From: Macrostomum lignano
Taxonomy: Eukaryota
Assembly: GCA_002269645.1 (NCBI GenBank)
Contig: NIVC01002502.1
Location: forward strand, 1 to 64,000
DNA length: 64,000 nucleotides
Reading direction: 5' to 3'
Below are positions 1-64,000 of this stretch, in pieces (the stretch's first letter is position 1; each line of letters opens with the position of its first letter). Below the pieces are notes generated by a model. It was not told the origin of the DNA and did no database searches. It saw nothing but the letters and a program-made list of their open reading frames with translations. Position numbers and translations under genes: made by a program.

Positions 1-1687
1 AAGAAAAGAAAATTAAATGAGAAGATAGAAAGAAAAGCTGTCAATGATATAAAAACATTATAAACATAGATTTAGAGGTATATTGGATATTTGATCCAAC
101 TAAAAACCTAATTTTTCAGATTAATATAATAAAATTATACATATCATACATTCTAGTAGTTATACAATAAATATATAATCTAAAACAATCATTATTAGGC
201 GTACGCTATTAAGCATAGGGAAAATATAATGATCCTATGATATATTAATATATAACTTAATTCTTTTTACTAAATTTACTTTAAGCAAATGTAGAATAAA
301 TTGAACTAATTTGAAAGGTTTCAAATATAGATTTTTATTTAAGATTAGGTGCTTGATGCATTCAATGTATAATTTTTTTAGCACAATTAGAATAAAATGC
401 ATAATTCTTTGTTAATCTAACTCATAAATGTGCAACCCCCTGATTTACACTGGCCAAGGGACTTACTTTTTAACAAAAATATGACTTACCTATTAAAGAA
501 ACATTAAAGAAAAAATTATTGCAATTTTGGATAAATAGCAAGAATAACTATCTTATAAAGCTAAATGCCTTATCATCTAATTAGTACTATTTCTGTATTC
601 TTTTAGATGGGCATTTTTGTGACTTATATTGGCTGGGTTGGCTAGGTGTTATATATATAATAGATTACATATAGATCATATAAAAACTTGCAGAAATGTA
701 TATTCATTGTCCCCCAAAAATTATTCTAGCAAATGATATAATATATATTATTTTCCTGATTATGGATTACCCTTTTGTCCTTTTATGGTCTTGGCTTAAA
801 AAGCTAATTCTTCTCTAAGTTTCCTATTGTCTCTATTATGTTTCCCTTCTTTCATTTATCTTTTTATCGTGCCTCATGATCATATTCTAATATAGTATTA
901 AAAAACTTATTCTTCAAACTAAGATTGCTTAGTCTAACCTTAAAAGTAAGATTTTGTATTGTTTTACTAATATTAATAAAGGCAGTGTTTATACATATAG
1001 TACAATAAGAATAATTTCTGTCATTCCTATAGTACCATGGAATAATTTGTCTTACCTACATAGCACACTGACAATATAGCTATATTATGTTCCTAAAGAT
1101 ACCATAAGGAATAATTAATGTTTTATCTGCATGGCACAATGACAAAATAAGTCTAGCTTTTTTTCTTACAGATACCATAAAAGTAATTTATATTTTGTTA
1201 TTTACAGTTTAATTGCAGTATAAAAACATAACTTCCCTTGAATATTTGTTTTATAGAAGTAAAAAAATAATAGACATATAGAACATAGGTGGCTATCTTG
1301 CCAGTATACTATATGGATAAGCAGAAAATTATTCACATGGTCCACAGTTTGGAAGGCAACATGTACACTAGGATTTATCAATATACAACACTACTTGCCA
1401 TTTTTAGCATACATCAGCATATATCTAATATACATGACAAAGTAGAAAATTTTTGGCTTAAATAAAGTGACTTTTATACATAAGATACACTATATACAAT
1501 ACTGCCAATACCAAAACAACTAGAATAAAAAAAGCTCAAACTTTGTGCCTTAAAAACTTATTTTATGAACTTTTTGTAAATAAAAAGTAGTGAAAGTATT
1601 TCTTTTATTATTGTTTTTTTTTCTCAGTGAACATTGCAAAAGTGCATCATTTTTAAGTTTGTTGCTCAAATTGCTGTGAATAATAAA

Positions 1688-2892
1688 GGCTATCCTGCAT
1701 TTTCGTTCGTTAAATTATTTTTTCATTTTTTTCAGCCACACTGCACATCCACATGGCGGGTCGTCTAGCTGCTCCCACTACTATCATCCCACCAGCTGAG
1801 ATAAGGCCTACTGCGGAACTATGCGACCTGCCGCTCATAAGGATGTGGGACTTGGCTCTTTTGACCACTGACACACCGTCTCTGATGCGCTGGCTGGCCA
1901 AATACTGGCTGCTGTCAAACGAGCGTCGGTGCCATTGCCCTGCTGCACCTCAAATGCGCCTTCAGCATCGTCAGGGTGACCGGTATGTGGATGGCTGGGC
2001 TTGGGCTTGCAAGGAGTGTCACGGCCAGGAGTCCATAAGGAAGGGCTTCTTTTTCGAGAGAAGCCACCTAGCGCTTAACCAACTGGTGGACTTTGTGTAC
2101 TGGTGGGCACTGAAGACACCACTGAAGGACATCATGCTGCAGTGTGACATCCAGCAGCCGCATACCAGTGTCGACTGGGCCAACTTCTGCCGCGATGTGT
2201 GTGCCCAGGTACTCATTGACCACCCAATGCAGCTTGGTGGCCCGAACATTGAAGTGGAGGTGGACAAGAGCAAATTCTTCCACCGCAAGTACCATGTCGG
2301 CAACTATCGTGAGGGCCACTGGGTGCTTGGAATGGTAGAGCGTGGCAGTAACAAATGCATGATGGTGGTGGTTGAGAATCGACGTGCCGAAACACTGCTG
2401 CCTATTCTGCAGCAGTACATCCTGCCCAGTTCCCGAGTCATCACTGATGGATGGCAGTCGTACAATGGCCTTGCTGCCATGGGCTTCAACCATGCGAGTG
2501 TCAACCATCGACTCAATTTCGTGGACCCACAGGACCCGACAGTGCACACCAACACAATCGAGGGCAGCTGGGCGCACTGCAAGGCCAAGCTGCATCAGGG
2601 GCACGGTACCAGCAATGGGCTCTTCAAGTTGCACCTGCAGGAGTTCCTGTGGCGCCGGCTCTACCCAAATGAGCATCATTTCGGCAACTTTCTGTACTGG
2701 GTGACCCATTACTACCCACTGTAATCCGGAGACTAATGTTTAAACTGACTTGACTATAACAAACTTTCTTAAACTTTTCGGGTGTTCTGTATGTCCCATA
2801 ATATTTTTTATTGCCTGTGCTGAACTTGTGAGATCATGTAAAATTAATTCCACGTGAAAAAATAATTTAACGAACGAAAATGCAGGATAGCC
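1688..2892 (+). mobile_element. Complete Merlin (IS1595/ISXO2-like) DNA transposon, 1205 bp
   Basis: Perfect 38-bp TIRs GGCTATCCTGCATTTTCGTTCGTTAAATTATTTTTTCA at 1688-1725 and, inverted, at 2855-2892. 8-bp TSD ATAATAAA at 1680-1687 and 2893-2900. Encloses a single transposase ORF. Confidence 0.95.
1753..2724 (+). CDS. Merlin/ISXO2-like DDE transposase, 323 aa
   Basis: Cys-rich N-terminal region (CHC...CKEC), then the motifs VEVDKS, VITDGW, VNHRLNFVDP and HTNTIEGSW and a C-terminal LQEFLWR, as in IS1595-family transposases. No stops. Confidence 0.92.
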   Translation: MAGRLAAPTTIIPPAEIRPTAELCDLPLIRMWDLALLTTDTPSLMRWLAKYWLLSNERRCHCPAAPQMRLQHRQGDRYVDGWAWACKECHGQESIRKGFFFERSHLALNQLVDFVYWWALKTPLKDIMLQCDIQQPHTSVDWANFCRDVCAQVLIDHPMQLGGPNIEVEVDKSKFFHRKYHVGNYREGHWVLGMVERGSNKCMMVVVENRRAETLLPILQQYILPSSRVITDGWQSYNGLAAMGFNHASVNHRLNFVDPQDPTVHTNTIEGSWAHCKAKLHQGHGTSNGLFKLHLQEFLWRRLYPNEHHFGNFLYWVTHYYPL

Positions 2893-3487
2893 ATAATAAA
2901 TAATGAATTTATTTGAAATGGAGCAAAATGAAAACGTTTTAGTCCTGGCATACAAATAAGGTCCTGTATTTTTTCCCCTACTAGACCCCGTATACACAAT
3001 CTAAACTACAGCCCACAGTACTGTAGGAATAAGACAAATTATTCCTATGGTACCTTGGGGATAAGCACTGCTAATAATTATATATAAGCCTAATAAAAAC
3101 ATTAACCTTTTAAAAATATATATATCAAAAGAAAAGTAGTTAAGCCTAGTTAAAAAATCAATAAGTCTAATATTTAGGACTTTGTGTTTGTATTCATTTA
3201 AAATAATAGACAGAGTATTGTTAATATCAATAGTCAATTATCATATATAGTGCAAAGTCTAGGCCTAACACCTAATCTTTTAACTTACATATATATAATA
3301 CGTATGGAACCAGAAGTAAAAAATAATTAAAATATGAATAAAGTAGTGCATGACTACTATGAAATACACTTTGGGCTAGGGAGCCAGCCTCAGCAAGGCA
3401 GTAGAATTAAGAAAGCTTAATAAGCCTCATAATAAAGAAATAAAATGATAGGCCTAACCATCTACATGTCAAAGACAAACAACTTAC

Positions 3488-3653
3488 ACTGTAAGTGTTT
3501 CTTCTTTGGGGCCGTGATTTCTTCTGTGGTTGCTTTGCAAACGGCTTTTGCAAGTCCTGATCCAGCAAGAGAGTGTTTTGCAGCAGTAACCCGATCCATA
3601 AGGCTTTGCCCGCTACCACTGCCAGCTAACTGCTTAACAACCTTCCCAGCCAT
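3488..3653 (-). CDS. PICALM: First coding exon of a PICALM/AP180 (ANTH-domain clathrin assembly protein) gene; later exons not found and probably lie left of the window
   Basis: [41 protein letters not shown] matches the PICALM N-terminus ([41 protein letters not shown]). Phase-1 donor T|GTAAGT at 3488/3487. Acceptor TTTTAG at 3663, 10 nt before the ATG. Confidence 0.9.
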
Positions 3654-5203
3654 TGAGAATGCCTAAAATTTACTTTATAAATTTCTAGGATATTAACACA
3701 GAGGCAAAACTGAATTAATTGATGTCTCTTCAGAGGATTTAACGTTTAGAACGTTTATTATAGGGTTCAACGTTTAAGCAGCACTAACAGTAAAGATGTT
3801 ATCGATGATATATATATCTGCTGTTTTTACATTTAAATTTTATAAGAAGCCGCTCAATAAAATTAACAAATAATCTAAACACTAACCTTTATTTTGCAAT
3901 TTAAATCTATTGTGGGGAAATTTTCAGTCTAAAAAGTACATGTAAATATATATTTTACAGCCTAAAAAGTAGTTCGTTTCGTACCATTACGAGTATTATT
4001 AGCGTATGTGCGTAAATTACTAAATTAAACACCCCTTTTGAGCGGATTACATAGAAAAGAAAATGTATAAATGACCCAATGAACGGCCGAACATTTAAAT
4101 TTTTCCTTGAACTTATCAGTCGAAGGTAGTTAATGTGGGCTGTCACGTGCACTGTACATGTGACCCTGTCAAGTACACGTGAAGACGGTGAAGTCTTACA
4201 TAGGGAATCCTTTTAATTCAGTTGGTCGAAAAGTCCCACAAGACAGTAAATTAGTGAATAAATCCAGCTGATGGATACATCAAATTAAAGTTCGAGGAAC
4301 AGAGTTGGTGGTACTCATGACTAGCGAAACTGAAATGCTAGAATTTGCGGTAGCAAATTCGCCCTTGCCCTTGAAGCCAAATGCGATACGACAGGTTCAT
4401 TCCGTATTTTAAGTGACAATGTTATATTAGTTAAATGGAAAAGCGATCAAGATTGTGCCATTCCTTTCTGATACATGTATTTTGTAGTACATAATATTAT
4501 CGTCCTTGCATACAACAAAGCGCGGCGTGTCGCATCGAATAGTTAAATAGTTTTTGCAATAGTAAAAAACTGTTAACTCGTACTATAAGTAAGATAATGC
4601 AACAGAAAGCGCCGGCAAAACTCACGGAGGAAAAAAAAACTTTCTAGTAAAAAAGGAAAACCAGTTTGACCAATTCTGCTATTGCAGATACAGCTATAAT
4701 CGCCTACTAAAAAGTAACTAGAGGCCACAACGTTGATTTAACGCACTAAAAAGATTAACAAAATAGACATACCATATTTATACCTTATTTATAATTCTAC
4801 ATCTTTTTGGATGCTATACAATACAACACAAGAAAGCCAACAGAATTTCCAAACTAGGAATCATATTCATTTCGGAGTGGAGTACAAGAATTACTTGTAG
4901 GGGGGGGGGCGGGAACGGTAAAGTAAAATGACGATGGAGCTTCAGTCAGTTTCGACTCGACGCCTTATAGTTGACAACGTGGTTGCAAATAATTATATTT
5001 ACAATGCAGAAATTGGTCAAGGAAATTGATTTGAAACGCAACAATTTGCAAACCTAAAAACAAGTGGAACAACACTAAACAATGCAAAATTGTATGTTCT
5101 CAAAAGTTCACATAGCTGTGATTGCTCATCTGTAGCTGGCGCTATCAAAATACAGTGCAATCAGCATACTTAATTGATTTTTAAAGGAAAGAAACCTCAG
5201 GCC

Positions 5204-5340
5204 TCGCTCGGATCTGATTGGCTGGCAGCTGCCGTTATTGAGGCTTGAAAACATTCAACATTTAATCGATATTTTCCTACCCTTTCAAGAACAACAACCT
5301 CACGCCTTGCTCGAATCTGATTGGCTGGCAGATGGCGGAG
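5204..5340 (-). promoter_or_regulatory. Duplicated CCAAT-box motif, candidate promoter of the PICALM-like gene
   Basis: Two near-identical ~30-bp blocks (ctcgctcggatctgattggctggcag; cttgctcgaatctgattggctggcag) read CCAATCAG on the minus strand, upstream of the PICALM exon. Confidence 0.4.
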
Positions 5341-6002
5341 CTGATGAAAACTCACAATTTCTAATTCCCGCGCTCTTCAGCCAGTCTAGCAGATGCTAGT
5401 GTAACTCAGACGCCGTCTTTTTCTAACATGCGAAACTGAAACACATAATTAACGAAAGAAGGAGCGCAGGACAGAAAATTTCTTAGGCAAAACAATGAAG
5501 AAGTAAGAGTAAAAATAAAAAAAGCAACCGCAAAAAATATACCGCTTGGGCAATTACAATAATACATTGAAAAGTAAAGCCAGGAACGGAAGCAATACAC
5601 TAAAATACATATGCTACAAGTACTTTCTATCATAATGAAATTCGTACTAAGTGCACAGAAGGCAATGGGATTGCGTGGGTAATGCACTTGCAGCAACGTT
5701 TTTGATTGACTTTCATACGAGTAAAGTATAAAAAAGAGGAAATTAATTTACACAGAAATTAAGATACATTTCTTCTGCGCAAAGCAATTAACATACTTTA
5801 ACAAAAAGGAAAGACAGTGTAATATTAGGCAATAGCTACTTTTAATTACTTTAAGACGAGCATACAGTATGACTATACTAGATTAAAACAGTTCAGATTC
5901 TATTGCTGCAGATTTGACCGAGACTAAAGGGTTTCTGATTTCCACTTGTAAGTGAAATGAAATGTTTCAGATTCATGCCCACAGCCTGATTCTGAGGATA
6001 GC

Positions 6003-6835
6003 GCTGGCCCAGCAACTGAGGATTTGAGAGGGTATCCCAGCAACTGAGGATTTGGGAGGCTGGCCCAGCAACTGAGGATCTGGGAGGCTGGCCCAGCAAC
6101 TGAGGATCTGGGAGGCTGGCCCAGCAACTGAGGATCTGGAAGGCTGGCCCAGCTACTGACACTCTGGGAGACTGGCCCAGCAAGTGACACTCTGGGAGGC
6201 TGGCCCAGCAACTGAGGATCTGGGAGGCTGTCCCAGCAACTGAGGATCTGGGAGGCTGTCCCAGCAACTGAGGAACTGGGGGGCTGGCCCAGCAACTGAG
6301 GATCTGGGAGGCTGGCCCAGCAACTGAGGATCTGGGAGGCTGTCCCAGCAACTGAGGATCTGGGAGGCTGTCCCAGCAACTGAGGAACTGGGGGGCTGGC
6401 CCAGCAACTGAGGAACTGGGGGGCTGTCCCAGCAACTGAGGATCTGGGAGGCTGTCCCAGCAACTGAGGAACTGGGGGCTGGCCCAGCAACTGAGGATCT
6501 GGGAGGCTGGCCCAGCAACTGAGGATCTGGGAGGCTGTCCCAGCAACTGAGGATCTGGGAGGCTGTCCCAGCAACTGAGGAACTGGGGGGCTGGCCCAGC
6601 AACTGAGGATCTGGGAGGCTGTCCCAGCTACTGACACTCTGGGAGACTGGCCCAGCTACTGACACTCTGGGAGACTGGCCCAGCTACTGACACTCTGGGA
6701 GGCTGGCCCAGCTACTGACACTCTGGGAGACTGGCCCAGCAACTGAGGATCTGGGAGACTGACCCAGCAAATGAGGATCTGAGAGGGTCGCCCAGCAACA
6801 GGATCGGGGAGGCTGGTCCCGCAACTGAGGATCAG
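6003..6835. repeat. 28-bp minisatellite (GGCCCAGCAACTGAGGATCTGGGAGGCT)n
   Basis: Tandem unit read directly; it produces the repeat ORFs at 5893-6665. Confidence 0.95.
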
Positions 6836-6977
6836 GGTGGATGACGTTTACATCAACTTGATCTCTGTGTGAAAATGCACTCTTAGTAAAGACAGCGAAA
6901 GAAACCGGCAGCCATGAAAAGATCCCTACAACCAGCCCCTACCCGACCCAAAACCCAAGGAAACAGTCAACCCGAGG

Positions 6978-7252
6978 CTACGAGGTCCGCCCGAACGGGT
7001 GCGCGATGTCAAAGTAATGATTGATTCGCTCGAATGTGGCAAAGCTGATAGCCACCGAGGGCAGCACCTTGACCAGGTTGGCGCCCATGCCGCGGTAGAA
7101 TCCAACAATGCCTTCGGCTTGGTACACCGTGGCGGCCAGGCCTCTGACAGTGTTGAGCTCCGGCCTGCTGAACTGCACCTTGGACTGCATCTTGGTGCGC
7201 AGCAAGGCCAGCGGGTAGCAGGCCACGATGCCGATTGAGGAGGCCAGGGCAC
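6978..7252 (-). CDS. SCaMC: SCaMC exon 7 (terminal; third carrier repeat)
   Basis: Acceptor TTTTAG|GT at 7253/7252. Encodes CYPLALLRTKMQ and GFYRGMGANLVKVLPSVAISFATFE; stop at 6978-6980. Confidence 0.92.
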
Positions 7253-7283
7253 CTAAAATTTAATTGGGAAATTTATAGACTCA

Positions 7284-9422
7284 AAAAACTCGAATCTCAA
7301 AGAATCTCCCAACAAACTCGAATCCCAATGAATCTCCCCACAAACTCGAATCCCAAAGAATCTCCCCACAAACTCGAATCCTAAAGAATCTCCCAACAAC
7401 CTCGAATCCCAAAGAATCTCCCAACAAACTCGAATCCTAAAGAATCTCCCAACAACCTCGAATCCCAAAGAATCTCCCAACAAACTCGAATCCTAAAGAA
7501 TCTCCCAAAAACCTCGAATCCCAAAGAATCTCCTAACAAACTCGAATCCTAAAGAATCTCCCAAAAACCTCGAATCCCAAAGAATCTCCTAACAAACTCG
7601 AATCCTAAAGAATCTCCCAAAAACCTCGAATCCCAAAGAATCTCCCAACAAACTCGAATCCTAAAGAATCTCCCAAAAACCTCGAATCCCAAAGAATCTC
7701 CCAACAAACTCGAATCCTAAAGAATCTCCCAAAAACCTCGAATCCCAAAGAATCTCCCAACAAACTCGAATCCTAAAGAATCTCCCAAAAACCTCGAATC
7801 CCAAAGAATCTCCCAACAAACTCGAATCCTAAAGAATCTCCCAAAAACCTCGAATCCCAAAGAATCTCCCAACAAACTCGAATCCTAAAGAATCTCCCAA
7901 AAACCTCGAATCCCAAAGAATCTCCCAACAAACTCGAATCCTAAAGAATCTCCCAAAAACCTCGAATCCCAAAGAATCTCCCAACAAACTCGAATCCTAA
8001 AGAATCTCCCAAAAACCTCGAATCCCAAAGAATCTCCCAACAAACTCGAATCCTAAAGAATCTCCCAAAAACCTCGAATCCCAAAGAATCTCCCAACAAA
8101 CTCGAATCCTAAAGAATCTCCCAAAAACCTCGAATCCCAAAGAATCTCCCAAAAACCTCGAATCCCAAAGAATCTCCCAACAAACTCGAATCCTAAAGAA
8201 TCTCCTCCTCAAACTCGAATCCCAAAGAATCTCCCAACAAACTCGAATCCCAAAGAATCACAAACAAACTCAAATCCCAAATAAACACAAACAAACTCGA
8301 ACCCCAAATAATCCCCCACAAACTCGAATCCCAATGAATCTCCCCACAAACTCGAATCCCAATGAATCTCCCCACAAACTCGAATCCCAAAGAATCTCCC
8401 CACAAACTCCACCAAGGCACCAAAGAATCTCCTCCACAAACTCGAATCCCAAAGAATCTCCCCACAAACTCGAACCCCAAAGAATCTCCCCACAAACTCG
8501 AATCCCAATGAATCTCCCCACAAACTCGAATCCCAAAGAATCTCCCCACAAACTCCACCAAGGCACCAAAGAATCTCCCCACAAACTCGAATCCCAAAGA
8601 ATCTCCCCACAAACTCGAATCCCAATGAATCTCCCCACAAACTCGAATCCCAAAGAATCTCCCCCAAACTCGAATCCCAAAGAATCTCCCCACAAACTCG
8701 AATCCCAAAGAATCTCCCCCAAACTCGAATCCCAAAGAATCTCCCCACAAACTCGAATCCCAAAGAATCTCCCCCCAAACTCCAAAGGCCCAAAGAATCT
8801 CCCCCAAACTCGAATCCCAAAGAATCTCCTCCACAAACTCGAAAGGCACCAAAGAATCTCCTCCACAAACTCGAATCCCAAAGAATCTCCCCCAAACTCG
8901 AATCCCAAAGAATCTCCCCCAAACTCGAATCCCAAAGAATCTCCCCCAAACTCGAATCCCAATGAATCTCCCCCAAACTCGAATCCCAAAGAATCTCCTC
9001 CACAAACTCGAATCCCAAAGAATCTCCCCCAAACTCGAATCCCAAAGAATCTCCCCACAAACTCCACCAAGGCACCAAAGAATCTCCCCACAAACTCGAA
9101 TCCCAAAGAATCTCCCCCAAACTCGAATCCCAAAGAATCTCCCCCAAACTCGAATCCCAAAGAATCTCCTCCACAAACTCGAATCCCAAAGAATCTCCCC
9201 ACAAACTCCACCAAGGCACCAAACAATCTCCCCCACAAACTCGAATCCCAAAGTATCTCCCCACACAAACTGAATCTCCCCCACAAACTCGAATCCCAAA
9301 GAATCTCCCCCAAATTTGAATCCCAAAGAATCTCCTCCACAAACTCGAATCCCAAAGAATCTCCCCTACAAACTCGAATACCAAAGAATCTCCTCCACAA
9401 ATTCAAATCCCAAAGAATTTCC
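7284..9422. repeat. 27-28-bp minisatellite (AAACTCGAATCCCAAAGAATCTCCCCAC)n filling SCaMC intron 6
   Basis: Tandem unit read directly; the left part is a homogenised 56-bp dimer. Confidence 0.95.
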
Positions 9423-9458
9423 CACCGCCCAACCGCACTGCCCAGCCTCGTCACGCAC

Positions 9459-9622
9459 CTGAAAGCAGCAGAGCCGCCACAGAGGGAGCTTCGTGCGAGG
9501 GCAGGTCGCGGAACAGCCAGGTCCGCGTGGTTTCGTAGGCGGCCAGCTCGATGCCAGCGTAGGGAAGAATGCCAGCCAGGTTGATTGTGTAGCCGCGGAA
9601 CAGGGCGCGGGTGCCACCCTCT
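9459..9622 (-). CDS. SCaMC: SCaMC exon 6
   Basis: Acceptor CGGCAG|A, then EGGTRALFRGYTINLAGILPYAGIELAAYET; donor G|GTGCGT. Phases 2 and 1 match the flanking exons. Confidence 0.92.
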
Positions 9623-9693
9623 CTGCCGAGGCGTCAGGAAGTGCAAGGAAGATTGGTTTGAGTGAACTGGCGACAAACGATAAACGATTCAAC

Positions 9694-10281
9694 AACTAAC
9701 CTTGTACACAGTTAAACAACTAACCTGTACACAGTTAAACAACTAACCTGTACACAGTTACAACTAACCTGCACACAGTTAAACAACTAACCTGTACACA
9801 GTTAAACAACTAACCTGTACACAGTTCAACAACTAACCTGTACACAATTAAAAAACTAACCTGTACACAGTTCAACAACTAACCTGTACACAATTAAAAA
9901 ACTAACCTGTACACAGTTCAACATCTAACCTGTACACAATTCAAAAACTAACCTGTACACAGTTCAACAATAAACCTGTACACAATTCAAAATCTAACCT
10001 GTACACAGTTCAACAACTAACCTGTACACAGTTACACAACTAACCTGTACACAATTCAACAACTAACCTGTACACAATTCAACAACTAACCTGTACACAG
10101 TTACACAAATAACCTGTACACAATTCAACAACTAACCTGTACACAGTTACACAACTAACCTGTACACAATTCAACAACTAACCTGTACACAATTCAACAA
10201 CTAACCTGTACACAATTCAACAACTAACCTGTACACAATTCAACAACTAACCTGTACACAATTCAACAACTAACCTGTACA
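9694..10281. repeat. 22-23-bp minisatellite (CAACAACTAACCTGTACACAATT)n, about 25 copies, filling SCaMC intron 5
   Basis: Tandem unit read directly. On the minus strand each unit contains TGTACAG|GTTAG(T/A), the exon-5 donor junction. Confidence 0.95.
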
Positions 10282-10576
10282 CGGACGCGAGGCAGCCAAC
10301 CAGGCCGCCGGGATATTGGCCTGTCTTCCTCAAGCACATCCTGGTCTTAGCCACCTCCATAGGATAAATCATGGTCTGACTGGTTGCCCCGGCCAGACTG
10401 CCGGCTAGGAATTTCTGATGGATTTGCAGTTCGGACGGACCGCCAAACAAAAGGCGCTTATAGAAATCGTAGAACGTGTACTTTATCGCCGTCTCGGGGG
10501 CGATTTTTATTACGTTGACTCCATTGCCTCGCCACAACGACCGGATACCGCCTTCTTGCAGCATCCAGCGGAAGGC
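10275..10576 (-). CDS. SCaMC: SCaMC exon 5
   Basis: Acceptor CTCAAG|GCC. Encodes [25 protein letters not shown] and [10 protein letters not shown] (carrier signature PxD/ExxK/R). Donor TACAG|GTTAGT. Confidence 0.93.
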
Positions 10577-10639
10577 CTTGAGGGCAGGGTTGGAAGAAGG
10601 GCTAGCACAAAGACTTAGCATAATATTGCAGAGGCCAGG

Positions 10640-11100
10640 AGATGAAATCAGGGAAATCCAGGTAGGAAAAACAGGGGAACTCCAGGTGGGAAAATTAGGG
10701 GAACTCCAGGTGGGAAAATTAGGGGAATCCAGGTGGGGAAATCAAGGGAAATCCAGGTGGGGTAATCAGGGGAATCCAGGTGGGAAATCAGGGGAATCCA
10801 GGTGGGAAATCAGGGGAAATCCAGGTGGGGAAATCAGGGGAAATCCAGGTGGGGTAATCAGGGGAAATCCATGTGAGGAAATCAAGGGAAATCCAAGTGG
10901 GGTAATCAGGGGAAATCCATGTGAGGAAATCAAGGGAAATCCAGGTAGGGAAATCAAAGGGAAATCGTAATCAGGGGAATCCAGGTGGGAAATCAAGGGA
11001 AATCCAGGTGGGGTATCAGGGGAACTCCAGGTGGGGTAATCAGGGGAACTCTAGGTGGGGAAATCAAGGGAAATTCAGGTGGGGTAATCAGAAGAAATCC
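10640..11100. repeat. Degenerate ~21-23-bp minisatellite (GGAAATCCAGGTGGGGAAATCAG-like) in SCaMC intron 4
   Basis: Tandem unit read directly. Confidence 0.85.
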
Positions 11101-11150
11101 AGACAGGGATATAAATAAATAAGCAAATCCCTAGATTCCGGATCAGCTAC

Positions 11151-11354
11151 CTTGATAGCGGAAGAGCCAGCGTGCTGATATCCGTAAACTTGACGCAATA
11201 CTTTCAAGCGGTCCAACGGAGCGGTGCAGGTGCGAGACAGCGCGCCAGCAAGGCCGCCGCTGAAAAGCATGTTCAATGCTTGTCCGGAGCGAAGCTGCTC
11301 AGCCGAGAAGTCGTCGGGTATCTGCGCCTCGTCGCCCGTGTTAAGCGTGCCCAT
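11151..11354 (-). CDS. SCaMC: SCaMC exon 4
   Basis: Acceptor CACTAG|ATG. Encodes QIPDDFS and GGLAGALSRTCTAPLDRLKV. Donor AAG|GTAGCT; 204 nt, phase 0/0. Confidence 0.93.
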
Positions 11355-11984
11355 CTAGTGGCAGAGAGTTCAAAGAAAATATTCTCGATACGCTACTGAA
11401 TAAACATTAGTAGCAATATATGCTTTCTTTTAAAACAAAAAATATTTAAGCAAGCAATACGCTTTACTTATTAAAAGCCAATGAGTAGAATGTTACGAAA
11501 ATTGCTATTTAAAATATGTAACATTTTTGAGAATAAATACAATCAAATATTACTTGGAGTCAGAACAATGCAGCATCGGCACACGGCGAGCGGGAAAAAA
11601 CTATTCAGAAGTTCGTGCGGTTAAGCATTTGATAACTTTAGGCTTTAGTTAATACCGATGCATCTCTTTTTTAGCTTCAATAGCTGTTTTAGTGAAACGT
11701 TATTAATAATTATCACTACAAAATGTCAATGCAAATGCAAGAATTAAAAAACATCGATTACTAAAAACTACCACGCTAGCATCTGCACATGACAGAGAAT
11801 GTGCTATAAATTAGGCGTTCAGGCACTTAAATAATTAAAAGCTTTGAAGGTGCAGAAATGCTAGAATCACTAAGGGGTCACTCGTGCAGTGTACATCACT
11901 TCCTTGTTCATGTTAAAACCAAAATATCAGACACCCTCTGATCCCACTCTCAAATCTATGAGTCTTTGTCATGCAATTCTAACC

Positions 11985-13405
11985 CGTTTTTTCAGAGAGA
12001 GTCTTTGTGTGCCATTCCACACTATCTGAGAACTATCAGAGAGAGTCTTTGTGTGCCATTCCACACTATCTGAGAACTATCAGACTGAGTCTTTGTGTGC
12101 CATTCCACACTATCTGAGAACTATCAGACTGAGTCTTTGTGTGCCATTCCACACTATCTGAGAACTATCAGACTGAGTCTTTGTGTGCCATTCCACACTA
12201 TCTGAGAACTATCAGACTGAGTCTTTGTGTGCCATTCCACACTATCTGAGAACTATCAGAGTGAGTCTTTGTTTGCCATTCCACACTATCTGAGAACTAT
12301 CAGAGTGAGTCTTTGTGTGCCATTCCACACTATCTGAGAACTATCAGAGTGAGTCTTTGTTTGCCATTCCACACTGTCTGAGAACTATCAGAGTGAGTCT
12401 TTGTGTGCCATTCCACACTATCTGAGAACTATCAGAGTGAGTCTTTGTTTGCCATTCCACACTGTCTGAGAACTATCAGAGTGAGTCTTTGTGTGCCATT
12501 CCACACTATCTGAGAACTATCAGACTGAGTCTTTGTGTGCCATTCCACACTGTCTGAGAACTATCAGAGTGAGTCTTTGTTTGCCATTCCACACTATCTG
12601 AGAACTATCAGAGTGAGTCTTTGTGTGCCATTCCACACTGTCTGAGAACTATCAGAGTGAGTCTTTGTGTGCCATTCCACACTATCTGAGAACTATCAGA
12701 GTGAGTCTTTGTGTGCCATTCCACACTATCTGAGAACTATCAGACTGAGTCTTTGTGTGCCATTCCACACTATCTGAGAACTATCAGAGTGAGTCTTTGT
12801 GTGCCATTCCACACTATCTGAGAACTATCAGAGTGAGTCTTTGTGTGCCATTCCACACTATCTGAGAACTATCAGAGTGAGTCTTTGCTTGCCATTCCAC
12901 ACTATCTGAGAACTATCAGAGTGAGTCTTTGTTGCCATTCCACACTATCTGAGAACTATCAGAGTGAGTCTTTGTGTGCCATTCCACACTGTCTGAGAAC
13001 TATCAGACTGAGTCTTTGTGTGCCATTCCACACTATCTGAGAACTATCAGAGTGAGTCTTTGTGTGCCATTCCACACTATCTGAGAACTATCAGAGTGAG
13101 TCTTTGTGTGCCATTCCACACTATCTGAGAACTATCAGAGTGAGTCTTTGCTTGCCATTCCACACTATCTGAGAACTATCAGACTGAGTCTTTGTGTGCC
13201 ATTCCACACTATCTGAGAACTATCAGACTGAGTCTTTGTGTGCCATTCCACACTATCTGAGAACTATCAGACTGAGTCTTTGTGTGCCATTCCACACTAT
13301 CTGAGAACTATCAGAGTGAGTCTTTGTGTTGCCATTCCACACTATCTGAGAACTATCAGAGAGTCTTTGTTTGCCATTCCACACTATCTGAGAACTATCA
13401 GAGTG
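11985..13405. repeat. 44-bp minisatellite (GAGTCTTTGTGTGCCATTCCACACTATCTGAGAACTATCAGACT)n, about 32 copies
   Basis: Tandem unit read directly; SCaMC intron 3. Confidence 0.95.
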
Positions 13406-13859
13406 CGATTACGAACGAATGGCAGGCAGCACTGCCCAAGGCTCAGCTTACCAAGTATCTAGAGCAATCCCATGGCGAGACCTCAGCCTCAAGCACCGGA
13501 GCGTAGCAAAAGTACGCTGAATGAGGATCCACCCTGATTATTTTTGCGCTAGCGCAATCGACTGCCTTTAGTAGATTTTTTTGAAATCGTCCAGAGACAA
13601 AACTTAATAAAGTTACACTTTGACAGTTATTCAAATCTTTAAAAGATTATGTGTACAGAAACAAAAAATATTTTTACTGAAACTCGACTGTATGCGACTG
13701 TCCGCTCTCCAGCAAAACATGTTCAGAATAAAACATACTACATGACTGCGGAATGCGGAGGGAGACACAGAGGGGAGGAAGGAGGAGAACACATATGGTA
13801 TGGAAGAGTGTGGCACAGATGGGGAGTAGGGTTAGACAGGGGAGGGGAGACAAAGACAG

Positions 13860-14390
13860 AGCGGAAGACAGAGGAAGTCAGTGAGACAGACAGGGGCATA
13901 GAGAAGATAGAGGAGGAGAGATAGACAGGGCGGAGGGGAAGACCGGGTGGAGGGGAAGACAGGGGTGGAGGGGAAGACCGGGTGGAGGGGAAGACAGGGG
14001 TGGAGGGGAAGACAGGGGCGGAGGGGAAGACAGGGGTGGAGGGGAAGACAGGGTGGAGGGGAAGACAGGGGTGGAGGGGAAGACAGGGGAGGAGAGATAG
14101 ACAGGGCGGAGGGGAAGACAGGGGAGGAGAGATAGACAGGGCGGAGGGGAAGACAGGGGTGGAGGGGAAGACAGGGGTGGAGGGGAAGACAGGGGAGGAG
14201 AGATAGACAGGGCGGAGGGGAAGACAGGGGAGGAGAGATAGACAGGGCGGAGGGGAAGACAGGGGAGGAGAGATAGACAGGGCGGAGGGGAAGACAGGGG
14301 TAGAGGGGAAGACAGGGGTGGAGGGGAAGACAGGGATGGAGATAGACAGGGGTTGAGGGGAAGACAGGGGCGGAGGGGAAGACAGAAGCA
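13860..14390. repeat. Purine-rich ~18-bp repeat (GGGGTGGAGGGGAAGACA)n
   Basis: Tandem unit read directly. Confidence 0.9.
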
Positions 14391-14934
14391 GGGAGCAATC
14401 AGAGAAAAGCACACAGCCATCAAATACAGCATAAATACCATATGGCAATAAAATTACTTAGAAAAAAGTACTTTAACCGGCACACACAGAGCCAGCAGCT
14501 GCAATTATTGGGCCTCGTCTGCTAATGTGACTGACAAATTCGCGCAAAGTAAGCGTGACTGCAAAGCAATTCCGAGCTGCAGCTCAACATCGAGAGGATA
14601 AGAGAGCTGAGTCGAGCGAGAGACTGATCGAACAGCCAAAAGTACAGAGAGCATTAATCAAGAATTGAGGGAGCCGCTTGATCACGCTAGCTTGTTAGTC
14701 GTTACTACTATTGCAATACTACCAATACACATCTAAATTGCTTTCTAACGACCCAGGCCTCATGTTGCACACTATTGGCCAGACCGAAATGACGGACCGG
14801 GCCGTCAGCGAAACGAGATCTGTTAAATTAATTCTAGGCGTATCAGACAGTAAAACATGGACGATTTAAAAAATAAATACCGACAATTCGAGGACTAAAC
14901 ATAAAACGTAAACAATTCCAATCCACATTCAGCC

Positions 14935-15990
14935 AGTAACAATCCACATTCAGTCAGTGACAATCCACAATCAGTCAGTGACAATCCACATTCAGTCAGT
15001 GACAATCCACATTCAGTCAGTGACAATCCACATTCAGTCAGTGACAATCCACATTCAGTCAGTGACAATCCACATTCAGTCAGTGACAATCCACAATCAG
15101 TCAGTGACAATCCACAATCAGTCAGTGACAATCCACATTCAGTCAGTGACAATCCACATTCAGTCAGTGACAATCCACATCCAGCTAGAGCCAATAAACA
15201 TTCAGCCACCGACAATCCACATTCAGCCACTGACAATCGACATTCAGCCACTGACAATCCACATTCAGCCACTAACAATCCACACTCAGCCAGTGACAAT
15301 AAAGAGTCAGCCACTGAAATCCACATTCAGTCAGTGACAATCCACATTCAGTCAGTGACAATCCACTTGCAGTCAGTGACAATCCACATTCAGTCAGTGA
15401 CAATCCACATCCAGCTAGAGCCAATAAACAGTCAGCCACCGACAATCCACATTCAGCCACTGACAATCGACATTCAGCCACTGACAATCCACATTCAGCC
15501 ACTAACAATCCACACTCAGCCAGTGACAATAAAGAGTCAGCCACTGAAATCCACATTCAGTCAGTGACAATTCACATTCAGTCAGGGACAATCCACAGTC
15601 AGCCACTGAAAATCCACATTTAGTCAATGACAATTCACATCCAGCCACTGACAATCCACATCCAGACACTGACAATCCACATCCAGATACTGACAATCCA
15701 CATTCAGACACTGACAATCCACCCAGATACTGACAATCCACATCCAGACACTGACAATCCACATTCAGACACTGACAATCCACATCCAGATACTGACAAT
15801 CCATCCAGATACTGACAATCCACATCCAGACACTGACAATCCACATTCAGACACTGACAATCCACATCCAGATACTGACAATCTACATCCAGACACTGAC
15901 AATCCACATTCAGACACTGACAATCCACATCCAGATACTGACAATCTACATCTAGATACTGACAATCCACATTCGTCCAGTGACAATACA
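14935..15990. repeat. 21-bp minisatellite family (GTGACAATCCACATTCAGTCA grading into CTGACAATCCACATCCAGATA)
   Basis: Tandem unit read directly; two variant sub-arrays. Confidence 0.9.
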
Positions 15991-16087
15991 CAATTTAATT
16001 AGCCACTTCAACTTAACCTTAGCTGACTACTAATAGAATTGATATCAGTCGGTCTTTCATAAATCCCAAGTGAACCAATTCACTCAC

Positions 16088-16199
16088 CAAAGTGTGCTCC
16101 CAGTAGCAAGCAATTTCGTCTAAGCTTCTTCCGGCTTGCAACAATAGAAACTCTTTCCATTCGGCTTCGGAAATCAGCAGATTTCCTTCCATATCCATG
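16088..16199 (-). CDS. SCaMC: SCaMC exon 3 (EF-hand 4 and linker); frame not shown in the ORF track
   Basis: Hand translation: acceptor ATGCAG|C, then MDMEGNLLISEAEWKEFLLLQAGRSLDEIACYWEHTL, donor TTG|GTGAGT. The peptide matches the SCaMC I.W.EW..F/Y.LL...YW.H region. Confidence 0.88.
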
Positions 16200-16292
16200 C
16201 TGCATGGGCAGCATTGAGGAGAGGTGTGAAATTATGGCAAAGCTAAACAATATGAATAAACAGATCTTCGACTTAGACAAGAAGTTACACAC

Positions 16293-16507
16293 CGTTTAAC
16301 AAGCATTTCAGCCTTGCCATCGTCAATGGAAATGCCCAACTGGCTGAATGCCTCTTTAATTTCAGCCGCATCAATGTAGCCGTCCATCTTTTTGTCAATT
16401 TTGCGAAACACCTGACTCAACTGTTCTTCATGGTCGAGCACCCAGCTGGCGAATTCTTTGAAGTCCAGGGTGCCATCTTGGTTGGAGTCACCCTCCGCAA
16501 CCAGTTG
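16293..16507 (-). CDS. SCaMC: SCaMC exon 2 (EF-hands 2-3)
   Basis: Acceptor CGACAG|CAA. Encodes DSNQDGTLDFKEF and DKKMDGYIDAAEI (EF loops). Donor CG|GTGTGT, phase 2. Confidence 0.9.
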
Positions 16508-17263
16508 CTGTCGATGGGGAAAGCATGAAAAATTATTGCTTATATTGTACTATAATATGTTAGTATACAAACATATACTTGAAAAATAAGGAAATACGCC
16601 TATTTGCATTTTATTGTATAGATCTTGCTAAGAGGTTTTCAAAAACATTTAGTTCATGAAAATTGATCTAAAACTAAAAGTTATGAACACTTTTCTATGA
16701 GTTTTTTGTTTGACTTTTTGTGCATTTTTTGTGCAGTGATCTATTGGGAGCACGAGACTTGCCCGCAGGCGAACTGCCCGCCGAGATTTGCCCGCAGGAG
16801 ATTTGCCCGTCGAGATTTGCCCGCCGAGGTTTGCCCGCAGAGATTTGCCCGCAGTGCATTCTGCCCGCAGGAGATTTGCCCGTCGAGATTTGCCCGTCGA
16901 GATTTGCCCGTCGAGATTTGCCCGTCGAGATTTGCCCGTCGAGATTTGCCTGTCGAGATTTTCCCGCAGAGATTTTCCCATCGAGATTTTCCCGTCGAGA
17001 TTTGCCCGCAGAGATTTGCCCGCAGAGATTTGCCCGCAGAGATTTTCCCGCAATGCAGTTTTAATCTTGCAAAAATCGACTTATACTTATCGAAATTATT
17101 TACCTGCCAGATTTCAACCGTGTGAATCTGAAACTCTTACTGCCGCAAATGCATAAGATATTTCTTTGGCATTCCGCAGACACCTCAAATTTCCTTTCTG
17201 CTAAATTACTGTAGCCTGTTCTATAATCTTTTGTAGCAGCAATTTTTTGCTGGTGCCTGGTGG

Positions 17264-17471
17264 TAGGGATGGTAAAATCCCGGCTAGTTTCCAATCCCAG
17301 GATTGTCGGGTTCGGGATATTCCTGTCCAACTCCCATAAAATCCCCAGCATTTTCAGTCCCAGCAAATCCCGAAAAATTGAAATCCCGCTGAATGGTGGG
17401 CAATTTTAAGTCCTGAGATTGGAATTCCAGGTGTTTGCTCTCAAATCCCGGTCCCGGTATTGGAATCTCTA
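17264..17471. mobile_element. ~210-bp hAT-like MITE at the inner end of the left Mutator TIR
   Basis: Ends TAGGGAT...ATCTCTA. Flanks CCTGGTGG/GCTGGTGG (7/8 match). The right-hand TIR reads straight through this point (TTGCTGGTGGAGC). Confidence 0.5.
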
Positions 17472-18189
17472 GCTGGTGGAGCGCTGTCTGTTTCAAATTC
17501 ACATGTCAGCCGCCTGGATTTTATCACCTCGATCTGCTCAACCACCGAACGACAAATCCAGTAAATAAGCCATGGAGTCCTATATGGTGCATGTCGGGGA
17601 CCCCACGACATTTTATAATCTGGCCCTTACATAGAGTATGAGTATGCAGAGCATTTTCTAAAAACATCGCCTTGTGCATGTGGCGACGGGCAGCTGGCTT
17701 ATCTATATAACAAATTTAATGAAATTTAAAGACCTGCTTATTAACTCCTCGCTAAAGATCCAGAAAGCAGTGTAAACAAAGTCTGATGTGATTCTTTCTC
17801 GCTAATTCTATCCTGGACCCCTATATCTCAATTCCCAGTCTTCGATAAAATGTCCATAAAATCTGTCTGGATTTCATTCTCTCTGGGTCTGGGTCTGGGT
17901 CTGGGTCTCTCATTCTCTCTTCTCTTTCTGATTGGCTGCAGGCACCCCACCCCTTTAGCCTCCTTCTTGTCTTGCGTGCCCCTCATTCCTTTGATCGCGC
18001 CTCCTAACCCAACCCCTCTCTTTGCCCACCCCTCCTTTCTCTCAACCCCCTGTTATCTCCTATAATATATAAATACACTGCCCTTCCTTACTGCTTAGTG
18101 TATTCAACTTTAGTCTGGTCAAGTTAGACTGCGACAACTCTACATATATAAAGTGAATTTCAAGACAACGTTAATAACAAGCAGACCAC

Positions 18190-19626
18190 ATGGAAGCAGC
18201 TCCTCCCATCGCTGTGCGCTTTAGTGCAACAATTCGTGGGAAGCGCAAAGCAGCCTGCGAAGGCTACTACTTTACACTTGAAAGAACTAGCCTGGTCGAC
18301 GAAGAGGTGTCATTTTGGCAGTGTGAAGAACGGCGCTTGGGATCATGTCCTGCTCGAATCCACATCCGGAATGGCTTTAAAGTGCGACAGCTGAATGACC
18401 ACAATCACGGACCTGACGGCTCTCGATTCCAAGTTCTTGAGGCTCTTCGGGAGATTAAATCGGATGCCAGGAACACCGTGAATTCGACGGCAAATATCGT
18501 CATGGAACACACAAATGGGCTGTCTGAGTGTGCAGGCATAGCCCTTCCATCTCAAAGCGCATTAAAGCGGCAAGTTCAAGATGTTCGTCAAACGCACCAA
18601 GGTCTTCCAGTACAGCCGCTCAACCGAGCCGAGCTCATTATACCTGAAGAATTTCAATTCAACAACGGAGCACTGTTTCTGCTGCATGACTCCGGACAGG
18701 ACAACAATCGAATTTTAATCTTCGGTAGCGAGGATAACATTCAAGCCCTGCAATTGGCGACAGATTTCTTCTCGGACGGCACATTCGATGCCTCGCCGCC
18801 ACTGTTCGCTCAACTGGTGACAGTGCATGCCGAACTTCAAGGCTTCATAAGACCACTCATCTACGCATTGCTACCCAACAAGACCGAAGCAACGTACTGT
18901 CGATTTTACGAGGCTCTGCATCAATTGGCGCCGAACATGAGGCCACTTCGCTGGATGTCAGATTTTGAGCGAGCTAACATGAATGCTGTTCAGCATGTCT
19001 TTGGCATCGAGTCAACAGGCTGTCTATTTCACCTCGTTCAGTGCGTGTACAGAAGAGCAGTTGCTGAGGGATTAAAGCGTCAGATTGAAGAAGATGGCGA
19101 GATGTCCGTCTGGCTGCGTTGCCTTTCTGCTTTGGCCTTTGTGCCTATTAATAGTGTTCCAGCAGCATTTGATGAGTTAATAATGCTGCCTGACTTTCCT
19201 GCGGAGATGGCTTCAACAGCAGACTATTTTGAAGCCCAGTGGGTCGGCCATCGACTTCCTGGCGGAGGAAGACGGCAGCCTCGATTCTCACCTTCAATTT
19301 GGAATGTTCGTGAGCGAACTTTGAATGGACTTCATCGCACGAACAACGCAGTTGAAGCCTGGCATAGGAGGTTCCAGTCAATTCTGGGTTGCAGCAATCC
19401 GAATGTTTTTCGGCTCATGAAGGACCTCAAAAAGGAAGTCGAACACCAGGCACTGCTGATGCAGCGAGCCAACGCTGTGAAGCACCGAAGGAGCGGAAGA
19501 GATACGTGCAGAGCAACGCGATGCTTCTTCGCGTCACGCAGCGTTGGAACGTCGAAGGTGGCGGTCTGCCTGCTGACTTTCCTTTGCGTTCCTATGAGGG
19601 GCATCGCTCACCATTTGAAGAAGTGA
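18190..19626 (+). CDS. MULE transposase with N-terminal FLYWCH zinc finger, 478 aa
   Basis: FWQC...CPAR...DHNH (FLYWCH). FSDGTF, WMSDFE, CLFH (CxxH) and RTNNAVEAWH are the Mutator DDE motifs. Confidence 0.92.
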   Translation: MEAAPPIAVRFSATIRGKRKAACEGYYFTLERTSLVDEEVSFWQCEERRLGSCPARIHIRNGFKVRQLNDHNHGPDGSRFQVLEALREIKSDARNTVNSTANIVMEHTNGLSECAGIALPSQSALKRQVQDVRQTHQGLPVQPLNRAELIIPEEFQFNNGALFLLHDSGQDNNRILIFGSEDNIQALQLATDFFSDGTFDASPPLFAQLVTVHAELQGFIRPLIYALLPNKTEATYCRFYEALHQLAPNMRPLRWMSDFERANMNAVQHVFGIESTGCLFHLVQCVYRRAVAEGLKRQIEEDGEMSVWLRCLSALAFVPINSVPAAFDELIMLPDFPAEMASTADYFEAQWVGHRLPGGGRRQPRFSPSIWNVRERTLNGLHRTNNAVEAWHRRFQSILGCSNPNVFRLMKDLKKEVEHQALLMQRANAVKHRRSGRDTCRATRCFFASRSVGTSKVAVCLLTFLCVPMRGIAHHLKK

Positions 19627-21377
19627 TCTGATTGACAACGGTAGCTATCCTTACAATTTTGGTTTCTTGCTGCACTACACTAAGAAGCAATAAATTTAAT
19701 ATTCTGTGCTCTAGTTTCATTGTGGCCTATATAATAATAGTTCCCGCTTCCATGGGATTCGCAAAGGCATTCACTTTGTGCACTTTAAACCCTCGTATTT
19801 AGCACTGCGGTTGCTTCTAGTTTCTGAAATTTGGTTAGGTCAGAGAAGTTCAGTGAACCCACAGTCTTCTGCCTACATAACAACTCACCCCTCCTCCCCA
19901 TTCCCTTCCCTTCCTCTTGTAGGTTGCCATTGTAACTGTATCACTGAATGCTTTTGTTGCCATGTACTCCGTCATCCACCTGTTCCTGTCTTGCGATGCA
20001 CAGTAAATGTTAACAATTGGTCAATCATTTTCATATTGTTTTCATTATTGCTCAATCAAAAGTTATCGTTAAGCGAATGCAAAGTGAAAAATGCAGTAGA
20101 GTACAAAGTTGTTTTAAGTAATTGAACCCAAGGACTTGATTGAAAGGGAATGAATAGGGAAGGATCAAATGGATGTGCTGGCGCTGCACATCGGAAGATT
20201 TGCTCCTTAGGGGTGCTAAATTCCGTTAATGTGTGAGCTAAGTAGAGTGAAAATTGCTAATTTACCTACTGCAATTCATTTTCGCTTGTATTATGCATGC
20301 ATAGTGATTGTACAATCGCTGTTGAACCTGTTAATTCGCAATTAATGCCAATGATACCTACAGCCTCACCATCTTTTGACTTGCGACGCTTAAATACCTT
20401 GTTCTACTTTTTGCCAAGTGAATGTACAAAAATAGCTATTGTATTGTGCGGTTCTGTCAAGGGAAAAATAAAGTCATTACCTTATTAAAATATGCGACAA
20501 GCTATGTGAGCTGCTCCACCAGCAAAAAATTGCTGCTACAAAAGATTATAGAACAGGCTACAGTAATTTAGCAGAAAGGAAATTTGAGGTGTCTGCGGAA
20601 TGCCAAAGAAATATCTTATGCATTTGCGGCAGTAAAAGTTTCAGATTCACACGGTTGAAATCTGGCAGGTAAATAATTTCGATAAGTATAAGTCGATTTT
20701 TGCAAGATTAAAACTGCATTGCGGGAAAATCTCTGCGGGCAAATCTCTGCGGGCAAATCTCGACGGGAAAATCTCGACGGGAAAATCTCGACGGGAAAAT
20801 CTCTGCGGGAAAATCTCGACAGGCAAATCTCGACGGGCAAATCTCGACGGGCAAATCTCGACGGGCAAATCTCCTGCGGGCAGAATGCACTGCGGGCAAA
20901 TCTCTGCGGGCAAACCTCGGCGGGCAAATCTCGACGGGCAAATCTCCTGCGGGCAAATCTCGGCGGGCAGTTCGCCTGCGGGCAAGTCTCATGGACCCGA
21001 TCTATTAACATCCACAATAATTGGATAAATTGTCAAAAAAGGAGTCAAAAATTTATGAAAAAATTAAAAAGAACAATCAAAGAAAGCATATGAAAAACAT
21101 TGCATACATGGCTACATTTCATACATAGTTTTAGATATTTAGATATATTTTAATAACTTATATATAGTTTTTATATTCTTTGCATTTTATTTTATACAGA
21201 ATTTTTGTTTGTTAAAGAAAAAACACTTATTTTTATTAGTTATTTCACTGTTTTTTTATTTTTTTGGCTTATTAAAGTTTTTACCTTAGAGATTTAAAGA
21301 ATATATGACCATTTGTGGTAGAGTTGCTTGCTTAATTAATAGCAAATAAATAAAGCTTAAAATCAACATTTATGGCG

Positions 21378-21425
21378 AAAACCAACGCGTTTCAACCCAC
21401 TAGGGCCGTCCTCAGGGTATATTTT
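21378..21425 (-). ncRNA. Minimal type-I hammerhead ribozyme motif (left arm, minus strand)
   Basis: Minus strand reads ACC-CUGAGGA-C-GGCCC-UAGU-GGGUU-GAAA-CGCGUU-GGU: conserved core, stem II, palindromic ACGCGU stem III, and stem I ACC/GGU. Activity not tested. Confidence 0.7.
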
Positions 21426-21448
21426 ATCACTGAACGAAAGTGATACGT

Positions 21449-21664
21449 CAGTTCAGCTGCCGCCTACCAGCTGGAACAATTTGCGTCTCAGTTAGAAAGG
21501 AAGAGAAAGGCGGCCGATCATTCTCTAAGCTCGGCTTTGTGAACATCCATCTCGCAGGGATCGGTTGCCTCAACTAGCCCGAGCAGCGAGCCTTCATTCT
21601 CACGCCATACAGTCCCAACCAGCGGCTGGACAATTCAACTTTAAGACTGAGTCTCTGCCTGAAA
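21449..21664 (+). pseudogene. 216-bp copy of FAM102 exon 1 (source 27566-27781)
   Basis: Base-by-base match to 27566-27781 with three C>T changes, one creating an in-frame TAG. Confidence 0.95.
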
Positions 21665-21680
21665 AGTTTTGTTCAGTGAT

Positions 21681-21728
21681 AAAATATACCCTGAGGACGG
21701 CCCTAATGGGTTGAAACGCGTTGGTTTT
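21681..21728 (+). ncRNA. Minimal type-I hammerhead ribozyme motif (right arm, plus strand)
   Basis: CTGAGGA at 21691-21697; stem II GGCCC/GGGTT with loop TAAT; GAAA at 21713-21716; ACGCGT mini stem III; predicted GUU cleavage after 21722; stem I ACC/GGT. Confidence 0.7.
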
Positions 21729-21888
21729 CGCCATAAATGTTGATCTTAAGCTTTATTTATATGACCATTTAGAAATATGACCTTCTAAACTAAAGCAAAA
21801 ATTGCCTTAGGTAGAAAATTTACTACAGAGTAAGATAGGACCTTACTTTTTTTTATAAAGCCTAGTTAGACAAAGAAAAACCCTTGTT

Positions 21889-24625
21889 CCATAGTCAGGA
21901 AGGTGGCACAGTATGAGCTGGAATAATTTTTTTGGGACGATTTATGTGCCATCTATGTGCCATTTGTGTGCTGTCTGTGCGCCATCTGTGCGCCACTCGT
22001 CACGAGTAGTTTTCTAAGAAAGGCCTTTGTATGAAAAGCCTTTTTAAAATTTTACGCATATTTTCATTTTAAACAAACTTAAATTATACCTATAAATAGA
22101 ATAATGCAAAATTTACATCTTTAGCGATAATTTATACTAATTTTATTTACTGTTAATTTTAAAGAAACAAAAAGTTTATCACTGATTTTCTAGACTATAC
22201 AAATCTCCTTTATTTTACGTAAAATTGTTAATTTGCATTACAATTTTCATGCATGTCAGGGACCTTATGTGCCGCAATTATGTGCCACATGCGCTAGGGA
22301 CCTCAGTGTGCGCTATGATTGTGCGCCAAGTGCATGGACCCCTTGTGTGCCCCACACTTGTGCGCCAATGTGCGCCGAGACCCTTTGTGTGCGCAGGAAT
22401 TTTCCTCAGAGGTAGGGGGTAAGACCCAGTCCCGGGCCCGGGCCCGAAAAGTCGGGAATCCCGACCAAAATCGTGGCCCGACCCGGGCCCGGGCCACCCT
22501 AAAAAAGTCGGGAAATCGGGACAAGTCTTTTTTAATAAAGAAATACTTGAAACATGTTTTTACTTTGTTATTTTCGGTAAAATATTTTTGCTTTTCGTTT
22601 TTAAGTTAATAAAAATATTTTTTTAGTTCTTACAGCAAGCACAAACACTCAGTTAAGCAAATTCATCAGCTCAAACTCGCACTGCACGACTGCAGTAATA
22701 GTAATAGATGATATGATGTGAAGTAGCAATATCATTGATTCGTAGTAGGCTCTAAGCGTGAGCGTCTGTGACCGTGAGCGTCAGCCACAGCCAGTTTCCA
22801 CTTTCCAGGAAGATCGGATTTTTTCCAGGAAGATAAAATTAAAACATAGTTGATGCAATATTGATTTTTACAGCTTGCAGTAAAAGCAAATATGTATTCT
22901 TAAAAAATTGTCAAAACTTTTGTAAATAAATTCCTATTTACGTTCCAAGAAGTCCTTTAAGGGCCAAGTGACCATTTTTCCAAGAAGTTTGCTATCTATC
23001 AGAGTTTGTAATCGTGTTCATATTTGTATTGTATTCGTAGGTAGTTGTAGTTGTAGACTCAGTATCGTATTCGTAATCATATTCGTTTAGGTAGGTAGGT
23101 GAGCAGGTGGCAGGTATCAGCTAATTACTTGTATTTCCATTGTCTGTTTGCCTGTTCTGTTGAGACAGTTAGTGTTGTGTTGTGTTGTCACTTCACTTGT
23201 GTTCTGTTCTGTTGTCTTGTCTTGTTGTCTTACTGAATACTGACTGTGTACATGGCTCTTTACATTGAAGCTATGTAAAGAAACTAAAAATTCAAATAAA
23301 AGAATCAATCAATTGATTTGGTTCTTACTTCCTTACTGCTTCCAATGCCAAGTGCCTTACACTTAATGCTTCAGCTTTTCTTCTTTTTGCTTACTGCCAC
23401 TGCCAGTGCCAGCTGCACTACCGCAGTGCCTGCTTGCCTACCTCACTGCCTGTTAAGTGTTAGTGTCACTGTCACTGGCACACACACAGTACTTGTGCCA
23501 CACAGTGACATTGAATTTGAACTATTGAGTATATTGATATTTGAGTATTAAGTCTTTTAATTCTCTTATCATTCTGAAGTTAACTAATGTAAAATAAAAA
23601 AATATTTTTATTATAATAGGTAACTTAGTTAAGTAACGCAAGTTATTTTTAATTATTTTTTTTAACTTATGGAATGTTCATTCAATATCTTCAAATCCTA
23701 GGTGCCATAACTCTAGGTTTAGGTGATATTGTGCATGACTAGTCTCTATTATGTTCATTCTGATGTATGCATCACTCGTTTAGAGATTTAAAGAGATTAG
23801 AGAAAATCTTGTCTCCCGCCTTATACACTTTGGCCTCCGGTCGTATCAGTTCATTCTGACTATGCCCTTGATAGGTGTTAAATCTGATAAACAATTAGCT
23901 TGTATTAAACATTTATTTTGATACCTTTCTAACACTAGAAAGTGATACGCATGAAAAATATTTCATTGCATAATGCATAAGCAAAATAAAAATTTGTTTG
24001 CAAGACTTTGTTTAGACATAAAGAATTTAGTATTTCTATGCAATGCGTTAAAGAGAACATTAAGAGCAATTGCATTTGGATATGTTATAATGTTTAAGGC
24101 AATAATAGAAATTTCTGCTACGATCTTTCAACTACAATTTCCAATTTTACGATTAACTTGCATGCATATTCTAAGCCATACAAAATTATCAAAATATGAT
24201 AAAATTAGATAAATATTATCAAAGTTATAGAAATTAAAAATTTTATTACAGTTTGCTGAATTTCCACCGTTGCTGACTTTCTCCTGTGCATGCTTCATCC
24301 TTGTTCACCGTGATGTCCTCTTGCATATGTCTGTGCGTCATGGCGCATGGCGCGCGTAGCGCGCCATGCGCCATGACTATGAGGAAAAAGAAAAAGTGCG
24401 CCGGACGCCGTCCGTGAAAATACCACTTATTCCAATAGGGCATGTCAGGGACCTTATGTGCCGCAATTATGTGCCACATGCGCTAGGGACCTCAGTGTGC
24501 GCTATGATTGTGCGCCAAGTGCACCAAGGACCCCTTGTGTGCCCCACACTTGTGCGCCAATGTGCGCCAAGACCCTTTGTGTGCGCAGGAATTTTCCCCC
24601 TCAGAGGCCACCTTCCTGACTATGG
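21889..24625. mobile_element. Putative non-autonomous DNA transposon with 19-bp TIRs CCATAGTCAGGAAGGTGGC
   Basis: Perfect 19-bp inverted repeats at 21889-21907 and 24607-24625. Flanks CCCTTGTT/CCCTTGAT (7/8). TGTGCGCC-rich subterminal repeats. No transposase ORF. Confidence 0.5.
22413..22501. mobile_element. Small GC-rich hairpin MITE (TAGGG...CCCTA ends, CCCGGGCCCGGG arms)
   Basis: Inverted CCCGGGCCCGGG motifs and TAGGG/CCCTA termini. Confidence 0.4.
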
Positions 24626-24951
24626 CCCTTGATAGGCATGTCAAATATAAAGATAAGAATACTGATAAACATATAAAATAGGTCTAAGATAAAAATAGAT
24701 ATTAAACATTTATTTTGTCTATTACCTTTCTATCTGTCCATACTCAGGAAAGTGATACGCATGAGTGGGAAAATATGAGTGGGAAAATATGAGTGGGAAC
24801 ATATACATAATGCATGAAGCTAAAGTAAAAATTTAAAAATAATAGATTAATTTTGTTAATTTTTAGCCTTTTTCTAATTTAAAACTTAATGTTTTAAGCT
24901 CATTAAAAATTATCAAAAAATATTGACTAAAATTTTATCATTAATTATGGT

Positions 24952-26117
24952 CAGTGTTGGGCACTTCCGTTACCGAGTAACTTGTAAATGGTAACGCAAG
25001 TTACTTTTTCGTGAAGCGTTCCTTACGCAAGTTACTTTCCTATTTTGGTAACGGAGTAACGGTAAGTTACTCAAATTTTGGAAGTCCGTTACAGTTACTT
25101 TGCAACAATCGCAATATTTAAATTTAAAACTGATATGCTTAGCTATTACGCCAGTTGTCACATTTTTAGCATTTTTCATTCTTAAATTCAAAACTAAGTG
25201 AATAATATCATACAGTATTACGCTGTAATTAATAAAGAAATACTTGAAACATGTTTTTACTTTGTTATTTTCGGTAAAATATTTTTGCTTTTCGTTTTTA
25301 AGTTAATAAAAATATTTTGTTTAGTTCTTAGAAACAAACAACCAAAGAAAGAAATTCATCTGTAGTCTCCACAAATCCACTCAGTGATCGACGTAGCCAG
25401 GAATTTTAATTGGGGGGGGGTTGGCCTGGCTGGCCATGCCTCATGCACCCGCCACGCCCAACCCCACCCCCCTGGTGGGGTGTCTTGCAGGTGGGGTGAA
25501 GTTGCCGCCCAAACGATTGTTAAGGCGGCCTCCCTGGCTACACCACTAAAGTCCACTGGCACTGCACTGCACTGCACAATAATTTAATATTAATGAATTG
25601 AAAAATAATTGAAAAATTGAAAAAAATTTCAAATAATTGAAAATAAAAAGACTAGTAAAGCAGACTGTAGAGTGGAGTAAAGCCAGGTACTTATTACGAG
25701 CGATGTATTATCAAGGACAACTGAAGTTACGTTAAGTTGTCCTTGTGTATTATAACTTATAATGTTATTAAAAATTAAATTGCGTTTTGCCTTTAACGTT
25801 TCTGACCTTCAGCTTCTCTTCTTTTTACGGAAAGGGCCTAAAGTGATTAAAATTTAATACAGTTACTGAAATTAATTTTGTTGTATTTTTCCTTCTGGCT
25901 TTCGCGATCATTTGTGCTGTTCCAGCACATTTGCAATGTTAAAAAAGCAGAAAATTTTGTTTATAACATAGGTAACGGAAGTAAGTAACGGAAGTAACTT
26001 AAAAGTTACCGGGTTTTTGTTCAAAGTTACTAGGCTAACGTAAGTTACTTTTTAAAAAGTGGTAACTTAAGTTACAGTAACGCAAGTTACTTTTTTTGAG
26101 TAACTTGCCCAACACTG
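24952..26117. mobile_element. Non-autonomous hAT element, 1166 bp
   Basis: 12-bp TIRs CAGTGTTGGGCA. Perfect 8-bp TSD ATTATGGT at 24944-24951 and 26118-26125. Subterminal GTAAC/GTTAC repeats at both ends. Confidence 0.9.
25384..25549. mobile_element. GC-rich MITE nested in the hAT element (CGTAGCCAGG...CCTGGCTACACCACT ends)
   Basis: Degenerate inverted ends resembling CAGTGGCGTAGCCAGG-type hAT MITEs; TSD not resolved. Confidence 0.4.
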
Positions 26118-26500
26118 ATTATGGTAGGCCTAAAGTGTTATTTAGAATATTAATTATTTTTAATTTATTTATTAAATTTAATTTATTAAAAACTATTATC
26201 TAATTGACACGAATTCATTCAATTATACCCTGAAAAAAATGTGTCTAAAAGCATATTTCATGCAAGGCATATATAGATTATATATTTTAGGTGACCTATT
26301 ATGAGTTAAATGCCCCTATGCTATACCAGACCAGAGAAGATCCTAACCCTAACTTCCTAAGGCCTAATACATAAAACAGTTTTACAACTTTGTCTTTAGT
26401 CATAAATGCCACAACTGCTAGCCAGAAAAGTCAATAAGCAGCTTTTACAGTAACTACTAATGTTTCAAGATTATCAAGATAAACATTTAAGCTTGGTTAC

Positions 26501-26668
26501 CTCAGCAAATTGTTCATCCTTTTGTCCAGGAAAAGTTGGAATTTTTAGCTGTTGTAGAGCTATTTTCAAATCGCTGGTACTGATTTTTCCATCATTTGTT
26601 ACGTCTAGCTTCTTAAAAAGCTTAAAAATCCTCGCCTCCTGCTCAGGTGTTGGCTCTCGAAGTGGCAT
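26501..26668 (-). CDS. SCaMC: SCaMC (Ca2+-binding mitochondrial ATP-Mg/Pi carrier, SLC25A23/24/25 family) exon 1, EF-hand 1
   Basis: ATG at 26668; LFKKLDVTNDGKISTSDL is an EF loop; donor GAG|GTAACC. The seven exons total 1440 nt (479 aa plus stop) with all phases compatible. Confidence 0.9.
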
Positions 26669-27286
26669 ATTTATTGTATTGCTCGATCATATTCGGCTAT
26701 TGAATGAAACAATTTAGTGATTTTTCAGACTCAATGAAAATCAAACTCTTTTTCAAGAAATCTTGTTTATTATTTAAAGGTATGTTCCTGGTATGTATCA
26801 AATTTAAAAACTGTATAAAAATATTTAAACCAAACGCACTAGAAATACTTTTAAATTATGCTACTCTTTGTTTTGATTATTTGTTAAAACAAATCAGTAG
26901 CTATAAAGGCGGACTTTTAAATTTCGAGCCCGAGATACAGCTGTACAGTACTAAAAGCAAGATTCGTACCGCACTCGTTGTTACCGAAGCAGGCCTAAAC
27001 GAAAAAACATTGTACCGTCTTTAAAATAGTCTTAGATTTAGATTTCCTTTCTAACAATTGTCTGGAAGAAACGTTTCTAAATCCATAAACATGATTGGAT
27101 ATAAATAAATTCATTTCGCGTTTTTTAATTTTCTAAATCTATCCAACGAAAGCTAGGATTCAGAGATTCATCTAAACAATCTCAAGCTAAATTATGGAAT
27201 CTTTGATTCTTCAAGCCACAAGACAGCTAGACAGCAGAGGAAATGGCTCCACATAGTTTGATTAGCCAGTCTAAATAACTTAGGAT

Positions 27287-28071
27287 ATGTTCAGTTGCGT
27301 GCGTCACGCTTCAAATGAATCCCGAACTAGTGCTAAGCGCCAGCAGTATAAATGTGACGTCGAGCTAACTCTAAATGGCATGGAAGGTGTCACCCTTAGC
27401 AATGGGGTACTGTTTGCAAAGGTTCGCCTACTGAGCGGTGGCCAGTTCTGCCGGTACTCAAGCCGGCGCGAGATTCGCGACAATCGGGTCACGTGGTCCG
27501 GCACCGACTGCAGCGCAGTAACCAATGGCAACGGTGACTCCGGCGAGCCCTACGAGCCGCCGTTGCAGTTCAGCTGCCGCCTACCAGCCGGAACAATTCG
27601 CGTCTCAGTTAGAAAGGAAGAGAAAGGCGGCCGATCATTCTCTAAGCTCGGCTTTGTGAACATCCATCTCGCAGGGATCGGTTGCCTCAACCAGCCCGAG
27701 CAGCGAGCCTTCATTCTCACGCCATACAGTCCCAACCAGCGGCTGGACAATTCAACTTTAAGACTGAGTCTCTGCCTGAAATGCGACGCCTTGGACTGGG
27801 AGTCGGTCGCTGAGAATCGGCTGTTCATGGAGTGCGGATCGTCTCCGGAGACGCCGCCACCGCCGCCACCACAGCAGCTGCAGCCTGCAGTGTATCATCA
27901 TCAAAGCTCGCAGCCATCTCAGCAGGCGTCGCCCCTGTCGCTACCGGCGCCTCTACTCGTCTCCAACTGGCGCCGACAATCCGACTGCTCGAGCGTGCTG
28001 TCCGGTGCCTGTCCAGGGTTCGATAGTCGTGCCGGTAGCTTGGGTAGAGGAGACTCTGCTGCACTCATCGG
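27287..28071 (+). CDS. FAM102A: FAM102/EEIG-family NT-C2 protein, exon 1
   Basis: NGVLFAKVRLLSGG, IRVSVRKEEKGGRSFSKLGFVNIHLA and RLDNSTLRLSL match the FAM102A/SYM-3 NT-C2 domain. Donor GG|GTGAGT at 28071/28072. Confidence 0.9.
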
Positions 28072-28754
28072 GTGAGTATTTGCTTCAAGCCAAAACAACA
28101 GAACCAATGCTAAAACCCGAGGACGAACGAGTCATGAAATACCGATTTTTCCTATTTATCCATTCGTGAGATCTAGTGACATCCACCTGTTCTATCTGAG
28201 AGTCTTAAGTCGATCTACACGAAATCGAGGAAGGATGCTCAATATAATATCTTCTCATCTTCTATTGTCACAGCGTCACAGCAATGCATGAAAGGGGTTC
28301 ATTTTAATTCTAATTTCATTTTAAAAAAGAAAATAAAGTATAGGAGAAGATTGATGCAAGAGCCGGGAAGAGAGCTAGGCGCATCAGCTCATGGCTAATC
28401 CAGCAGCGCCCATGCCGATCGGCCGGTCTGCCGGGAGCCGCTAAGATGGATCGGGAATGCCGGCTTAAACCGAGAGGCGCTGCCCAATGCGCCTCTGGCT
28501 GCTGGCTGAGTCGAATTGGACTCTGCGAGTGGAGCCTTAAGTTGAAAGCTGTTCAAGCAAGTGATGCAATTATAGGGGAGATGGAAATGGGAGTCAGCGT
28601 CTGCAGCGGAAGGCGAGTGAAGGAGGCCATTCGAGCCTGAGCATAGAGTAAATTTAGAGTGCTCGGTAAGGGACTCATTGCGAAAGGAAGGATCTTGGAG
28701 GGACGGAAGATCTTAGAAGGCAATATAAGCATAGCAAGTGACTTACTGACAGAT

Positions 28755-28990
28755 AGGTAGCCAGATAGATAGACAGCCTGACAGATAGACAGCCTGACAG
28801 ATAGACAGCCTGACAGATAGACAGCCTGACAGATAGACAGCCTGACAGATAGCCAGCCTGAAAGATAGACAGCCTGACAGATAGACAGCCTGACAGATAG
28901 ACAGCCTGACAGATAGACAGCCTGACAGATAGACAGCCTGACAGATAGACAGCCTGACAGACAGACAGCCTGACAGATAGACAGCCTGAC

Positions 28991-29075
<85 letters not shown>
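28755..29075. repeat. (AGACAGCCTGACAGAT)n grading into a (GACA)n microsatellite
   Basis: Read directly. Confidence 0.9.
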
Positions 29076-29779
29076 GGATATTACAGCCATCAGCAGCTAG
29101 TACAAGAATAATATTTATCGATCGCAGGCGCAGTCGGACAGACAGGCTGCTGATTAGGCCAGAGCCAGAGTCCCAAACTCGCGCACCTGCACGTCGACAA
29201 TAAAAAAGCCGAACAGCGGGAATCTCCATCGGCAGTCAGGGTGATGAAATTGGCGCTGGGGACTGTATGAGAGAGGGAGATATGAGAGCGGGAGATGTGA
29301 GAGAGGGAGATGTGCGAGAGGGAGATGAGGGAGAGAGGGAGAGGAGGGAGAGGCACGGTGAGATATATGGAAGCCGTGTTTTTATCTGATGGAAAAAATC
29401 GGGCCCAACTGAGAGGAAGCCCGGTTTGATGATCGGGGGTTGGGGTGGGGATCAAAAACTGTTTTCCGGGGCAGCGGACCCAGCTGCAGGGGCTGGCCAT
29501 GGGAGGGAGAAATTATCCATATGCTGTCAATATCTTTTGATCTGCATTCTGCTGCTGCTGCTGCTGCGGCCGCTGATGTCTGCCTGTCCTGGCGCTCTTC
29601 CTGCATGGACAGCATGAGCAGCAGGAGACTTTTTTATCCGGAGAAATTATTGGGGGAGCCATGTGCGTTGAATGATGACGAGCCGAGAGGCTGGTGCGTA
29701 AACAACAAGAATATAGTCGAACGCAAAAATGGATTACAAATGAGATAAAAGAGATGGAGAGTGATAGAGGGAAGAGTTT

Positions 29780-31940
29780 CGAAAGGGAAGAATGAGAGGC
29801 TTAGGGGTGAGACCAATGTGAGAGAGGGAGATGAAAGAGAAAAAAGGAGAGGGAGATGTGAGAGAGGGAGATGTGAGAAAAGGAGATGTGAGAGGGAGAT
29901 AAGAGAGAAGGAGATGTGGGAGAGGGATATGTGAGACGAAAGAGATGTGAGAGAGAGATGTGAGAGAGGAGAGAGATGTGAGAGGGAGATATGCGAGAGG
30001 GAGATGTGAGAGATGGATATGTGAGACAGGGAGATGAGGGGGAAGATGTGAGAGAGGGAGATGTGAGAGAGGGAGATGTGAGAGAGGGAGATGTGAGAGA
30101 GGGAGATGTGACAGAGGTAGATGTGAGAGAGGGAGATGTGAGAGAGAAGGGAGATGTGAGAGAGGAGGGAGATGTGAGAGAGGGAGATGTGAGAGAGGGA
30201 GATGTGAGAGAGGGAGATGTGAGAGAGGGAGATGTGAGAGAGGGAGATGTGAGAGAGGAAGATGTGACAGAGGTAGATGTGAGAGAGGGAGATGTGAGAG
30301 AGGAGGGAGATGTGAAAGAGGGAGATGTGAGAGAGGGAGATATGAGAGAGGGAGATGTGAGAGGGAGATATGAGAGAGGGAGATGTGAGAGAGAAGGGAG
30401 ATGTGAGAGAGGAGGGAGATGTGAGAGAGAGATGTGAGAGAGGGAGATGTGGGAGAGGGGGATGTGAGAGAGGGAGATGTGAGAGGGAGATATGAGAGAG
30501 GGAGATGTGAGAGAGAAGGGAGATGTGAGAGAGGAGGGAGATGTGAGAGAGGGAGATGTGGGAGAGGGATATGTGAGAGGAGGGAGATGTGAGAGAGAGA
30601 TGTGAGAGAGGGAGATGTGAGAGAGGGGGATGTGAGAGAGATGTGAGAGAGGGAGATGTGAGAGAGGGGGATGTGAGAGAGATGTGAGAGAGGGAGATGT
30701 GAGATAGGGGGATGTGAGAGAGATGTGAGAGAGGGAGATGTGAGAGAGGGATATGTGAGAGAGGGAGATGTGAGAGAGAGATGCGAGAGAGGGAGATATG
30801 AGAGAGTGAGATGTGGGAGAGGGAGATGTGAAAGAGGGAGATGTGAGAGAGGGAGATGTGAAAGAGGGAGATGTGAAAGAGGGAGATGTGAGAGAGGGAG
30901 ATGTGAGAGAGGGAGATGTGAGAGGGAGATATGAGAGAGGGAGATGTGAGAGAGAAGGGAGATGTGAGAGAGGAGGGAGATGTGAGAGAGTGAGATGTGG
31001 GAGAGGGATATGTGAGAGGAGGGAGATGTGAGAGAGAGATGTGAGAGAGGGAGATGTGAGAGAGGGGGATGTGAGAGAGATGTGAGAGAGGGAGATGTGA
31101 GAGAGGGAGATGTGAGAGAGGGGGATGTGAGAGAGATGTGAGAGAGGGAGATGTGAGAGAGGGAGATGTGAGAGAGGGGGATGTGAGAGAGATGTGAGAG
31201 AGGGAGATGTGAGAGAGGGATATGTGAGAGAGGGAGATGTGAGAGAGGGAGATGTGAGAGAGGGGGATGTGAGAGAGATGTGAGAGAGGGAGATGTGAGA
31301 GAGGGAGATGTGAGAGAGGGGGATGTGAGAGAGATGTGAGAGAGAGAGATGTGAGAGAGAGAGATGTGAGAGAGGGAGATGTGAGAGAGGGGGATGTGAG
31401 AGAGATGTGAGAGAGGGAGATGTGAGAGAGGGGGATGTGAGAGAGATGTGAGAGAGGGAGATGTGAGAGAGGGAGATGTGAGAGAGGGGGATGTGAGAGA
31501 GATGTGAGAGAGGGAGATGTGAGAGAGGGATATGTGAGAGAGGGAGATGTGAGAGAGAGATGCGAGAGAGGGAGATATGAGAGAGGGAGATGTGAGAGAG
31601 GGAGATGTGAGAGAGGGAGATGTGGGAGAGGGAGATGTGAGAGAGGGAGATGTGAGAGAGAGATGCGAGAGAGGGAGATGTGAGAGAGGGAGATGTGAGA
31701 GAGGGATATGTGAGAGAGGGAGATGTGAGAGAGAGATGCGAGAGAGGGAGATATGAGAGAGGGAGATGTGGGAGAGGGAGATGTGAGAGAGGGAGATGTG
31801 AGAGAGGGAGATGTGGGAGAGGGAGATTTGAGAGAGGGAGATGTGGGAGAGGGAGATGTGGGAGAGGGAGATGTGAGAGAGAGATGCGAGAGAGGGAGAT
31901 GTGAGAGAGGGAGATGTGGGAGAAGGAGGGAGATGTGAGC
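29780..31940. repeat. 15-bp purine-rich minisatellite (GAGAGGGAGATGTGA)n
   Basis: Read directly; source of the 741-aa repeat ORF. Confidence 0.95.
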
Positions 31941-32514
31941 AGGGGGCGATCAAGGACAACTCAAGTGAGTAGTACTTAGGGTCGATAAGGGGAGAAAGAA
32001 TTAGAAAAAAGGAAAGAGACTCCGATAATAAAGTGTGACCCTATCCTAACCTCAAAACGGTCTGCTTGAAATTGAACCTCCATTGTTTAGCATGAATTAA
32101 TTTTCAGCGTTCTCTGGACGAAGACTGAATCGACTGAATTGACGCCAAACAATGAAAGATCATTGAGGCAGGGAGTGAGCTAGCGAGCCGGGCCAGCGCT
32201 CTGCATCAGATACAGGATCGAACAAAGAGAATGAAACTGGCGAAAAAAAGTTTATCTAGAAGGCAGTAGCACATGCATGCGGGACAGAGCTTTCGTGAAA
32301 TTGGTTTTTTGTCAGGCCAAGTGTCTTGCTGCCATTGATTTTCAATATCCGCATGGCGTATTGATGCCTGCTGGCACAGCTCGGCTGCTATGGCTGCAGG
32401 CTTGGAGTGCAGTTCCCTGTGTTAACAATTTTAATTCCTTCTCGCTGAGCCCGTTAATTAGACACGCCCCGGCTAGGACTGGCAGCTGCCGGCCCGACTG
32501 TGAGGAGACAGTAC

Positions 32515-32570
32515 TGTGTCTGTCTGTGTGTGTCTGTGTGTCTGTCTGTCTGTGTGTCTGTGTGTCTGTG

Positions 32571-32605
<35 letters not shown>

Positions 32606-32644
32606 GTCTGTCTGTCTGTGTGTCTGTGTGTCTGTCTGTCTGTG

Positions 32645-32683
<39 letters not shown>

Positions 32684-32722
32684 GTCTGTCTGTCTCTCTG
32701 TCTGTCTGTCTGTCTGTCTTAG

Positions 32723-32765
<43 letters not shown>

Positions 32766-32786
32766 GTGTCTGTGTGTCTGTCTGTG

Positions 32787-32817
<31 letters not shown>

Positions 32818-32818
32818 G

Positions 32819-32861
<43 letters not shown>

Positions 32862-32898
32862 GTGTCTGTGTGTCTGTCTGTCTGTCTGTCTGTCTTAG

Positions 32899-32955
<57 letters not shown>

Positions 32956-32962
32956 GCCTGCC

Positions 32963-33045
<83 letters not shown>
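32515..33045. repeat. (TCTG)n/(TGTC)n microsatellite
   Basis: Read directly. Confidence 0.95.
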
Positions 33046-33047
<2 letters not shown>

Positions 33048-33799
33048 CGCTCATTACTTCAGACTGCTGCCACTGCAACCAACCACTCCATTTATTAAGC
33101 CCACAAGCAGGCGAGCTGCACTTGCGCACACGCAGCCCAGCTCCCCCCAAGATTTCAATCAGTCTGCCAAAGCAGTTCATGCTCTATTATAACCCGGGGC
33201 AGCAACGGGGCTGGCATTCATTCCTGTAGCCAAATCATCGCCAAGAGGAACCGCATACGAGCAATCTGTGCTACCAGCTCCTGCCCTATACAAGCCAACA
33301 CTCTGGCTTCCCGCGGCTGCCCCCTGGCCTAACGGCTAATGGCCCCCCCGCTGTTCGCGATCTCCCATTCTCGCAAATATCTCACATAGGCCGCACCGCA
33401 AGCCGTTAAAATGCACTTTAAAAAATGAATAGAAGAATGCTTTTCCGTTCCTTATCAGCCTAACAGCTCGGCACAGCAATAATTCCCAATCCGTTTACTG
33501 TTTACCGCGTTTTTGGGTTTGAATCGACAATTCCTAATTGGTTAATTAAGTATTTTTTCTGCGGAAAAATTCCTGAAACTTAGAACTGTAAAATCGTTTT
33601 TCTTTAACATTTTAGCTCGTAAACGTAATTAATTTGCGACTTTTGAAATTTTCAGACAAATTACTGCCGCTCCAGGCTCAGCCTCCTTCGCCGCCTCCAT
33701 CGCTGCTGCGGCGGCCTCGGCCTGCGGCTCTTCGCCAGCCTCAGCGGAGACTGGCGGCTGCCTGCCTGTCCTGACTGCGGACAGGAAGAGAGTAAGACT

Positions 33800-33982
33800 G
33801 CCTGTCTGCCTGTCTGTCTGTCTGTCTGTCTGTCTGCCTGTCTGTCTGTCTGCCTGTCTGCCTGTCTGTCTGTCTGTCTGTCTGTCTGCCTGTCTGCATG
33901 TCTGTCTGTCTGTCTGTCTGCCTGTCTGTCTGTCTGTCTGTCTGCCTGTCTGTCTGTCTGTCTGCCTGTCTGTCTGTCTGCC

Positions 33983-34031
<49 letters not shown>

Positions 34032-34058
34032 GCCTGTCTGCCTGTCTGCCTGCCTGCC

Positions 34059-34103
<45 letters not shown>

Positions 34104-34466
34104 GCCTGTCTGCATGTCCGTCTGTCTGTCTGTCTGTCTGTCTGTCTGCCTGTCTGTCTGTCTGTCTGCCTGTCTGTCTGTCTGTCTGCCTGTCTGCCTG
34201 TCTGTCTGTCTGCCTGTCTGCCTGTCTGTCTGCCTGTCTGTCTTAGTGTCTGTCTGTCTGTCTGTCTGTCTATCTGTCTGTCTGTCTGTCTGTGTGTGTG
34301 TCTGTCTGTCTGTCTGTCTGCCTGTCTGTCTGTCTGCCTGTCTGCCTGTCTGTCTGTCTGTCTGTCTGTCTGCCTGTCTGCATGTCTGTCTGTCTGTCTG
34401 TCTGCCTGTCTGTCTGTCTGTCTGTCTGCCTGTCTGTCTGTCTGTCTGCCTGTCTGTCTGTCTGCC

Positions 34467-34527
<61 letters not shown>

Positions 34528-34546
34528 GCCTGTCTGCCTGCCTGCC

Positions 34547-34591
<45 letters not shown>

Positions 34592-34714
34592 GCCTGTCTG
34601 TCTGTCCGTCTGTCTGTCTGTCTGTCTGTCTGTCTGCCTGTCTGTCTGTCTGTCTGCCTGTCTGTCTGTCTGTCTGCCTGTCTGCCTGTCTGCCTGTCTG
34701 CCTGTCTGTCTGCC

Positions 34715-34755
<41 letters not shown>

Positions 34756-34802
34756 GTCTGTCTGTCTGTCTGTGTGTGTGTCTGCCTGTCTGCCTGTCTG
34801 CC

Positions 34803-34839
<37 letters not shown>

Positions 34840-34886
34840 GCCTGTCTGCATGTCCGTCTGTCTGTCTGTCTGTCTGTCTGTCTGCC

Positions 34887-34935
<49 letters not shown>

Positions 34936-34966
34936 GCCTGTCTGCCTGTCTGCCTGTCTGTCTGCC

Positions 34967-35003
<37 letters not shown>

Positions 35004-35070
35004 GTCTGTCTGTCTGTCTGTCTGTGTGTGTGTCTGCCTGTCTGCCTGTCTGCCTGTCTGTCTGTCTGTC
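33800..35070. repeat. (TCTG/CCTG)n microsatellite
   Basis: Read directly. Confidence 0.95.
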
Positions 35071-35809
35071 TATCCGCCTCTCAGTATTCCTGCCTGTCTG
35101 TTTGCACTTTTGTCGAGTATCAAAAAACGTATTTGCTCTCAATTTTGCCACCCCAGTATCACGAGTCCAGTCCTTAAATTTATTCGACTCCCAAGTTCTG
35201 CGTCAAACAGTTGTACTTTTACTGGTCAGTCCTACGGCTCCGTTTTCAGTGTTCCAGCTTTGACCCTTTCATCTAAATAATTCCAAATCGGTGTTCTATG
35301 ATTCCTACTTGACCTTTAATTTATTAAAATTGAGGTATTTTTACTCTCGGTTTGGCTAAAATCGCGTTTGCGCAAACAGTGGTAACCATAGCAACCGCAG
35401 CTTCCTCTGTCTAAATGTTTAGTTAAAGACAGAAACTGAACTTGTGTTTGGATTAAACTCTGGGCAGATGATCTGCAGAGCCTGGAGTCCATGCTCACCC
35501 GTTAATTAACTTTGTCCTCCCGTCAACAAGTTTTGAAGCAATCGATTTTGCAGCTGCTTCTTTTAAAGTGCAAAAATTTGCTGACTTGTCGGATTGGGAG
35601 TTAAATGTAGGATTTTAATTTCCGCTTTCCACCTCGTTCCCATAGGTAATACTGAGAAAGGCTCTGCCCAGTGACAGCAGGGAATCGGGTTGGGGCTTGA
35701 GATAGAGTACATTTTGTACTATAAAACATTGGCTTGTGGTACGAGCTAGCGTGAGTCCTGTAGGTTATGTAGTTAAACCGATTTGAATTGGAGAACTATG
35801 GAAGTTATG

Positions 35810-36902
35810 ACCGATTTCAATTGGGAAATTATGACCGATTTGATTGGGGAATTATGACCGATTTGACTCGGAATTATGACCGTTTTGATAGGGGAATTAT
35901 GACCGATTTGATTGGGGAATTATGACCGATTTGACTCGGAATTATGACCGATTTGACTGGGGAGTTTTGACCGATTCGATTGGGGAATTATGACCGATTT
36001 GACTGGGGAATTATGACCGATTTGATAGGGGAATTATGACCGATTTGATTGGGGAATTATGACCGATTTCAATTGAGGAATTATGACCGATTTCAATTGG
36101 GGAGTTATGACCGATTTGATTGAGGAATTATGACCGATTTCAATTGGGGAATTATGACCGATTTCAATTAGGGAGTTATGACCGATTTGATTGAGGAATT
36201 ATGACCGATTTCAATTAGGGAGTTATGACCGATTTGATTGAGGAATTATGACCGATTTCAATTGGGGAACTATAACGGATTTGACTCGGAATTATGACCG
36301 ATTTGATAGGGGAATTATGACCGATTTGATTGGGGAATTATGACCGATTTGATTGGGGAATTATGACCGATTTGATTGGGGAATTATGACCGATTTCAAT
36401 TGGAGACTTATGACCGATTTCAATTGGGGAATTATGACCGATTTGATAGGGGAATTATGACCGATTTGATAGGGGAATTGTGACCGATTTGATAGGGGAA
36501 TTATGACCGATTTCAATTGGGGAATTATGACCGATTTGATAGGGGAATTATGACCGATTTGATAGGGGAATTATGACCTATTTGATTGGGGAATAATGAC
36601 CGATTTGACTCGGAATTATGACCGATTTGATTGGGGAATTATGACCGATTTGATAGGGGAATTATGACCGATTTGATAGGGGAATTATGACCGATTTGAT
36701 AGGGGAATTATGACCGATTTCAATTGGGGAATTATGACCGATTTGATAGGGGAATTATGACCGATTTGATAGGGGAATTATGACCTATTTGATTGGGGAA
36801 TAATGACCGATTTGACTCGGAATTATGACCGATTTGATTGGGGAATTATGACCGATTTTATTGGGGAGTTATGACCGATTTGATTGAGGAATTATGACCG
36901 AT
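35810..36902. repeat. 23-bp minisatellite (GGGGAATTATGACCGATTTGATT)n
   Basis: Read directly. Confidence 0.93.
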
Positions 36903-37374
36903 TGAAACTGAAGATCAATGAGTCCGTGAAATTCACCATAAACGCGCCATTGGCTGCAATGGAAAAATACCGGAAGTCCCTAAGCTCGCATGCTATTAAA
37001 CTAAAAGTACAGCAGCACGGAAGCCAAAATCGGAGAGAGTCCCCAAGGCTACCCCCTCCTTGCTAATATTGACAAGGGTCAGCCTCCGCAACAAAATGCT
37101 ATCATTAGCTTAATCCTAAAGATGCAGTGCACGAATCCATATAGGGCTGCAAATGGTCAGCTTATGAATAATTAATGCACCCTTCTCTCTGTCTCCCAAT
37201 TTCTCTTTTGCAATACGCAGTGAGTGCCAAGGTCGCGTGTTGCTTATATAATATTCTTGGACGACCGTGAGCCCTCAAGAGACTGCGTGGCAGCTCAGAC
37301 ACAGGCTCTCTGCATGCCAAATGATGAAGAATTGTGTTTGTTGGCGAGCTGACGAACATTCGCATGTGGGAGGT

Positions 37375-40300
37375 CCTGGGAAAGGCACTGGGAGAGGCAC
37401 TGGAGAGGCACTGGGAGAGACACTGGGAGAGACACTGGGAGAGGCACCGCGAGAAGCTCTGGGAGGGGCACTGGGAGAGCCACTGGGAGAGGCACTGGGA
37501 GAGGCACTGGGAGAGGCACTGGAAGAGGCACTGGGAGAGGTACTGTGAAAGGCACTGGGAGAGGCACTGGGAGAGGTACTGTGAAAGGCACTGGGAGAGG
37601 CACTGGGAGAGACACTGGGAGAGACACTGGGAGAGACACTGGGAGAGGCACCGCGAGAAGCTCTGGGAGGGGCACTGGGAGAGCCACTGGGAGAGGCACT
37701 GGGAGAGGCACTGGGAGAGGCACTGGAAGAGGCACTGGGAGAGGTACTGTGAAAGGCACTGGGAGAGGCACTGGGAGAGGCACTGGGAGAGACACTGGGA
37801 GAGACACTGGGAGAGGCACCGCGAGAAGCTCTGGGAGGGGCACTGGGAGAGGCACTGGGAGAGGCACTGGGAGAGGCACTGGGAGAGGCACTGGAAGAGG
37901 CACTGGGAGAGGTACTGTGAAAGGCACTGGGAGAGGCACTGGGAGAGGCACTGGAAGAGGCACTGGGAGAGACACTGGGAGAGACACTGGGAGAGGCACC
38001 GCGAGAAGCTCTGGGAGGGGCACTGGGAGAGCCACTGGGAGAGGCACTGGGAGAGGCACTGGGAGAGGCACTGGAAGAGGCACTGGGAGAGGTACTGTGA
38101 AAGGCACTGGGAGAGGCACTGGGAGAGGCACTGGGAGAGGCACTGGGAGAGACACTGGGAGAGACACTGGGAGAGGCACCGCGAGAAGCTCTGGGAGGGG
38201 CACTGGGAGAGCCACTGGGAGAGGCACTGGGAGAGGCACTGGGAGAGGCACTGGAAGAGGCACTGGGAGAGGTACTGTGAAAGGCACTGGGAGAGGCACT
38301 GGGAGAGGCACTGGGAGAGGCACTGGGAGAGACACTGGGAGAGACACTGGGAGAGGCACCGCGAGAAGCTCTGGGAGGGGCACTGGGAGAGCCACTGGGA
38401 GAGGCACTGGGAGAGACACTGGGAGAGACACTGGGAGAGGCACCGCGAGAAGCTCTGGGAGGGGCACTGGGAGAGCCACTGGGAGAGGCACTGGGAGAGG
38501 CACTGGGAGAGGCACTATGAGAAGCTCTGGGAGGGGCACTGGGAGAGCCACTATGAGAGGCACTGGGAGAGGCACCGGGAGAGGCACTGGGAGAGGCACT
38601 GGGAGAGGCACTATGAGAGGCAATGGGAGAGGCAATGGGAGAGGCAATGGGAGAGGCAATGGGAGAGGCACTGGGAGAGGCACTGGGAGAGGCACTGGGA
38701 GAGGCACTGGGAGAGGCACTGGGAGAGGCACTGGGAGAGGCACTGGGAGAGGCACTGGGAGAGGCACTGGGAGAGGCACCGGGAGAGGCACTGGGAGAGG
38801 CACTGGCATGGGAAGGCACTATGAGAGGCACTGGGAGAGGCATTGGGAGAGGCACTGGGAAAGGCACTGGGAGAGGCACTGGGAGAGGCAATGGGAGAGG
38901 CACTGGGAGAGGCACTGGCATGGGAAGGCACTATGAGAGGCACTATGAGAGGCACTATGAGCGGCAATGGGAAAGGCACTGGGAGAGGCACTGGGAGAGG
39001 CACTGGGAGAGGCACTGGGAGAGGCACTGGAAGAGGCACTGGGAGAGGCACTGGGAGAGGCACTGGAAGAGGCACTATGAGAGGCACTGGGAGAGGCACT
39101 GGGAGAGGCACTGGGAGAGGCACTGGGAGAGGCACTAGGAGAGGCACTGGCATGGGAAGGCACTATGAGAGGCACTGGGAGAGGCACTGAAGAGGCACCG
39201 GGAGAGGCGCTGAAGAGGCACCGGGAGAGGCACTGGGAGAGGCACTGGGAGAGGCACTGGGAGAGGCACTGGGAGAGGCACTGGCATGGGAAGGCACTAT
39301 GAGAGGCACTGGGAGAGGCACTGAAGAGGCACCGGGAGAGGCGCTGAAGAGGCACCGGGAGAGGCGCTGAAGAGGCACCGGGAGAGGCACCGGGAGAGGC
39401 ACTGGGAGAGGCACTGGGAGAGGCACCGGGAGAGGCACTGGGAAGGCACTGGGAGAGGCACTGGGAGAGGCACTGGGAGGCAATGGGAGAGGCACTGGGA
39501 GAGGCACTGGGAGAGGCACCGGGAGAGGCACTGGGAGAGGCACCGGGAGAGGCACTGGGAAGGCACTGGGAGAGGCACTGGGAGAGGCACTGGGAGAGGC
39601 ACTGGCATGGGAAGGCACTATGAGAGGCACTGGGAGAGGCATTGGGAGAGGCACTGGGAGAGGCACTGGGAGAGGCACTGGGAGAGGCAATGGGAGAGGC
39701 AATGGGAGAGGCACTGGCATGGGAAGGCACTATGAGAGGCACTATGAGAGGCACTATGAGCGGCAATGGGAAAGGCACTGGGAGAGGCACTGGGAGAGGC
39801 ACTGGGAGAGGCACTGGGAGAGGCACTGGAAGAGGCACTGGGAGAGGCACTGGGAAAGGCACTGGGAGAGGCACTGGGAGAGGCACTGGGAGAGGCACTG
39901 GGAGAGGCACTGGGAGAGGCACTGGGAGAGGCACTGGGAGAGGCACTGGCATGGGAAGGCACTCTGAGAGGCACTGGGAGAGGCACTGAAGAGGCACCGG
40001 GAGAGGCACTGAAGAGGCACCGGGAGAGGCGCTGAAGAGGCACCGGGAGGGCACTGGGAGAGGCACTGGGAGAGGCACTGGAAGAGGCACTGGGAGAGGC
40101 ACTGAAAGGCACTGGGAGAGGCACTGGGAAAGGCACTAGGAGAGGCACTGGCATGGGAAGGCACTATGAGAGGCACTGGGAGAGGCGCTGAAGAGGCACC
40201 GGGAGAGGCACTGGGAGAGGCACTGGGAGAGGCACTGGAAGAGGCACTGGGAGAGGCACTGGGAGAGGCACTGGAAGAGGCACTGGGAGAGGCACTGGGA

Positions 40301-40470
40301 GAGGCACTGGGAGAGGCACTGGGAAAGGCACTGGGAGAGGCACTGGGAGAGGCACTGGAAGAGGCACTGGGAGAGGCACTGGGAGAGGCACTGGAAGAGG
40401 CACTGGGAGAGGCACTGGAAGAGGCACTGGGAGAGGCACTGGGAAAGGCACTGGGAGGGGCACTGGGAGT
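37375..40470. repeat. 12-bp minisatellite (GGCACTGGGAGA)n, about 3.1 kb, with local 180-bp higher-order units
   Basis: Read directly; source of the many HWER/PVPL/GTGR ORFs. Confidence 0.95.
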
Positions 40471-41004
40471 GAATTACTGACTTGGCTCTTCAAATTCCGC
40501 CCGTCTGTGCAGAGCGTGTGAGCAAAGTAGTGCAGTGTGAGCAAACTTATAAAGGCTTCAAATATGCCATATTTTAGTTACTGGTTTTACTTATAAGCTA
40601 GACGGGGAAGATGGGAGACTGTGGGAATTGTGAGCGGTTAGCCTGAGCTCATATATATATATATATAAATTACAATGCTAGAGTAGAGTATTACCCTTCT
40701 CCCTTCTTATAAAAGTATTCCGATAGTATAATAAGATATGTATTATATCAGACAATTGTAAATCATGCTCAAATAAGTGGGTGTTTTTATGGCCTATAGA
40801 TTTCGCAGCATTCAATTTAGTAATAAAAAATTTGTATACGCGCAAATAAAACAAAGTAGACGCTGATTGTAAAAATAATGAACTCAATAAATCCAGATCA
40901 TAGAATAATAAGAGTATTGAAAGTGCTGCAGATATCACCAACCCACAACACTTTTTATGTAGTTTTTGTTGATGAAGTTCCTGTAGGTTGTCTCAGAATG
41001 TTAT

Positions 41005-41740
41005 GCAGTCTCTCAGTGTGCCTGTCACAGAGTGTGATTCAGCCTCTCAGTGTGCCTGTCACAGAGTGTGATTCAGCCTCTCAGTGTGCCTGTCACAGAG
41101 TGTGATTCAGTCTCTCAGTGTGCCTGTCACAGAGTGTGATTCAGCCTCTCAGTGTGCCTGTCACAGAGTGTGATTCAGCCTCTCAGTGTGCCTGTCACAG
41201 AGTGTGATTCAGCCTCTCAGTGTGCCTGTCACAGAGTGTGATTCAGCCTCTCAGTGTGCCTGTCACAGAGTGTGATGCAGTCTCTCAGTGTGCCTGTCAC
41301 AGAGTGTGATTCAGTCTCTCAGTGTGCCTGTCACAGAGTGTGATTCAGCCTCTCAGTGTGCCTGTCACAGAGTGTGATTCAGCCTCTCAGTGTGCCTGTC
41401 ACAGAGTGCCATGTAGTCTCTCAGTGTGCCTGTCACAGAGTGTGATTCAGCCTCTCAGTGTGCCTGTCACAGAGTGTGATTCAGCCTCTCAGTGTGCCTG
41501 TCACAGAGTGTGATTCAGCCTCTCAGTGTGCCTGTCACAGAGTGTGATTCAGCCTCTCAGTGTGCCTGTCACAGAGTGTGATGCAGTCTCTCAGTGTGCC
41601 TGTCACAGAGTGTGATTCAGTCTCTCAGTGTGCCTGTCACAGAGTGTGATTCAGCCTCTCAGTGTGCCTGTCACAGAGTGTGATTCAGCCTCTCAGTGTG
41701 CCTGTCACAGAGTGCCATGTAGTCTCTCAGTACCTGTCAC
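41005..41740. repeat. 34-bp minisatellite (AGCCTCTCAGTGTGCCTGTCACAGAGTGTGATTC)n
   Basis: Read directly. Confidence 0.93.
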
Positions 41741-41795
41741 AAAGTGCGATGTGTATTTTATAAAATTTATAAAAAAGAAGTTCTCAACTTTGCAG

Positions 41796-41956
41796 TTTGG
41801 CAGCCGCACATCAGCCGGTATAGGAGGCGACCTGCCAGAGCGCATTGTGAGCACCCGGCCAACAATCACGTGATTGTGGAGCAGGTGCTTCAGGAACACG
41901 GTATTCACATTGTTGCAAGTCCAGCTGGCAAACTCACAGGTTCGAATGATAGTTGA
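41796..41956 (+). CDS. FAM102A: Probable terminal exon of the FAM102 gene (middle exons between 28.1 and 41.7 kb not resolved)
   Basis: Acceptor TTTGCAG|TT. RYRRRPARAHCEHP...VIVEQVLQ...IHIVASPAG aligns by eye with the recalled FAM102A C-terminal RSFRRKKDSVESHP...AIVEKIVQ...LRLFVSRDG. Stop at 41954-41956. Confidence 0.6.
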
Positions 41957-43551
41957 TTTCTTTAAAGACTACTACTACTATTTTTAGTAATTTTTAACAC
42001 TCGACTACATTTCTTAATTCATGGTAAATATTTGAAGGCCGATTTTTGACTACAAAATGCATTAGTAAGATCAGTACCTGGTTGAAATGACCTTCCGTAA
42101 CTTCTCAAAGTCATTTTTAATAATTTAGGACGAGTTTTAAACCGTTGTATATGACCCAAACTATCTAAATTTTATTGGCCTGTAACTATGGATGGCGGTT
42201 TCATAACTTGTGAAACGATAGCTTTTCTCAAAGAAATCGATCGGCCTTCAAATCAATTTACATACTTATGAAGCGTTACATGTTGCTACGCATGTCTATT
42301 TTTTACTATGTAACTACGAGCTAACTGTGTCAGTTAATGTCGTTTTGGATTGCCTCCAATCTCATATTTTAGGCTCCCTGAGCCACTGAGAGTTAATCCA
42401 GAGATTAAACCTCCAGATAATAGCTAGTCAAGCAGGTACAAATAAAATGGTTAGTATTAATTTAATATTTTCTCAAGTAATCAACGTTACATTCAGTAGA
42501 ATTTCGTAAGAAAATTTATGAATAAAAATTAATCTACAACTAAATATATTTTTCGCAAATTTTGTTAATTTTTGTACTGCCAAAACTGTGTAAGCTTTGC
42601 AGATTTTCATACCGTATTACTGTAAGTAGAGTATACGTGTTGTTAATCTTGTGTATAAATTAATTTTGATCAAATATATGCAGCGCCATTTCTTTAGATA
42701 AGAGCGCCTGTACATTGCATTCCAAGAAAAGATTTGCTTTTGAAGTACAATCAAAATCTTCTCTCAGCTCTGTTTGGTTCAATTTACAAAAATGCAGAAC
42801 AATTAAAAAGGGAACTTGACATTTTTGCACACACCGTACATTAAATCATGGAATCGATGTTTAACAGAGTGATATATTTGAGCCTGAAATTTCTAAAGTA
42901 GCTTAATCCTTCTTTAAAATTTATTATTCTCAATTTTACCTGCAAATCCGGCCGCGGTTTTGTGAAACTGCAGATATATTGTGTGTTTTTGTTTCATTGA
43001 CATGTACTGAAATGTAAATTATATCACATTCACGTCTAACAAAAATAAATATGTACAGTATTTAAACAAAAAAACAGACGATGTAGTCAGTGGAAGAGCA
43101 TGACAGCAGCCATAGCATCTGTACACATCTTCCATATGTACGTGTACGTTAAATTAAATAAAGTATCGAGATCGTCAACACGGGGGTGCGACCAGCACCT
43201 GCAGATGTCGTGAATGGGCGCCATAATTTTTATCAGCCTATATATTGGGAGTTGCAGCTCCCCTTACCCTGGCTGCTTCTGTCTCGCGGTGGACTTTACA
43301 CATGTGCACGTGTAACACTCAAGGAGCACTCACTGTAGCATAACAGGACGTAACTCGAATATCGTGTAAAGTTTTAAGACGGTTTACTGGAAAAATATAC
43401 TCTGAAGATAGGAAAAAATGTTAATCACAAAACCAATGATTGCAATTGAGGATCGAGGATTGAGGATATGACCATTTCTTTAATTTAACATATTTCACGA
43501 CATGTTAATGTGTTGTATATTATATAGTTTTGTAGTGACGAGCTTTCGCGC

Positions 43552-44005
43552 TGTCAGCAGTTCGTCTACCTCGGCGGTCTGGGGCCAGCAGATGTTCGTG
43601 AGGACTTGCGACGTCGTCGCCGCGTAGAATTTCCTGGCCTGCCTTCCGTTCCGGACGGCTTGCAGTCCGAGGTCCTGCCTGACCGCCAGAGAGCGGCGTT
43701 GTTCCAGGCGGTGATCGAGACCGTCCTGTTGTATAACGACGAGACCTTGGAACGCTGACGGATGCGTTCGAACAGCAAGGTCGATGCGGCGTACGCTGGC
43801 CTGCTGCGCGCCGCCTATAGATCGGCTACGAGCATATCACCAATGCGGCACTCCATCGCCGCACCGGCCTGTTGCGCCGTCGGCGACTCCAGCTAGCAAC
43901 TAGTAGTAGGTCACATCATCCCGAGACGCTTGACTTGGCTGACAAATAGACTTTGTTGTTGTTGTTGTTATTGTTGTTGTTGTTGTTTCATGTTGTTGTT
44001 GTTGT
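43552..44005 (+). mobile_element. Degenerate 3' fragment of an RTE-like LINE with (TTG)n tail
   Basis: CAGCAGTTCGTCTACCTCGGCGGTCTG and following sequence is a diverged, deleted homologue of 45284-45650. (TTG)n tail at ~43953-44004. Confidence 0.8.
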
Positions 44006-44380
44006 GTAGACTGAAAGTTTCATTTTTAAGTTTTGCTGCATGCTTCTTGAGGAACAAAACAAAAATTTCACTTGTGATCGTATCCTCAACTTGGCTTGGG
44101 CGATGAAAAAATATAAAAATGAAACTTCTCACACTGCACAACTATATCAACATGTGCACGCTAAAATGGTAATTAATATTCACTGCCTCAGATCAAATTC
44201 AATCATAGATTTTGGGATGAAAAAATTGATTTTTCCTGTCGTCTCCACAGTGTTTTTTCCCGGATTATCAACCTCGTAAAAATTTACACGATCTTTGAGT
44301 TTTACGTACGTCGATCCTGCAGTTACTACAGATTGGTCCTTCTTGGTACATGTAAAATGTGTAGATGTGCAACATATATT

Positions 44381-45889
44381 GCTACCCACCGAGGCGCTCG
44401 TCACTACCCACCGAGGCGCTGCGGATCCACTGCGTGGCCACTGAGGTCGCCAGAGTGATGAACCGCGTGCTTTCCGGTGAGGTGGCGCCAAACGAATGGA
44501 CCACGGCGCACATCGTCGCCATTCCAAAGAAGCCGGGCACCACCAAGCTCGAGGAGCATCGAGGCATCTGCCTACAGTCCTGCGCCGCGAAGCTGTTCAA
44601 CCACATGCTGCTATCGCGGTTACAGCCTGTGCTGGACCCCTACCTGCGGCCTGAGCAGAACGGATTCCGGCCCCATCGCGGCACAGTGACGCAGATCCTG
44701 GCTCTTCGGCGAGTCATCGAGGAGGCGCACATCCGCCAGTTGACCCTAATCCTGATCTTCGTCGATTTCAGGAAGGCCTTTGACTCGGTCGTGAGGGACG
44801 CGCTCCCAGAGGTGCTCCGTGCGTACAACGTGCCAGAGCTGCTGATTTCTGCTGTCATGGCGCTGTACCACGGCACGACGGCTGCTGTCTCAACACCGGA
44901 CGGCCTATCGGATTTCTTCGAGACATCCTCCGGGGTGCTCTGGGGAGATACGCTAGCGCCGTTCCTATTTATTCTGGTGCTTGACTGGGTGCTACGGACT
45001 GCTCTGCCTTCCAACGACGACGGCTTCCTGCTGCGGCGACGCGTGGGTCGACGCCAACCGGAGAGACGGCTCAGCGTGCTTGGCTACGCCGATGACCTTG
45101 CCCTGCTGTCCTCGACCGTCAAGGGCGCCCAACGACAGCTGGATAGGCTGGTTGCCGTTGCGGCGAGCGTCGGCCTGGTGGTCAACACGCAGAAAACCGT
45201 CGTGCTATGCGTGCCGGACGACACCGAGGCTGCAATCTTCTGCCGAGGCGCTAACGGACAGGCGAGTGAGCTTCCAAGATGCCAGCAGTTCGTCTACCTT
45301 GGCGGTCTGGTTCCCGACGTCCGCGAGGATCTGCGGCGTCGCCGAGGACTTGCCTGGGCTGCCTTTCGTTCTATAAGGTCAGTCCTGCAGTCCGAGGCCC
45401 TACCGGACCGCCGCTGTTCCAGGGCGGCGCTGTTCCAGGCGGTGATCGAGACCGTCCTGTTATACAACGCCGAGACCTGGACGCTGACAGACTCGCTCGA
45501 GGCTCAAGTCGACGCGGCGCACGCTGGCCTGCTGCGCGCCGCCTTCAAGATCGGCAACGAGCGAGTCACCAACACGGCGCTCTATCATCGCGCCGGCCTG
45601 GCCCGTCCTAGCGATCTGCTGCGCCGTCGGCGACTCCAGCTGGCAGGCCACGTCATCCGCGCTGAGGCCTACTGTCCGGAGCCGGTGCAGGAGGTGCTCC
45701 TACTTACGTTGCAGGCACCCTACCGGCGGGGACAGGCGAGGACTCGGCGCTACGTCGACTGTCTGCTGGCTGACGCCGGCGCCCCGGACTCTGCCGGCGG
45801 TGCGGCCTTTGTTCGCGCCCAAGCTTCGAAGCGCGCCATCTGACGCTGCTTTTGCGAACTGACAGCGTACTCTGTTGTTGTTGTTGTTA
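44381..45889 (+). mobile_element. 5'-truncated RTE-like non-LTR retrotransposon (RT domain only) with (GTT)n tail
   Basis: ORF 44365-45843 has IPKK, EQNGFRP, FVDFRKAFDSV, LAPFLF, YADD and YLG RT motifs. No endonuclease. The usual QGD reads WGD. GTTGTTGTTGTTGTT follows the stop. Confidence 0.88.
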
Positions 45890-46562
45890 TATATGTGAAT
45901 GCCTGTATGGTACAGAATTGAAGCACCCCGTAAAGAAATCCGACGTCAGGCGACGCATTCAGCGTAATATATATTAATGTTAATTTTGCTGAATGGCCAA
46001 TTAAAAGCAAGTATTTTTTCATTTTCCGACAATTAAAAACGTTATACGTCGGCTTTACATCGATGCAATAAGAGGCAACAGCTGGTCGAAAAAAATTGAA
46101 GTCACTACCTAACTCGTTCACGGTTGCCATAATCCTTAGGGACGCAGGACCGTTCAAAAATTAGACTTTATGCATGCATCTGTGCTTCACTGCCGGAAAA
46201 CGCATGCATGTACCTGTGCTTGTAAGAGCATATTGGTGATATATTCTGATATTATAAAAAGGTCTCCTTTTTGCAATCTGAATTTTGAATTTTTAAAGAC
46301 CTTTATTGTTCTTATTTTTAGCTTTGCTCTAATATTATTTTGATCAAGCAAAGAACGTTAAAGTAATCGTAAATAACGACTTTAAAAAATATCAACGTCT
46401 TCTAACCAATGCAGGTGTTTTTATTCAAAACTTGTAATTGTTAGAATTTACTCTACCGTTTCTGTTTCTGCACAATGCTGTTACAGATGTATTATACAAA
46501 TCTTAAGTGATACTTTTACTTTTAGGTATGTTTTATCAGTTTTTTATTATTATCAAGTAAAA

Positions 46563-46733
46563 ATGACTCGATCAAGCTCTCGAAACAATAAATCTAGAAG
46601 TCCAACTAAAAATGCCAAGGACAATACAGTACCAACTCGAGCAAAGAATCAGGACAACACAAAAGCGAGTAAAAAGTCCACTAAGAAAGAGGATCCGTCC
46701 GAGAATTTAATTATTGCAAACCATGTTAAACCT
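46563..46733 (+). CDS. Probable first coding exon of the CXXC1-like gene (basic, low-complexity)
   Basis: ATG, 57 codons, strong donor CCT|GTAAGC; phase 0 matches the acceptor at 49582. Confidence 0.55.
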
Positions 46734-48637
46734 GTAAGCACTTTTTATTTTGTCTCCTGTCATTTTGTATATTTCTGTGTAGCAAATATAATTGCTATGC
46801 GATTTTCTGACTCCCACTTCGCTCAAACTTAATTTTTCTATTTTTAATCATAGGGCCTATCTATGCCATAGTCCGGATCATGCTGGGTGCACGCCCAAAC
46901 AAAAATTCAATAACTACAAATGCATGCCAAAAAAATTGAGTGCACGCCCATTCTCAAAACTATGTCAGTGTTGCAACAATTAATGACTTTGACATTGTGA
47001 CAATAAAAGACTTTTTTTAAGTTGCATAATAAACCCTTTTTGGCAAATATTTAGATTTTTTATGCTTATTTGGAGATAGTATTTACAGTGGAAATTCAAT
47101 ACATGCAAATATTTGTTTAGCTATTTTGTTATCATCTTTTTTCTACTTCACAATAGCTCTTTTGCATGATTTTATTAAGTCCATATGCTAGGTGTGCACG
47201 CATACTATTTTCTTAGGAGTGATGCACACCAATGGTGCACAACTACTTTTGGCATGCAAGGCCAATACATGTCCAATTTTTTTGTGTATATTACATGATC
47301 CAAAGTGTGGTATCCATGTTCTATGGCGATGAGTCTATGACATTGTGGCTTTTTAAAACTATCAATTGTGATACTAAAACATAATTATTTTGAAAAGCAT
47401 AACCTCTAAATTTAAAATTATTAGGTTTAGAAGGCTAAACCTTAAACCTAAGATGACTATCAAAAATGTAAAAATAACCTAGATTTAAATAAATGGTATA
47501 GAAGTAATATTTTTCTAAATAAATTGCATTGAATTAATACTTGAAGAACTTAGAATTAAATAAACTACAATAATTTTTAGCAATATAAACTTCAATAAAA
47601 CCTAAAAATTTAAGATGCTAATAACCTTATTATAGATATATGCAAATTTGGTAATAAACAAATTTGGCAATAGAAATTTGATATACTCAACAAATTAAAC
47701 ATTTTAACAATTTTAATACAACAAATTTGTTGAAAGTAAATTCGGCAACAATCTAGCAAATTCAGCAACAAGGCTTTTAAGTCAGATTTATTGATTATAA
47801 CCAAGGCTTTAAATATAAGCTTTCTATTAGACCAACCCCTATTCCCTTTGTTAATAGTGTAACACATGACTTAAACTTAAGTATAAGGTGGGCATGAGTG
47901 TATTTCTGTTGCAAAAAATGTAAATCAGAATAGAAGTACTATCAATTGATACATTTAGATTTCTATGGCAAAGAGATGCCTTAAGACTCTAGCTACTAAA
48001 CTCTTACATGACATTTGATAGAAAAATGTTTGATTAAAATAGACATCATGCATCGTTAAGAATGAAACAAACATATCTAAGAAACTAAAGCATATTTAAA
48101 AAGTACTGGATAAATAATACATAAAACAAACTTGATTGAAAAGGAAATTTAATATATATATGCATTGTCATATAAGTGCCATTGTACCAAAAGAATTAAT
48201 AAGCTATAGATTAGATTGAATTATTCTATTTCCTAATTTGACAAGATTTTTGCTAAATTTGCTTAAGTCCATTTGCATATAGAAGCTAGGTCGTAGGAAG
48301 GGAAATTTTATTTTAGTGTACAGTGGTATATAAGCATATATTCCTGATACTGGAATGTAAAGTCGATATAATTTTTTAATTTTTAACCAGTCTTTGATAA
48401 TATATATGCTTAAAACTTTTGCAAAATCTTTTTTTACTTTTTAGGTTAGCTTTATTGCCTCCACAGCCACTAAAATCAAATAAAATAGAAAAAATACTTA
48501 AAATAACTTTAAAAATCCTACTAAATTATTAGTCTTAATAAGATTAGTTTTTGTTACCCCTAGTCAAGTACCAACCTTTAATATGCTTAATTATAATTAC
48601 AAATCTATTTTTATAGCCTTTCTTATGTATTCTAGAG

Positions 48638-48997
48638 CAGTGTTCCCACTTTGGCACAAATTTGTACCATGCCTGAAAATGAGGCAATATGGCGTGAATG
48701 CATAATTAATAAAGTTCAATGCAAATCTAAAAATGTGGAAAATTTGTGCCTAAATTGTAACCCTTTTCCGCATTTTTGGATGCTTTTTTAGAAACTAATA
48801 TGTTTTATAATTGCAATTTTGATTTAGAGAAATTAATAGTCTGATGCCCATGCTGTTGTTGCCATTTAATGTCTCAATGGGCATCATACTGCATTATAGC
48901 CTTAGAGGTAAAGAGTGATAGTGGTGCAAAAAATATCCATGGCGCAAAAATGAATGGCTTGGCACAAAAAAATGAAGGTTGCTGAGTGGGAACACTG
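48638..48997. mobile_element. hAT MITE, 360 bp
   Basis: 13-bp TIRs CAGTGTTCCCACT. Flanks TTCTAGAG/TTCTAGAA (7/8), the NTCTAGAN-type target of Charlie/Buster hATs. Confidence 0.8.
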
Positions 48998-49581
48998 TTC
49001 TAGAATTAGGACTTGCTATTATTGTTTTGTTGTAAAGGTTTTGGCTATTTTAGTTGTATTAGACCCTTTTGTATCAATAAATTATATTATACCAATATTC
49101 AAAAGTAGGAGTGTCTTTTTACTTAGGCACATAACAGTTATCAAATGCAATAAAAACACAAAAAGTAACTTTAAAATATTATTAGTCTCTGTACAGTAAA
49201 AAGTACAGTTGTATTATTAATGTTCTTATAGGCCTGCTTTTTATTGGATAATACTGGTTCTGGCATTGCATCACAATAACCTATGGTTGTGAATTATTAC
49301 TAGGTCATTACATGTGCACAACCTGTTAAATAACACCAGCTATGCAACTTAGTTAAAAGATAAACAAATCCTTAATTGATTGTCCTTTTTTCCTTAAGTA
49401 ATAATTTTTCTTTGGTCTAATAGTTATGTTCTGTAACAATCAAAACATTTATTGATTGTTTTTAATGGACAATTCTAATAAAGTTTTTAGGTAAACTATG
49501 CAAATAGTGGCTCAATTGTCTCATTAGATATCTCCTCAACTCTACAGCTTCATAATGTCCTTCGCTTCTCCCTTTTCTTAG

Positions 49582-51043
49582 AAACGCGGCGCTGCCAGCA
49601 AGCAGCGGCAACAGAGCGGCGGCGGCGGTACAGCCGCTTCAAAAAAGAAGTCGGCCTCCTCAGCCTCTAGCGACCTGCAGGCCTGGTGCGTGTGCCGATC
49701 TACCGACATTGACAGATTTATGATCGCCTGCGACAAATGTGAGGAGTGGTACCACGGCGACTGCATCGGGGTCAGCTCGAAGGACGCGGCCGCTATTAAC
49801 AAGTTCTATTGTTCAAAGTGCTTGAAAAAGCATCCGGGCTTGGCTATTCAGTATAAGAAAGGCCGGGCGCCGGTTGCCGTCGCTCAGACTGGCTCAGCCT
49901 CCCGGAAGCGCGGCCAGTCCCAGCAGGCCGGCTCCGAGGACAAGAAAACCGCTGCGGCCAGTTCTGCGAAGGCTTCAAAATCCGGCGCTAATCACAGCGG
50001 CCAGCCAGCAGCCAAGCGCAAGCGGGCATCCGAGGCGGCAGCAGCGGCATCGGCGCCGACTCCGCCAGCCAGAGGAAGAAAGAGAAAATCGGCGGCGACC
50101 ACCGATTCAACTTCTAAACAGGCCGCTGCAGTTGCTGCCGCTTCTAACGCCGCCGCTCCGGCTGGTGAGCCCAAGAAGCGCGGCCGCCGGGCCGCCAGTG
50201 CCGGCAAGCAGCAGCAACAACAACAGCAGGCAACAAAAAACTCACGGAAGCAGCAACAGCCGTCGATGCCAGCGCTGGTGCCCAATGCCAATGAGGATGA
50301 GGACGAAGACGATTTCGGGCTGCCGCAGGCGGAGGACCTTCTGCTGCCCGCCGAGCGCCGCAGCCGCTCCTCGGCCGCTTCGTCCACCGAGACCGACGAC
50401 GATCATCGGCGCGGCATCTCCGACGACGACGACGACTCCGACGACTCGGATTTGGACGATGACGACATTGACGATGGGTTGGGCGTTGGCGGCGCTGGCG
50501 ACGGCCCAGCTGCCAGACGCTGCGGCCGGTGCGCGCCCTGCCTTCGGGTCAGCGACTGCGGCCGCTGCGACTTCTGTTTGGACATGCCGAAATACGGCGG
50601 CAGGAATCGCCTGCTGGAGCGGCAGCGCTGCCGCATGCGCCAGTGCGTAACGCTCGACTTAGCGCTCAACGCCGCAGGTCGTCGCCGACGTCGCAAAGCC
50701 GCCGCCGTCCGGCCGTCCGGGCCGGGCCGGGCTGCCAGGCAGCCGGCCGCAGCCACCTCCGCCAGCCTCTGGTCCGACACTCCCGTGCCCTACGCTCTGC
50801 CCTACGCCGACCACACCTACTGCCGGCATCACGGTCGCGGCGGAACCGCTGCTACATCCGCCGGTGCCGCTGCAGGGCTGCCGCCTCCGCCAGCCCCCCG
50901 CCGCGACGGGAGCCGTGGCGTCCAGTTCGCGCAAATCCGCCTTGACCGCCGCCGCTGCCGCCGCCGACATGGTTGGATTCTACACTCTGCATCCGGAGTC
51001 TGACAATCTCGACATCACCTGGCCCAAGGATGCTGACGCGGAA
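49582..51043 (+). CDS. CXXC1: PHD-finger + CXXC zinc-finger protein (CXXC1/Cfp1-like), large exon; apparent +1 frameshift at the C6 run 50894-50899
   Basis: Acceptor TTTTCTTAG|AAA. PHD: CVCRSTDIDRFMIACDKCEEWYHGDC...FYCSKC. Acidic tract. CXXC: RRCGRCAPC...DCGRCDFCLDMPKYGG...CRMRQC. Donor GAA|GTATAA. Confidence 0.85.
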
Positions 51044-51904
51044 GTATAAGCTATTCTATATCTGCTGCTTTAACTAGTTGTTGCATGATATTGTCTTGAA
51101 AAGTCAGCAGCACATATTATACTGACTCATTCACTCACTCAGCTCGCTTACCCGCCCTGGAGACTGTTATAAGGACGTAATATTGCATTACTTTACCGTT
51201 TTTTTGTAACTGTTTTGATCGGCAGCTGCTCCCTGCATTGACCTGTCTCCTCCCTCTCCCCCTCCCCCCCCCCCTGTCAAAGGGAGATTTTGTCATTAAT
51301 ATCTGTCTCTCGTGTTTGTTTGTAGCCATCTTTTTTTACTTGCTGTTTTTATTCATGTCTGAATCGCTGGTTGCTTTTGCACAGGAGAGTCGCTATTTTG
51401 CTTCAGATGCCGCTAGAGGCTCTGCTTGGCGTTAATGAAGTGTGATTTATTGTTATTGACCTTGGCATCTTTGCAAGCTATTGAAGGGGGAAGTACGCGA
51501 TTACCTAGTTTGTTTGTCAATTCATTAACTATTAGCTATTGTATATATTCCTCTGATTGTTGTTATATTTCTCCTGTTATATATCTTTTCTATCTTCTTA
51601 GGCGTCCGCGTCCTCTCGGTCAGTTCGTTGGCAGCAAGATAACATTTTTTGGGGAGTTTCATTGAATGCCTAATAATTGATGTATGATTGTTTTGCTTGC
51701 TGCACAGTGATAAATAGCGCTTTAATTAATATTAGTATGAGGTCTGTTGCATACAAGTTTGGACATCCAGATGAGCTGAGATTTCAGTCACAACTCCTTG
51801 CGCATCTGCTCCATTGAATGGTGGTGAATTGAGTGGTCTCCGTCACTGTTGTCAGACTGAAGTGCTGTTGGATCTTCTTTGATCCCATAGAGCTCTTCTT
51901 TTAT

Positions 51905-52215
51905 GGTCGATGCATTGCTTGGGTGGAGTAGTCGGGTTCACGATTTGAAGGTTGGGGGTTCGATTCCCGATCCCACTCGGAACAATTAGTGTCCTTGAGA
52001 AAAGGCACTTAACTCTGCATTGCTTCAGTTCACCCAGCTGTAAAATGGGTGCCAGCATTAGCTGGGGTAATTGAGGGGTGTGTAGCGACCCCCCAGTCCT
52101 TGGACTGAACAGCCGTAGACAGCCTTCAGAAGCGCCGCGCAATAGCTGCGGCTGAGCTGTCGGTTGCATATATCGCCCAACTGGGGTAGATGAAATCAAT
52201 TGTTATTGTTATTGG
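51905..52215 (+). mobile_element. tRNA-derived SINE with CORE-like central domain
   Basis: A-box-like TGGAGTAGTCGG and B box GGTTCGATTCC. GTGTCCTTGAGAAAAGGCACTTAAC...CAGCTGTAAAATGGG resembles the MIR/CORE domain. (ATTGTT)n tail. Confidence 0.7.
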
Positions 52216-53014
52216 TGCCTGCACTGCACTGCATTCCTCTCAGCAAGTTGGCTAGATGGAGTTGTGGCTAAAATTTCAAGTACTCTGGCAACAGCCCTGG
52301 CATATGTTTATCTATTGTTTACGTTTGTGTATATATTATGCGTAATTACTCTGCAATTGGTGTCCTTTTTAATTAATGTAATTACTTAATTAGTTTATTA
52401 TCAAGCATTATTTACTTTATCACCATTTTGACTCTTATTTTTACACAGTTGCCTAATTCATTTTACATTTGACCCGGAGTGACCCCTATCGTTATTATTT
52501 TTATTAATATTATTATTTTACCTGTCGTCTCTCCATGCTGCCTGTATGATTGTTTAAAATATTGAATCTGAAACTTCGTTCTGTACATCTATTAACACGA
52601 GAATGGCCATTCTTTAATATCCTTTATATACTACTCATCTAGTGTCCCCAGCTCTATAGCGTAAATATGCGTATTGCACACACTCAAGATCGTGTTATCA
52701 GCTGTTTTGTCTCTAAATATATTGCATAAATAATAATTAAATTCATACTTCAATATACATATATATTCAACTACTACAGAAGAGTCAATTAATTTTCATA
52801 TTTTTCCTCTCATTTAATTTAAAAATAGTATTATTTGCGCGTTGTCTTTAAATATAAGAAATTGCCTGTTAAAAATCAAGGTTGTTAATCTTAATGATTT
52901 ACGCGCAGTTGTAAATCCGGGGTGTCTGCGGCTACCGATGATCCAGTGGGCCTTCCTTCAGTATGCTGCGGCGTTTCTCTGCAAGCATTTGAAGTTTTTA
53001 CAGTGTATGATTGC

Positions 53015-54130
53015 TTTGATCTCAGTTTGATCAGGGTGATCTCAGTTTGATCAGGGTGATCTCAGTTTGACAGGGTGATCTCAGTTTTATCAAGGTGATC
53101 TCAGTTTGATCAGGGTGATCTCAGTTTTATCAGGGTGATCTCAGTTTGATCAGGGTGATCTCAGTTTGATCAGGGTGATCTTAGTTTGATCAGGGTGATC
53201 TCAGTTTGATCAGGGTGATCTCAGTTTTATCAGGGTGATCTCAGTTTGATCAGGGTGATCTCAGTTTGATCAGGGTGATCTTAGTTTGATCAGAGGGTTC
53301 TCAGTTTGATCAGGGTGATCTCAGTTTGATGAGGGTGTTCTCAGTTTGATCAGAGCGTTCTCAGTTTGATCAGGGTGATCTCAGTTTTATCAGGGTGATC
53401 TCAGTTTGATCAGGGTGATCTCAGTTTGATCAGGGTGATCTTAGTTTGATCAGGGTGATCTCAGTTTGATCAGGGTGATCTCAGTTTTATCAGGGTGATC
53501 TCAGTTTGATCAGGGTGATCTCAGTTTGATCAGGGTGATCTTAGTTTGATCAGGGTGATCTCAGTTTGATCAGGGTGATCTTAGTTTGATCAGGGTGATC
53601 TCAGTTTGATCAGGGTGATCTTAGTTTGATCAGAGGGTTCTCAGTTTGATCAGGGTGATCTCAGTTTGATGAGGGTGTTCTCAGTTTGATCAGAGGGTTC
53701 TCAGTTTGATCAGGGTGATCTCAGTTTGATCAGAGGGTTCTCAGTTTGATCAGGGTGATCTCAGTTTGATCAGGGTGACCTCAGTTTGATGAGGGTGTTC
53801 TCAGTTTGATCAGAGGGTTCTCAGTTTGATCAGGGTGATCCCAGTTTGATCAGAGGGTTCTCAGTTTGATCAGGGTGACCTCAGTTTGATGAGGGTGTTC
53901 TCAGCCTGATCAGGGGTGATCTCAGTTTGAGCAGGGTGATCTCAGTTTGATCAGGGTGATCTCAGTTTGATCAGAGGGTTCTCAGTTTGATCAGGGTGAC
54001 CTCAGTTTGATCAGGGTGATCTCAGTTTGATCAGGGTGATCTCAGTTTGATCAGGGTGACCTCAGTTTGATCAGGGTGACCTCAGTTTGATCAGGATGAT
54101 CTCAGTTTGATCAGGGTGACCTCAGTTTTC
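53015..54130. repeat. 20-bp minisatellite (TCTCAGTTTGATCAGGGTGA)n
   Basis: Read directly. Confidence 0.95.
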
Positions 54131-54568
54131 GGCTTCCACGTTTCTCCAGTTTCTTCTTCCGCACCCCCTCCAGTTTCTTCTTCCGCACCCCCTCCAGTTT
54201 CTGCTTCCAAATTCCCCCTAGCAACGTACGCAGCGCATTTCGCTCCTCGCGCATCCGCTTCAAACTGCTGGCCAGCTGGCGCAGCCGCTCAGCCCGGTTG
54301 TCCGGCCGCGGCAGCCGCATGACGTCCCAGGCGCTGGCGACGCCTTTGTCGTCCAGCCAACGAATCATGCGCAGCGGCCGCGGCAGCTCCCGCCCATTGC
54401 CGCCTCTGTTGTCGTTGTCGGCGGATGCCGTCTGCTGCGACAGGTGAACGCCGTGCTGCCAGATGTGCGAGCAGCTGACGGAGAGCGACACGAGCAGGTC
54501 GAGGGCAATCTGGGCGAGCTTGCTGCTGATGCTGATGAGGGCTGCCAGCAGGAGCACCGCCATGGGCA
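54111..54568 (-). CDS. Exon B of an unidentified gene (hydrophobic segment then coiled-coil-like region); 3' end uncertain
   Basis: GC-rich island; acceptor CCCGCAG|TG; phase 1 joins exon A as G|TG (Val). Confidence 0.6.
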
Positions 54569-54854
54569 CTGCGGGCGGGTGGAAGTGCTTTGGCTTGGCT
54601 GGCTTTGAGAATGGCGGATTTAAAAATAAGGAAATTGAATAATGGAAAGTTTTGTTACAATGGTAGATTGATTTTTGAAAAATAGCATATTGATGTTGAA
54701 AATGGCAAATTGATTTCTTAAAAATGGCAGATCGGTATTGAAAACTGGCAGATTGCTGTTAAAAAGGGCAGATTGGTATTGAAAAATGGCAGATTAATAT
54801 TAAAAATGGCAGATTGGTATTGAAGATGGCAGATTTATATAGAAAAAATGGCAT

Positions 54855-55209
54855 TTTTTTTAGAGGCAGGGGGTTGTGTGCACCCTGGCGCAATTTAAGC
54901 GTCATTGGCGCACAACCGGCGAGAGGCATTACTGCCCATTCCGCCGAATCCCCTGAGCAGGCACACAAGCGCGCGGATACGTTACGCAGGCACACACTCA
55001 CACAGGAGTGTACAGCGGCCCTAACTTTATTAGTTGTTAGGCATGTACACTTCACTGCGCCTTGGGGGTTGGCTCTCAAGGCCGTTAATTGCACAAGCGA
55101 GCCAAGCCGAAATTCCAATTCAGCCCCAAATTAATGTGGCTGCACTTGGAATCGAGCCTGGGTCGCGGCACACCAGAGCAGCTGCGCTACCGCTGGGCTA
55201 CGGCCCCCC
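54855..55209 (-). mobile_element. tRNA-derived SINE with poly(A) tail, inserted in a 21-bp AAAAATGGCAGATTG-type array
   Basis: Minus strand GGGGCCGTAGCCCAGCGGTAGCGC...GGCTCGATTCC (A and B boxes). T-run at 54855-54861. 13-bp TSD GAAAAAATGGCAT at 54842-54854 and 55210-55222. Confidence 0.75.
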
Positions 55210-55348
55210 GAAAAAATGGCATATTGATATTGAAAAGGAGAGATTGATATTGAAAAATGGCAGATTGATTTGTTTAAAACGCAGACTATTTTGTCTGTGC
55301 CAGTGCCCAAACACGCCTGTGATTACGCAAGCAGTCAGCCGGCCTCAC

Positions 55349-55562
55349 CAACAATCATGATGGTCTCGAAGGTGCTCCATTGCTGCATGTAGGCCAGCCT
55401 GGAATTGCTGCTGAATATGGCGTAAAAATCCGGCATCAAACGATCGATGGAGCCAAGCCTCCCGTCGCCCTCTCTGAGCTGGAACAGGTTCTTCCGCTGG
55501 GCCACATTACGCATCAGATCGATGGCTTTGTTCTCCAGCTCCTTCCGTTTCTCCTCGTCCAT
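55349..55562 (-). CDS. Exon A of the unidentified gene (MDEEKRKELENKAIDLMR...)
   Basis: Open frame with donor G|GTGAGG; phase-compatible with exon B. Confidence 0.6.
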
Positions 55563-55924
55563 GCCAAGTTTATTGCTTGCTGTATCTATTGTTATTAAAA
55601 CAATTGTTTGTCTGAGGATTTTTTGGTAATTTACAAGCGTCGTTGCTCGCTTATATTATGACACTCTTTCTTTCATTAGCTCGTATCATCCGCTGCCCCC
55701 GACCCCACCCGACCATAGACGGTCATTTAGCCAACGCTTGAAATATGTTTCAACTTATGCTACTGTCAGTAGAGCTGAACGCTTGTTTCAATGTCAGAGT
55801 GCGTCTGGCGTTACTGGTTTTTTGGCTTTGGCTTACTTTATCAATCTGTAGTTTGTCTCCCTATTGTGTCTGAGGTCTGCCTTCCTTGTGTCAGTAATCT
55901 GCGCGTCTTGTGTCTGTAATCTGT

Positions 55925-57120
55925 CTGCCTTAGTCTTTGATCTGTCTGCCTTGTGTCTGTGATCTGTCCATCCGTCTTGTGTCTGTAATTGATCTCCGTT
56001 GTGTCTTTGATCTGTCTGCCTTGTGTCTGTGATCTGTCCATCCGTCTTGTGTCTGTAATTGATCTCCGTTGTGTCTTTGATCTGTCTGCCTTGTGTCTGT
56101 GATCTGTCCATCCGTCTTGTGTCTGTAATTGATCTCCGTTGTGTCTTTGATCTGTCTGCCTTGTGTCTGTGATCTGTCCATCCGTCTTGTGTCTGTAATT
56201 GATCTCCGTTGTGTCTTTGATCTGTCTGCCTTGTGTCTGTGATCTGTCCATCCGTCTTGTGTCTGTAATTGATCTCCGTTGTGTCTTTGATCTGTCTGCC
56301 TTGTGTCTGTGATCTGTCCATCCGTCTTGTGTCTGTAATTGATCTCCGTTGTGTCTTTGATCTGTCTGCCTTGTGTCTGTGATCTGTCCATCCGTCTTGT
56401 GTCTGTAATTGATCTCCGTTGTGTCTTTGATCTGTCTGCCTTGTGTCTGTGATCTGTCCTTCCGTCTTGTGTCTGTAATTGATCTCCGTTGTGTCTTTGA
56501 TCTGTCTGCCTTGTGTCTGTGATCTGTCCATCCGTCTTGTGTCTGTAATTGAAATCCGTTGTGTCTTTGAACTGTCTGCCTTGTGTCTGTGATCTGTCCA
56601 TCCGTCTTGTGTCTGTAATTGATCTTCGTTGTGTCTTTGATCTGTCTGCCTTGTGTCTGTGATCTGTCCATCCGTCTTGTGTCTGTAATTGATCTTCGTT
56701 GTGTCTTTGATCTGTCTGCCTTGTGTCTGTGATCTGTCCATCCGTCTTGTGTCTGTAATTGATCTCCGTTGTGTCTTTGATCTGTCTGCCTTGTGTCTGT
56801 GATCTGTCCATCCGTCTTGTGTCTGTAATTGATCTCCGTTGTGTCTTTGATCTGTCTGCCTTGTGTCTGTGATCTGTCCATCCGTCTTGTGTCTGTAATT
56901 GATCTCCGTTGTGTCTTTGATCTGTCTGCCTTGTGTCTGTGATCTGTCCATCCGTCTTGTGTCTGTAATTGATCTCCGTTGTGTCTTTGATCTGTCTGCC
57001 TTGTGTCTGTGATCTGTCCATCCGTCTTGTGTCTGTAATTGATCTCCGTTGTGTCTTTGATCTGTCTGCCTTGTGTCTGTGATCTGTCCATCCGTCTTGT
57101 GTCTGTAATTGATCTCCGTT
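55925..57120. repeat. 70-bp satellite, about 17 near-identical copies, built from three GATCT...TTGTGTCT subunits
   Basis: Unit counted directly (22+30+18 bp). Confidence 0.95.
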
Positions 57121-57545
57121 GTGTCTATGATCTGTTCCCCTTGTGTCTATGATCTGTTATGATCTGTTCCCCTTGTGTCTATGATCTGTTCCCCTTGTGT
57201 CTATGATCTGTTATGATCTGTTCCCCTTGTGTCTATGATAAGTGTCTATGATCTGTTCCCCTTGTGTCTATGATCTGTTATGATCTGTTCCCCTTGTGTC
57301 TATGATAAGTGTCTATGATCTGTTCCCCTTGTGTCTATGATCTGTTATGATCTGTTCCCCTTGTGTCTATGATCTGTGTCTATGATCTGTTCCCCTTGTG
57401 TCTATGATCTGTTATGATCTGTTCCCCTTGTGTCTATGATCTGTGTCTATGATCTGTTCCCCTTGTGTCTATGATCTGTTATGATCTGTTCCCCTTGTGT
57501 CTATGATCTGTTCCCTTGTGTCTATGATCTGTTCCCCTTGTGTCT
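57120..57545. repeat. 22-bp repeat (GATCTGTTCCCCTTGTGTCTAT)n with short spacers
   Basis: Read directly. Confidence 0.9.
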
Positions 57546-57599
57546 GAGGTCCCCCTCCATTGTCTCTGTCTTTCTCTCTTGAGTTTGTGGTAAGCCTCC

Positions 57600-59232
57600 C
57601 TTGTCTGTGGTCTGCCTCAGCCATTGTGTCTGTGGTCTGCCTCACCGATTGTGTCTGTGGTCTGCCTCACCTATTGTGTCTGTGGTCTGCCTCACCGATT
57701 GTGTCTGTGGTCTGCCTCACCGATTGTGTCTGTGGTCTGCCTCACCTTTTGTGTCTGTGGTTTGTCTCACCGATTGTGTCTATGGCCATTCCAACTGCAA
57801 TTCTCAAGTCTAAAGAGGTGCGAGGGCCCTCAACTCTTGTGCGAATGTGAAAAATGCCGAGAAAGTGCAGCGTCTTTAACTGAAGATCAAACTATAACTC
57901 AGAAGAGAGCCGAACAAAGATATTTTCTTTTCCTCGAGATGCACAAGAACGAGAGCGTTGGAGACAACCCTACCAGATATTTTGGAGGTAAGAAAGCGAC
58001 ACCCCCATGTTGAAGACATGAAAGACCGAAGGATCTGCCTTCTGTCTTCTCTGGCTTTCCCTTTGCGTGCTTCATACAGACGCAAGGTCGCAGATTGCTA
58101 GCTTGAGGCAGATTGCTACAAAAGGCTAATGAGCGAATTTCAGGAGAAACCTAAATTCCTTAAAGTTTTCGTTTTTGAAAAAAAATTTAAAAAATTGAAA
58201 AATTTATGGCATTTGGGTTCCTCCTTGTTGCCTTAGTTCCCTTATACACCAAAACAGGTTTTTAAACTTTTTCCTCTTGTGCTTATCTCACATGCTTAAA
58301 TATATGTGCCCCAGTTTTTCCTATACAGGTCCTTATATGAGTTCCTCCTCAAATAAGCTATATACACCATGCTAAGTTTAAACATTTTCTTCGTGAAATA
58401 TCTCACGCTCTTAAATGTACGTCATTGCGCTCTGTACGCCCGTTTTTTACGACTTAAATAAAACAGAAAACATATTTAAAAATGAATAAAAAAACTTTTC
58501 GACAACCTACGGAACCTTTTAAAGCAAAATTAATAATGTGGTCTTTTCAGCGGCTGATCGTAATGCATTTAATGCATGAAAAACTTGGCGCCCATAGACT
58601 TAAACGAGCCCCTACCTTTTTTACCATGATTTGGCTCGTTTCGCGTCTCGAGTGTTTTAGTTTTCCCTGGGTCTGCCTCACCGATTGTGTCTGTGGTCTG
58701 CCTCACCGATTGTGTCTGTTGTCTGCCTCACCGATTGTGTCTGTGGTTTGCCTCACCGATTGTGTCTGTGGTTTGCCTCACCGATTGTGTCTGTGGTTTG
58801 CCTCACCGATTGTGTCTGTGGTCTGCCGCACCGATTGTGTCTGTGGTCTGCCTCACCGATTGTGTCTGTGGTCTGCCTCAACGATTGTGTCTGTGGTCTG
58901 CCTCACCGATTGTGTCTGTGGTCTGCCTCACCGATTGTGTCTGTGGTCTGCCTCACCGATTGTGTCTGTGGTTTGCCTCACCGATTGTGTCTGTGGTCTG
59001 CCTCACCGATTGTGTCTGTGGTTTGCCTCACCGATTGTGTCTGTGGTCTGCCTCAGCCATTGTGTCTGTGGTCTGCCTCACCGATTGTGTCTGTGGTCTG
59101 CCTCACCGATTGTGTCTGTGGTTTGCCGCACCGATTGTGTCTGTGGTCTGCCTCACCGATTGTGTCTGTGGTCTGCCTCACCGATTGTGTCTGTGGTCTG
59201 CCTCACCGATTGTGTCTGTTGTCTGCCTCACC
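57600..59232. repeat. 25-bp minisatellite (TGTGTCTGTGGTCTGCCTCACCGAT)n, split by a ~890-bp non-repeat insert (57782-58668)
   Basis: The same unit occurs at 57600-57780 and 58669-59232. Confidence 0.9.
57854..58060 (+). pseudogene. Dead THAP-domain fragment (P-element/THAP9-like transposase N-terminus)
   Basis: Hand translation: MPRKCSVFN*RSNYNSEESRTKIFSFPRDAQERERW. TGA at 57881 sits where the second Cys of the THAP CxxxxC motif is expected. Frameshift after the W. Confidence 0.6.
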
Positions 59233-60389
59233 CATATGAGCTTTAATGAAGTTGATTAACGCTTTAATTTATTGAATTTATTGATAGTTTCACTTTAGAT
59301 TCTCCAGGGGATAACTAAAAGCTACAAGACCCAGCCGCGTCCCCTGAAGTCGCGGTCTTTAACTTGACTCGGATCTCTCAGAGAATCAGCTCGTAAGGGA
59401 AAAGCAGCTGAGAACCAGTGAGTGACTGGACATTTGTCCCCGACAAGATCGATCTGGCAAGGCTCGATCAGCCGCCCCCGCCATCGCACCACAGCGGCCG
59501 CCCGCCACCCCATCTGCGATCCCCTAACGAATGCTAATCTCATTCCGTTGCTGCTGCAACTCAATCCCATTAAGTCCTGCAGTTCCCGTTCTGTCTCTCC
59601 CGGCTCTCATGGTTATGCATGCATTGCCGGTCAAGACTCTCAATCTGCAGGCAGTTTGCATCGCCCCAGAGTCAAGCTCATGGATCATAGGGGAGGCTGT
59701 GCCGACTCAAGCTGCTCAGCAAAGAATTGAGAGATGGACAAATCATGTACAAGTTTGTGTGCAAGAATAATGAAAACTGTGACTGTGGCCTTGATGCTGA
59801 TTAGCAGCCATGGGGACCAACCTCCAAGGCACAGAGATGAGAGAGAGATATTGTATGAGCAGAATTATCCCAGAAGCGCAGGCTGTGACTCACAGACTTA
59901 AACATGAAGTTTAAATATTTCGGCCTTCAAATTACATTTCTCTCAACAATCCGTGAACGCCAGGCCCATATATATTTATATTCCTCAGGCCAAAAGCAGA
60001 ACTTTAATAGGGAGAAAAGCGAGCCATAAGAGATTCTATGAAATGATCCATTGCAGCACTATTAGGGATGAATAGCCACTAGGATCAAGTTTGTTATGAT
60101 TTATATAATAAATATCAATTTAGCCCCGCTCTGCCCCGCCCAGGGAATCGATAGAAGAGAAGCTGGAGCTGAGGAAAGATGGAGCCAGTAACCCTCTCTG
60201 GGAGATCTCAATTTTCCATCGGATGGCTCGGTCCGCCCCCGCTCCAGAAAATGCATTCGAATTCCCGTGTTTTGGAAAGCAATTTTCCCCCGGCCATAAA
60301 TCAGCATGACACCCTCACTCCTGGCGTTTGTGTCAATATTATTTAGATGGGTTTGAAACAGTTTTGTCCTGATCCTTCTTCACCTCTCC

Positions 60390-60623
60390 AACATCTCTCT
60401 CCCTCTCCTCTTTCCTCTTCTCTCCCCCTCTACCCCCTCCACTCCGATCTCCCTCTCTCTCTCTTCTCTCTTCCACTCCCTCTCCCACTATCCCGCTCCC
60501 ACTATCTCTTTCTACCTCTCTCCCTCTCCCTCTCTCCATCTCCCTCTCTCCCTCTCCTCTCTCTCTCTCCCCTCTCTCTCTTTATCTCTCTCTCTCCTAC
60601 TCCCTCTCTCCTTCTCCCTCTCT

Positions 60624-60718
<95 letters not shown>

Positions 60719-61430
60719 CTCTCCTACTTTCTCTCTCCCTGTGTCTCTCTCTCCCCCCTCTCTCTTTCTCTCTGCCCCTCTCCTCTCTACCTCTCCCTCT
60801 TTCTCTCCCCTTTCCTCTCCCCTCTCCTCTCCCTCTCTCTCTTTCCCCCTTTCCTCTCCCCCACTCCTCTTCCCCTCTCCTCTCTCCCTCTCCCCCCTCT
60901 CTCTCTCTCCTTCTCTCATACTCTCCCTCTCCCTCTCTCCTCTCTTCTCTCTCCTTCTCTCCCTCTCTCTCCCCCTCTCCTCTCTCCCTCTCCCCCCTCT
61001 CTCTCTCTCCTTCTCTCCTACTCTCCCTCTCCCCCTCTCCCTCTCTCCTTCTCTCCCTCTCTCTCCCCCTCTCCTCTCTCACTCTCCTTCTCTCTCTCTC
61101 CTTCTCTCCTACTCTCTCTCTCCCTCTGCCCCCCCTCTCTCTCTCTCTCTCACTCACTCTCCCCTCCATCTCTCTCTCTCTTTCTCTCTCTCTCCCTCTC
61201 TCCCTCTCTCCCTCTCTCCCTCTCTCCCTCTCCCCCTCTCTCTCCTCTCTCTCACTCACTCTCCCCTCCATCTCTCTCTCTCTCCCTCTCTCTCACTCTC
61301 TCTCTTTCTCTCCCTCTCTCTCTCTCTCTTTCTCTCTTTCTCTCTCTCTCCTTCTCTCCTACTCTCTCTCTCCCTCCCTCCCTCTCTCCCTCTCCCCCCC
61401 TCTCTCCCTCTCCTCTCTCCCTCTGTTTTA
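60390..61430. repeat. CT-rich polypyrimidine tract including (CT)n
   Basis: Read directly. Confidence 0.95.
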
Positions 61431-61887
61431 TTTATTCTCTGGGTCTCACAAGTCAGCATAAATAATCTGAACAAAATCAAAATCACCTCCAAGCAGCAAA
61501 TCATACGAGATGGAGAGCAGAAATCCAAACAGTTCCTACGAGCTACACTGGAGAAGTGACGCAAAATTGTTCAGAAAATTGTATTTCGATTTCATCTCGC
61601 ATTCCGCTCACAATAGGAACGCGTGGATTGGCAGCAATATTGAATAAATTCTGAGAGCCCACTTTCGAATTCTCGCGCGGCATGAAATTTTGATTACAAT
61701 GGAAGCAGCCGACTGCTTCAGGGGGCCACCTGTTCTCGTGCTAAAATGAGAACAATGAGAATTCTATCGTGTCTGCTTGTGAGGCTTGAAATATTTGGCT
61801 GACTGAATATCCGTTTTTGCTGGTTTGTACTGTGCAACTGCATTGTGTTAGTGCTGCTGCAGAGTGGCTCAGTATAATTTAAACTAG

Positions 61888-62335
61888 TGAGTGAGTGAGT
61901 GAGTGAGTGAGTGAGTGAGGGAGTGAGTGAGTTAGTCAGTGAGTGAGTGAGTGAGTGAGTGAGTGAGTGAGTGAGTGAGTGAGTGAGTGAGTGAGTGAGT
62001 GAATGAGTGAGTGAGTGAGTGAATGCGTGAGTTAGTCAGTGAGTGAGTGAGTGAGTGAGTGAGTGAGTGAGTGAGTGAGTGAGTGAGTGAGTGAGTGAGT
62101 GAGTGAGTGAGTGAGTGAGTGAGTGAGTGAGTGAGTGAGTGAGTGAGTGAGTGAGTGAGTGAGTGAATGAGTGAGTGATGATGAGTGAGTGGTGAGTGAG
62201 TGAGTGAGTGAGTGAGTGAGTGAGTGAGTGAGTGAGTGAGTGAGTGAATGAGTGAGTGAATGAGTGAGTGAGTGAGTGAGTGAGTGAGTGAGTGAGTGAG
62301 TGAGTGAGTGAGTGAGTAAGTGAGTCAGTGAGTGA
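61888..62335. repeat. (GAGT)n microsatellite
   Basis: Read directly. Confidence 0.95.
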
Positions 62336-62949
62336 GCCCCATCCCAGGAACTCTGTCAGCCATTGCTCCGCCAGGTCAACAGACAAAATATTTCATTCTA
62401 TACCTGGCTTGTTTATCATGCAAATTTCAATCTTTTCCAGCGTCACCCCGAAGCAGCAGACTTATTCAGAGGCCAGACCGGGTAGTCATGCCAGTGAGTT
62501 CGTGTTGCAGAGCTCACCGGCTTCTTATTGATTCAAGTCATGCAGACCGAATCAAATCAGAACCGGGGCGCCTGTGACTGAAAGTTTAATTAGAAGCTCT
62601 CTGCTCAAGTTTTTTTGCTGCTTCTAGAGGCAAATTAACGCCTGAATGCATCTCAATTAGAAACGTTATTGTTCGCATGCTACTGTACTGGCTTCTCTTG
62701 CTCTTCATCTGCCATCTCTAGCAGGTTTGAAGTTTTTGAGCTGCTCCGCTGATTCAATAAATTTATTTCACGCTTCGTTGAGAAATTAACTTTTTAAGGG
62801 CGAGTGAAATGAGAAAAGCTTTTTGTTTCAGAGTAATAATGAACTGGTGAAGAAGCACTGCATGGATGGAGCTGGCAGAGAGAAAAAGGGGAAATAGCTC
62901 GTATGGTGCAAAATAGAGGCTACACAAAAAGAGGGACTGGAAAACTGAG

Positions 62950-63400
62950 AAAACTGGAGAGACTGCATGAGGAGACTGTGGAGACTGGGGAGACTGGGGA
63001 GACTGAGGGACTGAGGAGACTGGGGGACTGAGGAGACTGAGGAGACTGGGGAGACTGTGGAGACTGGGGAGACTGGGAGACTGAGGAGACTGAGGAGACT
63101 GGGGAGACTGAGGAGACTGAGGAGACTGGGAGACTGGGAGACTGAGAGTAGACTGAGGAGACTGAGGAGACTGAGGGAGACTGAGGAGACTGAGGAGACT
63201 GAGGAGACTGAGGAGACTGAGGGAGACTGGGAGACTGAGAGGAGACTGGAGGAGACTGAGTGAGACTGGGGAGACTGAGGAGACTGAGGAGACTGAGGAG
63301 ACTGAGGAGACTGAGGAGACGGGGAGACTTAGGGAGACTGAGGAGACTGAGGAGACTGGGGAGACTGAGTAGACTGAGGAGACAGAGGAGACTGAGGAGA
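62950..63400. repeat. 9-bp repeat (GAGGAGACT)n
   Basis: Read directly. Confidence 0.9.
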
Positions 63401-64000
63401 ATGAAGAGAATGAGGAGACAGCTCATAGAATGGGAGAATACGAAGGGGGGATTAAGATTGAGGCCACACCAGCGGCCAATAGGAGTCCTGTGGGATCCCA
63501 GATTGGGCAGTAGAACTCTTAGCTTTTCCCATCTCCAGATCCAGATCCGGCCTCATCTGTCTCGACTGTCGAATCCCAGCCAGCTGTCCGAGAGCACCTC
63601 GGAACTGCTTCATCTGTCTCGCCTGTCTGGAGACCCCAAGGCTCGCTATTGGCCCATGCAAGTCTGCAGCAGCAGTGGTGGCGGCCGCCACTTCCCCCCC
63701 ACACCTTCATGCGATGTGGATTTTCGTTGGATATCCCCTCATCTCTCACTCTCTCTGTCTCAATAGATGCGCATGACGCAATTCCGGTTACCGCCGCCCA
63801 CGCCTCCTCCGCGCTTCAGAACCCACGCCCCAGCAACCCCAGCTCGGTTATAAATGCCCAACTGGAAGCCTCGTAGCTCGGCGCTTCACCCTTAGACATT
63901 TTTAAGAAATATTCTCAGCTCTCGCCGAGAGTCGCCGGGCTCCGCATGTAAGTTTCTTCAATGATGGATGCTTGAACTTTTTCTGAATTTGTCTCTCGCC

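What the first reader, a model, noticed from the sequence alone, without database searches (positions are those of the whole stretch)
21302..21770. Host exon fragment packaged between two inverted hammerhead-ribozyme arms (candidate Penelope-type 'pack' cassette)
Seen in sequence: a 13-bp direct repeat; a 31-nt extension (21315-21345); a 90-bp arm; 216 bp copied from FAM102 exon 1, which lies 6 kb away; and an inverted 90-bp arm (88/90 identical). Each arm carries a CUGAGGA...GAAA core with a palindromic ACGCGU mini stem III, pointing outward. Established knowledge: Penelope-like elements carry minimal type-I hammerheads in their pLTRs and often insert with one pLTR inverted and a ~30-40-nt tail on the other. 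Inference: this is such an insertion whose RT/GIY-YIG body has been replaced by host sequence, i.e. a non-autonomous, ribozyme-flanked gene-capture unit. I know of no description of this exact arrangement, but cannot search the literature.
Basis: partly seen in the sequence, partly recalled or inferred. Interest (0 to 1): 0.92.

Follow-up and report, generated by a model that had tools for sequence, protein, structure and literature searches.

The report
Truncated Penelope-type insertion holding a gene fragment
A flatworm genome carries a tiny dead-on-arrival Penelope-like retrotransposon insertion: two inverted 94-base element ends with hammerhead-like motifs that enclose 216 bases copied from a gene 6 kb away. 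It is a neat fossil of how these elements integrate, but not a new kind of gene-capture machine.

Summary
An exact 13-bp direct repeat flanks a 31-nt one-sided extension, two inverted 94-97-nt arms (3 transitions) and 216 bp that are 98.6% identical to part of an NT-C2 (EEIG1/FAM102-type) exon 5.9 kb downstream on the same strand.

Each arm carries one outward-facing minimal type-I hammerhead-like motif. These are the only two in 64 kb, with none in 300 simulations.

The anatomy matches published Penelope-like element (PLE) insertions: inverted 5'-truncated copies, a 30-40-bp tail on one end, a target duplication in AT-rich DNA, and the ribozyme motif near the 3' end. It also matches the in vitro finding that a PLE protein nicks and extends both strands from two start sites.

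No PLE-associated homologue of the arms could be tested, because the source genome cannot be searched here.

The 'ribozyme-flanked gene-capture unit' reading is not supported:
- The ribozymes face away from the cargo.
- A transcript through the cassette folds into a long hairpin.
- The source lies only about 6 kb away, which argues for a one-off capture in place.

Host sequences between PLE terminal repeats with target duplications were already described in Adineta vaga (2013), and opposite-strand hammerhead pairs in Schistosoma (2014). I rate this a new member of a known kind, of moderate interest.

The parts
21302..21314 (.). Left copy of the target-site duplication, TATATGACCATTT
   Evidence: Exact 13-nt direct repeat. 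Its 3' end would be the top-strand primer for the left cDNA (inference from PMC11167929).
21315..21345 (-). 31-nt 'tail'. In sense it reads TTGCTATTAATTAAGCAAGCAACTCTACCAC, continuing the left arm outward. It contains a 5-bp stem (TTGCT/AGCAA) and an AC-rich end.
   Evidence: Present on the left arm only. It matches the 30-40-bp one-sided tail of PLE insertions (PMC8557442), which is 31 bp in A. vaga Pen2a (PMC3846280). The tail is explained as the stretch between two RT start sites (PMC11167929).
21346..21439 (-). Left arm: 94-nt 3'-terminal copy of the element; its sense strand is the minus strand
   Evidence: Inverted repeat with 21667-21760. Three transitions separate the arms.
21384..21415 (-). 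Minimal type-I hammerhead-like motif of the left arm (helix II loop UAGU). Predicted cut after 21384 on the minus strand.
   Evidence: Descriptor hit. Not detected by Rfam.
21440..21448 (.). 9-nt junction filler, GTGATACGT. GTGATA is the reverse complement of 21425-21430, giving a 7-bp hairpin (21425-21431 / 21439-21445).
   Evidence: Read from the sequence. Small palindromes at inverted PLE junctions are described and attributed to self-priming (PMC3846280).
21449..21664 (+). Captured 216-bp fragment of the NT-C2 gene exon, in the sense orientation and co-linear with the sense of the right arm. It has three C-to-T changes, one of which creates a stop codon.
   Evidence: 98.6% identity to 27566-27781.
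21665..21666 (.). 2-nt junction, AG. The G also matches the source, so the copy may be 218 bp with one more mismatch.
   Evidence: Alignment.
21667..21760 (+). Right arm: 94-nt 3'-terminal copy of the element; its sense strand is the plus strand. It has no tail, and its last 3 nt overlap the target duplication.
21691..21722 (+). Minimal type-I hammerhead-like motif of the right arm: CUGAGGA-C-GGCCC-UAAU-GGGUU-GAAA-CGCG-U-U. Predicted cut after 21722.
   Evidence: Descriptor hit; 0 hits in 300 simulations. Not detected by Rfam, but Rfam also misses the motifs next to PLE ORFs in L001 and L006.
21758..21770 (.). Right copy of the target-site duplication
27566..27781 (+). Source of the captured fragment, inside the first coding exon (ORF 27287-28075) of an NT-C2 / EEIG1-FAM102-type gene

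Best explanation
This is the product of one abortive integration by a Penelope-like element's RT/GIY-YIG machinery in a Macrostomum-like flatworm genome.

Proposed sequence of events:
1. The endonuclease made staggered nicks 10-13 bp apart in AT-rich DNA.
2. Both 3' ends primed reverse transcription of the 3'-terminal part of the element's RNA.
3. The top-strand primer started at the distal RT start site, giving the left arm plus the 31-nt tail. The bottom-strand primer started at the proximal site, giving the right arm without a tail.
4. Both cDNAs stopped at the same template position, about 24 nt upstream of the hammerhead core. This suggests a short template RNA with a defined 5' end.
5. 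The right-hand cDNA then jumped to the sense transcript of the neighbouring NT-C2 gene (less likely, to its DNA) and copied 216 nt.
6. It was joined to the left cDNA through a 9-nt filler that includes a 6-nt snap-back.

The result is a non-coding, immobile chimera. The hammerhead-like motifs are passengers inherited from the element's terminal repeat and do nothing for the cargo.

Shown: the anatomy, the non-random ribozyme motif, the copy relationship and its orientation.
Inferred: PLE parentage of the arms, priming on both strands, the RNA template jump, and that all steps belong to one event.
For: Anatomy confirmed.

Match to published PLE insertions:
- Strong 5' truncation, an adjacent inverted copy, a 30-40-bp tail at one end, and the HHR near the 3' end (PMC8557442).
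- A 31-bp tail, 8-10-bp TSDs and palindromes at inverted junctions in A. vaga (PMC3846280).

Match to biochemistry: the Anolis PLE protein cleaves and extends both strands, prefers AT-rich targets, and initiates at two internal sites whose spacing is the tail (PMC11167929).

The ribozyme motif:
- It is non-random: 2 hits versus 0 in 300 simulations.
- The same architecture lies 3' of RT ORFs in two PLE-like contigs. L001 has reverse-complement telomeric repeats and terminal direct repeats. L006 was reached independently, through protein homology to a PLE relic in M. lignano.
- L002 shows the same dual outward arrangement with a 292-nt spacer.

Timing and place:
- Arm-to-arm divergence (3/94) is about twice the copy-to-source divergence (3/216, all changes in the copy). 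This is as expected if the arms and the capture date from one event.
- The source is only 5.9 kb away on the same strand. The fragment's sense strand is co-linear with the right arm's sense strand, as needed for an RT jump from element RNA to gene mRNA.
Against: - No autonomous PLE, or any other copy of the arm, is in the window or in 92 kb of M. lignano DNA. PLE parentage therefore rests on anatomy, not homology.
- The fragment lies within one exon, so RNA and DNA templates cannot be told apart.
- Both ends of the fragment are internal to the mRNA, and neither junction shows convincing microhomology.
- The equal inner end points of the arms are not explained by independent truncation. They require an extra assumption (a short template) or a different route (a palindrome formed by snap-back).
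- The motif has G10.1-U11.1 instead of the conserved G-C pair and only 3 bp in helix I. The predicted minimum-energy monomer and dimer folds are not the hammerhead fold.
- Divergence counts are tiny (3 versus 3).
Confidence: 0.58

Rival explanations
1. Two-step, DNA-level origin. A PLE-type insertion first formed a head-to-head palindrome: an inverted pair made by snap-back or self-priming, which would explain the equal arm lengths. The unstable centre of the palindrome later broke, and repair synthesis copied 216 bp from the nearest accessible DNA, the exon 5.9 kb away.
For: - The arms end at the same position on both sides, and the cargo sits exactly at the centre of symmetry.
- There is a small snap-back hairpin at the left inner junction.
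- Palindromes at inverted PLE junctions are documented (PMC3846280).
- The template is close by in cis.
- No intron is spanned, so a DNA template is not excluded.
Against: - A simple snap-back copy should also duplicate the tail on the right side, and it is absent there.
- The fragment's orientation matches what an RNA jump requires, whereas DNA repair would give either orientation.
- The divergence counts give no sign of a later second event, although the numbers are small.
Confidence: 0.2
2. The cassette belongs to a mobile, non-autonomous PLE-derived family ('Pack-PLE'). Its inverted terminal repeats are sufficient in cis for mobilisation in trans, and it carries host exon fragments around the genome.
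For: - In A. vaga, pLTRs alone sufficed to integrate an intron-containing NRPS gene and non-coding host sequences, with TSDs and a verified empty site (PMC3846280).
- Dual opposite-strand min-HHRs 100-700 bp apart recur in Schistosoma and in metagenomic locus L002.
Against: - The source lies 5.9 kb from the copy. For a unit that transposed after capture, this would be a chance of roughly 1 in 10^4 to 10^5 in a genome of hundreds of Mb (inference).
- There is only one copy in 64 kb, and none in 92 kb of M. lignano DNA.
- With both arms pointing outward, a sense transcript from either arm runs away from the cargo. A read-through transcript is a hairpin.
- Each arm retains only about 24 nt upstream of the ribozyme core.
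Confidence: 0.12
3. This is a DNA transposon derivative (MITE or foldback type). It has about 95-bp terminal inverted repeats, and its interior was replaced by filler DNA during abortive gap repair.
For: - Inverted repeats plus a flanking direct repeat.
- A MULE with ~550-bp TIRs lies 260 bp away.
- Filler DNA copied from nearby sequence is typical of gap repair (established knowledge).
Against: - The sequences abutting the two direct repeats are not inverted copies of each other, because the left end has 31 extra nt.
- A 10-13-bp duplication is unusual for cut-and-paste families (established knowledge).
- The arms share nothing with the MULE TIRs.
- This model does not explain the non-random hammerhead motif with PLE-specific quirks.
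Confidence: 0.05
4. This is an assembly or read chimera that created an artificial inverted structure.
For: PLE tandem and inverted structures are known to trouble assemblies (PMC8557442).
Against: - The arms differ by three substitutions.
- One arm has a tail.
- The structure is bounded by an exact target duplication.
- The copy differs from the source at three sites.
Chimeric reads give perfect palindromes without such features.
Confidence: 0.03

Closest known systems
[quoted passage not shown]
   Same: - Host DNA lies between PLE terminal repeats and is bounded by a target-site duplication.
- There is a 31-bp tail on one inverted pLTR.
- Small palindromes occur at inverted junctions.
- No internal PLE sequence is retained.
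   Different: - In the rotifer, whole intron-containing genes (NRPS, LRR) or non-coding DNA lie between two direct pLTRs plus one inverted pLTR of ~200 bp, and the copy is at a new chromosomal site with a proven empty allele.
- Here there are only two inverted 94-nt ends and a 216-bp exon piece, with the source 5.9 kb away.
- Here the parent PLE has not been identified.
Canonical PLE insertion architecture and its in vitro basis (Craig et al. 2021, PMC8557442; Frangieh et al. 2024, PMC11167929)
   Same: - A 5'-truncated copy with an adjacent inverted copy.
- A 30-40-bp tail at one end.
- An AT-rich target.
- The HHR near the 3' end.
- Both DNA strands nicked and extended, with two RT start sites.
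   Different: - There is no RT/GIY-YIG body and no direct pLTR pair.
- Truncation is extreme and identical on both sides.
- Foreign sequence sits at the centre.
Minimal hammerheads of metazoan PLEs, including dual opposite-strand pairs in Schistosoma mansoni (Cervera and de la Pena 2014, PMC4209133)
   Same: - Type-I topology.
- An extra nucleotide between A9 and 10.1.
- A 1-bp helix III with a palindromic loop (ACGCGU), implying action as a dimer.
- A short helix I.
- Two motifs 100-700 bp apart on opposite strands.
   Different: - G10.1-U11.1 wobble instead of the highly conserved G-C pair.
- Helix II is 5 bp with two G-U pairs.
- Activity has not been tested.
L1 twin priming and chimeric retrocopies made by RT template switching (recalled from the LINE-1 literature, not checked here)
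   Same: - Both target 3' ends prime cDNA synthesis, giving inverted segments.
- RT jumps to another cellular RNA create chimeras.
   Different: - L1 twin priming inverts an internal part of one RNA, so the two segments are not identical 3' ends.
- There is no tail and no ribozyme.
- The enzyme class is different.
Pack-MULEs and other gene-fragment-carrying DNA transposons (recalled, not checked here)
   Same: Inverted terminal sequences enclose a host gene fragment.
   Different: - Pack-MULEs have symmetric TIRs flush with a fixed 9-10-bp duplication.
- They acquire fragments at the DNA level.
- They are multi-copy families with varied cargo.
None of this is shown here.
Metazoan non-LTR retrozymes (Cervera and de la Pena 2020, PMC7229834; Li et al. 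2026 preprint, 10.64898/2026.07.22.740005)
   Same: Non-autonomous, HHR-bearing sequences related to PLE pLTRs.
   Different: Retrozymes are tandem direct repeats whose HHRs cut out a unit that circularises. Here the two motifs are inverted, so no unit can be excised.

Membership tests
Penelope-like element (PLE) insertion | ORF with a telomerase-like RT and a GIY-YIG endonuclease (in autonomous copies) | tested here: not met
   The cassette has no ORF of this kind. tblastn with a PLE-like RT finds nothing in the window, and the only RT in the window is RVT_1/LINE-like. This is expected for a truncated or non-autonomous copy, so it does not exclude PLE origin.
Penelope-like element (PLE) insertion | 5'-truncated copy with an adjacent inverted copy, both 3' ends facing outward | tested here: met
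   The arms are inverted, with their sense 3' ends at the outer borders. The definition is from PMC8557442.
Penelope-like element (PLE) insertion | 30-40-bp extension (tail) on one end only | tested here: met
   A 31-nt extension on the left arm only. Compare. That the tail is element sequence could not be checked on other copies.
Penelope-like element (PLE) insertion | Variable-length target-site duplication in AT-rich DNA | tested here: met
   A 10-13-bp duplication. The local GC content is about 0.36-0.39. The empty site has not been seen.
Penelope-like element (PLE) insertion | Terminal repeat homologous to the pLTR of an RT/GIY-YIG element in the same genome | not testable with these tools
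   The source genome cannot be searched. There is no arm homologue in the window, in 92 kb of M. lignano DNA or in the PLE contigs L001 and L006. Only the ribozyme architecture is shared.
Hammerhead ribozyme (type I, PLE minimal variant) | Conserved core C3-U4-G5-A6-N7-G8-A9 ... G12-A13-A14 ... A15.1/U16.1-H17 | tested here: met
   CUGAGGA ... GAAA-CGCG-U-U in both arms.
Hammerhead ribozyme (type I, PLE minimal variant) | [quoted passage not shown] | tested here: met
   An unpaired C follows A9, and ACGCGU is palindromic. The criteria are from PMC4209133.
Hammerhead ribozyme (type I, PLE minimal variant) | Highly conserved G10.1-C11.1 pair closing helix II | tested here: not met
   GGCCC/GGGUU gives G10.1-U11.1 and G10.2-U11.2 wobbles in both arms. 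L001, L002 and L006 all have G-C at this position.
Hammerhead ribozyme (type I, PLE minimal variant) | Match to the Rfam hammerhead covariance models | tested here: inconclusive
   No hit at the gathering score or at E<=10, even on 70 nt alone. The same models also miss the motifs 3' of PLE ORFs in L001 and L006.
Hammerhead ribozyme (type I, PLE minimal variant) | Self-cleavage | not testable with these tools
   Predicted minimum-energy monomer and dimer folds are not the hammerhead fold. Published PLE min-HHRs cleave poorly, and only as dimers or with protein.
Mobile gene-capture ('Pack'-type) element | Several copies with the same termini and different, or the same, cargo at different loci | not testable with these tools
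   One copy in 64 kb. The source genome is unavailable.
Mobile gene-capture ('Pack'-type) element | Evidence of movement after capture (the copy is far from its source) | tested here: not met
   The source is 5.9 kb away on the same strand.
Retrozyme (non-LTR, metazoan) | Tandem direct repeats, each with a sense HHR, so that a unit is excised and circularised | tested here: not met
   The two motifs are on opposite strands, and there is no tandem array at the site.
TIR DNA transposon / MITE | Inverted repeats flush with both copies of the target duplication | tested here: not met
   The left terminus has 31 nt with no counterpart on the right.

The most novel reading that the evidence does not exclude
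The cassette is one member of a mobile flatworm family of miniature PLE derivatives. In this reading, two inverted ~95-nt pLTR ends are enough for trans-mobilisation, and they pick up and scatter exon fragments. That would be a retro-element counterpart of Pack-MULEs, able to shuffle exons. Because the unit folds into a hairpin with a gene-derived loop, it could also seed small RNAs against the source gene.
Probability: 0.08. Interest if true: 0.65.

Novelty: new member of a known kind. Interest (0 to 1): 0.38.

Why it matters
The way PLEs integrate is still poorly understood. The first in vitro system (2024) showed nicking and extension of both strands and two internal RT start sites. This cassette is a small, young and almost undecayed natural product that displays those features in a single event: both ends primed, one with the tail and one without.

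It adds one further point. Sequence from a neighbouring gene was copied into the centre of the insertion, which bears on how the two cDNAs are joined. A survey of such mini-insertions in a complete flatworm genome could show how often PLE integration scatters host gene fragments, and whether they come from RNA or from DNA.

For annotators, the cassette is a reminder that exon-like fragments upstream of genes can be by-products of retroelement integration.

Tried and rejected
- Rfam, whole window at gathering scores and two local scans at E<=10: no hammerhead. I do not count this as evidence against the motif, because Rfam also misses the motifs beside PLE ORFs in L001 and L006.
- Thermodynamic folding of the arms, of dimers and of the whole cassette: no support for an active fold. 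The arms are not more stable than shuffled sequences. The only strong structure is the trivial arm-arm hairpin.
- Search for further arm copies: none in the window. The viral contig scan was empty. The metagenome scan gave two loci that share only the ribozyme architecture.
- Search for the same locus or an empty site: five window ORFs are not on record as exact proteins. The fetched M. lignano NT-C2 paralogue loci are too divergent and hold no arm.
- Search for a PLE in the window: none. A degraded RT + GIY-YIG-like element sits in an intron of the M. lignano paralogues, but Pfam does not recognise it and its flanks share nothing with the arms.
- Internal duplicate of the flanks that could serve as an empty site: none. 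The left flank is instead the right TIR of a MULE.
- DNA-transposon, retrozyme and assembly-artefact readings were considered and rejected, for the reasons given under rival explanations and the membership test.
- GTTCAG is shared by the arm's inner end and the fragment's 5' edge. I could not fit it to any strand-consistent template-switch step, and it may be chance.
Full report
**Observation**

- TATATGACCATTT occurs at 21302-21314 and again at 21758-21770.
- Inside these repeats lie two inverted arms, reported as 21343-21439 and 21667-21763 (97 nt, 96%; BLAST E=7e-41).
- Aligning the arms in their common sense orientation gives 94 shared nucleotides (21346-21439 on the minus strand, 21667-21760 on the plus strand). 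There are three differences, all transitions.
- The left arm continues outward for 31 nt (21315-21345) that have no counterpart on the right.
- The last three bases of the right arm (TAT) coincide with the start of the direct repeat, so the duplication is 10-13 bp.
- Between the arms, 21449-21664 is 213/216 identical to 27566-27781 in the same orientation (E=1e-106).
- The junctions are 9 nt on the left (GTGATACGT) and 2 nt on the right (AG).
- All three differences are C in the source and T in the copy. One converts CAG to TAG in the source frame, so the copy is a pseudo-fragment.

**The source gene and the organism**

The source lies in ORF 27287-28075, which ends at a GT donor and matches Pfam NT-C2, the N-terminal C2 domain of EEIG1/FAM102 and EHBP1. 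Its nearest relatives are four Macrostomum lignano proteins at 49-55% identity.

Repeats elsewhere in the window are up to 95.8% identical to M. lignano contigs. The window therefore comes from M. lignano or a close relative, although none of five window ORFs is on record exactly.

**The ribozyme motif**

Each arm reads ACC-CUGAGGA-C-GGCCC-UAAU (UAGU on the left)-GGGUU-GAAA-CGCG-U-U|GGU. This is a type-I hammerhead core with:
- one unpaired nucleotide after A9;
- a 5-bp helix II;
- a one-pair helix III closed by a palindromic CGCG loop;
- a 3-bp helix I.

I wrote a descriptor after Cervera and de la Pena's minimal hammerhead. It finds exactly these two sites in both strands of the 64 kb and none in 300 first-order Markov simulations.

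Rfam finds no hammerhead at its gathering scores or at E<=10, even on the isolated 70 nt. However, it is equally blind to two motifs that lie next to PLE reading frames. The Rfam negative is therefore uninformative.

[quoted passage not shown] Three features fit. The fourth does not: the conserved G10.1-C11.1 pair is a G-U wobble here. Predicted minimum-energy folds of monomer and dimer are not the hammerhead fold. Published PLE hammerheads cleave weakly, and only as dimers or with protein. Catalytic competence is therefore open and somewhat doubtful.

**Related loci**

A metagenome scan used the helix II/III pattern, which has 23 specified bases. By my rough estimate it should yield far fewer than one chance hit. 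It returned two loci.
- **L001.** The motif has an independent 5-bp helix I. It lies downstream of a 625-aa RT ORF, directly after reverse-complement telomeric repeats, in a unit bounded by 109-nt direct repeats. This is the layout described for endonuclease-deficient PLEs. Its homologues include Selaginella and Coccomyxa proteins.
- **L002.** The motif lies in one arm of a 124-nt inverted repeat. The other arm carries a decayed copy pointing the other way, with 292 nt between them. This is the same dual outward arrangement as in the window.
- **L006.** I reached this locus independently. A degraded RT plus GIY-YIG-like element sits in an intron of the M. lignano NT-C2 paralogues. Its endonuclease region led to metagenomic PLE contig L006. 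There, a motif of the same architecture (CUGAAGA-A-GGAUU-GAAA-GAUCC-GAAA-UA-U-U, helix I of 8 bp) lies 340 nt after the ORF and 60-90 nt before the element ends in a microsatellite.

Helices I, II and III all differ in sequence among the window, L001 and L006 while keeping their pairing. None of these loci shares arm sequence with the window beyond the motif.

**Comparison with what is known about PLE insertions**

- Arkhipova et al. describe a 31-bp tail, 8-10-bp duplications and palindromes at inverted junctions in Adineta vaga.
- Frangieh et al. show that a purified PLE protein nicks and extends both strands of an AT-rich target. Reverse transcription starts at two internal sites whose spacing corresponds to the tail, and hammerhead mutants do not impair insertion.

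The cassette fits point by point. Both outer ends are element 3' ends. One begins 31 nt further downstream than the other. The duplication geometry puts a 3'-OH carrying the duplicated bases on each side. The target is AT-rich.

**How the exon fragment got there**

The fragment's sense strand is continuous with the sense strand of the right arm. The minus-strand cDNA primed at the right end could therefore have left the element RNA and continued on the gene's sense transcript.

The source is only 5.9 kb away on the same strand. For a unit that had captured the fragment and then transposed, landing this close would be very improbable. For a capture in place, from a nascent transcript or from nearby DNA, it is what one expects.

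Arm-to-arm divergence is 3/94. Copy-to-source divergence is 3/216, with all changes in the copy. These figures are compatible with a single event, though the counts are small.

The left junction contains a 6-nt snap-back: GTGATA is complementary to 21425-21430. This recalls the self-priming palindromes seen in rotifer PLEs.

One feature is not explained by simple independent truncation: both arms end at the same template position. Either the template RNA was short with a defined 5' end, which would also favour end-to-end template jumping, or the pair arose as a snap-back palindrome whose centre was later repaired using nearby DNA. I keep the second as the main rival. Against it, the right arm lacks the tail.

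**What the cassette is not**

- **Not a ribozyme-flanked processing unit.** The motifs are on opposite strands and face away from the cargo. A transcript through the cassette pairs the arms into a ~97-bp stem (-225.8 kcal/mol for the 469-nt cassette).
- **Not a retrozyme.** There are no tandem direct repeats.
- **Not a TIR transposon.** The termini abutting the duplication are not symmetric, and the arms are unrelated to the neighbouring MULE's TIRs.
- **Probably not an assembly artefact.** That reading does not fit the substitutions between the arms, the one-sided tail or the duplication.

**Novelty**

Two exist.
- Arkhipova et al. [quoted passage not shown]
- Cervera and de la Pena (2014) noted pairs of minimal hammerheads 100-700 bp apart on opposite strands in Schistosoma.

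The present case adds a flatworm example, reduced to two 94-nt ends with an identifiable coding fragment and a nearby source. It is a new member of a known kind. Its value is as a clean natural record of PLE integration. I rate interest at 0.38.

**Limits**

The decisive test is whether the arms occur at the 3' ends of RT/GIY-YIG elements and whether other cassettes exist. It needs the source genome, which these tools cannot search. Empty-site, long-read and cleavage tests are likewise outstanding.

Noticed in passing
window 16706-21040: A MULE-type DNA transposon lies next to the cassette. A FLYWCH + MULE transposase ORF (18190-19626) sits between ~550-bp inverted repeats (16706-17255 / 20517-21040, 90.8%). 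Each repeat contains the 14-bp minisatellite GCGGGCAAATCTCG. Its right end is about 260 bp left of the cassette.
   Followed up: partly
window 22251-22624 and 24440-25330: Direct duplication in two blocks: 22251-22412 with 24440-24607 (95-100%), and 22532-22632 with 25229-25330 (99%). The block spacings differ (2189 and 2697 bp). This is an unclassified repeat pair or a rearranged duplication between the cassette and the NT-C2 gene.
   Followed up: no
window 54854-55208; 51946-52121: These stretches are 95.8% and 86% identical to Macrostomum lignano contigs (L005 8441-8797; L003 17177-17353). They place the window in M. lignano or a close relative. Even so, the window's NT-C2 gene is only 55% identical to the annotated M. 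lignano paralogues, and no window ORF is on record exactly.
   Followed up: partly
L003 18693-20531 (also L004 ~16400-16700): A degraded RT plus GIY-YIG-like (PLE-type) element sits inside an intron of the M. lignano NT-C2 paralogues. It carries a fourfold internal duplication (PQKPSYSNIYMGYWEQRGLETS) in the RT. A 79-bp piece (20185-20263) is repeated in inverted orientation at 16521-16598. Pfam does not recognise it.
   Followed up: partly
L002 2131-2333 and 4355-4634: Two further near-perfect hairpin inverted repeats (98 nt with a 7-nt loop; 111 nt with a 58-nt loop) lie near the dual-hammerhead locus. Rfam gives sub-threshold miRNA-precursor-like scores (mir-303, 50.9 bits versus a gathering score of 77).
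   Followed up: no
window 21734-21757 (+) and 21315-21372 (-): An ATG 14 nt after the predicted cleavage site opens a frame that stays open to the end of the arm and, on the left copy, through the tail (18 codons, MLILSFIYLLLIKQATLP). In several PLEs the ORF starts inside or just after the hammerhead and the pLTR includes its first codons. The frame is too short to test.
   Followed up: no
window 21430-21435 / 21451-21456 and 27568-27573: The hexamer GTTCAG is shared by the inner end of the arm (in sense) and the 5' edge of the captured fragment. On the plus strand this gives a CTGAAC...GTTCAG hairpin across the left junction. It did not fit any strand-consistent microhomology step and may be chance.
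   Followed up: partly
window 1-64000: The window is unusually dense in strand-skewed minisatellites: 44 TRF rows, including arrays of 12, 15, 20-28, 34, 44 and 70 bp spanning 1-3 kb each. It also holds an IS1595-like DDE ORF (1753-2724), a LINE-like RT (44365-45843) and a PHD + CXXC gene exon (49690-51003).
   Followed up: no
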